Virus record (IMG/VR): IMGVR_UViG_3300049187_000025
Span: 1-48,119 of that record
Source of the DNA: a virus
Taxonomy: Duplodnaviria > Caudoviricetes
Direction: 5' to 3' (one strand)
DNA: 48,119 nt
A program made the position numbers and the translations under genes. Numbering within the stretch: position 1 is the stretch's first letter; each line of letters starts with the position of its first letter. A model generated the notes under the pieces. That model had not been told where the DNA came from, ran no database searches, and was given only the letters and a program-made list of their open reading frames with translations. Of this stretch, positions 1 through 48,119 are shown piece after piece.

Positions 1-636
1 GAACTGCGCCAGGGGCAGCCCGGCCCGCGCGCCGATCCAGTCGGGGAAGCCGTGCCACACCGGAATGCCGGCCATGAGCGCCACCAGCGCCGCGCCGGAA
101 TGCCAGGTCACCACCTCGCGCACCTTCGACAAGTCCCGCTCCAGCGAGACCACCGGCGGTTCCTTGCCGGGATGGGGCCGGACCCGGCCTCCGGTCAGCC
201 GCTGCGCCTGCTCTGCCCAGTTCGCCGGCGACGCGATGCCTTCCTCGCCGATGCCGCGCTGGCCGAAAATGAGCGTCTCGCGCCCGCCTTCGCGCCAGGG
301 CAGAAGCTCCACGCCCCACGAATCCCAGCGCTGCGGGCCGCCTTCGACCCATCGCCCGGCGCCGGCGTGGTGGCCGATGGCCAGCGAGTACCAATGCCCG
401 CCGCGCCACGCCTTGCCAAGGTAGCCGTTCTCAGCCACCAGCACACGCGCGCCGGCGCTCTCGAATCGGGCCGCGTGCTCGGCGTAGCCCGTGTAGCGGT
501 TCCAGATCACCAGCACGTCGTCAGGCTTCGGGTCCGGGATGTGCGCGACCACCTGGAACCCTGCCGCCTTCAAGCCGCTGCAGAAAGCGTCGCGCCGGTA
601 GTGCGGCGTCTCACGCAGCAGGCACACCGCGCGCAT
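1..636 (-). CDS. Putative glycosyltransferase / capsule-biosynthesis (KpsC/KpsS-like) protein, 3' truncated by window edge
   Basis: Not in ORF track. ATG at 636 reads MRAVCLLRETPHYRRDAF...VLVAENGYLG...RPHPG...VVTWHSGAALVALMAGIPV and stays open to position 1. ENGY, RxHP and VTxxSxAxxxALxxGIPV motifs recall GT-B capsule-synthesis proteins. Confidence 0.6.
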   Translation of the reverse strand, partial: MRAVCLLRETPHYRRDAFCSGLKAAGFQVVAHIPDPKPDDVLVIWNRYTGYAEHAARFESAGARVLVAENGYLGKAWRGGHWYSLAIGHHAGAGRWVEGGPQRWDSWGVELLPWREGGRETLIFGQRGIGEEGIASPANWAEQAQRLTGGRVRPHPGKEPPVVSLERDLSKVREVVTWHSGAALVALMAGIPVWHGFPDWIGARAGLPLAQF

Positions 637-1231
637 CAAGCGCCTCCTCCAGGTCAACGAATCGAGCGCACCGGAGCGCGCTCCCCGGCGTCGCGTTCAG
701 GACCGCGACGCCAATCTCACTCAGCGCATCCACCAGCGTGGGAAAAGCCTTGACCCAGCGTTCGAAAGTGCCGGGCCCGGTCTCCCGCAGCGGGTGCTGG
801 TGCTCGCCGTGCCAGTGCGCGCCGCGGTCGCCGGTCATGTCGAAGCCGCAGAGCAGGATTCGCCGAGCGCCGGCCTGGGCCGCGATGTGCACGGCCTGGT
901 AGCCAGAATTTCCGCCGGTGCGGATGAACCCGGGTTTCGGGTCGAACCCATCCGAGCCGCTCGCCTTCAACCGGTGCACGTCCGGCACGTCGCTGCATGT
1001 GACCTTCAGCCCGGCAAACTGGTGCGCCGCCGGCGTCTGCCGCCAGAATTCCGCGTCGGCCCCGTAGAGCATCGCCGCCCAGGGCGCGAGTTCGAACGTG
1101 CGATTGATGACGATCGCCGGCACTCCGGCTGCCTTCACCTTGTCGGCGACCGCCTGCGACATGCTCGGGCCGCTGGCCAGGACCGCGACCGTGTGGCCAT
1201 CCCACAGCCTCGGCACCACCCAGGAACACAT
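611..1231 (-). CDS. Putative glycosyltransferase-like protein (DUF115/Maf-like fold)
   Basis: VAVLASGPSM, IVINRTF, GGNSGYQAVHIAAQAGARRILLCGFDM and HWHGEH motifs. Confidence 0.65.
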   Translation of the reverse strand: MCSWVVPRLWDGHTVAVLASGPSMSQAVADKVKAAGVPAIVINRTFELAPWAAMLYGADAEFWRQTPAAHQFAGLKVTCSDVPDVHRLKASGSDGFDPKPGFIRTGGNSGYQAVHIAAQAGARRILLCGFDMTGDRGAHWHGEHQHPLRETGPGTFERWVKAFPTLVDALSEIGVAVLNATPGSALRCARFVDLEEALDARGVPAA

Positions 1232-2217
1232 CAGAACTTGCGCCCGTTGCTGTCCATCTGGGTGAGATCGCGGCCGGACTTGCCTTCGGCGCCACGCTCG
1301 CCCTTCTCGCCCTTCAGGCCGTCCCGACCGTCACGACCGCACTTCGCGGCCAGTTGCCAGCCGGAGCCCTCTTCGCCGGGCTTGCCCATTTGCTCGTCCA
1401 CCAGAACCCACGTCGAGCCGCCGCGTGTGGTGCTGTCGCCAATCCCGTAGGTCTCGTCCTCGCGGAAGATGCCGCGATAGATCACGACCGGCGTCGTCCA
1501 ATTCTTCCGCACCACCTCACCGCTTGAGCGCTCCACCGTGAGGGACAGGCTGCGCATGTCGTCGGCTTGCTCGACGCTGATCCCGGCCACGCCATCGACG
1601 ATGCAATCCCAGCCGACCATGCCCTGCGTGACTTGGCGGGAGACCCACAGGCCACCGCGGTGCTTGGCCCATGTGCCTTTGGCGTAGCTGCGCGTCTCGT
1701 CGATGGCCGGCATCGGTTCGATCAGCGCGGCGTCGCGACCGTCAAGGCCGCGATCGCCCTTCTCGCCAACCGGGCCGCGTTCGCCGATGCCGCCCGGGTC
1801 GCCGGCCTTGCCTTGCAAACCGGGATCGCCCTTTTCGCCTTTCTCTCCGGGCGGGCCGACATCGCCAGCAGGCCCCATGTCGCCCTTCTCGCCCTTCTCG
1901 CCGGCCGGGCCGGGCTCTCCGCGCTCGCCTTGCGGGCCGGCGTCGCCCTTCTCGCCGCGGTCTCCGGTGTCGCCCTTGGCGCCGGCCTCACCCGGCTCAC
2001 CTTGGGCGCCCGGATCGCCGGGGTCGCCCTTCTGGCCCATTTCACCGCGGTCGCCGGGGTCGCCCTTCTGGCCTGGCTCTCCGCGTTCAGGCGCGAGCCG
2101 CTCGGCCAGGGTGCGCTCGATCGTTTCCAGCCGAGCGATGACAGGGCCGATTGCGCCGGCGACCTGCTTTCGCAGAGCGTCGACGACCTGCCCGACGAGT
2201 TCCTTGACTTCAAGCAT
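1231..2217 (-). CDS. Collagen-like (Gly-X-Y) head-module protein
   Basis: Long uninterrupted G-X-Y run ([16 protein letters not shown]...) plus a globular C-terminal part with YRGIF and [14 protein letters not shown]; coupled to the portal gene. Confidence 0.85.
1730..2085 (-). repeat. Gly-X-Y-encoding imperfect 9-nt periodic repeats
   Basis: Recurrent tcgcccttc/tcgccgggg units inside the collagen-like CDS. Confidence 0.8.
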
Positions 2218-3619
2218 GCGCGACCTCGTCGAGTTGCTTCACCAGCTCGGCCAGGAACTCGCGGGCGGCCTTGTCTTCGGGCGGCGGTGCAGGCTCTGGA
2301 ACGGGCGCCCGCGCGGGTGGTGTCGCCTTGCCGAATGGGTCGTCGCTGGCGTCGCGCTTGGCCAGGGCCGCGAGGGAATAGTTCTGCTGCTGGAGATAGA
2401 CCGCATTGCCGCCCGGCGTCGGGGGCAGGTTCAGCTTCCGGCGGGCCTCGTCCGGCGACATCAGCGCCTTCTCGGTGGCCTTGCCGAGCGCGTCGATCAT
2501 GGTCGCCGTGTCCATGCGCAGCAGGCTGTCGATGTCGCACTCGACGCGCTTGCCGTTCGGGATGTCAAGGCCGGTGTCCAGCGCCGACTCAAGCGACTCG
2601 ATCAGGATCTGCAGGCAGCCTGAGTAATACTGCTGCTCCAGCGCCTCGACGTTGTTGTTCGTCGGCAGCGGGCCGGCGTTGATCTTGTAGAGCGGCATGC
2701 CGAAGCAGCGCGCCACGTCCTCGACGGACCACGCCAGCTGCTTGATCAGGTCGGCGTCGACCGCGTTGATGGTCATCTGCTCGTAGTGCAGTCCATCGCC
2801 GGCCACCAGCAGCCGGCCCAGGTTCTGGCCCGAAATGGCGCTCTCGGCCCGTTCCTTCAGGCGATCGGCGGTCGCGTCATCGATGGTGCCGGGCGCGGTG
2901 AGCACACCGCTGGGGCGACTCGCGTTCTGGAAGAAGGTGGCGCTGTTGGCCTGGATGCTGTTGCCCTGCGTGGCCGCCATGGCGCAGGCGATGATGGGCG
3001 ACACGCCCACCAGGGGGTGCCACAGGCAGTTCATCCGGTCGTGGATGATCTCGCGCGCCGGGAAGGTCGAGCCCGTGGGAAGTTGCGCCAGGTCGTCGCT
3101 GTTGACGCTGTAGAAAATCGAGCCATCGGGCGCCACCAGTGGCGTCACCTTGCGCGGGTCCAGCGGGAACAGCCGCACCACGACACCGCGCTCGTCGCGC
3201 ACCTTCAGCGCGTAGGCGTTGCCGTGCAGGAGCTTGCAAGTGATCCACCACGCGATGAACTGGATGGGCGTCTGGAAGGCGTTCGGCTTGCTCAGAACCT
3301 GCCAGAAGGGAGAGTTCGACTCGTCCTCTTCCCAGGTGCCGTCGACCCGGCGCGCCATCAGGCGAATGCCCAGCTTGGCGATGTCGTTGGAGATGCGCGT
3401 CACGCAGGCGTAGACGGCGCCGAACGTGGCGATCGAGCCGATGGGGTCGACCTGGACGCCTCGCTGCCAAGCGCCGGCGAAGATCTCGCCCACCCAGCCA
3501 GTGACCCCAGGTCGAACGGGTCGCGCCGCGCCGATCGTGGAGGTCCCGTACAGGCTCGTCAGCGGCGACACCGCCGCCTTCAGGATACGAACCAGCGCGC
3601 GGCCGGGTTGGAATGCCAT
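2210..3619 (-). CDS. Phage portal protein, HK97 family
   Basis: [56 protein letters not shown] motifs. Confidence 0.95.
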
Positions 3620-3628
3620 GACGGTCGG

Positions 3629-3964
3629 TCAGGCCTGCGTGGCGTTGCGAGGCGGTCGGCCGCGGCGCGGCGCCGCAGTGACTGGCGCCTCTTCTGGCTC
3701 GGCGGCGGCTTCTTGAGCGGGCTCATCGGTCACGGGCTCCACGGCTGCCGGCTCGGCGACAGACTCAAAGACCGGAGGCGCGACAGGGGGCGCGACGCTC
3801 ACGGGCGCCTGGATCTGCGGTTCCGGCGCGTCTTCGGCGCGGCCGATCTTGATGAAGTAGCCGCCATCGACGGGCGTGGCGTAGAAGCACGCACCGACGG
3901 CCACCTCATCGCCGAAGTACGTGTGTGGCTTGAGCGCCACCATGTGACGGGTGCGGTAGGTCAT
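3629..3964 (-). CDS. Hypothetical head-associated protein with Pro/Ala/Glu-rich tail and RRGRP end
   Basis: ORF between capsid and portal genes with an upstream purine-rich RBS. Confidence 0.7.
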   Translation of the reverse strand: MTYRTRHMVALKPHTYFGDEVAVGACFYATPVDGGYFIKIGRAEDAPEPQIQAPVSVAPPVAPPVFESVAEPAAVEPVTDEPAQEAAAEPEEAPVTAAPRRGRPPRNATQA

Positions 3965-3988
3965 GGGCGCGTCTTCCGTGGAAAGGGG

Positions 3989-4016
3989 AAGGGCCGCCAG
4001 TTGCCCGGCGGCCCTT
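3989..4016 (-). terminator. GC-rich hairpin downstream of the major capsid gene
   Basis: Perfect 10-bp inverted repeat aagggccgcc/ggcggccctt followed on the minus strand by a pyrimidine tract. Confidence 0.55.
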
Positions 4017-4040
4017 GGGTCAGATCAGCTCAGCGGCCGA

Positions 4041-5399
4041 TCAGGAGGCGTAGGACTGCGCCTTGTCGATGAACTGCACGGCAGCGCTGCGACGCTTGGT
4101 CCAGTAGATCCAGCGATCGACCTTCACGCCGATCAAGCCGTTCTGCCACAGGCTCACCAGCGACTGCGCGCCGGCCGACGGGGCATCGTCCATCTGCACC
4201 GAGGCTTCGGTAGACACGTCGATCATGATCTGACCGTCGTCGGCCAGCAGGATCTCGCTCTGATCGGCCAGGATCAGGTGCTCGTCGCCAGGCGAGCCGG
4301 ACGGCGCGACGTTGTTCGACACGATCACCGGCAGGCCGTAGAACGTGCCGCCCTTGACGGACAGCTCCGGGAAGGCCTTGGTGTCCTGATTCGTGCGCAT
4401 CATCGACAGCCGGATGGCCATCGACGCCGACATGATCCAGACGCCCGTCATCAGGCCCAGTTCGTTCGAGGCGAACTGGGTCATGGTGTAGCGGACGTCC
4501 GCATCCAGCGCGGCCAACGTGGCACCGCTCGCCTGCCGCGGCGTGACGCCGTAGGTCAGCGAAGCCGGCGACACGTTCGCCACACCCGGATAGGCCGGGT
4601 CGATCAGGCGCTTGTCCAGGTACTGGCTCACGCCAGCGGCCAGGTCGTCGCGCACCAGGGCCACGGCGCTCGGCTGAGACAGCCGGGCCAGTTCCACGGT
4701 CAGCACGACGATGGTCGACGCCTTCGCCCAGGGCATGGTGATGTTGTCGAAGGTCAGCTTCTTCACCGGCACCGGGGCGCCTTCACCGACGAACGTGCCG
4801 CTCGTGCCAGCGGTCTGGCGCGGAATCCGCACGTTGAACGGCACGCGACGCACCTGGTTGAGTTGGCCGAGGATCTGCCGCGGGCGCAGGTACTCGATGA
4901 ACTCGTTCTGCATGTCCTGGTACTGCACCAGCGGGCCGGCCCAGGTCGCATCCGAGGTCGTGCCGGCAGCGATCGCCGATTTCAGGACGGCCTCGACTTC
5001 CGGGGTGTCGGGGAAGCGCTTGGCCAGTTCCGCGGCCTGCATGATGTTGCCCTTGGCGAAGGCCAGAAGCGACACGTAGCGAACGAAGGCGGTGGCGGCC
5101 GGCAGGTTGCGGCTCACTTGGATGGAACCCGAGCCGGCGACGACAACGGCACCTTCGCCGCGGGCGACGGCGACCGGGGCGGCCTTGACGGCCATCACGG
5201 TCTCGTGCTGCTTCAGCGTCTCCAGGGTGTCGTCGATCGACTTGATGTCGGCTTCGAGTTGGACGTTCTGCTCGCGCTCGTGCTCGTCGAGGGTGCGGCC
5301 TTCTTCGACGATCGCCTTGTTGACGATCGCTTCCTTCTGGTCGGCGAGTTCCTGGCGCTTCTTTTGGAACTCGGCAATGCGTTCGTTGATGGTTTTCAT
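4041..5399 (-). CDS. Major capsid protein, HK97 fold, with N-terminal coiled-coil delta domain
   Basis: Start MKTINERIAEF at 5399 after an AAAGGA RBS; FIEYLRP, VRIPRQT, VGEG, GLPVIVSN, SLWQN motifs. Confidence 0.95.
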   Translation of the reverse strand: MKTINERIAEFQKKRQELADQKEAIVNKAIVEEGRTLDEHEREQNVQLEADIKSIDDTLETLKQHETVMAVKAAPVAVARGEGAVVVAGSGSIQVSRNLPAATAFVRYVSLLAFAKGNIMQAAELAKRFPDTPEVEAVLKSAIAAGTTSDATWAGPLVQYQDMQNEFIEYLRPRQILGQLNQVRRVPFNVRIPRQTAGTSGTFVGEGAPVPVKKLTFDNITMPWAKASTIVVLTVELARLSQPSAVALVRDDLAAGVSQYLDKRLIDPAYPGVANVSPASLTYGVTPRQASGATLAALDADVRYTMTQFASNELGLMTGVWIMSASMAIRLSMMRTNQDTKAFPELSVKGGTFYGLPVIVSNNVAPSGSPGDEHLILADQSEILLADDGQIMIDVSTEASVQMDDAPSAGAQSLVSLWQNGLIGVKVDRWIYWTKRRSAAVQFIDKAQSYAS

Positions 5400-5427
5400 G
5401 ATGCGGTCCTTTCGGGATTGCAGTGGC

Positions 5428-6030
5428 TCAGAGGTAGACGACGCCTTTGCGGCGTGCCTGCGATCCCGAATCGCCGGGGGTGGATTCGCCGGATGCCGCC
5501 GGCGCGGGGTCGAGTCGGACGACGGAGCGGACGCCAAACGCGGCGCGCCGAATGGCTTCGTCAGCCGACTTGATTGCGGTGATGGAGCAGTCGCCATTGG
5601 CGGCCACCGTGACGGCGGACAACTCCAGCCAAAGCCACTTCAGGTAGCGGTAGCTGTAGGTCCCGTCGATGCGCGAGGACTCGATCGGCTTGAAGCCGAT
5701 GGACAGGCCGCCGACCAGCTTGGCCTTCATCGACTGCCAGGCCTCGTCCAGGCGCGCCTTAAGCGTGCCCTCTTCGGTGACCAGGGCCACCTCGCCGGCG
5801 ACCTCGATCCCCTTGTCGGTGACTTTGGCCTCGGTGACCCAGCCGATGGGCTGGCTGCTCATGTGCTGCCACAGCAGCGGAATGGGCAGCTTGAACTGCG
5901 CGCCCTTCGGTTCGACGATGTCGCCGACGCGATCGGGGGTCGGCGTGGTCGCGATGCCGGTGAAGCGGCGCTTGCCGTCTTCTTCCTGCATCGCCTTGAA
6001 CTCAAGGGCGACGAATGCGCGGTGATTCAT
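5428..6030 (-). CDS. HK97-family prohead protease
   Basis: DRVGDIV, PLLWQH, GLSIGF, ELSAVTVAAN motifs. Confidence 0.95.
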   Translation of the reverse strand: MNHRAFVALEFKAMQEEDGKRRFTGIATTPTPDRVGDIVEPKGAQFKLPIPLLWQHMSSQPIGWVTEAKVTDKGIEVAGEVALVTEEGTLKARLDEAWQSMKAKLVGGLSIGFKPIESSRIDGTYSYRYLKWLWLELSAVTVAANGDCSITAIKSADEAIRRAAFGVRSVVRLDPAPAASGESTPGDSGSQARRKGVVYL

Positions 6031-6051
6031 GAGGAAAAGCCCTCGCGGAAA

Positions 6052-6080
6052 TGAGAAAACCCGCCGGGTGGTGGGCTTCG
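6052..6080 (-). terminator. Putative intrinsic terminator after terL
   Basis: Imperfect stem agcccacc/ggcgggtt followed by ttctcattt on the minus strand. Confidence 0.5.
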
Positions 6081-6102
6081 TGGTGATGGGTAGCGGCGGC
6101 GC

Positions 6103-7764
6103 TTAAGCGAAAAAAAGCTGGTACTTTTTGCGGCGCGGCTTCGGGTTCATCGACATGAGAGACACCGCGTTGAACAGGCTCATGAGCGGGTCAATCTTGG
6201 CTTTGCCGCTGGCCTGCTTGGTGATCAGCACGGCGTTGCCTCTGGGCTCGACCTTGGCATTGCCTACGCACCAGGCCATCAAGGGGGCGGCACCGTGCCA
6301 CAACTCCCCGCCGGCCAGTTTGCGTTCGGTGTCCTTTATGGCGCCAACCAGCTTCCAACCCTGGGAGATCCCGACGATGCGGTCCGGGTCGAACTTGCGG
6401 GCCACGAGCTCGTCAACGATGGAGCCGATGCCCACGGCATCGACGCCAACCTGATCCAGCAACCCGGCGGCCTCGGCTTTCTCGACCAGGTCGGCCACGT
6501 CCTCGACATCGTCGCCAACGCGCTCGACGATGGTGAGATGCCCGGCCGCCTGGAAAGCCAGTAGCCGCGGCGCGATTTCCTTTCGGCGCTGCAGCACGCT
6601 CGTGTGAGCCCAAGCGTGGAACCAAGCCACCCACTCTTTCGTCTGCGTGTCGCGCCCGAGGACCGTCAGCCCTAGCAAGTCGTCCAGTCCGCCGCCGTCG
6701 ATGCCGATCGTCACGACTTCAGAGCGAGCCAGCAAGCCGTCGAGCTCCAACTTCGGATCGCCCTGCTGTTCCCAGAAGTCGGCGCCGGCCCAGCGGTCGC
6801 TGTTCAGTGCCAAGCCGATTTCGATGTTCAGGTGCTTGGCGCAGAAGGTCTGAAAGGCCTTGTCGCTCTCGGCTCGGTTCTCTTCGAACTTCGTCTTCAG
6901 CCAGTCGGTGCTCACCGAGGCGCCGAGGTTGGGGTTCACCATCGCGGCGTTGTCGAGGTCAAAGCAGGCCTTCGACGTGACCATGGCCTCGGGCCACTCG
7001 TACAGCACCGGCAGGAATGACGGGTCGACAATCTCGCCGTCGCGCACCTTGCGCGCGTACAGGTTCTTTGCCCGGTAGACGCCAGCCGGCGGCTCGTCCG
7101 ACTCGGTCGTGATGTAGATGACCGCGCCTTCAGGCCGGCTGGCCATGCCTCCTGTGGCCTCCTGCAGCATCGCTTCGGCGTTGTGGCGCTTTCCGAACTG
7201 CCAAAGCTCCTCGACCAGGGTGACGGCGAATTTCTTGCCGCTGACCGTGTCGCTTTCCGCCGCCACGACTTGCAGGGTCGCCTTCGTCGTGCGGTGCGTG
7301 ATCGTCCGGATGTGGTCCTGGATGTGCAGGAGGTCCGACAGTTCTTCGTCTTTGCGGATCGCGTGCTTCAGCGGCCCGAAGGCGTTGTTCGCGACCTCGG
7401 TGGTCGGCGCAATGATCCCGAACTCGCCCGACTCGCGCCAGTTGCGAATCAGCAGCGTGCCCATGAGGAAGGCGGTAATTCCGCTCTTCCAATTCTTCTT
7501 CGGCACCTTCAGAAAATAGGTTTGGATCAGCCGCTTACCGCTCTCCGGGTCATACGAGCCGAAGAAGGTGGAAGCGAAGTCGAGAATCCATGGCCTGGCG
7601 ATCTCGCCCACCGTCGGCGCGCCGGGGACATCCACCACGCGCAGCGCCCTGAACACCTCCAGGGCCGCCGCCGCCTCGTCAGGAAACAACGCGCCGCAGG
7701 GAATCAGCGATTGGCCCGCGGCTATCCGCTGCTCCCAGTCGGGGCAGGCAGTCGTCCACTTCAT
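6103..7764 (-). CDS. terL: Terminase large subunit
   Basis: Walker A-like VPKKNWKS, Walker B LVEEL, nuclease GIDGGGLDDL, C-terminal KIDP. Confidence 0.96.
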   Translation of the reverse strand: MKWTTACPDWEQRIAAGQSLIPCGALFPDEAAAALEVFRALRVVDVPGAPTVGEIARPWILDFASTFFGSYDPESGKRLIQTYFLKVPKKNWKSGITAFLMGTLLIRNWRESGEFGIIAPTTEVANNAFGPLKHAIRKDEELSDLLHIQDHIRTITHRTTKATLQVVAAESDTVSGKKFAVTLVEELWQFGKRHNAEAMLQEATGGMASRPEGAVIYITTESDEPPAGVYRAKNLYARKVRDGEIVDPSFLPVLYEWPEAMVTSKACFDLDNAAMVNPNLGASVSTDWLKTKFEENRAESDKAFQTFCAKHLNIEIGLALNSDRWAGADFWEQQGDPKLELDGLLARSEVVTIGIDGGGLDDLLGLTVLGRDTQTKEWVAWFHAWAHTSVLQRRKEIAPRLLAFQAAGHLTIVERVGDDVEDVADLVEKAEAAGLLDQVGVDAVGIGSIVDELVARKFDPDRIVGISQGWKLVGAIKDTERKLAGGELWHGAAPLMAWCVGNAKVEPRGNAVLITKQASGKAKIDPLMSLFNAVSLMSMNPKPRRKKYQLFFA

Positions 7765-7769
7765 ACGCG

Positions 7770-8255
7770 TTAGCGGCTACTGACCAGGCGGGGTGCCGCA
7801 GCCGAGGCGAACTTGCTCTTCTTCTCGGTTGCCTTCGCGGCGTCGTTCCTCGCGTCCTTCTTGCCAACCGGCGCCGGCTTGGCGTGCTCGTAAGGTGCCG
7901 CCAGAGCTGCGGCCTGCATGCGGACGGCCAGCTTCAGGCGTGATTCCTTGACCACGTTCAGCAGGAACTCAAGCGGCGTGGCGCCGGTGATGACCGGCTC
8001 GGACTCCGCGTCGGCCGCGGCAGGCGGCGCCTCAGGCTGTGGCGGTTGGGTGCCGAACGGCCACTGCGCTGGGGCGTCGCCAGTCTTCACACCACCCTGG
8101 CAGTAAGCAGCTGGCGCCGCCTTCTTCCTGGCCTTCGGCTTGGCGGTCTTTCGAACAGCCCGGCGCTTTGCATTGCGCGCCTCGTTTCGTTGCGCCTTTT
8201 CGGCGTCCGTCAGAGATGGCCGACCGGCCCCAGGTCGCGCGCCGCCTCGTGCCAT
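7770..8255 (-). CDS. terS: Terminase small subunit
   Basis: Start MARGGARPGAGRP; TPLEFLL...RMQAAALAAPYEHAK motif; directly upstream of terL. Confidence 0.85.
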   Translation of the reverse strand: MARGGARPGAGRPSLTDAEKAQRNEARNAKRRAVRKTAKPKARKKAAPAAYCQGGVKTGDAPAQWPFGTQPPQPEAPPAAADAESEPVITGATPLEFLLNVVKESRLKLAVRMQAAALAAPYEHAKPAPVGKKDARNDAAKATEKKSKFASAAAPRLVSSR

Positions 8256-8339
8256 AGCCGTTGTCCGATCTGAGGAAAAGATGAATTCGTGACCGCCGGA
8301 GGCCCCGGGCCTGACAATCAACCTGAACGATTTATTGTC

Positions 8340-8425
8340 CAAATGGGAGCGCTTGCGGTGGCGCTCCGGTTTCGGATTTCAAACGCCGCCTACCCCCCGG
8401 GGTGCCTCTACCCTGCCTTGGTGCG
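8340..8425. other. Putative cos/packaging initiation region
   Basis: Non-coding gap between HNH and terS, where HK97-like phages carry cos; contains a ggagcgc/gcgctcc inverted repeat and a cccccc-gggg tract. The exact cut site cannot be determined. Confidence 0.45.
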
Positions 8426-8764
8426 TCAGCGCCCTGCCCGTGGCATCCCGAACCCGCCATCCTCGGCGACCGTCTTGCGGTCATGGCATGCCTTGCACAG
8501 GCTCTGCCAGTTGTCGCGGTCCCAGAACAGGGTCAGGTCGCCACCATGTGGCACCTTGTGGTCGACCACGTTGGCTTCGGTGATCCTGTCCTGCTTGGTG
8601 CAGTGGACGCACAGAGGGTGCTTGGCTAGGTGCTGCTTGCGCTCCTTGCGCCAGCGGTAGCCGTATAGCATGTTCTTGTCGGCCTGGGTGACGACCGGGG
8701 CGGGGCCTCGGCGTGTGGGGTCAGCCTCGCGGATGCGGGGCTTGAGGGTGGTGAGTCGGCCCAT
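8426..8764 (-). CDS. HNH endonuclease, terminase-associated (HK97 gp74-like)
   Basis: HPLCVHC...VVDHKVPHGGD...NWQSLCKACHDRKT; immediately upstream of terS. Confidence 0.93.
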   Translation of the reverse strand: MGRLTTLKPRIREADPTRRGPAPVVTQADKNMLYGYRWRKERKQHLAKHPLCVHCTKQDRITEANVVDHKVPHGGDLTLFWDRDNWQSLCKACHDRKTVAEDGGFGMPRAGR

Positions 8765-8772
8765 CGGTCTTA

Positions 8773-8896
8773 CAGGGCTTGCCCTGCTAGGTCGTGCCGT
8801 CCGCTGAACCGCTCATGCGACCGCAGGCAGCGTGCGTGGAGATGACCGCGCCCTTTAGCCCGGGGACGCGCCCAGCGCATGACTGGGTTTCAGCGG
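8773..8896 (-). ncRNA. Candidate structured intergenic RNA
   Basis: 8801-8819 pairs with 8876-8896 (ccgctgaacc/gggtttcagcgg and tcatgcg/cgcatga) around two inner hairpins; separate palindrome cagggcttgccctg at 8773-8786. Confidence 0.4.
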
Positions 8897-8906
8897 GGTG
8901 GAGGGG

Positions 8907-9266
8907 CTAGAGCGAGAACCGCGCTCTGAAGTTACACGGCCATCCAGTCTTGTCGACCGGCATGGAGTCGACGATCACGTAAACGGCGTCTTCGACCCCG
9001 AAGGCCGCGTGAGCCTGGATTCCGAACTTCGGCGGCTCATCCTGTTCGAAGTCGTGCAGCACGAGTCCGCCGGAGAACAACTTGCGAATCGCGAGGCCGC
9101 CAGTGCCGCTGAACTTCAGGCCGAAGGAGGCGGAGTAGTTGAAGGTCCCATCGGGGTGCTCGACCTCGGTGAGTTGGCCGCCCTTCATGAAGATCAGGTC
9201 ACCGGCCAGCGTCATGGCGCACGCGGCGGCAGGCTTCAGGAGTTCGCTGGTGATCATGCTCTCCAC
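8907..9266 (-). CDS. Stand-alone paralog of the tail-tip protein N-terminal domain
   Basis: Colinear similarity to the N-terminus of 36458..39646, e.g. YVIVDSMPVDKTGWPCNF vs YLVFDAMPVEKTGWPCNF. Confidence 0.8.
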   Translation of the reverse strand: MESMITSELLKPAAACAMTLAGDLIFMKGGQLTEVEHPDGTFNYSASFGLKFSGTGGLAIRKLFSGGLVLHDFEQDEPPKFGIQAHAAFGVEDAVYVIVDSMPVDKTGWPCNFRARFSL

Positions 9267-9667
9267 TTTCCAAAGGGTGCGACGACCATGAGGCCAGCCG
9301 TGTCGGGGAGCGATTCGATCAGGAGCGGCGCCTGGATGGCTGCGGGCTTGGGTTGTGCCGGGCCGTCACGGCGGATCATTGCGGCGTTGGGGTCGATGAT
9401 CGAAAACCAACGGAGCACATCGGAGACGTCGACCGCGTCGTCGCGCTTTGGCGCCTCATAGACCAGGGTGCGGCCCATCCAGATACTCCGCACGCCCTGG
9501 ACATTCTGCACGCCTTCGTTGAAGTAGGCGGAGTCAGGGGCGGCCTGGAGAACGGTAGGCTCCGGCGGATAGCGCGTCCCGTCAGCGTCGAGGGAGCCGC
9601 CGAAGACTGGGCTTGGGCCCAGGCTGTCAGGGCCGCTGAACATCCGGAGGATTTCCTCATTCGTCAT
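9254..9667 (-). CDS. Hypothetical protein, first gene after the late-leader terminator
   Basis: ORF with AGGGG RBS, overlapping the next gene; contains GVRSIWMGRTLVYE. Confidence 0.7.
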   Translation of the reverse strand: MTNEEILRMFSGPDSLGPSPVFGGSLDADGTRYPPEPTVLQAAPDSAYFNEGVQNVQGVRSIWMGRTLVYEAPKRDDAVDVSDVLRWFSIIDPNAAMIRRDGPAQPKPAAIQAPLLIESLPDTAGLMVVAPFGKWRA

Positions 9668-9679
9668 CTTCGACCCCTG

Positions 9680-9712
9680 AAATGAAGAAGCCCGCTGCGT
9701 GGCGGGCTTTCT
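9680..9712 (-). terminator. Intrinsic terminator, tR'-like
   Basis: Stem aagcccgc/gcgggctt followed by cttcattt on the minus strand. Confidence 0.7.
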
Positions 9713-9830
9713 GGTGGCACCTCTGCCCTGAAGGGCTCAGCGTCTGGCGCTGTTGACCGGCGATCCGGTTCGCGAATTCACCCTGTGAGGACGCACCTGG
9801 CAGGGCGGGGCAAGGTTGAGGATGCGCCGG

Positions 9831-9839
9831 ATTATGGCA
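9831..9839 (-). promoter_or_regulatory. Putative late promoter (extended -10, TGcCATAAT)
   Basis: TGnCATAAT on the minus strand ~120 nt upstream of a terminator, as in lambda pR'/tR'; no good -35 at 17 bp. Confidence 0.5.
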
Positions 9840-9851
9840 CAGGCTGGATTT

Positions 9852-10133
9852 TCATTCCCTCGCCTCGTGCTGCACACATCCGAAGTCAGGCATCGTCACC
9901 AGCCTCGCCATGTACTGGCTTCCGTCCTCGACAACGGCCAAGACGCCAGCGCACGCGGGCTTCAGCCGGAGGCGCGTGTCTTCGTTGTACCAGTTCTCCT
10001 GACCCTCCGGGCCGGCTTCCTCCGTCGCCTCCCATATTGGGAGCGCGGCAGTGCAATGACCAGCGCCGCGAAGCGTGAGCGTTTCGTCAGGTAGTGGTGC
10101 CCAGTGCTTGCATGTCTTGCAGCGTTCCATCAC
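9852..10133 (-). CDS. Hypothetical Cys-rich protein
   Basis: CKTCKHW...GHC...DFGCVQH; overlaps the upstream gene's stop. Confidence 0.7.
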   Translation of the reverse strand: MMERCKTCKHWAPLPDETLTLRGAGHCTAALPIWEATEEAGPEGQENWYNEDTRLRLKPACAGVLAVVEDGSQYMARLVTMPDFGCVQHEARE

Positions 10134-10324
10134 AGAACTTGGCCCGCTATCGCGGCATCCAGAGCCGACTCATGCGGCGACCCAGCGAATATACGCCGCA
10201 GCGTGCGCACCATGGCGCCAAAGCGCTTGTAGCCCTCGCCGCCGTTGGCCACTTTCTTGCCGTTGCGCGCGATGAGCGTCCAGGCCCAGTCGCCGGAAGC
10301 GTTGCGGTAGAGGTGGAATTTCAT
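10130..10324 (-). CDS. DUF1508/YegP-family small protein
   Basis: MKFHLYRNASGDWAWTLIARNGKKVANGGEGY. Confidence 0.8.
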   Translation of the reverse strand: MKFHLYRNASGDWAWTLIARNGKKVANGGEGYKRFGAMVRTLRRIFAGSPHESALDAAIAGQVL

Positions 10325-10626
10325 GATTCTGCTCCAGTTGTCTCGCGGGTCGTCACGCTTTCTTCGCACTCGCCCTCGTCTTCGTCTTCCACCGGATTAA
10401 TGATGATCATGTCGGGCCCGATGACGATCTTGCTGGCGCGGTGCTCGATGATTTCCATCTCGTACCCGTCGTTTCGCCCGGTGAACTCACCATAGGCTGG
10501 AATCGCATCGTCGACCCAGACCACTCTCCTGAGCACCCGGCACAACTCTGCGTGGTAAACGATGGCGCGGTAGTGTCCCTCTCTTGCGTCTAGCCTCATG
10601 AGTACGTCGCTCCTTCTACGCTTCAT
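10321..10626 (-). CDS. Hypothetical protein
   Basis: ORF coupled to its neighbours; start uncertain (10626 or 10599). Confidence 0.6.
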   Translation of the reverse strand: MKRRRSDVLMRLDAREGHYRAIVYHAELCRVLRRVVWVDDAIPAYGEFTGRNDGYEMEIIEHRASKIVIGPDMIIINPVEDEDEGECEESVTTRETTGAES

Positions 10627-11353
10627 CGCGCAACGCCGCGCGCAAGCATTTCTCGGCATCCGTCATCCGGCGCGAGAGTTCGATCAGCATCCGGCTTGCG
10701 AGGTGGCGTTCCTCGGGGGTATGGCCGACATCATCGCGCCGGTGGCCCGACCCGTGGCAGACCCGGCAGATCATCTGCCGCTCGCCGCGGTGCGCGCCGC
10801 CGTTGAAGCCGCGGCCCTCGCAGGGTGGGCAGGTTGGGTCGAGGAACACGTCGAGCACACGACCGGTGAGGTGCATCAGGTCGGTGATGTCGAAAGGCAC
10901 CGGATAGGCGCTGGCAAGGCTCACCGCCAGCTCACCAATCCACTGCTTGGCACTGGCCAGGGACGTGAGCTGCAGCAGCACCATGGCGCGACCTGTGACG
11001 ATCTCTCGGCGGGCTTCGTCGCCCAGGCTCTTGTGCAGCGCTTGGGCCTTGTCGAAAGCCTCGGTGTCCTTCTTCCCGGCTTGGCGCAGCGCATCCAACA
11101 CCTTGGCCGCCTGCCGCTGGGCATCGTACAGCCGGGCAGCCTCGGCCTCGTACAAGGCCTTCTCGCCTCGCGCCCTGTCGTACTCGCCCACCAGCCGGAA
11201 CAGCAGCATGCCGAGAGATTCGGGCACGAACGCCGCAGCTCCGACCACATCCAGATCCCCGCGCACGCCGCAGCGGGTGGGCTTGAGGTTGCTTGACTGC
11301 GTGGCGCGCTGGTAGGTTTCCTGCACGGATGGGCGGTCTTCGGTATCGGTCAC
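10616..11353 (-). CDS. Q-like late antiterminator with DnaJ-type zinc finger
   Basis: DPTCPPCEGRG...ICRVCHGSG (two CxxCxGxG); located at the end of the nin-like region before the late promoter. Confidence 0.65.
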   Translation of the reverse strand: MTDTEDRPSVQETYQRATQSSNLKPTRCGVRGDLDVVGAAAFVPESLGMLLFRLVGEYDRARGEKALYEAEAARLYDAQRQAAKVLDALRQAGKKDTEAFDKAQALHKSLGDEARREIVTGRAMVLLQLTSLASAKQWIGELAVSLASAYPVPFDITDLMHLTGRVLDVFLDPTCPPCEGRGFNGGAHRGERQMICRVCHGSGHRRDDVGHTPEERHLASRMLIELSRRMTDAEKCLRAALRDEA

Positions 11354-11709
11354 AGGTCGACCTCGTTTCCGAACTTGCTGGCGACAACAGCGCGCATGGC
11401 AGCGATGAGCGGCGTTGGGCCTTCCAACTTATGGAAGCCGACGTGCGCCTCCCATGTCTCGGGCCATGGCGGCTGGTCGCCCCAGTTGTTGTACAGGTCT
11501 CCGGCATACACTCGGCGCAAGCTGCTGCACTTCTCTTGGAGGAGCGGCCCACCCTGCAGCCAGTCAGATGACGGCGTCCACCTGGAAGGTGCGCCGCCGT
11601 TCTCTCGGATGGTCCTGTTATCGCCGTACTCGTCGAGTTCGTATCCCTGAACCTTTGCCACGGCCGCATCCAGCAGGGCGCCTTCGAGTTGCGAGACCTT
11701 GTGCTTCAT
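11350..11709 (-). CDS. NinX/DUF2591-like protein
   Basis: VSQLEGALLDAAVAK...PSSDWLQGGPLL...GPTPLIAAMRAVVASKFG. Confidence 0.8.
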   Translation of the reverse strand: MKHKVSQLEGALLDAAVAKVQGYELDEYGDNRTIRENGGAPSRWTPSSDWLQGGPLLQEKCSSLRRVYAGDLYNNWGDQPPWPETWEAHVGFHKLEGPTPLIAAMRAVVASKFGNEVDL

Positions 11710-11724
11710 CGGTTGCTCCTTGGG

Positions 11725-11919
11725 CTAGATCTGCCACGTTGAGCCAGGGATCGGCTTCAACTCGACTCGCACCGAGCGCAGGAACTGCTGCGCGGTGGAT
11801 ACGCATGTGCTCACGTCGATGGAGTAGATCGACAACTCTTCGACGAGTTGCCCAGTCTCCCGCTCCAGGCTTGCGAGGATCTGCGCGATCTGCCTTTGTG
11901 CCTGCTCGACCTTGTCCAT
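11725..11919 (-). CDS. Hypothetical protein
   Basis: Short ORF with GGTAGG RBS in the operon. Confidence 0.6.
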   Translation of the reverse strand: MDKVEQAQRQIAQILASLERETGQLVEELSIYSIDVSTCVSTAQQFLRSVRVELKPIPGSTWQI

Positions 11920-11925
11920 GCTCAC

Positions 11926-12081
11926 CTACCTTCCGCTGTGAATTGCCGCCAGCGCACTGGCCTTGCCCATCATCCCGTCCACCAGCATCGCAATGTCGCT
12001 GCCGAAGACGAGCGCCCCGACGAAGACGAGGCCGGCGAGGATGCCGGCGAGCGCCATGAAGCCCTGGCTCTCTTTGTTCAC
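11926..12081 (-). CDS. Small membrane protein
   Basis: GTGA-coupled start; hydrophobic stretch FMALAGILAGLVFVGALVFG. Confidence 0.55.
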   Translation of the reverse strand: MNKESQGFMALAGILAGLVFVGALVFGSDIAMLVDGMMGKASALAAIHSGR

Positions 12082-12407
12082 GTCGCTCCCTCCGTCTCCA
12101 CCCTCGCCGCCTCGACCGGCTGGCGGCCGACTGCGTTGAGAAGCCTGATGGCTCCGTCGACATCGCACACAGTGGCCACCGGGCCGCCGCGCCAACTCGC
12201 CATGAACTCGCGCTGCAACTTGGTGTACTTCTGCGGCCGAGGGTTGCGCGTCTCGGTCAGGCTCTTGCACTCGACCAGCAGGGTGTGACCCCTGAAGCCA
12301 ACCACCAGATCCACCGGGAGTTTGATCGGCCAGACGCTGGCGCCCATGGCGCGCATGGCGTCCACGATGGCGCTCTGCGTGGAGTCGACGCGGGCGGCTC
12401 GTCTCAC
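12078..12407 (-). CDS. PD-(D/E)xK nuclease, VRR-NUC/Holliday-junction-resolvase-like
   Basis: MRRAARVDSTQSAIVDAMRAMGASV...PVDLVVG...LLVECK. Confidence 0.8.
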   Translation of the reverse strand: MRRAARVDSTQSAIVDAMRAMGASVWPIKLPVDLVVGFRGHTLLVECKSLTETRNPRPQKYTKLQREFMASWRGGPVATVCDVDGAIRLLNAVGRQPVEAARVETEGAT

Positions 12408-12538
12408 CGCACCTCCTCATCCATCGGCCTGGCCTGTCGGCACAGGAGCCAGATGAACGCCACTTGCACGGCAGCGAGGATGAAGGCGCCAATGGCAACG
12501 CCGAGCCAGAAGGCGCTCGATGCGGGGATGTCGCTCAT
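12404..12538 (-). CDS. Small membrane protein
   Basis: ATGA-coupled start; FWLGVAIGAFILAAVQVAFIWLL. Confidence 0.55.
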   Translation of the reverse strand: MSDIPASSAFWLGVAIGAFILAAVQVAFIWLLCRQARPMDEEVR

Positions 12539-12867
12539 GCCGGCACCCCCTTGCCTTCGCCCTGGCGCCAGCGGTCCCACAGCAGGATGTACTCGATCCT
12601 GTCGTAGGTCGGCACCCGCATTCGAAGACGTGCGCGCTTGAGCGTCGTCTCCATCGTCCTCTCGCTCATGCCGACCGCGTGCGCGGCTCGCTTCGAGCCG
12701 TAGTGCGTGATGACCAGATCCAGTGCATTCCCCTCGGCCGCAGTCAGTCCCCACGGGTTGCCTTCGGTCGGGCGCCCGTCGGTTGGCATGCGCAGTCGCG
12801 GCGGCTTGGGCGGGATCGGCGGCGGGCCCACAGCGATCGTGTCGCGCCATTCGAAAACGCTGCTCAT
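12535..12867 (-). CDS. LuxR/sigma-70 region 4-type HTH protein
   Basis: LTAAE...SKRAAHAVGMSERTMETTLKRARLRM. Confidence 0.7.
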   Translation of the reverse strand: MSSVFEWRDTIAVGPPPIPPKPPRLRMPTDGRPTEGNPWGLTAAEGNALDLVITHYGSKRAAHAVGMSERTMETTLKRARLRMRVPTYDRIEYILLWDRWRQGEGKGVPA

Positions 12868-13817
12868 GCGGGGACCTTGATGCTGCTGTTTGCCGGGATG
12901 TCGTACGGGTCCACTTGGCTCGTTCGGTCGTTGACGAAACGGAGCGTCTGCGGGTCAAACCACAGTTTCACCCGGCCCTCGAATGCGCCGTTGCGCTGCT
13001 TCTCGACGGTCACGGCCGCGTCCGCCTCTGCCGACTTGATGTCGTTCGGGTCACGCTCCATGGCTGCCTGCTTTGGCTTGTTCGCCCAAATCGTCACCAC
13101 GTTGTGGGCCATGTCGCTGATGGAGCCTGAGCCCTTCAGGTCGTATTTCGTGGGCGGCTTCTCGTCCCCGCCTGACGCTGGCTTGCGACAGTGCGCCACG
13201 AGGTGGACATGAAGCCCGGTGTCCTTCGCGACGTTGCACAGATCGGCCGTCATCGCCTTCTGCTCGTCGATGCTTTCCTCGGACTGGCAGACCTTCATCA
13301 TGGAGTCGATGAAGACCTGGGTGCCCTGCAGTTCCTTGGCGAAGTAGCGCAGGACGGCGAAGCACATCGTCGGCTTCAGGTTGCCGACGTAGTCGAACAG
13401 CCACAGCCGATCCTCGGACCACGCCATGAAGTCGGCTTGCCGGCGAGGCGTCGGCCACGGGCTGGCCAGCGCCTGGCGGACCATCCGGGCCAGCGTGGCG
13501 GCCGGGTCCATCTCCAGGCTGATGATGAGAACCCGCTGCTCCATGTCGATCAGGTCCAAGGCGACCTGTCCGGTGAACATCGATTTCTTGTGCCCGTTGT
13601 ACCCGGCCCACACGGTGACTTCGCCCGGCCGGAACTCGAGATCCGATCCGATCTTGGTGGAACGCATGTGGGGGCCGTAGTCCCCGGGACCGCGACGGAT
13701 GAAGGCTCGGGCCACGTCTTCGCTGTAGGCCGAGGCCTTGCGGACCTTCAGCGCCGACTCGGAGGCGTCCATGTAGGCCCTGAAGTCGATGTCGTCCAGC
13801 TCGATCATTCGGGCCAT
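12864..13817 (-). CDS. Replicative helicase, SF4 (DnaB/T7 gp4-like)
   Basis: Walker A AGYNGHKKS, ISLEM, VFIDS, HLVAHCRK, LKGSGSI, KQRNG. Confidence 0.9.
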   Translation of the reverse strand: MARMIELDDIDFRAYMDASESALKVRKASAYSEDVARAFIRRGPGDYGPHMRSTKIGSDLEFRPGEVTVWAGYNGHKKSMFTGQVALDLIDMEQRVLIISLEMDPAATLARMVRQALASPWPTPRRQADFMAWSEDRLWLFDYVGNLKPTMCFAVLRYFAKELQGTQVFIDSMMKVCQSEESIDEQKAMTADLCNVAKDTGLHVHLVAHCRKPASGGDEKPPTKYDLKGSGSISDMAHNVVTIWANKPKQAAMERDPNDIKSAEADAAVTVEKQRNGAFEGRVKLWFDPQTLRFVNDRTSQVDPYDIPANSSIKVPA

Positions 13818-14182
13818 ACGAGAACTCCTTTGCTGTCGCGATGCTCGACGGTGTCAAGCTCGCCATTGGCCCGGTCGCGCATCACGGCACCCAGTACACG
13901 GCTTGCGCCGGCACGAATGCAGGCATCGAAGGTTTGCCAGACGCGATCGGCCAGGGCTTCGTCGCCGTCGACCACCACCTCCAGGCCGATGACGAACCGA
14001 AGGTCCAGGCGATCGATGGACTCGGCCGCACCGATGGCGATGAATGGGCCGGTTCCCTCCAGGGTCGGCCAGTTGTCAGCCAGCCAGGAGCGGTCGTCCT
14101 GACCCAGGGTGATGCAGATCCAGCCCGAGGGCTTGCGGCGCTGCATCCGCATGGCGATGAGGGGGGTGTGGCCGCGCATCAC
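13805..14182 (-). CDS. Hypothetical protein between initiator and helicase
   Basis: Coupled ORF with MRGHTPLIAMR and LDLRFVIGL. Confidence 0.7.
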   Translation of the reverse strand: MMRGHTPLIAMRMQRRKPSGWICITLGQDDRSWLADNWPTLEGTGPFIAIGAAESIDRLDLRFVIGLEVVVDGDEALADRVWQTFDACIRAGASRVLGAVMRDRANGELDTVEHRDSKGVLVWPE

Positions 14183-14964
14183 CTGGCCCCAGCGAAAACG
14201 TCGTCGGCCCGGGCGCTGCTCTCGCGCTCATCCTGCCACCGGCCATCGTTGAGCCACGTTGCCGGGTGCGGGATGTACTGCCCGCCGTCACGCTTCCAAC
14301 TGTCCCATGCGCTCTGCTCGGAAACCGCCTTGAGAATGACCGCCAGCAACCCCGCCGACACCTTGCGCTTGGCGAAAGCCTTGGCCGCCGCGTCTTTGGC
14401 GACCTTCCGGGGGTATGCCGCCCAGAACTCGGCGAAGCCTGGGGGAAACTCGTGGACGGTCCTCCCCTTGGGGGGTAGGGGGGGTATTACTGGTACTGGT
14501 GCTTGGTGCTTGGTGTCGAACTCACCTGTGACTTCTTCGTGAGTCACGCGTGACTCTGGTGTGAGTTCTGGTGGAGTCGGTGGCTGATTGCTGCGACGTG
14601 CGCGGGCATCCGCTGCGCGTTGGGCGTCACTCATGCGCTTCTTCAGCATCTCTCCCACGCGTTGCACCAGCACGTCGTGATAGAGCCGGTTGTCGTCCGC
14701 GAGCCACCAGCAGCGCATCAGCACGGAGCGGTGCTTGGCGAAGACCTTGGCGGGAATGCCGATCTTGGCGACGATGAGGGCGTCATCGTTGGGCAGCGCG
14801 CCGCACGGGGTCTGTTCCCACGCCACCATCCACATCATCAGGAGCCAGGGTCGCGCATCAGGCGCGGCGAGCGCCCAGGTGTCCGACTGGCGCACGCGTT
14901 CGTGGTCAATCTCCAGGCGCCACCCCTTGGCGCGCGTGTCTGGAGGGTACGGGGCACCAGTCAT
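14179..14964 (-). CDS. Replication initiator (DUF1376/YdaU-like N-terminus)
   Basis: LMMWMVAWEQTPCGALPNDD; C-terminal FAEFWAAYPRKVAK...YIPHPATWLNDGRWQDE; directly upstream of the helicase pair. Confidence 0.8.
   Translation of the reverse strand: MTGAPYPPDTRAKGWRLEIDHERVRQSDTWALAAPDARPWLLMMWMVAWEQTPCGALPNDDALIVAKIGIPAKVFAKHRSVLMRCWWLADDNRLYHDVLVQRVGEMLKKRMSDAQRAADARARRSNQPPTPPELTPESRVTHEEVTGEFDTKHQAPVPVIPPLPPKGRTVHEFPPGFAEFWAAYPRKVAKDAAAKAFAKRKVSAGLLAVILKAVSEQSAWDSWKRDGGQYIPHPATWLNDGRWQDERESSARADDVFAGAR
14465..14580. promoter_or_regulatory. Putative replication origin (iterons) inside the initiator gene
   Basis: Four GTGAST repeats with ~11-12 bp spacing, including the palindrome gagtcacgcgtgactc (14541-14556), beside tggtac/tggtgct repeats and G-tracts. 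Confidence 0.55.
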
Positions 14965-15113
14965 CAGAGTCCCAGCATGTCCACCAGCCGCCGGCACTCC
15001 GCCTCGATCTCGTCAGGCGTGGCGTCGGGGTGGGTGGCCAGAAACTCGGCCTTCAGGCGCTCGTACGCAACCCAGGCCGGCTCGGCGGCGGGGGTCGGTG
15101 AGGGGGTGGTCAT
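14964..15113 (-). CDS. Small 49-aa protein coupled to the initiator
   Basis: MTTPSPTPAAEPAWVAYERLKAEFLATHPDATPDEIEAECRRLVDMLGL; GAAAGG RBS; TGATG overlap with the initiator start. Confidence 0.7.
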   Translation of the reverse strand: MTTPSPTPAAEPAWVAYERLKAEFLATHPDATPDEIEAECRRLVDMLGL

Positions 15114-15149
15114 TTCTCGCCTTTCCATTCAAAAAAGCTGCCATTCGAG

Positions 15150-15226
15150 TGACCGTCTCCACGCAAGAGACTGGGGCCAGGGCGGTGAATGACGCCGCCT
15201 CTTCGCTCCGTCGAGCTAGGCCGGTC
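15150..15226 (-). ncRNA. Candidate c4/CI-like antisense RNA (three-way junction)
   Basis: Minus strand: ggcc(t)ag / gctc-gacg-gagc / gaaga / ggcgg-cgtcattca-ccgcc / ctggcc-cca; the loop is complementary to downstream gaatggc, gaatgg and aatgac. Confidence 0.55.
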
Positions 15227-15398
15227 CTGGGGAGAAGCGTTACACACGGGAGAAGTTAGGTCAATGCGTGGGAACGCGGAATGCCCTAAACTTTTTGTGT
15301 AGACCGAATTGCCTGGCATCGGTCGTGACTTCTGCACGATGTTGCACTGCGGCATGGCGCGTGCCGTGCTTGGGACCTAGGGTTAGGGGTGCGCGGGC

Positions 15399-15425
15399 GA
15401 AGAAAAAGCCGCGCGAGGCGGCTTG
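15399..15425 (-). terminator. Intrinsic terminator
   Basis: aagccgc-ctcgc-gcggctt followed by tttctt on the minus strand. Confidence 0.7.
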
Positions 15426-15443
15426 GGCTGCCGGCCGGGGTGG

Positions 15444-15668
15444 CTACTCCAGCTGCCGGATGTCGTCGGCGCAGGCCATGGCGGCGGCCCAGGCTGAGGC
15501 GGTCTTGGACACCGTCAGCGCCCGCTCGAAGCAGACGTTGGCGCAGCGCCTGCGCTCGGCAGCGACAGCCTCCTTGACATAGGCGTGGAGTTGTTCGGCG
15601 GTGTAGCCGTCCACGCTCAGGAAGCCGCCGCGCGCAACGCTGCGGAAGAACGGTTCAGGCAGGCTCAC
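15444..15668 (-). CDS. Hypothetical protein
   Basis: GTGA-coupled; YTAEQLHAY...AERRRCA motif typical of phage accessory proteins. Confidence 0.65.
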   Translation of the reverse strand: MSLPEPFFRSVARGGFLSVDGYTAEQLHAYVKEAVAAERRRCANVCFERALTVSKTASAWAAAMACADDIRQLE

Positions 15669-16006
15669 AGCACCCTCACCTTCGTCTGGCCGATCCAATA
15701 CTCCATCTCGGCACCCACCTTGGCCTTCTCCACCGCGCCCGATCCAACGGCGTAGACCATGGCCTCACCAACCCGGCGGCGCTCGATCTCCAGCGCCTCG
15801 CCGAGGATGGCGGCCGAGCTGCGGCCGTGGCGGCTGAGGTAGTCCCAGATCCGCCAGGCGCGCGAGCCGTACTTGATCCGGGCCTCGCGGGTGGTCGGCC
15901 TGGGCGGCGGGGTGCGGTTGACCTTGGGCAGCATGTGGCAGGGGTCCAGCGGGTCGCCGCAGGTGCGCGAGACAAAGCGCGGGGGGAAGTCGATGGAGTA
16001 GGTCAT
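15665..16006 (-). CDS. Putative winged-helix DNA-binding protein
   Basis: RIWDYLSRHGRSSAAILGEALEIERRRVGEAM...GAVEK. Confidence 0.55.
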   Translation of the reverse strand: MTYSIDFPPRFVSRTCGDPLDPCHMLPKVNRTPPPRPTTREARIKYGSRAWRIWDYLSRHGRSSAAILGEALEIERRRVGEAMVYAVGSGAVEKAKVGAEMEYWIGQTKVRVL

Positions 16007-16119
16007 GCGGCGACTCCTGCGGGCTTCTCGACGGTGGCTGGAGCGTCCTTTTCGCCCCACAGTGTGGGCATGGGCTTGAGCAGTGTCCAGGCGCTTGAGG
16101 GTGGGAATATGAGGATCAT
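16003..16119 (-). CDS. Small hypothetical protein
   Basis: MILIFPPSSAWTLLKPMPTLWGEKDAPATVEKPAGVAA; ATGA-coupled at both ends. Confidence 0.45.
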   Translation of the reverse strand: MILIFPPSSAWTLLKPMPTLWGEKDAPATVEKPAGVAA

Positions 16120-17093
16120 TCCATCATCTCCCCGAACAGGTCGTCATTCTCAACCTCGAACGAGTACCCGCCCGCAGCGGCCTGGATGTTCTTCACCGCT
16201 TGGCGGTAGTAGCTCGGTTTCAGTTCCGCCCCGATCCCGCGCCGGCCATTCATCACGGCGCCGAACACCTCGGACCCTACGCCCATGAACGGCGTCAGCA
16301 CCGTCTCGCCCGGGTTGCTTCTGAGGATCACACAGCGCTCGATCACGTCCAGTTGCAGCGGGTGGACGTGCTTCTCGTCCTCGCTGTCGCGCGCCTCCTT
16401 GTACGGCAGCACTCGCTGCATCCGCACGTCGTCCCACATGCAATCGGCGTACTGGCGCCAGATCCAGTGCGAGAATCGGTTCTCGGTCTGCTTGCCGGTC
16501 CAGCCACGGTAGGGCAGCAAGTCCGCAGGCGGCACCCGCTCGCCGGCATATGACAATAGGCCCACCGGGTGCGCCACGGGGATTTGGTTCTGGCCCGCGC
16601 GACGGAACAACAGCAGGTAGTCGGCCGAGGCGATGCCGCAATCGATGGAGTCGGCCACGAGCGAGGCATGCGCCAGGTTCTTCTGCATCGTGCGCAGCCG
16701 CACCGCGAGCGGTTCCTTCCAGATGGCATGGCGCCCCGCATACTTCCAGCCCTCCCGCTCATGCAGTCGGATGATGTCGCCGGGGAAATCGATCAGCGTA
16801 TCGGTGCCCGAGTTGCTGCGTGGCACCTCCATCGCATGCACGCACGACATGCGCCCCGGCAGGGTGATCCGGGCCAGCTCGCGCACGACAAAGGTGTAGT
16901 GTTCGAAGAAGGCATCGTAGTCGTCACAATTTGACAGGTCGCGCTCGTTGCTGGAGTAGTGGTACAGCCCGCCGAACGGGGGCGAGTACACCGACAGATG
17001 GATGGATTCGGCCGGCAGGCCACGCATCACCTCCATGCAATCACCGTTGTAGAGCGCGAACTTGTCGCCCAGGCACTGGTCAGTCACAGCCAC
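16116..17093 (-). CDS. DNA methyltransferase (N4-C/N6-A, beta class)
   Basis: GDCME, motif IV SPPF, then motif I VLTPFMGVGS; GTG start after GGAGG. Confidence 0.9.
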   Translation of the reverse strand: MAVTDQCLGDKFALYNGDCMEVMRGLPAESIHLSVYSPPFGGLYHYSSNERDLSNCDDYDAFFEHYTFVVRELARITLPGRMSCVHAMEVPRSNSGTDTLIDFPGDIIRLHEREGWKYAGRHAIWKEPLAVRLRTMQKNLAHASLVADSIDCGIASADYLLLFRRAGQNQIPVAHPVGLLSYAGERVPPADLLPYRGWTGKQTENRFSHWIWRQYADCMWDDVRMQRVLPYKEARDSEDEKHVHPLQLDVIERCVILRSNPGETVLTPFMGVGSEVFGAVMNGRRGIGAELKPSYYRQAVKNIQAAAGGYSFEVENDDLFGEMME

Positions 17094-18451
17094 GTCGGAA
17101 CCTCCATCTGCTTGTGAAAGGTCGTGCCGGTGGCGATGCCTTGGGCAGCGGCCATTTCCGTCACGAGGTTGGAAAACATCTTGTCGGCCTGCGTGGCCTT
17201 GCGCTGCAGGTTGCGCAGCACGCCGCGCTCGCCCTCGGTGGTGACGATGTCCACCGTCACCTCGCGCTGCTGCCCGAAGCGCCAGCAGCGGCGCACACCC
17301 TGGTAATACTGCTCGAACGAGTGGGAGGGGAAAAAGGTTACATGGTTGCAGTGCTGGAAATTCAGCCCCCACGCGCCGATCTTCGGCTTGGTGACCAGAA
17401 CCCTAGCGCCACCCTGGGCAAAGGCCAGCATGCGGTCCTCCTTCGTCTCGTCGGAATCCTTGCCGCTGACCTGCACCGCGTCCGGGATCAACTTGTCCAA
17501 CAGGTCGCCTTCCTCGTTCAGGTGGCACCAGACAAGCGCCGGCTGGCCTGTGCCGTTGACCAGTTCAGCGACCCGCTCGCAGCGCTCCTGCACCGTGCGG
17601 CGTCGCTCGTCGCGCTGCTCCTTCAGTCCCACTGCAGGCAACGCGAACAGCATGCCCTCAGCGATCTGGTTCGCTTCGACCAGGTGTTCCACTTCCACCA
17701 AGCACGGCAGGATGAACCGCGAGTCATCGAACCCCAGGTCAGACGGCCGGCGCAGCGCTCGAGCCCACGAACACACCCAGCGCCAGAACGGCAGTTCAGC
17801 ATGCCCTTTGAGGCGCCACTTGATCACCTCGCCGCGCATGCGCCCGGTCGCTGAGTTGTTCAAGTCGTTTTTGAAGAAGCGGTTGAGCATGTCCATGTAG
17901 CCCATGTACCCGAGCGCTTCGGCCGACGTGCCCAGCTCGATGAAGTCGTTCGGCGCGGCCGTGGCGGTGGCCAGCAGGCGATAGGCGATCTTGCGCATGA
18001 ACACCGTGATTTCCTGCCGACGGCTACCATCGAAACTCTTGAGGATCGAGGACTCGTCGCACACGCAGCCGGCAAAATCAGCCGGGTTGAACAGGTGCAG
18101 CCGCTCGTAGTTCGTCACCGTGATGCCAGGGTGCGCGGTGCCGTCGTGCGAGCGGGTGACGCGTACGCCGAATTTCTCGGCCTCCATCACGATCTGCGGG
18201 GACACCGCCAGCGCTGTCAGGAGAAGCACCTTGCCGCCCGTGTAGCGCACCACGTTCTCGGCCCACACCAGTTCCATCGGCGTCTTGCCCAGGCCGCAGT
18301 CCGCCAGGATCGCCGCGCGTCCCTTGCGGATCGCCCACTCGACCAGTGCCGACTGAAAGTCGAACAGGAACGGCGGCATCCACACGGGCGCGAAGCCGGA
18401 GTCGGCGCCTCCCTGTAACTTGCCCTGCAGGAACTCGTCATACGTTGTCAT
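17084..18451 (-). CDS. SF2 (SNF2-like) helicase
   Basis: ADCGLGKT, CDESSILK, ATATAAPND, GLNFQ, QGVRRCWRFGQ. Confidence 0.9.
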   Translation of the reverse strand: MTTYDEFLQGKLQGGADSGFAPVWMPPFLFDFQSALVEWAIRKGRAAILADCGLGKTPMELVWAENVVRYTGGKVLLLTALAVSPQIVMEAEKFGVRVTRSHDGTAHPGITVTNYERLHLFNPADFAGCVCDESSILKSFDGSRRQEITVFMRKIAYRLLATATAAPNDFIELGTSAEALGYMGYMDMLNRFFKNDLNNSATGRMRGEVIKWRLKGHAELPFWRWVCSWARALRRPSDLGFDDSRFILPCLVEVEHLVEANQIAEGMLFALPAVGLKEQRDERRRTVQERCERVAELVNGTGQPALVWCHLNEEGDLLDKLIPDAVQVSGKDSDETKEDRMLAFAQGGARVLVTKPKIGAWGLNFQHCNHVTFFPSHSFEQYYQGVRRCWRFGQQREVTVDIVTTEGERGVLRNLQRKATQADKMFSNLVTEMAAAQGIATGTTFHKQMEVPTWL

Positions 18452-18470
18452 TGCTGTCCTCTTAGTTGGG

Positions 18471-18533
18471 TTCGCCGGGCCGGTGGCGTTTCACTTTCCA
18501 CAGATGGCGCCCTATCAGGAATGGCCCGGCGAA
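18471..18533 (-). ncRNA. Candidate structured leader RNA between the cro-like gene and the helicase
   Basis: Perfect 11-bp inverted repeat ttcgccgggcc/ggcccggcgaa enclosing ~40 nt with short inner stems. Confidence 0.4.
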
Positions 18534-18541
18534 TTCGGTTG

Positions 18542-18751
18542 TTACTTGAACCACTGCGGGAAGCGCTGGATCATCACCATCAGTTTGCCCGCTGGGATGT
18601 GCTCGTCCTTCACCCACTGCACGACGGCCTGACGGGTCACCCCCATCACTTCGGCGAGTTTGTCCTGGGTGCCGCCGGCCAACTCGATGGCTCGCGTGGG
18701 TGTCATGCCACTGACGGCGGCGGATGAAATGTCGGGTCGGCGCTTGTTCAT
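18542..18751 (-). CDS. Cro-like HTH regulator
   Basis: AIELAGGTQDKLAEVMGVTRQAVVQWVKDEHIP; first gene of the leftward operon (alternative internal start at MTPTRAI). Confidence 0.85.
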   Translation of the reverse strand: MNKRRPDISSAAVSGMTPTRAIELAGGTQDKLAEVMGVTRQAVVQWVKDEHIPAGKLMVMIQRFPQWFK

Positions 18752-18758
18752 GTGACGC

Positions 18759-18787
18759 AGTCTAGACGAAAGCGCGGGTGACTGCAA
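18759..18787 (-). promoter_or_regulatory. Sigma70-type promoter, leftward
   Basis: TTGCAG-17 bp-TAGACT; predicted start site is at or next to the ATG at 18751. Confidence 0.65.
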
Positions 18788-18794
18788 GAAATCC

Positions 18795-18823
18795 TTGCGC
18801 TCCGGTTTCGGAAGGTCTACAGT
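18795..18823 (+). promoter_or_regulatory. Sigma70-type promoter, rightward
   Basis: TTGCGC-17 bp-TACAGT upstream of the GGAGG RBS and ATG at 18852. Confidence 0.65.
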
Positions 18824-18851
18824 ACATCCATCGAACACACCGGAGGCCCTG

Positions 18852-19127
18852 ATGAACACCGACACCACCGAAGCCCTGCGCGCAATCCGCGCCCTGCACT
18901 GCGACCCGGATGCAGTTGCAACGCTGCTCTCGGCGATCGAGACGCAGTACGGGCAGTGGCTGCAGGACCAAGACCTGATCGGCCAGGACCGCACCGGCTA
19001 CGGCACGCTTCTCGACGCTTACGAGCAGATCAGCGACATGGCCGACTGGCACTCGGGCGCGGTTCGCGCTGCGGCGAGGCATCCGCTGTCGTCGATCGAG
19101 CGGGCTGTGCTGGGAGAGCGGGCATGA
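18852..19127 (+). CDS. Hypothetical protein, first gene of the rightward early operon
   Basis: ATG after GGAGG; ATGA overlap with the next gene. Confidence 0.75.
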   Translation: MNTDTTEALRAIRALHCDPDAVATLLSAIETQYGQWLQDQDLIGQDRTGYGTLLDAYEQISDMADWHSGAVRAAARHPLSSIERAVLGERA

Positions 19128-19753
19128 GCACAACCCAACTGCCTCAACCGGCGCCCGTCGCCGCGATTGACATCCCGGCCGAGATCGAAGCCGGCACCGC
19201 GCTGATCCGCGCACTGCCCGGGGTGAAGGACTTCGCCCTGATAGGCAGCGCCGCCTACTTGCCGGACGCGAACGATGTTGACTTCGCAGTCCTCATCGAC
19301 GCCGCCGATGGTGCTGCCGATGCCATCAACTACACGGGGCAGATGCAAAACGACGGCTGGGGAAACTGCGGCGAGTATGACGGCGTCGGTGGGATTTGGG
19401 CCGCAGTGCGGCGCGAGAACCTGAACCTGATGGTGACGCACGATCAGCAGTTCTTCGACGACTACAAGCGCGCGATGGAGGTCTGCAAGGCCCTCCGCCT
19501 TCGGCACAAAGAGGACCGCGTCGCGGTCTGCCAGATTGTCCGAGATCGGAAGCCGGCGGACGAGGTGTATTCGCATGCACGCCTCTACGGCGCTGACCGT
19601 TCTCCTGCCGCCGAGTTGCTGCAGGCGCTGGCCGGGTTGCTGAAGCAAGCCGAGCGCTGCTTCGCGCTCACGGTCAGCGAGGAAAACCAGAAGGTCGCCG
19701 CAATGGATGTCGCCCGCGCCGCGATCCTAAAGGCCACTGGAGCCGCCTCGTGA
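19124..19753 (+). CDS. Pol-beta-superfamily nucleotidyltransferase-like protein
   Basis: FALIGSAAYLPDANDVDFAV resembles the hGS...DhD motif. Confidence 0.6.
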   Translation: MSTTQLPQPAPVAAIDIPAEIEAGTALIRALPGVKDFALIGSAAYLPDANDVDFAVLIDAADGAADAINYTGQMQNDGWGNCGEYDGVGGIWAAVRRENLNLMVTHDQQFFDDYKRAMEVCKALRLRHKEDRVAVCQIVRDRKPADEVYSHARLYGADRSPAAELLQALAGLLKQAERCFALTVSEENQKVAAMDVARAAILKATGAAS

Positions 19754-19877
19754 TCGCCCGCGCCGCCTTCTTCGCTGGCTCTGTGGCGACTGACTTGGCA
19801 ACCCTGGCGCACTACTCGGGCGTCTGGATGAGCTGGGTGGAGTACCGGGTGACCGTCAACACGCCGAAGGAGCAGCA

Positions 19878-20006
19878 GTGAGCCGCCGCAACTTCTGGAA
19901 CCTGCTGACGGCCGCCATCGCGATCCTCGGCGCCCTGCTGCTGTGCAACTACCCGGTGTGCGAGGGCGATTCGTCCCTGTGCGCCATCAAGTCGGAGGCA
20001 ACGTGA
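19878..20006 (+). CDS. Small membrane/secreted peptide
   Basis: GTG after AAGGAG: VSRRNFWNLLTAAIAILGALLLCNYPVC...; GTGA-coupled. Confidence 0.45.
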   Translation: MSRRNFWNLLTAAIAILGALLLCNYPVCEGDSSLCAIKSEAT

Positions 20007-20416
20007 ACTTCGCATCGCCCCATTACGACCGCCAGTCGCTCATCGAATCCGACCTGGACCGCCGCGAGGCCGAGCGCGTGTTTCGCCGCGACTTGCTCCG
20101 CGCCGAGACCGCCATCAAGGAGGGCGCCCGCCGCCGCCGGCAGGAGATGGTCGCCGTCACCGGCCGCACGTCCCTGCACCTCGTGCACGACGCCGAGGTG
20201 ATCCGCCAGCACGCCGAGCACACCGAGCACTGCGGGTGGTGCAACCCGATCGTGTGCTCCGAGGCGTACCCGCGCTGCCTGTCTGAAATGGGCTGCACCA
20301 CTGGCGGGGCGCCGACTGTGCCGACCAGGCGCAACCGCAGGCCTGCGCGGAGATCGCGCACGGCGAAGGTCTGGCGCGCCCTGGTGGCGTGGCTGCTGAG
20401 CCCGCGGGCTTGGTGA
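20003..20416 (+). CDS. Hypothetical protein
   Basis: GTG after GGAGG; HCGWC motif. Confidence 0.6.
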   Translation: MNFASPHYDRQSLIESDLDRREAERVFRRDLLRAETAIKEGARRRRQEMVAVTGRTSLHLVHDAEVIRQHAEHTEHCGWCNPIVCSEAYPRCLSEMGCTTGGAPTVPTRRNRRPARRSRTAKVWRALVAWLLSPRAW

Positions 20417-20436
20417 TTCAACTTCAACCGGGAGCA

Positions 20437-21309
20437 ATGATGCAAGCGAATACGCTGGAGGCGCAAAGCGTCTCGATTCTCGAACTGGAACCGAAGGCAG
20501 CGAGCCTGCCCGCCGTCCAGCAGACCAACGTGGTCACGCCCTCCGACCTGCTGCGCGTCGCAATCGAGCGCGGCGACGGCGATCTCGACCGCCTGGAGCG
20601 CCTCATGGCGATGCAGGAGCGGCACCTGGAGATGCAGGAGCGCGAGCGCCAACGCGGGTCGGAGCTGGCCTTCGCCCGCGACTTCGCCGCCTTCAAGGGC
20701 GAGAACGTCATCATCCCGCGCACCAAGGCCGTGAACCGCGGCCGGGGCGGCTCGTTCATGCAAGCCGAGTTCGAGACCGTGTGCCGGCTGCTGGCGCCGG
20801 CCCTGGCCAAGCACGGCTTCGGCTTCCGCCATGACATGCGGTTCAGCACCAAGGAATGGCCGACGCCCGACAACCCGAACGCCGTCACCGGCTGGGTGTG
20901 GGTGACCTGCTTCCTTGAGCACCGCGAAGGCTTCTCCAAGACGCTGGAGCTTGAGGGTCCGCCGGACGACCAGAGTGTCAACAGCCCGGTGCAGAACATG
21001 CAGTCGACGGCGAGCTACCTCAAGCGCCAGTCGCTGCTCGCCATCACTGGCACGTCGACCAGCGGCGAAGACGACGAGTCGCGGGCCGCTAAGGGTGGTC
21101 ACGATGCCGAGCGCGGCGAGTTCGATGACCTGCTCACCGCCGGGCAGACCGCCGCAATCGAGGGCACGAAGGCGCTTACCGCGTGGTGGGCCACGCTCGA
21201 CGGCAAGCAGCGCAACCTCATGAACAAGGAGTTCGGCAAGCTCAAGCGCGACGCCGCGGCGAGCGATCAGCCCGTCGATCACACCCGGGAGGCGCGCGAT
21301 GCCGGCTGA
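20437..21309 (+). CDS. erf: ERF-family single-strand annealing protein
   Basis: LERLMAMQER, PALAKHGF, QNMQSTASYLKRQSLLAITG...EDDE. Confidence 0.88.
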   Translation: MMQANTLEAQSVSILELEPKAASLPAVQQTNVVTPSDLLRVAIERGDGDLDRLERLMAMQERHLEMQERERQRGSELAFARDFAAFKGENVIIPRTKAVNRGRGGSFMQAEFETVCRLLAPALAKHGFGFRHDMRFSTKEWPTPDNPNAVTGWVWVTCFLEHREGFSKTLELEGPPDDQSVNSPVQNMQSTASYLKRQSLLAITGTSTSGEDDESRAAKGGHDAERGEFDDLLTAGQTAAIEGTKALTAWWATLDGKQRNLMNKEFGKLKRDAAASDQPVDHTREARDAG

Positions 21310-22066
21310 ACTCGTGATTCGCTGCAGCAGCATCGGCCGCCTCATGGCGAAGCCCGAGAACGCTGACCTTGACCCGGCCTACGTCACGCCGGAGCTCCAG
21401 GCCATCATCGCTAAGACGAAGCGCACCGACGGCGAGAAGGCGCTACTAGAGCATGCCCGGCGCTGCAGCCTGTCGGCCGGCGGCAAGACGCATGTGCGCG
21501 AGCTGCTGCGTGAGGACATCTACGGCTTCACGCCTTCGGAGATCCACACGCGGCCGATCCAGAAGGGCATCGCCGTCGAGGCGCAGTGCATCGAAATGCT
21601 GGCCCGCCTGACTGGCCGGCCGCTGGCGAAGAACACCGAGCGGCGCACCGACGGCTTCATCAGCGGCGAGTGCGACATCTTCGATGCACCCGTGCGGCGA
21701 GGCCGGGACATCAAAGCGCCCTACTCCATGGAGACGATGCCTATCGCCCTGGCCGACTGCTATGACAGCGGCTACGAATGGCAGATGCGCGGCTACATGA
21801 TGCTGTGGGACGCCGAAGCCTGGAGCGTCGACTACGTGCTGGTCAGCACTCCCGACGAGTTCATCGGGCTGGAGCCGCCGGACCTGCATTTCGTCGACCA
21901 CATCCCCGAACACCTCCGGTGGACAACTTGGGAGATTCAGCGCAACTACGCGGCCGAGGCGCTGATTGCCGACAAGGTCGACGCGGCGCGGCGCTACTAC
22001 CGGCAGGTTCTGAACGAGTTCGACCGGACCCACTGCCTGCCGCTTGATGAGAAGAAGGCTGCGTGA
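21299..22066 (+). CDS. Lambda-exonuclease/YqaJ-like recombination nuclease
   Basis: IRCSSIGRLM, KGIAVE, SGECD, DIKAP, YEWQMRGYMMLW; follows erf. Confidence 0.85.
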   Translation: MPAELVIRCSSIGRLMAKPENADLDPAYVTPELQAIIAKTKRTDGEKALLEHARRCSLSAGGKTHVRELLREDIYGFTPSEIHTRPIQKGIAVEAQCIEMLARLTGRPLAKNTERRTDGFISGECDIFDAPVRRGRDIKAPYSMETMPIALADCYDSGYEWQMRGYMMLWDAEAWSVDYVLVSTPDEFIGLEPPDLHFVDHIPEHLRWTTWEIQRNYAAEALIADKVDAARRYYRQVLNEFDRTHCLPLDEKKAA

Positions 22067-22494
22067 TGAAACGCACCGGCTTTGCCCGCCCGGTCTATGC
22101 CCGCGCCACGGTCCCGCTGACCCCGCTGGATGGCTGCAGGGGGCGGTATGCGGAGGTGGGTGGTGGGGTAGTGGCTGCGCCGAAGACGAAGGCGCACCGA
22201 GGCCAGCGTATCCGTGACTCGGCGCGCGGCGAGCTGTGCCTGATGCGCCTGCCCGGCTGCCCAGGCGGCACCGAGCGAACGATCTGGAGCCACTACCGGG
22301 GCAGCGCTGGCGGCAAGGGCATGGCGCTGAAGAGCCACGACATCGCGGGCTGCTACGCCTGTACTTGGTGTGATGCCGCATACGACGGCGGCATCTTTCG
22401 CCCGGTTGGCATGACGAAGGCTGACGTGGATCTTGCCTGGCACGAAGCGCATATCAGGTCGCTCGGCCGGCTGCACGAGAAAGGATTGCTGTGA
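22063..22494 (+). CDS. DUF1364-like putative nuclease
   Basis: IRDSARGELCLMRLPGC...WSH...KGMALKSHD...YACTWCD. Confidence 0.8.
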   Translation: MMKRTGFARPVYARATVPLTPLDGCRGRYAEVGGGVVAAPKTKAHRGQRIRDSARGELCLMRLPGCPGGTERTIWSHYRGSAGGKGMALKSHDIAGCYACTWCDAAYDGGIFRPVGMTKADVDLAWHEAHIRSLGRLHEKGLL

Positions 22495-22907
22495 ACGCCA
22501 TCGAAGCATCCAGCGTGAATGTGCGCACCCTGGTCGACGGCACCCTGCGCCTGACCGTGGACATCGAGCCCCGCCACGCCATCGCCGCCTTCACGCTGTT
22601 CGGGTCGCCCGGCACCGCCCTGGCCCTGGCCGCGCTGCGCACGAAGGCCGAGAAGCCGGATAAGCCCAAGGGGCCGCCGCTGCACTCGCAGTGGCTGGCC
22701 ATGCGCTGCGAGGAACGGGAGTTCCAGGCATGGATGGCTGTGAACTGGCCCGACCAACGCGAGCGCAGCACCAATACGCCAGGGCTTGTGCGTCTCGTGC
22801 TGGGCGTGCTGTCGCGCGCTGAGATCGATACCGACCCCGTAGCCTTCGAGCGCTTCGAACGGCTGATCCGCAAACCCTGGGCCGAGCACAACAAGGCAAC
22901 GGCCTAA
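22491..22907 (+). CDS. Hypothetical protein
   Basis: Coupled ORF with RTLVDGTLRLTVDIEP and GVLSRAEID. Confidence 0.75.
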   Translation: MNAIEASSVNVRTLVDGTLRLTVDIEPRHAIAAFTLFGSPGTALALAALRTKAEKPDKPKGPPLHSQWLAMRCEEREFQAWMAVNWPDQRERSTNTPGLVRLVLGVLSRAEIDTDPVAFERFERLIRKPWAEHNKATA

Positions 22908-22923
22908 CCACAGAGGAGCCATC

Positions 22924-23364
22924 ATGGAATCGCAAACCACCGTCATCGAAGTCAACGGCGTCAAGTTGGAGGTCGACCTTCGCAACGCGAAGCGCATCGA
23001 TACGCTGAAGATCGGCAGCCGCGTGAAGTGCCTGGAAAAGGGCTACAGCGGCATGAAGACCCAGCCCGGTGTGGTGGTCGGGTTCGAGCCATTCCCCAGC
23101 CTGCCGACCATCGTGGTCGCCTATCTGGACATCGGCTACGCGGCTGCCGGATTGAAGTTCAAGAGTTTCAACGCCGAGACCAAGGATTTCGAGGTGGTCG
23201 CCGACCTGGACAACAACGCCTTGGAGATCGACCGCGACGAGGCCAACGCCTTCTTTGACCGCGAGACCGCGAAGAAGGAAGGCGAGTTGCGCGAGATCCG
23301 CGAGAAGCGCGCCTTCTTCAACGAGCACTTCGGCCGCTACTTCACGCACGCCGAGCCGGCCTAA
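22924..23364 (+). CDS. Hypothetical protein
   Basis: GAGGAG RBS, strong codon bias; VIEVNGVKLEVDLR. Confidence 0.8.
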   Translation: MESQTTVIEVNGVKLEVDLRNAKRIDTLKIGSRVKCLEKGYSGMKTQPGVVVGFEPFPSLPTIVVAYLDIGYAAAGLKFKSFNAETKDFEVVADLDNNALEIDRDEANAFFDRETAKKEGELREIREKRAFFNEHFGRYFTHAEPA

Positions 23365-23373
23365 CGATTTTCA

Positions 23374-23458
23374 GGCGCCCGTGGACAACGCAGCTATCTC
23401 CTCCTCCCTTGGCTGCGGCAAACCTTCCCACCGTGCCGGTCAGTACGACGGCGGCGCC
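23374..23458 (+). ncRNA. Candidate structured RNA with a CU-rich (anti-Shine-Dalgarno-like) loop
   Basis: Outer ggcgcc/ggcgcc pair; hairpin cgcagcta-tctcctcctccct-tggctgcg. Confidence 0.4.
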
Positions 23459-23490
23459 ATTTCTTCCTTAACCGCTCAAAGGAGCATGAC

Positions 23491-23754
23491 ATGAACGACG
23501 GACCTTGCGCAGAAATGCCCCTGCCCCGCTACCGCTGCCACAAAGAGGTATGGGCACTCAAGATCAAGTCGATCGAGCGCGACGCCGTGACGAAGCTGGC
23601 CTTTGAAGATCCGGGATATGCGGCCCTGCTGGTCAGTTACGACTGGGATCAGAAGCACAAGCCAGAGGCCGGCGGCTACTACGTGGTCTATGCCGATGGC
23701 TACGCCAGCTACAGCCCGGCCAAGGCCTTCGAAGACGGCTACACGCGGATCTGA
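23491..23754 (+). CDS. Conserved small phage protein
   Basis: LPRYRCHKEVWALKI...GGYYVVYADGYASYSPAKAFEDGYTRI; AAAGGAG RBS. Confidence 0.8.
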   Translation: MNDGPCAEMPLPRYRCHKEVWALKIKSIERDAVTKLAFEDPGYAALLVSYDWDQKHKPEAGGYYVVYADGYASYSPAKAFEDGYTRI

Positions 23755-23771
23755 CCCCCACCGGAGCCACC

Positions 23772-24395
23772 ATGACCACCCTGCGAGAAGCTGCAGAGAA
23801 GGCGCTGGAAGCGTGGCAGACGGCCTGCTACGGACAGCTCGCCCATCACAAGGCAATGTTGCTGGCGATGACCGACATGAATGCCGCCCTCGGCGCCCTC
23901 GCCGTCCAGCCGCAAGCCGAGCGGGAGGGGCCGAGCATCGAAGACTTGACGGCGGGCCTGCAGTTCTACGCCAAGCGCTTCCACTTCGACATGAGCGACG
24001 ACTCCGCGTGGGACACCGTCAGCGGCGAGCCGCAGAACTTCTGGTGCGATGAGGCCGGCACCGCGACTGTCGAGGATGGCTCAGTCGCCAGAGCGGTACT
24101 GGCCGGCGGGCTCACTGCCGCGCAACTGTCATCCGACGACGAAGACAGCGTCGAGTGGCAAGAGTCTGCCGCACCCGCACCGGCCCATGAGGCGGATGCA
24201 GGGGAGGCGCGAGATGCGGCGCGGTATCGCTATCTGCGCGGCGGGAAGGCCCGCACCGGAGGAAGCCCGCGCGCCGGACGCATCGAGGTCTTCCGGTGGG
24301 ATGACCGCATGGAGGGCACGCAGCTCAAAGGCGAAGCGCTCGACGCCGCCATCGACGCCGCCCTATCCCAGCCAGCCCCGAAGGAGCCGCAGTGA
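23772..24395 (+). CDS. Modular accessory protein (Ead/Ea22-like C-terminal motif)
   Basis: MTTLREAAEKALEA...DAARYRYLR...LDAAIDAAL. Confidence 0.75.
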   Translation: MTTLREAAEKALEAWQTACYGQLAHHKAMLLAMTDMNAALGALAVQPQAEREGPSIEDLTAGLQFYAKRFHFDMSDDSAWDTVSGEPQNFWCDEAGTATVEDGSVARAVLAGGLTAAQLSSDDEDSVEWQESAAPAPAHEADAGEARDAARYRYLRGGKARTGGSPRAGRIEVFRWDDRMEGTQLKGEALDAAIDAALSQPAPKEPQ

Positions 24396-25087
24396 GCACG
24401 ATTACCCCGGGTCAATTTGAACTCTGGTTCTTCCGCGACCTTAGTGAGGGTCAGCGGTTGGCGCTGTTCACCCTCGCCGGGCTGCCGGCAGATGAGATTA
24501 CTTCGCATGAGGTCGAGCGACAGTGTTTGCGCCACATTGTCGCCGCTTACCGCGTACTCCCCGCCGCCCCGGCCCAGGCGCCAGACGAATGCATGCGTAG
24601 CCATCCGCACGAGAACATGGACGCGGCTTGCGCGCTGAAGACAGAGCAGGCGCGACTCGACAACGCAGCGGCCCAGGCGCCAGCAGCGGAGCGGGAGTGC
24701 ATCGCCGGAGCAGTGGCTCGAGGCTGGTGCCACGCGCAGAACGCCTACAAGGTGATGGATGTCGACCTAGCGATGGCCATCGTTGACGAGGTGATGGCCC
24801 TTGCCGCCACCACCGCGCCTCAAGCGGTGCCGGCCGAGAGCCACGCAGAGTCGGTGCAGAGACTTCGGGCCGAATGCGACGCGGTTGCGGAGTTGAACCA
24901 CGCCCAGTGGTTGGCTTTGGAAAACGTTCGCCTACTGGCCGCCCGGAATCGCAAGGAGGAATGGGCTCAGCACATGCTCAGATTTTGCGCTGAGGCTGGC
25001 GTTAAATCCGTCGCAATTCATCGGCGCGCGTCTGACGTTGCCCAGGCCGCCTCGTCTGCGCCGGCCGAGCAGGGGGAGGCACCATGA
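24392..25087 (+). CDS. Modular accessory protein
   Basis: GTGA-coupled ORF with Ala/Pro linkers between blocks. Confidence 0.7.
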   Translation: MSTITPGQFELWFFRDLSEGQRLALFTLAGLPADEITSHEVERQCLRHIVAAYRVLPAAPAQAPDECMRSHPHENMDAACALKTEQARLDNAAAQAPAAERECIAGAVARGWCHAQNAYKVMDVDLAMAIVDEVMALAATTAPQAVPAESHAESVQRLRAECDAVAELNHAQWLALENVRLLAARNRKEEWAQHMLRFCAEAGVKSVAIHRRASDVAQAASSAPAEQGEAP

Positions 25088-25629
25088 TCGCCGGCCAACG
25101 CGCCCAGGCTTGCGATGGCGGCAAGTGCCACCCCATCACCATCATGGCCGAGCCACAGATGGCCGCCGATGGCTCGTGGTGCGTGCTGGTCATGTTCGAC
25201 AGCAGGCCGGGCTATCTGTCGTCGCTTCAGCTTCCATTCCTGCGGTTGAAAGACCCGGACGCCGCACCCCCAGCAGCGCAGCCAGCCGAGCCGGTGGCGT
25301 GCAAGTTGGTGCCGGTGGAGCCGACCGAGGCAATGATCGATGCCTACTGGCGCAGCGTCGAGACGTACGAGCCGCCCAAGGCCTACGATTACGCGCACAA
25401 GGCAAAGCATCGGTGGGACGCAATGCTCGCCGCCGCCCCGCACCCATCGCAGCCAGCCGAGCCGCAGCGGGTGGAGACCAAGCCGCTGTCGGAGTGGGCG
25501 ACGCAGGAACTGCAGCGCGAGGCCAACCGGCTGCAGCAGGCCCTCATCCTGCGTGTCTGCGGCGACCCCACTAAGGGCGTCGGGCTCGGCATCCCTGCCC
25601 CTACTGGCAGCGCGTCGGAGGTGGGGTGA
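25084..25629 (+). CDS. Modular accessory protein
   Basis: KLVPVEPTEAMIDA...WDAMLAAAP motif flanked by QPAEP repeats. Confidence 0.7.
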   Translation: MIAGQRAQACDGGKCHPITIMAEPQMAADGSWCVLVMFDSRPGYLSSLQLPFLRLKDPDAAPPAAQPAEPVACKLVPVEPTEAMIDAYWRSVETYEPPKAYDYAHKAKHRWDAMLAAAPHPSQPAEPQRVETKPLSEWATQELQREANRLQQALILRVCGDPTKGVGLGIPAPTGSASEVG

Positions 25630-25877
25630 TGGCTACCTTCGCGCTCGAATCACTTGTCCGCCGGGCCGCGAGCGAACTTGGCTCCGAGGCTTGCGCTGAC
25701 GGTAGGCACCAATGGGTCTCCGTGGGTGGCCGCTCTTGCCCGAAGGAACTCGACACCTGCTGCAGCCAAGCGGTCTATGAGTGCCGGACCTGCGGCGATA
25801 CCGACTACGGCGAACGAGGCGGGCCTGGACATCGAGACTGCTTCACCGACTGCCAACGCACCGCTGACCCCACCTAA
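25629..25877 (+). CDS. Small Cys-rich putative zinc-binding protein
   Basis: CADGRHQW...SC...CCSQAVYECRTCG. Confidence 0.65.
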   Translation: MATFALESLVRRAASELGSEACADGRHQWVSVGGRSCPKELDTCCSQAVYECRTCGDTDYGERGGPGHRDCFTDCQRTADPT

Positions 25878-25900
25878 CGCGCATTGCGCAGGAGACTGAG

Positions 25901-26248
25901 ATGCAAGACCGTGAACTGCTGGAGTTGGCCGCGAAGGCTGCAACTATGGATGTCGAACCGCTCGCCGGAAGTCTTGCCATCCTTTGGCATATGACTGCAC
26001 CGGACGAAGGTCAGGCCTGGAACCCGCTCGCCGATGATGGGGATGCGCTGCGTCTGGCGGGAAGGCTGCGGCTGTCGATCATGCGCACACATGGGCGCCA
26101 CGAGGTGCAGGTCTCGGCCGACGACGGCGGCGGCGGCGGCGGCGGCGAATATTGCGCAGCCTTCGCGCTTGAGCCTGACGGCGACGACCCCTACGCAGCA
26201 ACCCGCCGCGCCATCGTACGAGCAGCCGCTGAACTCGGAAAGGCCTGA
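25901..26248 (+). CDS. Hypothetical protein
   Basis: MQDRELLELAAKAA...WNPLADDGDALRLA...ATRRAIVRAAAELG; AGGAG RBS. Confidence 0.8.
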   Translation: MQDRELLELAAKAATMDVEPLAGSLAILWHMTAPDEGQAWNPLADDGDALRLAGRLRLSIMRTHGRHEVQVSADDGGGGGGGEYCAAFALEPDGDDPYAATRRAIVRAAAELGKA

Positions 26249-26252
26249 CACC

Positions 26253-26489
26253 ATGCCCACACCACCGAATGCAGAGCAGGCGAGGCAGGCGATGACGCTT
26301 GAGCAAGCGCGCGAGATTCTGCGGACGCAGGACGACTCCGACATCGGCAAGGCGCTTCAGGCCTGTGCTGTCGTGGCGCGCTTCTACGGCATCGCGCACC
26401 CGCGCTTGCTGGAGGCTGCCACGTCGCTGGAGCAAGTGGCCGAGTCGCTCGACGCCTCCCGCACCCCACAGCCAGGGCAGGAGGGGTGA
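26253..26489 (+). CDS. Hypothetical protein
   Basis: MPTPPNAEQARQAMTLEQAREIL..., coupled to the next ORF. Confidence 0.55.
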   Translation: MPTPPNAEQARQAMTLEQAREILRTQDDSDIGKALQACAVVARFYGIAHPRLLEAATSLEQVAESLDASRTPQPGQEG

Positions 26490-26707
26490 TGGCCAAGCGC
26501 TTCCGCTGGACCCGCAAGACGTATCGGCAGGCGCACCACCTGTCGCGGCTGCTGAATCGGTTCGAGTTCCCGGATGACCAGCCGGCCATCGTCGCCAAGT
26601 ACTTCGAACTTTGGAACCGCTATTGGCAGGACCACGGGCGCGACCCGCTGAATGAACCGATATTCCTTCGGCTTGAGCGGTTCAAGGGCGATGAAATCCC
26701 ATTCTGA
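26489..26707 (+). CDS. Hypothetical protein
   Basis: MAKRFRWTRKTY...DEIPF; GGAGG RBS. Confidence 0.65.
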   Translation: MAKRFRWTRKTYRQAHHLSRLLNRFEFPDDQPAIVAKYFELWNRYWQDHGRDPLNEPIFLRLERFKGDEIPF

Positions 26708-26717
26708 AGGACTTCCC

Positions 26718-27101
26718 ATGACCACCCAAGCAGACGAGTTGATGAAGCTGGCCGATGACTACGCCGTCGAGGTCGGAGACTACGTTGACGACCGGCAGGT
26801 AGGCATCACGCCGGAGAAGGCCGCCAAGTACGGCTCAACTGGCCGCGCCGCCCTGCGCTCAGCCATCGAAGAGGCGCTGGGGCAGGCTCGGCAGGAAGGC
26901 GTGGCCGCCTGCGTGACCGCGTGCGATGCGCAACTGGCGGTCTATGACGTCAAGATGGCGGAGGCTCTTGCGAAAGGCTGGGGGACCAAGGCCGATCGGA
27001 CCGAGAACTATCGTGAGGCCGTGGAGAACATCAAAGCGACCCTCGCACCTTTCGCCGCACCACCCGCAGATGCATTGCAGCAGATGGAGGGGGAGCGGTG
27101 A
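26718..27101 (+). CDS. Hypothetical protein
   Basis: MTTQADELMKLADDYA; AAGGA RBS. Confidence 0.7.
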   Translation: MTTQADELMKLADDYAVEVGDYVDDRQVGITPEKAAKYGSTGRAALRSAIEEALGQARQEGVAACVTACDAQLAVYDVKMAEALAKGWGTKADRTENYREAVENIKATLAPFAAPPADALQQMEGER

Positions 27102-27225
27102 GAATCGTCACCACGCGCGCCGAGCGCCGCGAACTGGAGCGGCAGAACGCCAAGGAGCCGCGCGAGTTGCGACTGGTCCCGCGTTCCGAGTGGCCGCTAG
27201 AGAACCAAGACGGGCCGATTCTGCG
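27098..27225 (+). pseudogene. 5' fragment (43 codons) of a conserved phage gene split by the inversion
   Basis: GTGA-coupled start MRIVTTRAERRELERQNAKEPRELRLVPRSEWPLENQDGPILR joins in frame to 28378->28069 after re-inversion. Confidence 0.8.
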
Positions 27226-27459
27226 AAGATTCTTGGCGTGCCGCTCGGTGTAGTCGGCCATCAGTTCGACCAGCGGCGGGTCGCCTGGGATGGATGGCGC
27301 TCGAGCGACTCCGGTCGCGTGGAGCGATCGGACTAGCTCTGCCTCGAGCCGCTTGGCATCGCTCGCACCCGCACCGACCGGAAGGCGTCGGTGAAGGCGG
27401 CGGCGACCGACGCAGGCCTCTGCGTGCCAACGGCCGTCGCTGTCTTTTCTGATTGGCAT
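27226..27459 (-). pseudogene. int: Integrase N-terminal fragment (arm-binding region)
   Basis: MPIRKDSDGRWHAEACVGRRRLHRRLP...ASDAKRLEAEL...YTERHAKNL; overlaps the xis-like gene as usual. Confidence 0.8.
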
Positions 27460-27623
27460 GCGCCCCGCTCCTGGGTCCACTGGATCACGGCCGGCAGTTC
27501 GAACCGGCGGCGGCTGCCGACAAGCATACTCGGGCAGCCCTCGAGCACCATGCGGGCGACCGTGCGCTCGCTCACGCGCAGATGGGCGGCGAGCTCGGCA
27601 GGGGTTAGGAGTAGCACGGTCAT
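27333..27623 (-). CDS. xis: Excisionase-like HTH protein
   Basis: LLTPAELAAHLRVSERTVARMV...PSMLVGSRRRFELPAVIQW; overlaps the int start. Confidence 0.78.
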   Translation of the reverse strand: MTVLLLTPAELAAHLRVSERTVARMVLEGCPSMLVGSRRRFELPAVIQWTQERGACQSEKTATAVGTQRPASVAAAFTDAFRSVRVRAMPSGSRQS

Positions 27624-28057
27624 TCCACCTGGAAGGTGTTGCTCTTGCGGACGTTCTGTTCCATCGGGATGATGGATAGATTCGTTTCGACGTGAAGCCC
27701 GCTGACCAGTTCGCCGAAGATCGGTATCTCGTGGTCGACGTGATACTGGATGCCGGTTTCCCGCGTCAGGCGCTTGGCCTCGGCGTAGACGGCATCGATA
27801 GCCGCCTGGTCGGCCCACGGCGCCGGAGTCATCCGGCTGGCGCGATCCCTGGTGACGCCGGGGGTGATTTCTGGCCCTGCCGCCCACCGTCTGACAGCAT
27901 CGGCGTCCCATTGGCGGATCCGCCGGCTGACCTTCACGACAGGCGCCGGGAAGCCCGGCTGAGTCACGACATTGCTGCTCGCGTGCTTGGGCTTGACGCC
28001 CAGGTACTCGGCGATCTTGGCGACCGACCAGCGCTCTGCGGTTTCGGTGTGGGTCAT
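27620..28057 (-). CDS. AlpA-like HTH fused to an HNH endonuclease
   Basis: IAEYLGV...PGFPAPV...RQWDADAVRRW followed by PWAD...YHVDHEIP...VSGLHVETNL...NVRKSN. Confidence 0.78.
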   Translation of the reverse strand: MTHTETAERWSVAKIAEYLGVKPKHASSNVVTQPGFPAPVVKVSRRIRQWDADAVRRWAAGPEITPGVTRDRASRMTPAPWADQAAIDAVYAEAKRLTRETGIQYHVDHEIPIFGELVSGLHVETNLSIIPMEQNVRKSNTFQVE

Positions 28058-28068
28058 GGGTGCGGTGA

Positions 28069-28378
28069 TCACGGCTGCTGCGCTCCCTGCGAAACGTGGA
28101 ACCTCTTCCGCCACGCGAACGACACCGGGGAAGCCATCACCCACAAGTGCCGCAGGTTCGCCACGTTGACCACGTCGCTGTCGATTGGGTACAGCTCAAG
28201 CGCGTCGTGCTGGCCGTAGCCGCATTGGGCCTTGATGCTCTGCAACTCGTCCCAGGTGATGCCGTCGACCCACCGGCCGACCTTCGGGTCAAGCGTCGTG
28301 CGCAGGACGGACAGGCGCACCAGAACCGGCGCGGCCTCGGCGTACTCCTGCACGAGGAAATCACGCGATCGCCAGACC
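28069..28378 (-). pseudogene. 3' part of the conserved phage gene split by the inversion (DUF7694-like, from recollection)
   Basis: VWRSRDFLVQEY...ITWDELQSIK...ELYP...VVNVANLRHLW; lacks a good start of its own. Confidence 0.75.
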
Positions 28379-28379
28379 C

Positions 28380-29174
28380 GCAGACACGGACACCGCGCAG
28401 TACCACGGGTACCGCATCGGCCGCTGGCTCGAGGGCCGGCGCGCTTCGGAAACTCGAGAAGTGGCCGCCGCGATCGTTCAAGACCTGACCGGGGTCTATG
28501 CCCCAGCCACCATCAATCGCAGCCTTGGCGCCCTGAAAAAGGCCCTGCGCATGGCCTGGGAGCGCGGCCGGGTGCCGGTCGACTACAGCGGCCTGGTCAA
28601 GCGCCTGCCCGAGAACAACCAGAAGACCCAGGTTCTGACCATCGAGCAGGCGCGCCTGCTGGCCGATTGCTCGAGCGAGCCGGTGCGTGCGGCCATCTGG
28701 ATCGGCCTGCTGACCGGCTGCCGGCGCGGCGAGGTCTGCAAGATCAAGCTCGAGGACATTGGCGCCGACGTGCTGCGGATCGAAGCCGGCAACACCAAGA
28801 CCCTGCGGTACCGGGAGGTGCCGATCGTGCCGGCGCTGCGGCCGTGGCTCGAGCATCTGCCGCTGCCGATCACGTTCGAAGGGGTCAAGTCGGGAATTCG
28901 AAGGGCTCGAGTCAAGGCCGGGCTGCCGGGGATCGGGTTCCACATCCTGCGCCACTCGTGCGCAACGATCCTGCTGGCGCCGCCGATCAATGCCCCGCTG
29001 CACGTCGTGCGGGAGATCCTCGGGCACTCGAGCATCAGGACGACCGAGCGCTACGCCCATGTGCTGAGCGCGCCGCAAAGGACAGCCCTCGAGGGGCTCG
29101 GCGCTGCCGTAGATTCCACCGGGGTTTACACCGGAGCCCCCGATGAGGGGGATGATCTGAGGCTAAGTGCTTGA
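28380..29174 (+). pseudogene. int: Tyrosine integrase, core-binding and catalytic part
   Basis: APATINRSL, TGCRRGE (R), NTKT (K), HILRH (HxxR), LGH, TERY (Y); frame is open back to the inversion junction. Confidence 0.9.
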
Positions 29175-29338
29175 TTTACTTGGTGGGCGGTGCAGGGTTC
29201 GAACCTGCGACCCCTGCCGTGTGAACCCAAGTGTCTGCCATTTCGTGGTGCCGACTTACCTCGTGGCGAGCAGCCAATGGCAGCGCTTGGAGGGCTCTGT
29301 CTGGCAGAGATTTACACCAATTTCTTCACACGGTGTAC
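29113..29338. promoter_or_regulatory. attP arms: IHF-like site and arm-type repeats
   Basis: aATCAAgcacTTA on the minus strand at 29164-29176 matches WATCAANNNNTTR; related repeats ttccaccg (29114), tttacaccg (29125), tttacacca (29311), ttcacacgg (29325). Confidence 0.6.
29181..29225 (-). tRNA. attP core: 3' half of tRNA-Val(CAC), not a complete tRNA
   Basis: Minus strand TTCACAC-GGCAG-GGGTC-GCAGG TTCGAAC CCTGC-ACCGCCC-A-CCA gives anticodon loop, T arm, acceptor strand and CCA; immediately after int. Confidence 0.92.
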
Positions 29339-29358
29339 TGCTGACGTAAACTTGTGGG

Positions 29359-29883
29359 ATGAATGAGCGGCACGGCCTTATCAAGCACCCGACTTACACG
29401 TCATGGCGCGGCATGCGCCAACGATGCACCAATCCGAAGGATTCGCATTGGGCTGACTATGGCGGGCGCGGCATCCGCATCTGCCCGGAGTGGGCCTCTT
29501 TCCGCGCTTTCCACGAATGGGCAATCGCCAGCGGGTGGGCTCTAGGCCTGACGCTCGATAGATACCCCGACGTCAACGGGAACTACGAACCTTCCAATTG
29601 CCGGTGGGCAACGGCGCAGGAGCAGGGCCGCAACAAGCGCCCAAGGCTGTCGGTCGAAGTTGACGGACTGACTCTCAGCGTGAGGCAGTGGTCGGCGCTA
29701 ACGGGGATTTTTATAACGACCTTGTACAAGCGCTATCACGCCGGTATCCGCGGCAAGGAGTTCATCGCACCACCAGTCAACCCAGCTACACCGAAGGGTG
29801 TACCAACCGCCCCTCACCAGCAGACCGCCACCACAGCCCGCCCCGGCTCGGACTTCGCCGCCCGCACGATCCCCCAGCCATAG
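29359..29883 (+). CDS. HNH-type homing endonuclease-like protein
   Basis: YTSWRGMRQRC...YGGRGIRICPEW...TLDR...NGNYEPSNCRWAT...N. Confidence 0.88.
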   Translation: MNERHGLIKHPTYTSWRGMRQRCTNPKDSHWADYGGRGIRICPEWASFRAFHEWAIASGWALGLTLDRYPDVNGNYEPSNCRWATAQEQGRNKRPRLSVEVDGLTLSVRQWSALTGIFITTLYKRYHAGIRGKEFIAPPVNPATPKGVPTAPHQQTATTARPGSDFAARTIPQP

Positions 29884-30233
29884 GACCCATCGGTGTGCAG
29901 GATGGAGACCGCGACGCCGTCGAAGTCAGCCGGCGAGGCGTCGACCTGGTCGGGCACGAAGAACTCGGTCTTGCCGCCGCGGGGCTGGTGGCCACGGCAC
30001 CGGCCTTCGTAGGTGAACGGGACTTCCGAGTGACGGGTCGAGGTGCGCGGCCTGCGGCGGCTTTTCAGCTGGCGCTCGGCGGAGATCACCTGAACCTGGA
30101 GCTCGGCGACGAGAAGCTCGGTGTACCGCTTCAGCCACGGCAGATAGGGGTCGCCGCGCTGGCTGCCGATGAGCGACTGCCGGAGCAGCACTTCGATGAC
30201 CGTCTCGGACGGGGCGCGCAGGGTGGCGGCCAT
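29814..30233 (-). CDS. Hypothetical protein, last gene of the lysis operon
   Basis: TGATG-coupled to the spanin gene. Confidence 0.6.
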   Translation of the reverse strand: MAATLRAPSETVIEVLLRQSLIGSQRGDPYLPWLKRYTELLVAELQVQVISAERQLKSRRRPRTSTRHSEVPFTYEGRCRGHQPRGGKTEFFVPDQVDASPADFDGVAVSILHTDGSYGWGIVRAAKSEPGRAVVAVCW

Positions 30234-30763
30234 CAGTGATCCAGCCGGCCGCCGTCCTGCGCCACGTCGCCGCCCTGGCAGCGCTCTAGGGCCGCTCGGA
30301 GCTCGTCGGCCCTTGCAGCGAGCCCGACAAGAAACGCTGCATCTGGTCTTGAAAGCTGTCGCCCAGTGGCGCCCGAACAGGCTTCTGCTGCGCCACCGGA
30401 GGCGGGCACAGCGGGACGCTCGGCGCGGTCGCGCAGGCTTGCAAAAGCAGCGTCACGCTGGCTGCCAACAGTGCGAATCCTCTGCTCATACGTCTCCTGC
30501 CTTTCGTGTTCCTGCGTGCGCATCTGCTCTAGCATCTCGGCGTAGTCGCGCAGCCTGGTTTCGTAGTCGCCCTTCTGGCGCAGGGCCTGCGCGTCCCAGT
30601 CGGCTTTGAGTTCGGCGTAGCCGCGGTGATGGCCGTAGCCGTAGCCACCGCCGACCAGGGCGCCCACGCAGAACAGCCAGCCGATCCAGCGCCAGGCGGC
30701 CAGGGCCTTGGAGCCCATGAAGAAGCCGAACAGGCGGGCGGCGATGGTGGTGGCGAGGATCAT
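30233..30763 (-). CDS. Rz-like inner-membrane spanin
   Basis: N-terminal TM segment, coiled coil, C-terminal ARADELRAALERCQ; contains an embedded lipoprotein gene. Confidence 0.85.
   Translation of the reverse strand: MILATTIAARLFGFFMGSKALAAWRWIGWLFCVGALVGGGYGYGHHRGYAELKADWDAQALRQKGDYETRLRDYAEMLEQMRTQEHERQETYEQRIRTVGSQRDAAFASLRDRAERPAVPASGGAAEACSGATGRQLSRPDAAFLVGLAARADELRAALERCQGGDVAQDGGRLDH
30286..30489 (-). CDS. Rz1-like outer-membrane lipoprotein spanin, embedded in Rz
   Basis: Signal peptide with lipobox LLQAC, Pro-rich body, alternative frame within Rz. Confidence 0.8.
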   Translation of the reverse strand: MSRGFALLAASVTLLLQACATAPSVPLCPPPVAQQKPVRAPLGDSFQDQMQRFLSGSLQGPTSSERP

Positions 30764-31686
30764 GCGTTTGCCTCCTGCCAAGCCTCTGTCACGGCTGCCC
30801 AGCGCGCCGCGTGCTTGATGTGGGCGCTGCGCGGGTCGTTGGGGTCGGCAAGGTGGCGCATGCTCCCTGGCCCGTCTTCGAACCTGGTCACGGCAGTCCA
30901 GATGAAGGAATCGACCTCCTCTTCGCACAGCCGCCGGATGGCCCTGGCCAGGAAGGCGCCGTCCGGGTCATGCGCCGGATTGCTCCAGACCTGATTCGCA
31001 ACGACACCGACGCCCCAGCGATCACGGGCGGCGAGCACCTTGCCGAGCCGGTCCTCGAACAGCGGCGGACTGCAGACCAGATCGTCCTGGAAGTTGAAGG
31101 TGAGATCGATGTGCCCGGCGAAGCGGCTCGCGGCCCACTCCGGCCGGTAGGCCTTGTCGATGTCGTTGGCGGCGTAGCCGCGCGCGCCGAGGGCGAAGCG
31201 CTGATCTGGAACGGCGCCTAGCACCGCGTCCATCGTCTCCTCATAGGAAGCCCAGAGAGTGGACGGCGTGCAGGTGCCGGCGGGCTCGGAGATCGGCTCC
31301 AACCGCTTCGGCCGGATGACCCTGGCAAGGTGCCGCGTCAGGTGCAGGAACTGCCTGCGGCGCTTGCGACCTTCCGGGGTCCAGAGGTCCATGCCGCCGT
31401 TGAAGCCCTGCAACTGGTTGGAGTCCATGGCCAGTTGCACGTCGCCGCCGAGGGCACGGCAGGCCTCGGCCTGGGCGACGAGCATCTGCTCGTACTCGGG
31501 CCGCAGGCGGTGCGGCTGGTCTTCTGCGAAGCTGTCGACCTGGAAATTCGTGCCGTAGCCGGGCGGCGGCTCCGCGCCGAGCCAGCGGCAGAGGATGCGC
31601 ACGTCGGGGGCGCCAACCGCGGCCGCCTCGGAGATGTCATCGCGCGTCCACAGTTCACCAAGGCCGAGGTTCTGGCCGAGGATCAT
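30760..31686 (-). CDS. Glycoside-hydrolase clan A (GH5-like) TIM-barrel protein
   Basis: GAPDVRI, EPISEP (acid/base-like), TFNFQD, GVVANQV, SFIW follow the GH5 strand order; ATGA-coupled on both sides. Confidence 0.5.
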   Translation of the reverse strand: MILGQNLGLGELWTRDDISEAAAVGAPDVRILCRWLGAEPPPGYGTNFQVDSFAEDQPHRLRPEYEQMLVAQAEACRALGGDVQLAMDSNQLQGFNGGMDLWTPEGRKRRRQFLHLTRHLARVIRPKRLEPISEPAGTCTPSTLWASYEETMDAVLGAVPDQRFALGARGYAANDIDKAYRPEWAASRFAGHIDLTFNFQDDLVCSPPLFEDRLGKVLAARDRWGVGVVANQVWSNPAHDPDGAFLARAIRRLCEEEVDSFIWTAVTRFEDGPGSMRHLADPNDPRSAHIKHAARWAAVTEAWQEANA

Positions 31687-32123
31687 GACCACTCTCCCGT
31701 GCGCATCTGGTCGGCCATGCGCTTGGCACGGGCTGGCGTCTGCTTGTCCCAGGTGGAATCCAGCATCTCGGCCGCCGCGCTTTCCCAGGCGCCGACCGAC
31801 ATCGCAGCCAGCGCGCGCCGGAACTTGAGCACGCGCTTGGCTCCCATCTGGAACATCATCCCGATGAGCACGGCCTGCCGGGCGGCGTCGAGGTGCTGGA
31901 ACCAGGGGGCGAAACGCGTCGTGCACTCGACGGTGGCCACGGCGATGTCGGCGTCGAGAGCTTGGCTGATCTTGTCGTCGCTCCAGTACAGGCCGGGGTA
32001 AACCTCCGGGCCCGTGTGGCCCACGCCGATCGTGTAGGGGGCGCCATTCGTGAGCGGATCCGGATAGGCCTTGTTCCGCCAACCCTCCTCGCTGATGAGC
32101 ATGTAGCGGACGGACTTTTCCAT
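31683..32123 (-). CDS. Endolysin, T4-lysozyme-like (GH24)
   Basis: EEGWRNKAYPD...YTIGVGH, RQAVLIGMMFQMG, AAAEMLDSTWDKQTPARAKR. Confidence 0.93.
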   Translation of the reverse strand: MEKSVRYMLISEEGWRNKAYPDPLTNGAPYTIGVGHTGPEVYPGLYWSDDKISQALDADIAVATVECTTRFAPWFQHLDAARQAVLIGMMFQMGAKRVLKFRRALAAMSVGAWESAAAEMLDSTWDKQTPARAKRMADQMRTGEWS

Positions 32124-32133
32124 CGGCGGCCTT

Positions 32134-32409
32134 TCAGGGGTTTCCAACATAGCCGCGCACCAAGCGCAGCAGCTTGTCGCACCAGATTTCGAGCGACGTG
32201 ATTTCGGCTCGCGTCATCGACCGCCGCGCGTGACCGCAGTCGTCGCGGACCTCGTATTGACCGACCTCGGGCGTGTACCAAAGGTCGAGGAAGACCGCGA
32301 GCAGCTTCGGTGGACTGGACAGTTGGACCTTCACCTCCTCCACCTTCGCCCAACCGGTCTTTCGGAGACCGTCCCATTGCACGCGGCGGTGGTAGAGGTC
32401 ATCAGACAT
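32134..32409 (-). CDS. Hypothetical protein
   Basis: ORF between the membrane genes and the endolysin. Confidence 0.6.
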   Translation of the reverse strand: MSDDLYHRRVQWDGLRKTGWAKVEEVKVQLSSPPKLLAVFLDLWYTPEVGQYEVRDDCGHARRSMTRAEITSLEIWCDKLLRLVRGYVGNP

Positions 32410-32411
32410 GG

Positions 32412-32723
32412 CTAGTCCCCAGCCCATGGATGAGTGATGATTGCCGGCGGTGGCGGCGACTTGCCCGGCACGCCGTCACGCCACCGTGGCGATCCGAGCG
32501 CCAGGAAGATGACGAGGCCGGCACCGAGGCTGACGCCAGCCCATTCCTCCGGCACCACGACCGAGAAGATGGCGCCGGCCGCGAGCAGGCAGTGCTGACC
32601 GCGAATGACCCACCAAGTGCTGTGGTCCATGTAGCGGAGCCGGCAGATCACGGCATAGGCGATGCAGGCCGCGATGACCACGAGAAAGAGGGCGGGGGAG
32701 AAAATTTCGGAAAGCGTCATCAT
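32412..32723 (-). CDS. Membrane protein (holin/antiholin candidate)
   Basis: About 3 hydrophobic segments; in the lysis cassette. Confidence 0.6.
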   Translation of the reverse strand: MMTLSEIFSPALFLVVIAACIAYAVICRLRYMDHSTWWVIRGQHCLLAAGAIFSVVVPEEWAGVSLGAGLVIFLALGSPRWRDGVPGKSPPPPAIITHPWAGD

Positions 32724-33094
32724 TGCTGGGACCTCCGATCGATAACAGCACGCAAGACCCCCCCGAGCCACAAACCTACGCGCGGCCAGCGATGACCGAC
32801 CCAGCCGATACCGATGGCGCATGGGCTCATCAGAACCTGCGCGTTATCGAGGTGCATCCACAGCGCTGCGACGTTGGCCGCTGAGCCGGCGAGAATCCAG
32901 CCGACGGCCGCGAAGCTCATGACGTAGCCGAAGGCCTCCAGCCGCGTGGACTGGCGCCAATCGGCAAGGCCGAAATAGGCCCCGGCCATCGCGCCGGCAC
33001 CGATCACCAGTTGCGGCGCAACGAGGTTGGCCATCTCGACACCGATGACCAGCGCCAGCAGCTTGGCGACGAAGAGAATTGTTGGGTCGTTCAC
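32720..33094 (-). CDS. Membrane protein (holin candidate)
   Basis: Several hydrophobic segments with GAMAGA motif and basic C-terminus. Confidence 0.6.
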   Translation of the reverse strand: MNDPTILFVAKLLALVIGVEMANLVAPQLVIGAGAMAGAYFGLADWRQSTRLEAFGYVMSFAAVGWILAGSAANVAALWMHLDNAQVLMSPCAIGIGWVGHRWPRVGLWLGGVLRAVIDRRSQQ

Positions 33095-33435
33095 GCGCGC
33101 CTCCAGTACGCAAGAGCCACGCAAGCCATCAAGGCCGACAGCAGCACCATCCAGGTGGAAAACTCGCGACTGCAGCTCCAAGCGTGGCTATCCCAGCGCA
33201 CGGCGAACCAAGCGAGCGAACAAAGGGTTGTGGTCGATCCCATCACCGCAGCGGACAGGCAGGCGGCGGACACGAATCGGTTCCGACTGCCACGCGCCGC
33301 GGTGATGGCCAGGGCGACGAGCGGCAGCCATTGCGTCAGCGCTCGCCAGTTGCCCTGCAACTCGTAAGGCAGCAACTGCCATGAGAGGTCATGGACGGCC
33401 GCTGCCAGCACGATGAAGGCCGCCAGGCCGTTCAC
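33091..33435 (-). CDS. Membrane protein
   Basis: About 4 hydrophobic segments; GTGA-coupled. Confidence 0.6.
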   Translation of the reverse strand: MNGLAAFIVLAAAVHDLSWQLLPYELQGNWRALTQWLPLVALAITAARGSRNRFVSAACLSAAVMGSTTTLCSLAWFAVRWDSHAWSCSREFSTWMVLLSALMACVALAYWRRA

Positions 33436-33593
33436 TTCTGCGGCGGTGGCGCGGGAGGCGGCCCGCCATCGATGTGCACCGGCGGCCACACCAGCGGCGC
33501 CGGTGGAGGTCCGGGCGGCGGGCCGCCTGTTGGGGTCGGTGGGTCGATCTTGTCAGCGAGCCAGCGCAGGATGGTGGCGAGTGCTTCTCTCAT
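33432..33593 (-). CDS. Small proline-rich protein
   Basis: AAAGGA RBS; MREALATILRWLADKIDPP...GGPPP twice. Confidence 0.6.
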   Translation of the reverse strand: MREALATILRWLADKIDPPTPTGGPPPGPPPAPLVWPPVHIDGGPPPAPPPQK

Positions 33594-33612
33594 GGATCTT
33601 TCCTTTCGAGGG

Positions 33613-33816
33613 TTACATGCAAACCATGACTTGAGCGCGCCCAGTGATCTCGGCCGCATTCGGCCGCAGCACCTCGACGGCGATCTGCGACATCAGCAGC
33701 ACCACGCCAGGGTTAGGCCGCAGCACCTCGACGGCGATCTGAGAGGCGTACAGGCTGACGGACGTGTCAGTGCGCAGCACCTCGACGGCGCTTTGGCTGC
33801 TTTGGAGGACAGTCAC
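33613..33816 (-). CDS. Small repeat protein (SQxAVEVLR x3), probable tail-fibre partner
   Basis: GTGA-coupled to 33813..34835. Confidence 0.7.
   Translation of the reverse strand: MTVLQSSQSAVEVLRTDTSVSLYASQIAVEVLRPNPGVVLLMSQIAVEVLRPNAAEITGRAQVMVCM
33662..33790. repeat. Three direct repeats with core cgcagcacctcgacggcg
   Basis: Copies near 33662, 33716 and 33773; the first two share 26 nt. Confidence 0.85.
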
Positions 33817-34835
33817 GCGGCCACCTTGACGCCAAATTCAGCGGCATTGACGCTGGTCTGCGTCCATGCCGCGGCGGCGGAATCGGCCTCGTAAATGCTG
33901 TTGTAGACGAGCTGCGATGTACTCAGCGCTTGAGTCGACCCGGCCACATTGCTTCCAGATGAGCGCGCCACGACAGCGACCGAGCGTGAGCCGGCGTCAT
34001 CCTTCAGCGCGGCTGAATTGACCTGCACTCCGTAGACTGTCGAGGTCACCAACGTCGTCAGGTCGGGGTAGGTATAGAGGTCGATGTCACCCGAGTTGGA
34101 GCTGCTGACATAGTCCGTGGTGTTCGGATCAACCTCGTCGACCAGACTCCAGTGAGCGCTACCAGTGCTTGGCGTGAAATTGCTGGTCGTTCCGTCTCCG
34201 GTCGGGAGCAGCGTGTCCACGCGACAATCGCCGAGGAAGTCGTTGTTCGTGGAGCCGGACTGGTCGCACACATACAGGTCGTCGAAGAGTTCGGTGGCGA
34301 CATTCGTCCCGGACGCGCAGCCAAGGCGAACTTGATTGGCCGAAGCGTTCGCCGTGTTCTTCAAATCTTGACCGGTCGTGACCGTGATGGCGTCGACGCC
34401 GCTGATCCTCACTTTGCAACTGTTCGCGCCGATCGAGTCGGCGATGGTGACCTTCCACTCAAGGTAGTAGTACGCCCCGGCAGATAACGCAGTCACCGAT
34501 GTTCCGCCAGTGACCGCGCTCCCGTTCCGCGTCACAGACAGCGTGCCGTCGGCGTTTATCCGCAACTCGCACTGCAACGTCCCAGCGTCCAGGAGCGCGC
34601 AAATTGAGGCGCTACCCGTGACCGATCCCGTGTACTGGAATGCAAAGCCGATGACCCATGAGGCGGTTGCGGCGAGCGTTTTGGTAACGACGCCGCTGCT
34701 GCTACTTGCGGTTGCCAGATTGCCACTGCTCCGGCGCCCGGAGGAACCGATCGTTGCGGACGCGCCTGCCGTCGTCCATTTCTTGGCGATGTTGGCGGTG
34801 GCGTAATGGTCGAAGCCATCGACGAATAGCAACAT
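33813..34835 (-). CDS. Putative virion structural protein, lectin/concanavalin-like beta sandwich
   Basis: MLLFVDGFDHY, YYYLEWKV, FDDLYVCD...NNDFLGDCRV, VNAAEFGVK; Ser/Thr-rich. Confidence 0.7.
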   Translation of the reverse strand: MLLFVDGFDHYATANIAKKWTTAGASATIGSSGRRSSGNLATASSSSGVVTKTLAATASWVIGFAFQYTGSVTGSASICALLDAGTLQCELRINADGTLSVTRNGSAVTGGTSVTALSAGAYYYLEWKVTIADSIGANSCKVRISGVDAITVTTGQDLKNTANASANQVRLGCASGTNVATELFDDLYVCDQSGSTNNDFLGDCRVDTLLPTGDGTTSNFTPSTGSAHWSLVDEVDPNTTDYVSSSNSGDIDLYTYPDLTTLVTSTVYGVQVNSAALKDDAGSRSVAVVARSSGSNVAGSTQALSTSQLVYNSIYEADSAAAAWTQTSVNAAEFGVKVAA

Positions 34836-34847
34836 GGTTCGGAGCCC

Positions 34848-36461
34848 TTATGAGCGAACGAAATAGATCGACGCAGCGAAGTTCGCCAGCGTCGCGTCAG
34901 GCGAGGCGGGCGCCCAGAAGGTGAGGTAGTCGGTGCCGCCGGTCAGCGTGAAGCCAGAGGCCGCAATGAACGTCGGCACCGTGCCGGCGGCGGCCCATCG
35001 AATCGTCCCGACGCTGGTGCCGTTGGCCGACGTGGTCGCGTTCTTGCGGACGTCGATGTCGGTCTGTGCCGTTGCCGCAGTCAAGGCCTTGCCCGATGAC
35101 CCGGCGAGCGCAGCAGCAGCGGTGAGCGTCGTGATGCCAGCCGGCGCAGGGAAGATGCCGAGCAATTGGCTGGCAGTGGGCACACCGGGGAAGAACGGGA
35201 TGACGACGGTCGGCTGGTCGGACCACGCGGGATTCGCGCCTGCCCCGCCAGTTCTCAACTCCTGGCCCGCGGTGCCAGCCCCTAGGCGAGTCCAGCCCGT
35301 GGCGTCTCGGATGAGGATATCGCCCTGCGCCGAGCTGGCGATGAAGTTGAGCACCTCGGCGACGGTGCATTCCTCGAAGTCGCCTGAGCCGGCAGTCTTG
35401 CGGGCCAGGACGCGGGCGGTGGCCGAGGCGTTCTGCAGCTTGGCGTAGGTGACCGCGTCGTTCGCGATGCCAAGCGAGCCGCCGGAAAGCGACAGGTCAG
35501 AACCGGCCGCGATCTCTTCAATCGCGCCGGTCGATGCTGTGGTGCGGCCTAGCAGCTTGGCCGTGGCCATCGTCAGGCCGCTCGTCGTCACCGGGCCTTC
35601 CGTGCGCCCTTGGAACGAGATGGAGACGGCCTTGTTGTCGACGATGCTGCCGCCGTTGGCCATCAGCGTCAGGGACGTGAACTTGTAGTAGCCGCTGCCA
35701 GCGGTGGGCGCGGCGCCCCACTTCCAAAGCTGCCACTTCGTCGCGTCGTCTTCCTGCGCGAGGTGGATGTAGCCAACCTGTGGCAGCGAGGCGAAGTAGG
35801 TCGTCAGGCTGACACCGGCAGCGGTCTGGTTGTCGATGTAGAGTTCGGTCGCGCTGGCCTGCGTGGCGTTGTTCCACTTGAACAGGCCATTGCCGGGATC
35901 GCTGTCGGCAGTGCTCCCCGTGTCGCTGGTGTAGACCTCGTCGGTGTCGGCGTCGGTCGTGGCGCTGAGCGTAGCGATCGCGGCGCCAGCCTCCTGCAGC
36001 ACGGCCTCGACATCGGTGCCAGTCCAATACGTGCCAACGTCGACCACTGACACATCAGCCGCAGTGACCGCGCCGAGCACGGCTGAGGCGGTGTCGAAGA
36101 TGCCGGCCGGGCTCAGACGCTCGTCGTTCCACGCCGTCAGCACGCCAGCAGCAAAGACGACGCTTGCGATGCGTCCGTAGTTGACGGCGTCATCCCAATT
36201 CGTTGTTGCAGTGCTGACGCTGGCCACCAGCGTGCCGCGATGAACGACGATGTAATTCGTGTCGTCGTCGGTGCAAGCGAGCGTGTCGTCAGCGACCGTC
36301 GTCTCGTCGAAGTTGCCGCCCGCCAGGCCCACGGTGAGACCGGTGTCGGCCGTCACATCGTGAGCCCAGATGAAGGCCTGCCCGAGGGCGGCCATGTTCT
36401 CGTTCAGTTGCACCTCGGCCAGGGCGGCCGGGGGCGAACTGATCTGCTGCGGGGTGCTCAT
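34848..36461 (-). CDS. Tail fibre / receptor-binding protein
   Basis: Follows the tail-tip gene; Ala/Thr/Gly-rich with LLGRTTASTGAIEEI, NDAVTYAKLQ and QGDILIR...WTRLGAGTAGQ fibre motifs. Confidence 0.75.
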   Translation of the reverse strand: MSTPQQISSPPAALAEVQLNENMAALGQAFIWAHDVTADTGLTVGLAGGNFDETTVADDTLACTDDDTNYIVVHRGTLVASVSTATTNWDDAVNYGRIASVVFAAGVLTAWNDERLSPAGIFDTASAVLGAVTAADVSVVDVGTYWTGTDVEAVLQEAGAAIATLSATTDADTDEVYTSDTGSTADSDPGNGLFKWNNATQASATELYIDNQTAAGVSLTTYFASLPQVGYIHLAQEDDATKWQLWKWGAAPTAGSGYYKFTSLTLMANGGSIVDNKAVSISFQGRTEGPVTTSGLTMATAKLLGRTTASTGAIEEIAAGSDLSLSGGSLGIANDAVTYAKLQNASATARVLARKTAGSGDFEECTVAEVLNFIASSAQGDILIRDATGWTRLGAGTAGQELRTGGAGANPAWSDQPTVVIPFFPGVPTASQLLGIFPAPAGITTLTAAAALAGSSGKALTAATAQTDIDVRKNATTSANGTSVGTIRWAAAGTVPTFIAASGFTLTGGTDYLTFWAPASPDATLANFAASIYFVRS

Positions 36462-39400
36462 GCTGTCGCCTCAAGAAGGTGTCCGCGCCCTACTGTTTCG
36501 CTCATGGCGTACACGCGGGCGGTGATGGGGTCGCCCGGCGTCAGGCCGTCGGCGGTCTGGTCGGCTGCGCTGTAGGCCGCCTCATTGGTGGCAACGGTGA
36601 TCGTGCGAACGATGGTCACGCCGTCGAGGATGTCGACCTCGTAAGCCTCGCTGTCCTCGCCGAGCGGTGGCACGATGCCTTCAGCCAGGAAGCGATAGGA
36701 CAACCGCGAGCGGCGGCGCCATGTCAGCGTGGCGTCATCAGTTCCGACCTCGCGCGCGACGCGGAAGTCGACCGGTGACAGCGGCTTCAAGCGCTCGGCG
36801 GCGATCGTCACCTCTTCGCTGTCGGTGTCACTCAGCGTGGAGCCGATCGAAACGGCTTTGGTGAGCGTCGGGACACCGATCTCACTGGCCTCGATGGCGA
36901 AGTCGCGCAAGGTCGAGGTCGAGAGCAGGACGACTTCGTCACCCACAGCATGCCCAGCCATGGCCCACTCGCTGCCGAGCCGGCCGCGGAGGAATCCGGT
37001 CAGGGTGTAGCTGCCGTCAGCGTTCGTGGTGACGTTCCGGTACTGCAGGATCTCCCAGCCGTCGCCGGAGCGCACCGCAGCGCCGTTGCCGCCGGCCAGG
37101 ACCGCGTCGCGCGTGGCGCTGAAGGGTGTGCCGTTGCGCATGCGCACGGTGAGCGATGTGAACTCGTCGAAGACGTTGCCGCCGCTGAAGTCGCCGAGCA
37201 CGTCGACTGCCGTGCCGATGGAGACGCCGGGTCGCGGGAAAGTGGCCATCGCCCGCCACGAAACGCCCAGGTCCAGGCTTCGATACAGGATGCCGCCGCG
37301 CCAGTGCGGAGCGATGCCCCAGGCTGCCGCGTAGGCCCCCGGCGTGTCGTCAGCATCGGACAACAGCGGGACGTCGAGAAATACCGCGTAGGTCGGCACG
37401 CTGATCGGCGGAACCTGATCGGGGAAACTGCCCACCACGCCGATGCCGTATTGCGTCAAGACCGAAGCGTCGTCGCTGATCCCTTCCCACTTGATCACGC
37501 CGGCCGAGGTGTCGCGGGTGGTGATGAGCGCCCGCTCGCCATCCAGCAGCACGACATCGCCCGGCATTACGCGCGTGAATCGCTTGTCGGTGGCAAAGCT
37601 GATCTGGTTGCGCGCCGCCCAGGAGTCGTACATCAGCAGGTTGGCCAGCCGGAGCTGTTCGTCCGCATCGAGAACCGCCGCGGTCTGGAACTTTCCGACC
37701 TGCCCTGCGCTGGCTGCCTGGCGCTGGGAGAACTGGGTGCCGGCCTGATAGTCGCGCCCGGGGTCCGGAGCGGTGACGCTGTACTGGCTCGGCAGGTCAA
37801 GCTGCTGCGCTCTGACCTTTGTGATCGATGCAGCCTGGCTGCCGTCTTCTGTCGCTCCGCACTCGACGCGCTCGATGACCGCCACCGGATCGGCACCGCG
37901 CATCTTGAAGCGCAGCAGGTCGTCTTCCTCGACGCCGACGAAGCTGTAGACCTGGGCGAGTTGCTGGATGGCAGGCCTCGCTGGACCTACCTGAGACACC
38001 AGATAGCCGCGCAGCGTCTGGTCTAGCTGAGAGACGTCAACATCCGCGGCTTGGAGGTTGGAGCGCTCCGACAGATCGCGCACGCATGCACCGACGGTCG
38101 TTCCGAAGTATGTGAAGGCCCACGGCTGGTAGTTGCCAAGGACGAAGACGCGACCTGTCGTCGTAGTGTCAGGATAGAAATCCACCACACCAAGCCGCAG
38201 TCTGTCCGGATCGGTCACTTCGTCGTAAGCAGCCTTTACTTCAAGCGTTTCAGCGTCGATGGCCGCGATTTGCACATAGCCGACTAAAGCGGCTAGTTTC
38301 AGTATGCAATCCGTACTCGCGTCATATGTCACGCCGAGGTTGATTCCATCCGTATAGCCGGTGGTGACAGCCGTTATGACAGGGCTTGTGCTGTCCGTGA
38401 CAGTGAAGCACTCGTCGTCGTCTGAGTTGAAGACGACGTACCGGCGTCGCATGGGGTCATATGCCGCCGCGCACGTCGGCAACGCATGGCCCGGGACATT
38501 CCCGACGATGGCATCCATCGCCTCGAACCCGACCACGTAATCGAGCCCGATGTAGCCGCACCGCTCAGCGTTAATGATGTCGGTGCCAGACAGCCCGGCA
38601 CCAGCCAGCACGACGTTCTGTCCGCCAGCGCGCACCCATTGCGCGTTTGGTCGGTGGAACACGCGCTGACGAACAGGGTCCCACACCATGCAGGAGGTGC
38701 CACCAAACATCGCACCGTTGAAAAAATCACCAAGGTATGCAAGGCTGGTCGCGTCGAACCGCAGTACGTTGTCATCGGTGCCGGCGATCCACACCTCGTT
38801 CAGCGGCGGCACATAGCAAACGTGCGAATCTTCGATCCCGCCATCTGCTGTTAGGTCGTGGTCCACTGACAGGACGATCGCTCCCGTCTGCTGGTCAAGA
38901 ACAGATAGGCGCAGGACGCCGCCGAGCTGCTGGGCGCCGATGATGTTGCCGTCCAGGCGCTGCGTCGAAGCGAACCACTGTTCCTCCTGCTCAACGCCGA
39001 GCTCTTCTTCGGTGATGTCGAACTCTCCATCACTCACGAGTTCGACCGTGAAGTTGCAAGGCCAGCCTGTCTTCTCAACTGGCATCGCGTCGAAGACCAG
39101 ATACGAGTAACCGCGATATGCAGGCGTCAACCCGACGCCCTTCTCCGCCTCCATAAGCGGATCAGGAAGCTGGTCCTCTGAGCCGCGGTAGAACGTGAGC
39201 CCGAAGTTAGGCAAGACCGAATCGATCAGGCCACCGTCATAGAGCAGCATCGCTCCGGCCCAGATGCGACGCACGGAGCGCGATGGCGTCTGGCTCAACA
39301 GCAGCGCAAAGGTCGCTGTGTAGGTGTAGATCGTGGTCGACTGCGCCGGCTGACCTGACTTGCCGCCGGTCTCGTCGGTGTCGGACGTCTCTGTGAGGGC

Positions 39401-39646
39401 ATCGCCCAACAGCCAGATGATGTTGCCGCTTATCCGATTGCTGCCGTAGGCGAACGGTATCGCCGTGCCGAAGGAACTCGTGAGGAGCTTGCGGTCCTCC
39501 AGGCGCGGCCCGAAAGCGTCCGGCAGCGTGTCGAGGCTGGCGCCGAGGTAGGAGCCAATGCCACCGCCGATGGCCGCGCCGACCGGCCCGAAGTAGGAGC
39601 CGAGCGCCTGTCCGACGATCGACAGGATCTGCTGATTGCTGCTCAT
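36458..39646 (-). CDS. Tail tip / host-specificity protein (GTA-type)
   Basis: GPRLED...IPFAYGSNRISGNIIW, PAYRGYSYLVF, EILQY, LTGFLRGRLGSE...HAVGD, WRRRSR, YEVDI. Confidence 0.9.
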   Translation of the reverse strand: MSSNQQILSIVGQALGSYFGPVGAAIGGGIGSYLGASLDTLPDAFGPRLEDRKLLTSSFGTAIPFAYGSNRISGNIIWLLGDALTETSDTDETGGKSGQPAQSTTIYTYTATFALLLSQTPSRSVRRIWAGAMLLYDGGLIDSVLPNFGLTFYRGSEDQLPDPLMEAEKGVGLTPAYRGYSYLVFDAMPVEKTGWPCNFTVELVSDGEFDITEEELGVEQEEQWFASTQRLDGNIIGAQQLGGVLRLSVLDQQTGAIVLSVDHDLTADGGIEDSHVCYVPPLNEVWIAGTDDNVLRFDATSLAYLGDFFNGAMFGGTSCMVWDPVRQRVFHRPNAQWVRAGGQNVVLAGAGLSGTDIINAERCGYIGLDYVVGFEAMDAIVGNVPGHALPTCAAAYDPMRRRYVVFNSDDDECFTVTDSTSPVITAVTTGYTDGINLGVTYDASTDCILKLAALVGYVQIAAIDAETLEVKAAYDEVTDPDRLRLGVVDFYPDTTTTGRVFVLGNYQPWAFTYFGTTVGACVRDLSERSNLQAADVDVSQLDQTLRGYLVSQVGPARPAIQQLAQVYSFVGVEEDDLLRFKMRGADPVAVIERVECGATEDGSQAASITKVRAQQLDLPSQYSVTAPDPGRDYQAGTQFSQRQAASAGQVGKFQTAAVLDADEQLRLANLLMYDSWAARNQISFATDKRFTRVMPGDVVLLDGERALITTRDTSAGVIKWEGISDDASVLTQYGIGVVGSFPDQVPPISVPTYAVFLDVPLLSDADDTPGAYAAAWGIAPHWRGGILYRSLDLGVSWRAMATFPRPGVSIGTAVDVLGDFSGGNVFDEFTSLTVRMRNGTPFSATRDAVLAGGNGAAVRSGDGWEILQYRNVTTNADGSYTLTGFLRGRLGSEWAMAGHAVGDEVVLLSTSTLRDFAIEASEIGVPTLTKAVSIGSTLSDTDSEEVTIAAERLKPLSPVDFRVAREVGTDDATLTWRRRSRLSYRFLAEGIVPPLGEDSEAYEVDILDGVTIVRTITVATNEAAYSAADQTADGLTPGDPITARVYAMSETVGRGHLLEATA

Positions 39647-40086
39647 GGGTATGTCACGCCAGGCAGGCGGTAGAGCTCGACGATCGCGGCGATCCAGTGA
39701 GACGTCATGCGGTGCTCACAAACGCCGCCGGCCTTGACGTTGCCGTGGATGAGCGAGACGCCGTCGCGGTAGTCGCCAACGAAGCCGACGTGGTGCGGAT
39801 TCAGGCCAATGCGCAGCGCGACCGCATGGCCGGGGCGAGGCGTGGTGCCCACCGGTTCGGCGATCAGGAAACGGCGCATGCCGGCCAGGAGTTCCTTACC
39901 GTCAGGCAGGCGCCCATAGGAGGCGTCATCCGGCACCGTGCACCCGACGCGCCGGCCGACCTCCACCAGGAGGCCGAGGCAGTCCAGCCCGGCATCGGCC
40001 CGGCGACCCTGGTGCACCCACTTGACGCGCAGGAGCGATCGCGCCGCGGCGACCACATCCGCGGCGGTTGGAGCTTCGACGGTCAT
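39643..40086 (-). CDS. NlpC/P60-family tail peptidase
   Basis: WVHQGR...GLDCLGL, HHVG, LIH. Confidence 0.9.
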   Translation of the reverse strand: MTVEAPTAADVVAAARSLLRVKWVHQGRRADAGLDCLGLLVEVGRRVGCTVPDDASYGRLPDGKELLAGMRRFLIAEPVGTTPRPGHAVALRIGLNPHHVGFVGDYRDGVSLIHGNVKAGGVCEHRMTSHWIAAIVELYRLPGVTYP

Positions 40087-40982
40087 TCGGTGGGCTGGTG
40101 CTGGCCGGGCGTCTTCATGGTCGCGTCCAGACCAGGAAGGAAGTCGAAGCCACGGAAGTTGATGACGTTGCCGAAGCGCGGTCCGCACATGCCGGCGCGA
40201 GACTTGGTGCAGCCGGCCACGATGATGAAGGTGTCCCCGGGGGAGATTGGATCGGCCATGGGCAGATGGAGCTCGACGCGGCCATCGATGGTGTAGTGCT
40301 TCACGTCCATCCGCAGGCCCGTGTTGGCTCCGGTGTTCCAGGTCAGGACGCCGTCGTCGAAGTAGGCGAGGTCCGGCGCGCCGGTCGTGTCGGGCGTCAG
40401 GCGAACGATGGCCGCGGACAGGTCGGTGTCGAAAACGCGCTGGTCGGTCTCGGCTGCCGTCACCGTGCCGGTGGTGGTGTAGTCGGTCAGCACGACCTTG
40501 CAGCGCGCGTCCCCGAGCTGCGCGGTGCAGCCCGGCCCGGTCACCTCGCCGATGGAGGCATTCAGGGAAGCGGCGAGGCCGCGGAACTCAGAGGTGTAGC
40601 CGTTGTCGGCCACGGTGATCTGGCCGAGCCGCCCACGCTTGGCCTTGAGCACGCCCATCGACGTATCGGCCCAGTTGATCTCCATGAGCCGCACGTCGGC
40701 GTGATCCCAGACCCCGCCGGCCACGTCGACGGCGGTCAGCGTGCCGCTTGAGAGGAAACCGGTCACGTCCAGGTTGTCGACGGACAGGTTCGATCCCTGC
40801 TGGATGTTGCTGGCCGAGATGCCGAGGTCTGCCCTGTAACGCAGGCCGGCGTAGATGATGTCCTCGTCGTGGTCGGTGAAGCCGTAGATGCGCCCGTCTT
40901 CGCGGGTAACCTTCCACAGCCGCGCCAGCGTGGTGAACCGCCGCGTGACGTGCGCCGCGAGCGCGGAGGATGCCGAGCGCAT
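40083..40982 (-). CDS. DUF2163/BR0599-family tail hub protein
   Basis: TTLARLWKVTREDG...GFTDHD, CTAQLGDARC, AGCTKS...C...RFGNVINFRGF. Confidence 0.92.
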   Translation of the reverse strand: MRSASSALAAHVTRRFTTLARLWKVTREDGRIYGFTDHDEDIIYAGLRYRADLGISASNIQQGSNLSVDNLDVTGFLSSGTLTAVDVAGGVWDHADVRLMEINWADTSMGVLKAKRGRLGQITVADNGYTSEFRGLAASLNASIGEVTGPGCTAQLGDARCKVVLTDYTTTGTVTAAETDQRVFDTDLSAAIVRLTPDTTGAPDLAYFDDGVLTWNTGANTGLRMDVKHYTIDGRVELHLPMADPISPGDTFIIVAGCTKSRAGMCGPRFGNVINFRGFDFLPGLDATMKTPGQHQPTE

Positions 40983-41635
40983 CAGATGTCCCCGTCGGCG
41001 TTGCGCTCGCGCGCCTCGACGATCTCAAGCGACTCCACGCGCACCAGCAGATCGCCACCCTCCGGACTCCGGTCAACCGCCGCCGCAGGGAATCTGTCGG
41101 AGCCGTAGCGGCACGGCACGAAGAACTGGCCCGACCATGTGTAGGTGTCGCCGCCGACGTGCCCCGTAACCGTGACGCGGCCGGTGGTCAGGCTCACCGT
41201 GGCTGTGGCCACCGAGACGACGCCGGCCCGGGTGCGGTAGACCACGACGCCTGACTTCGGCCGGGTGATCCAGCGCTGCCACCCATCGGCGCCGCTGCCG
41301 TAGACCTTCACCAGCTGGTAGTCGCCGGCCGGGGAATCGCCGTTGTCGATCAAGACGCCTTCGACCGCCTGGCACTTGTAGTCGAGCGGATCGGTGAAGG
41401 GGAAGACCTTGCCGCGGCCGCGCACGCTGTGAAAGTGCGCGCGGGCCAGCTTGTAGTCGGCCTCCGTCCTAATGGCCAGGCTCACGTCGAAGCGATGTTT
41501 GGCGTTGGCCCAGTTCTGGTTCGCGCTCTCATAGCCGCCGAAGGTCTCGGCCAGGCTCGTGGACCATCCTGGCTCAGACACCGCCCCAAGGGCCAGCCTG
41601 CGCGGGAACTCCAGGTCGACAAAGTCGGTGGCCAT
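40982..41635 (-). CDS. DUF2460-family distal tail protein
   Basis: FPRRLALGA...PGWST...GGYE..N..W, FTDPLDY, QLVKVY, FFVPCRY. Confidence 0.9.
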   Translation of the reverse strand: MATDFVDLEFPRRLALGAVSEPGWSTSLAETFGGYESANQNWANAKHRFDVSLAIRTEADYKLARAHFHSVRGRGKVFPFTDPLDYKCQAVEGVLIDNGDSPAGDYQLVKVYGSGADGWQRWITRPKSGVVVYRTRAGVVSVATATVSLTTGRVTVTGHVGGDTYTWSGQFFVPCRYGSDRFPAAAVDRSPEGGDLLVRVESLEIVEARERNADGDI

Positions 41636-44517
41636 CAGTTGTTGCGCCGGTTGGCCATCTGCAGCTTGCGCGCCACTGCGGCGCCGGCCTGGTTCATGGT
41701 CTGCGCCGAGGTGCCCGACGGCATCTGGACGACGATGTTCGCGTTCACCGTGTGGCCGGTGCTGCCGCCAACTTGCGGGTTCGGATCGATCCGGCCGCGC
41801 TGCTTGCCCATGAGCAGAAACTTCCGGCCGTTGACGTCGAGCAGTTCGGGCCGCTTCTCGGCCACTTCGAACATGCCGCCGGCGCCCACCGGGCCGCCGT
41901 TGGCGCGCCCACCGCTGATGCCAGCCGCGTTGGTGGTGCCCGCGCCGTCGTTGTACGAGTAGTCGCCGCCTCCACCGCCGAACAATCCGGCCAGCAAGTC
42001 GACCCAGCCGCCGCCGGAGCCGCCAGCCCCCGAGCCGGTCGCCCCGGTCGTGCTGAGTTGAGCCTGGAAGCGCTGCAGTGCGAGCACCGTGGGATCAATG
42101 CCGATGGTCTGCAGGGTGGTGAAGCTGGTGGTGGTCGCCGCCGCTGCGGCATTCACTCCGCTGCCGCCATTGGCGCCGCTGCCAACCCCGAACAGCGAAC
42201 CGAGGGCGCCGCCATCCTTGCCGGTGCCGCCGAGGAAGTTGCTGAACATGTCGCCCAGCGGCTTGCTGATCAGTTCCTTCGTGGCGATCTGAGACACCAA
42301 GTCACCGATGTTGGCGAGGATGCTCTTCAGGCCTTCGCCTCGTCGAGTGGCCTCGCCGAAGATGTCGCCCAGGCCCTGCCCGAGCTCCTGCCCGATGCCG
42401 CGCACCTTCTGCAGCAGAGGGTCGATTTCCGCAGAGGCCTTCTTGAAGGCGAGGCCCAGCCGTTCAGCGAAGGCGATCGCATCCTTGTTGCCGTTGCTGG
42501 ACAGTGCCAGTTCATTGGCCTTGTCCACCAGCGCCGAAAGCTCGGTCAGGGCCTTTGCCCGCGCCGCGCCGGTCGCGCGCAGGGTCTCGATCTCGGTCGC
42601 TCCTGACGCTTGCGCGGCAAGGCCGACCTCCTCTTCCTTGGCGGCCGAGCGCTCCAGGAGTTTCTGGTAGTCGTCCTGCGCCTGGCGGAGCGCCTCGACG
42701 TTGGACAAGGCTGCCCCGTAGTTGTCGGCCTGCCGCGGGTCGCCGCCCGACTGCGTGATCAGCTTGCGGGCATCCGCCACTTGTTGGGCAATGCGATCCG
42801 CTGCGGCGCCCTTGGTGTCGCCGCTCAGTTCCTTGATCGTGGCGATGAGGTCGACGTAGCGCCGGCGGGCCTGCTCCACAGCCGCCGCGCGGTTCTGCTC
42901 GGCCAGGATCTCGTCTTGCGACGCGCGCTGCACCATCTGCGCGCGCTTGGCGACCGCCTCGCCGACCTTGTTCTCTGCTTCGATGCGATCAGCGCCGGCC
43001 AGCTTTGAAGCCGCGCCTCGCTGAAGGGCGATCTCCTTGTCCAGTGCCTGGACCTGGGCGGCCAGCGCCGCCTCGCGCACGCGCTTCTGTGCGGCGAGGG
43101 ATTCCTCCAGGCTGATCAGGCCGTCGGCATAGGCGCCCTCGACGTAGCGGTTCGCAAAATCGTAGGCATCGCGCTGCTGCTCGGCGAAGTCGCGGATGGC
43201 CGCAATCTGGCCATCGAGTTGCTTCTTCAGGGCCTGCGCCGCCGCGGACGATACGGCGCTGTCTGGCAAGGTAGGCGCCGTCTTCTTCGGCGTCGGCTTG
43301 CCGCCGTAGTTCCTGCCTTCGTTGGAGTAACTGGCCTGCGTCAGAGGGCCTTGCAGAACGCGGCGCTCGAATGCGTCAAGCTCGGCGCGAGCCCGTTCGG
43401 CATCCGCCTTCATGGCATCCGAAATTGCCGTGAAGCCCTTCAGGTCACCGCGTCCAAGGGCGGCGATCTGTGCCGCAATGCCGCCAATCTCGACGCCGAC
43501 GGCCTTGAACACAAAGGCGACGTTGGCGCCAAGGATCGCCAGCGCCTCAAAGACCCCGCGAATGGCCGCCGCGCCGGTTTCGAAAAGGCTGCCGTTCTCC
43601 TTGGCGCGGAGGATTTCCTCGCTCACCGCCTGAAGGCTCGGCAGCAACTCGGCAGCCAGGATCAGGCCGAACGACTTCGTCAGGAGATTCATCTTCTCCT
43701 GGGTGTCGTTGAACTGGTCGGCCGCAGCGGCGACCTCGGCCGTCACGCGGCTGTAGCGCTTGAAGTATTCGACGTTGCCCCGCAGTGACTGGGCGCCCTC
43801 GTCGAGCAGCGGGATGATGTCGGCCCCGGCCTTGCCGAAGATGCGCAGCGCGAGGGCCGACTTCTCCGGGCCGTCTTGGAACTCGGCGAACCTGCCGGCC
43901 AGAGCCTCCAGCACGGAATCAGCAGCGGCGCCTGAATCGATCAGGCCGTTCAGGTCGAGCAGCCCGAAGGCCTCACGGGCCTCCTTGTTGCCGGCCCGGG
44001 CCTCGGCGATCGACTTGTTCAGTTTGCCTACTGCGGCGGCTGCGCTGTCCAGATCGCCGCCCGCTTGCGCCGCAGCGAAACCGATGCCGCCGAGCGTCTC
44101 CACGGCGATGCCGGTCTTCTTCGACAGGTCGTTCAAATGGTCGGCAGAGTCGATCGCCCCCTTCGTGAGCACCACCAGGCCAGCCACTGCCGCCAGTGCC
44201 CCGACGCCGATCGCCGCCCCGATGCGCGCGGCCTCCTTCTGCGCCTCCACATTGCGAAGTGCCGCGTCAGCCGCGCTTAGTTGCGCCGCAGTGGCGCCCT
44301 TCTGCGACAGTTCAAACAGTTTCGCCTCGCGCGTCGACATGCCATAGGCGGCGGCTTGGCTCTGCAGAGACTTCACCTGGCGGTCGATTGCCAGCTGGTT
44401 ACGCTTCTGCTTGTCGGCGAACTTGGCAGCGACGGCTTCAGCTCGCGTGAGCCCAGATGTGAACTCCGCAGCATCGAGCCCAAGCAAAACTTTGAGTGAG
44501 CCGACGATGTTGCTCAT
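41635..44517 (-). CDS. Tape measure protein
   Basis: 960-aa Ala-rich helical protein; VGSLKVLLGLDAAEF start; C-terminal RANGGPV...VAEKRPEL. Confidence 0.93.
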   Translation of the reverse strand: MSNIVGSLKVLLGLDAAEFTSGLTRAEAVAAKFADKQKRNQLAIDRQVKSLQSQAAAYGMSTREAKLFELSQKGATAAQLSAADAALRNVEAQKEAARIGAAIGVGALAAVAGLVVLTKGAIDSADHLNDLSKKTGIAVETLGGIGFAAAQAGGDLDSAAAAVGKLNKSIAEARAGNKEAREAFGLLDLNGLIDSGAAADSVLEALAGRFAEFQDGPEKSALALRIFGKAGADIIPLLDEGAQSLRGNVEYFKRYSRVTAEVAAAADQFNDTQEKMNLLTKSFGLILAAELLPSLQAVSEEILRAKENGSLFETGAAAIRGVFEALAILGANVAFVFKAVGVEIGGIAAQIAALGRGDLKGFTAISDAMKADAERARAELDAFERRVLQGPLTQASYSNEGRNYGGKPTPKKTAPTLPDSAVSSAAAQALKKQLDGQIAAIRDFAEQQRDAYDFANRYVEGAYADGLISLEESLAAQKRVREAALAAQVQALDKEIALQRGAASKLAGADRIEAENKVGEAVAKRAQMVQRASQDEILAEQNRAAAVEQARRRYVDLIATIKELSGDTKGAAADRIAQQVADARKLITQSGGDPRQADNYGAALSNVEALRQAQDDYQKLLERSAAKEEEVGLAAQASGATEIETLRATGAARAKALTELSALVDKANELALSSNGNKDAIAFAERLGLAFKKASAEIDPLLQKVRGIGQELGQGLGDIFGEATRRGEGLKSILANIGDLVSQIATKELISKPLGDMFSNFLGGTGKDGGALGSLFGVGSGANGGSGVNAAAAATTTSFTTLQTIGIDPTVLALQRFQAQLSTTGATGSGAGGSGGGWVDLLAGLFGGGGGDYSYNDGAGTTNAAGISGGRANGGPVGAGGMFEVAEKRPELLDVNGRKFLLMGKQRGRIDPNPQVGGSTGHTVNANIVVQMPSGTSAQTMNQAGAAVARKLQMANRRNN

Positions 44518-44846
44518 GGGCTGGTTTCCTGTGCGGGCTTGGCGCGCGGCTTGAATTCGAAGAAGGCGGCCTCTTCCTCTGCCGTCGGCTCGTGCTCAGG
44601 CTCGGCCGGGTCGAAGAGGTAGTCGGAGAGTTCGGCGTTCTTCACGCCGCCCATCGTTGCGGCGATGAGCATGGCGATCTGAGCGAGGTACATCTCCATG
44701 CGTCGCTGGGGCAACATGCGTCGCGCCGCGTAGACCTGCCACGCCTGAAACTCAGGCTCTGACATCGTTCGCGCCAGGGTGCCCACCGGCTGCCCGAGAG
44801 CGCATGCGAGGTCGTGCAGGAACTCGCGGCGCGGCGTCAGTTTCCC
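44514..44846 (-). CDS. Tail assembly chaperone GT C-terminal (T) frame, reached by -1 frameshift
   Basis: The -1 frame from the slippery site reads KLTPRREFLHDLACALGQPVGTLARTMSEPEFQAW... Confidence 0.85.
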   Translation of the reverse strand, partial: GKLTPRREFLHDLACALGQPVGTLARTMSEPEFQAWQVYAARRMLPQRRMEMYLAQIAMLIAATMGGVKNAELSDYLFDPAEPEHEPTAEEEAAFFEFKPRAKPAQETSP

Positions 44847-45166
44847 TTTGGGTCGGCCCCTTTGGCGTCGGCGGCGGCCATCACTTGCTGCAGCATCGTC
44901 CAGGGCTGAGAGGCCAGCAGTTCGACATCCGCCGAGTTCGCCGGATCGAAGATGCGTTTGCCCTTGGCGTCGCAGATGATGCGAGCGGCGCCGCGGGCGA
45001 ACGTCCGCTTCTTTCCGTCGGCAGGCTCCTTCTGGTCGGAGGCCTCTTCGACCTCTTCGACGGTGAGGGGCCTGACGTGCAGCGTGCCCCAGCCCTTCAC
45101 CTCGACGGCGATGGGCTTGGGCGACGCTGTCGCCTTCATGGCTGCGATGAGCTCTTCACGGTTCAT
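44837..45166 (-). CDS. Tail assembly chaperone G
   Basis: Between the major tail and tape measure genes; VEVKGWGTLHVRPLT; ends at the slippery heptamer. Confidence 0.88.
   Translation of the reverse strand: MNREELIAAMKATASPKPIAVEVKGWGTLHVRPLTVEEVEEASDQKEPADGKKRTFARGAARIICDAKGKRIFDPANSADVELLASQPWTMLQQVMAAADAKGADPKGN
44840..44846 (-). promoter_or_regulatory. Programmed -1 frameshift site G GGA AAC
   Basis: X XXY YYZ heptamer in the correct frame immediately before the G stop codon. Confidence 0.88.
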
Positions 45167-45175
45167 GGTCTACCT

Positions 45176-45835
45176 TCAGCCGGCCTGGTCGTAGGGCGCC
45201 CCGGTGTTGCGGATGGTGATGGACCCGGTCCACAGGCCATCAGTCGAGGCCTGCTCGCCAGTCTGTTGAACGAAGCCCAACAGGGTGCGGATACCGCCCG
45301 CCTTGGGCAGCGTCACCTTGACAGCCATCTTGTCGCCGGACTGGTCGAAGTCGGCCATCGCCGACTGGATCGCGGTTTGTGGCGCGAAGAAGAAGTCCAA
45401 CTGGGTGGTGCCGAAGTCCGGCAGGCCGAGCTCGTACTCCTTCGCCGTCGAGCACAGGCTGGTGGCGTCGTTCTCGGTCTTGCTGCCGCCCTGCCGGTTG
45501 TAGCCGGTGAGTTCGCAGAAGTTGGAGAACGTCGCCTTGTCGATCGAGCCGTGTGACACGTAGGTGCCGTAGTTGCTCGAATCGGTGTCCACCAGCTCGA
45601 AGGTGCTGCTGGTCAGCACGTTGACGATGAAGACGTCGTCGTTGAGCTCGGTCATCCCGAGGATGCCGGACAACTTGACGACATCTCCGTCCGCGAGGCC
45701 GTGGCCCGTGCAGGTCACGACGGCGGGGTTCGCCTTCGTGATCGCCGTGATCGCCTTGGAGGGCGAGTCGGCGCCGTACTCGGTGACGATGGCGATCGTC
45801 GAGCCATTGAACTTGAAACGCTTGCCCGCACTCAT
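45176..45835 (-). CDS. Major tail (tube) protein with an inserted small beta domain
   Basis: DATSLCSTAKEYELGLPDFG; ITAITKANPAVVTCTGHGLADGD insert; AAAGGAG RBS. Confidence 0.88.
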   Translation of the reverse strand: MSAGKRFKFNGSTIAIVTEYGADSPSKAITAITKANPAVVTCTGHGLADGDVVKLSGILGMTELNDDVFIVNVLTSSTFELVDTDSSNYGTYVSHGSIDKATFSNFCELTGYNRQGGSKTENDATSLCSTAKEYELGLPDFGTTQLDFFFAPQTAIQSAMADFDQSGDKMAVKVTLPKAGGIRTLLGFVQQTGEQASTDGLWTGSITIRNTGAPYDQAG

Positions 45836-45855
45836 GAGGGGCTCCTTTCGACTAT

Positions 45856-45880
45856 GAAAAAAGCCCGCGCTTGCGGGCTG
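45856..45880 (-). terminator. Intrinsic terminator upstream of the major tail gene
   Basis: agcccgc-aagc-gcgggct followed by a T run on the minus strand. Confidence 0.75.
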
Positions 45881-45901
45881 GTTGAGGGAACTCGAGGTTG
45901 G

Positions 45902-48119
45902 CTAGGTCAGGCGCGCATTCGCGAGGCCGACCCAGTCGGCGCGGCTGGCATTCGCGACGTGGAACGTCAGCGTGTGCTCGCCAGCGGCGTCGAACGTGAC
46001 CGCGGTACTGAAGGCCTCGCCGGGCTCAGTAACGAAGACCGAGCCGGAAGGCAAATTGCCGGCCGAGACTTGGACGCCGTCGATGGAGGCTGTGTAAGCC
46101 ACCGTTCCGCCACCATTGGTGCAGGCGTCAATCGCCAGCGTGTAGTCCCCGGCGGCGTCCACCGCTACCGTGATGGAGATGTCCGGGACGGCCTTGGTCG
46201 ACTCGATCAGCAGCCATGTGCTGGTCTGCTGCAGGAACGCCCCCGAGGCTGGCAGCACTTCGGCGTAGCTGATCGTCCCGAAGTTGACGCCATCTTCCTG
46301 CACGGCATCGGCTGACTCTTCGTAGAGCTCTTCAAACGCCTGGAACTTCGGCGATGTCGCGTCGTCGTCGAATGAGCCGTAGGTGATCGGCCAAGTCGAA
46401 TTGCCAGAGGTCGGGGCCTTCTCGACACCGGCATGGAAGAAGCAGAGCTCCTGTCCGCCGCGGTTGCGCCACGACTGCCACCACGACTTCAGGCGCAGCC
46501 GCATGCGGTCGTCGGTGTGCGCCGCGATGATGTAGGCGGTTGAGGTGCCATCGCCGCCGTGGGTGTGCGGGCCGGCTTCGTACCCCATGGCGCGAAGACC
46601 CAGGGTCTTCAGGTAGTTGTTCCAGCGCAGCGCCTTCGGCAGGACCACGTTGGCGGCGTTGTCGTCCAGCTTGTCGAACACGTCGTCGACGCTGTTGATG
46701 CCGCCAACACCGGAGTTCTGGTCGTCCGGCTCCATGTAGAGGGCCGGCGTTACCGTGTAGAGCCACGCTGACAGGTCGCCCCACTCCTCGATGGCCCAGA
46801 GCAAGCACGGCGTGTAGTTGAAGGTGTCGGCCATCCAGGTGCCGAGTGCCACCTTGATCGCGGCCGTCTCTCCGGCAGCATCTACCGCCTCCCACAGCGC
46901 CCTCGCGCGCTGCAGCATGTACCTGATGCGCACGTAGTTCGCCGTTGGGTGCTCTGGCTCGCGGTAGGTCGTCAGAGAGCGGCACAGCGTGTGCGTCGGG
47001 TTGAGGAAAATGAACGTGTTGTCGTCGGTGTGCGAGATCGCCCCGGCGGAACCGGCGTCGGTCCAGGAGATCGTGTCGGGGTCGACGACGGTGATCGTCT
47101 CGCTGCCGGCGGTGAAGGCTCCGGTCTTGTGCTGGACGTAGACCGTCGCGCCGTTGCTCAGGCCGTGCGCAGTGACGCCCGCGGTAACCGTGCTGCCGGA
47201 ACGAGAGAGGCTGGTGATGTCGGAGCCAGCGCGAACGCTTGCCTCATCGAATGCTGCCGTCCTGATGTCCTGATAGGCGGTCGACTCTCCTAGGTTGTTG
47301 TTCCACAACTCATTGCCGTACTCGGCGACAACCATCGTGCCGGCCGGCCGGTTCGCCTGCACCTCCGCGACGAAGCCATCGAAGTAGTTGTTGGTCGCCT
47401 TCGCAGGGAGGTTGACCCAGCCGATCGCTGGCTCAACGGTGGCACACAGATCCAGGCAGGCCTTGAGCGAATGCTTGTAGCCCCAGGCCGAGCCTGAGTC
47501 CGCGGCCCGGCTGCCGGCCCAGTCAGTGTCCTGGTTTCCGACCTCGGCCCACGGAGACTCGGACCCGTTCGTTTCGGTCCAGTCCATGAACCGCAGAGTG
47601 TCGATCTTCGAAAGGTGCGCAATGGCCTCGGCGCGGTACGTCTCGGTGGTGTCCAGCGCATAGCCCGGGGCCAGCAGCTTCAGCCCGCCAACGTCGGCCG
47701 GCCAGTTGTTGATGCGCAGCGCGATGATCGAATCGGAGGCGCCAGCGATCGTCAACGTGCAGGTGGTCTTGCCGTCGGCGTAGACGCGGGGGCCGAGCGA
47801 GCCGCCACCGTAGTTCTGGATCGCAGAGCCACTCAGGTCGCCGTCGCATTCGAACAAGTACTCGCCCGCGTCCCAATCGCTCAGGTCCGTCAGGAAGACC
47901 ATCACGACCGAGTTGCCGGCGACCGGGTAGCCTTCGGCCGTTAGGGGGCAGTTCTCGTAATCGAACCCGCCACCGGACGCGACAGGGCACCAGGCGCGGC
48001 CGTGGTGCAGGAGGTTGACGTAGATCCGCGTCGACCAGTCGTAATGCGGCCCGAGATTCGCCGCCAGCAGCCCCAACTCGCCCCAGCTTCCGTTGGGAGG
48101 AGGAGGAGGAGGAGGAGGC
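45902..48119 (-). CDS. Large putative glycoside hydrolase (clan A-like) with C-terminal CBM-like domain, 5' truncated by window edge
   Basis: LRFMDW, WVNLP, EYGNELWN (acid/base-like), YEAGPH (nucleophile-like); frame is open to the edge through PPPPPPPPNGSWGE. Confidence 0.65.
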   Translation of the reverse strand, partial: PPPPPPPPNGSWGELGLLAANLGPHYDWSTRIYVNLLHHGRAWCPVASGGGFDYENCPLTAEGYPVAGNSVVMVFLTDLSDWDAGEYLFECDGDLSGSAIQNYGGGSLGPRVYADGKTTCTLTIAGASDSIIALRINNWPADVGGLKLLAPGYALDTTETYRAEAIAHLSKIDTLRFMDWTETNGSESPWAEVGNQDTDWAGSRAADSGSAWGYKHSLKACLDLCATVEPAIGWVNLPAKATNNYFDGFVAEVQANRPAGTMVVAEYGNELWNNNLGESTAYQDIRTAAFDEASVRAGSDITSLSRSGSTVTAGVTAHGLSNGATVYVQHKTGAFTAGSETITVVDPDTISWTDAGSAGAISHTDDNTFIFLNPTHTLCRSLTTYREPEHPTANYVRIRYMLQRARALWEAVDAAGETAAIKVALGTWMADTFNYTPCLLWAIEEWGDLSAWLYTVTPALYMEPDDQNSGVGGINSVDDVFDKLDDNAANVVLPKALRWNNYLKTLGLRAMGYEAGPHTHGGDGTSTAYIIAAHTDDRMRLRLKSWWQSWRNRGGQELCFFHAGVEKAPTSGNSTWPITYGSFDDDATSPKFQAFEELYEESADAVQEDGVNFGTISYAEVLPASGAFLQQTSTWLLIESTKAVPDISITVAVDAAGDYTLAIDACTNGGGTVAYTASIDGVQVSAGNLPSGSVFVTEPGEAFSTAVTFDAAGEHTLTFHVANASRADWVGLANARLT
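48096..48118. repeat. (GGA)n microsatellite encoding a poly-Pro linker at the contig end
   Basis: Seven AGG units; possible cause of the assembly break. Confidence 0.8.

Follow-up and report, generated by a model that had tools for sequence, protein, structure and literature searches.

In this study, we analyzed a virus record of 48,119 bases from soil-type sequencing runs (the window, taken here at its full length; CheckV completeness, 73%) and found that it carries, besides a full-length megatron-type tail-tip gene, a free-standing gene of 116 amino acids that copies the adhesin-like N-terminal beta domain of that tip. Comparison at the level of sequence confirms that this mini gene is a copy of a domain from its own lineage's tail tip and a real gene-sized open reading frame (ORF), as a preliminary description of the DNA had proposed; the 119-residue ORF given there holds as a reading frame, with its start moved to the position listed below. 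Our preferred reading, held tentatively and at somewhat less than even confidence, is that the mini protein is a late-made, assembly-dead decoy for a host or prophage defense that binds the tail tip. The genome that surrounds it is organized like that of a lambdoid phage (integrase, Cro-like regulator, Erf, and exonuclease) and a tail end of the gene transfer agent (GTA) type, in which a DUF2460 distal tail protein, the baseplate hub, a peptidase-like gene, and the tip are found. The N terminus of the tip matches the megatrons of R4C (E = 6e-20) and RcGTA (E = 2e-18), and in solved tails the hub is the partner of the megatron, according to the available part of PMC7296036.

Features discussed in the text, with positions in the window
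Feature	Position	Strand	Remarks
Mini gene, 116 aa, copy of the tail tip's adhesin-like N-terminal beta domain	8907..9257	-	True start at 9257
Best-conserved block, mini residues ~93-110 = tip residues 182-199, loop joining the last two strands	8927..8977	-	Strand positions from models
Tail-tip gene segment of which the mini gene is a copy (residues 64-199)	39050..39457	-	
Full-length megatron-type tail tip, 1062 aa	36458..39646	-	PF13550, PF23666; homologous to RcGTA g15 and the R4C megatron
Baseplate hub	40083..40982	-	PF09931, PF09356
Variable cassette	8899..9278	.	Swapped for 23 other bases in the X6 contig
HNH endonuclease, opening the packaging module	8426..8764	-	Small and large terminase come next (8342-6103)
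Upstream ORF, 137 aa	9254..9667	-	Stop overlaps the mini start
Intrinsic-terminator-like hairpin	9688..9709	-	Ends ~20 bases before the upstream ORF start; 2 found in the region, 1.7 expected by chance
Candidate late promoter, sole extended -10 match of the window	9831..9839	-	~120 bases ahead of the terminator; 1 match compared to 0.17 expected; post hoc pattern
Candidate Q-type late antiterminator	10616..11353	-	Position and a weak zinc-finger match (E = 0.0046, under cut-off)

The homology between the mini protein and its own tip is clear (E = 3e-16) and narrowly confined. The mini protein scores 148 against its own tip and 150 against that of a relative (P0004, whose tip is 71% identical to the phage's own), compared to 24 to 61 against 43 other family members, and tblastn of the mini protein against 21 other tip loci gave no match at E = 1. 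In the tree, the mini protein, its own tip, and the P0004 tip group at a support of 100/100, as a trio of no settled internal order, with a mini branch of 3.05 changes per column compared to 0.16 for the tip. This placement of the mini protein with own-lineage tips only, on a long branch, indicates that the copy arose within the lineage and then changed fast. The mini protein reaches only 6.3 bits on the family profile and has no Pfam, PHROG, or PADLOC match; a fold search with predicted models nevertheless suggests that the mini protein and the tip share their best match, the adhesin-like domain of the megatron tip, known from residues 47 to 229 of RcGTA g15/Rcc01698 (PDB 6TBA/6TEH) and residues 46 to 211 of R4C (PDB 8GTC).

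In contrast to the megatron domain, with which it is linked by homology through the phage's own tip and by this shared fold match, the mini protein stands free, outside the tail module and in a genome that also encodes a full-length tip, and it has been stripped of most of what surrounds the domain. The alignment begins at about tip residue 55 to 64, leaving out the iris/penetration helices (the first ~45 residues), and accordingly the model of the mini protein is without N-terminal helices, whereas that of the tip has helix H4-35. The central (PF13550) and C-terminal (PF23666) tip domains are absent as well, as is a fiber-binding domain. Of 21 alignment columns with conservation in 90% or more of 17 rows, the mini protein keeps 6, has lost 6 in deletions, and differs in 9, so that the conserved loop residues typical of the N-terminal domain are largely gone (6/21 kept). 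The deletions preserve both the reading frame and the strand pattern. What has been kept best is one block in which 13 of 18 residues are identical, with a sequence that is specific to the lineage, and which we regard as a candidate for a displayed epitope.

This block also bears the signs of selection. Its 18 codons have a dN of 0.13 and a dS of 2.62, in line with the earlier proposal, drawn from the synonymous differences there, that selection acts on the protein; this does not extend to the other 98 codons, where dN is 0.84, dS is 1.04, and dN/dS is ∼0.8 (with an uncertain alignment and silent sites near saturation). A dN/dS near 1 without intact homologues had been named as the mark of a decaying duplicate, and part of that picture is indeed found, since the ratio outside the block is ∼0.8 and no second intact copy turned up in our searches, which is also why there is no dN/dS within a mini gene family. 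The main alternative is that a duplicated tip fragment is drifting under relaxed selection, or has been repurposed for an unrelated use, and has hitchhiked through recombination at a module boundary. The near-neutral ratio and the very long branch speak for it, as do the orphan status of the mini gene and its absence from sibling alleles. In 2,000 simulations of neutral decay to the identity of the mini gene (substitutions only, without indels, and assuming 66% GC), the frame stayed open in 11% of runs, and the intactness of the frame is thus by itself weak proof of function. On the other hand, a block as good as the one observed, identical at 13 of 18 residues while its silent sites are saturated, appeared in 1.6% of these runs (P = 0.016), and the GC3 of the mini gene (0.84) was reached in 1 of the 2,000. 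Its codon adaptation of 0.638 exceeds that of the parent region (0.557), falls among the values of real genes (5th percentile, 0.548), and is above all of 3,000 wrong-frame stretches (maximum, 0.459). Together with the survival of frame and strand pattern through the deletions and a clean coupled start, this makes drift or unrelated reuse unlikely, and the mini gene, as seen from a single allele, is probably a live gene that is constrained over one surface.

The position of the mini gene points to late expression. It lies on the strand of the late genes at the packaging module, and its start is clean and translationally coupled to the stop of the upstream ORF. The hairpin ahead of that ORF may occupy a tR′-like position, and its arrangement with the extended -10 match and the candidate Q gene (which has no PHROG match) resembles the late promoter-terminator layout of phage lambda. 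From these consensus matches and the candidate Q gene, the mini gene would be the second late gene, ahead of the packaging and tail genes. The upstream ORF itself shares its ends with its homologue P0137 but differs by a swapped middle, and a short block in it resembles hub residues 183 to 212 at a level not above chance in a family-wise control.

Such a position bears on another proposal of the preliminary description, an inhibitor of competing phages' tail assembly. More broadly, the mini protein could act as an assembly poison or modulator that enters the baseplates of coinfecting relatives, with a Tai/Tab-like effect through dominant-negative mimicry, or that tunes the initiation of the phage's own tails. 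Coupling to the first gene past a probable late terminator counts against an inhibitor expressed from a prophage, and no promoter was found between the terminator and the mini gene; tab instead lies opposite to the late genes with its own promoter and is expressed from the prophage, as described in the accessible sections of PMC10884400. Moreover, the conserved loops are gone, and a poison equally similar to the phage's own tip would hit its own tails too. We therefore regard poisoning or modulation of assembly as quite unlikely.

Comparison of four soil runs (X3, X4, X5, and X6) indicates that the mini gene is optional. X3 carries it, one contig in X4 and one in X6 bridge its site without it, and X5 has no cover there. 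In X6, the 23 bases that replace the cassette terminate the upstream ORF exactly as in its homologue P0137, and P0008 shows a third ending of this ORF at the same spot; the last codons of the ORF thus differ between alleles with and without the mini gene. The X4 contig (depth, 17) has 130 other bases in place of 8805-9281 and is identical to the window over 9282-10798, after which a different HNH allele (∼88% alike) follows. The junction at 8804 in this contig amounts to a module swap that joins the same upstream region to another HNH allele. X4 further contains tip DNA corresponding to 37700-40128, with 0 differences over 2,429 bases (depth, 13.7). Since the bridging contig and the tip contig are unlinked, it is likely, and only likely, that both come from the same phage.

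An identical tip N terminus in a run whose sole contig across the site lacks the mini gene counts against a required chaperone and weakens the suggestion, also made earlier, of a dedicated chaperone or placeholder. That the mini protein is an optional virion component, or assists folding of the tip as a chaperone or placeholder, would agree with its late position and with the ability of the domain to stand alone: the Xanthomonas phage Langgrundblatt1 (25745-29804) encodes the N-terminal piece of its tail tip in a gene of its own (BL10045, 304 amino acids), and about seven proteins of 195 to 198 amino acids (P0084, P0125, P0129, P0130, P0132, P0135, and P0136) stop 4 to 5 residues past the domain and may be either split genes or stand-alone duplicates. 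These stand-alone pieces, however, keep the iris and score 140 to 160 bits on the family profile, compared to 6 bits for the mini protein, whose gene lies outside the tail module. Nor does the arrangement recur: with the window as a positive control, a short second copy occurred in none of the other megatron phages (11 records), and three records with two matches that we checked have two full-length tips each. The expectation that related phages carry a mini gene covarying with their own tip was thus not borne out, no intact homologue being found in our homology searches, and we consider a virion part or chaperone very doubtful. The three records just mentioned, those of CcrColossus (gp122/gp123), Kikimora, and XM05, carry a pair of full-length megatron genes within a single tail operon; ∼23 extra places were noted among 112 phage records. 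Like the mini gene, these duplicated or split megatrons, Langgrundblatt1 included, provide one genome with the domain a second time or as a separate piece, but they are full-length tandems or tail-operon pieces in which the family signature is retained.

Of the readings considered here and in the preliminary description, a decoy fits best, albeit by reasoning from features of the copy: it is optional, late, and stripped of its assembly parts, with one loop conserved. The mini gene would be transcribed at the start of the late operon, before the tail genes, and the deletions would bar its product from the baseplate, sparing the phage's own tails from poisoning. The retained loop may be the surface read by a defense protein directed, as sensor or blocker, at newly made tips, and the mini protein would bind and soak up that protein. 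A benefit only in hosts with that defense could account for its patchy presence. Tail tips are known targets: in the sections of the respective papers available to us, HepS binds J during its synthesis and is triggered by tail-tip proteins that are still monomeric (PMC13043305), Tai targets the tail tip J (PMC11364771), and the central tail fiber is the substrate of a ubiquitin-like system (10.1101/2023.09.04.556158). Several observations nevertheless speak against a decoy. The kept block is lineage specific, although a sensor of broad range should recognize surfaces that are conserved, and most of the mini gene evolves nearly freely. The escape mutations reported for HepS and Tai, as far as the accessible parts of PMC13043305 and PMC11364771 go, fall in the C-terminal part of J-type tips, and we found no defense system described in the literature as reading this tip domain, the baseplate hub being named as an open possibility (10.64898/2026.01.04.697583). 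PADLOC gave 0 relevant hits among the 39 proteins of the record, which is 73% complete, and the opposite-strand ORFs around the mini gene were negative on a codon model.

Among the closest known parallels are AtiEcA (phi80 orf64) and anti-Tab (JBD26 gene 30), which, in what is accessible of PMC11364771 and PMC10884400, respectively, protect the phage's own tail assembly and are encoded, like the mini gene, by small, nonessential late-strand genes at the packaging module of the late operon. Unlike the mini gene, they adjoin a cognate defense gene on the opposite strand and bind its product; no such gene was found near the mini gene. The parts of these papers that we consulted do not describe either protein as a copy of a tail protein. 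A further parallel is DSAD1, an anti-DSR2 protein that mimics the tail tube protein acting as trigger and fills the pocket of the sensor (PMC10973363, available portion). The mini protein would be of the same trigger-mimic type but derived from the phage's own tail tip. In the part of the literature that we covered, anti-defense preprints included, we found no phage decoy paralogous to its own tail tip; likewise, the statement in the preliminary description that no account of this arrangement was known agrees with our own, incomplete, literature search.

A further alternative is that a soluble adhesin-like domain, freed at lysis, mops up cell-surface debris that would otherwise trigger or inactivate new virions. 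This would agree with the adhesin-like designation of the parent domain and with the sugar binding proposed for the baseplate in PMC7296036, but the accessible part of that paper reports no binding by the parent domain, and we give this explanation a slight chance at best. Returning to the decoy, we put forward with more reserve than for the single case that phages make decoys from a duplicated tip domain of their own lineage, from which the assembly parts are deleted while the sensed loop stays, and that the copy is put at the head of the late operon to saturate tip-sensing defenses before real tips appear; in that case, the block would mark the epitope of a defense not yet described. If the mini protein is a decoy, self-derived mini-copies would reveal the virion surfaces that bacteria sense, and the 18-residue block could serve as bait for fishing out the defense protein. 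Such copies, missed by family profiles and seen only when a genome is compared with itself, may be widely overlooked among the "hypothetical" genes of phages.

Elsewhere in the record (window 18545-18852 and 28461-29174), the interval from the Cro-like gene to the divergent early genes yielded no cI-like gene, and the integrase ORF comprises the catalytic part only. Directly after the portal gene lie a collagen-repeat protein (1231-2217, minus strand), whose C terminus matches an extension found in some portal families, and a sialyltransferase-like gene (611-1231, minus strand). The tail tube protein (45176-45835, minus strand) has an N-terminal E1_FCCH-like domain (PF16190, E = 4e-15).
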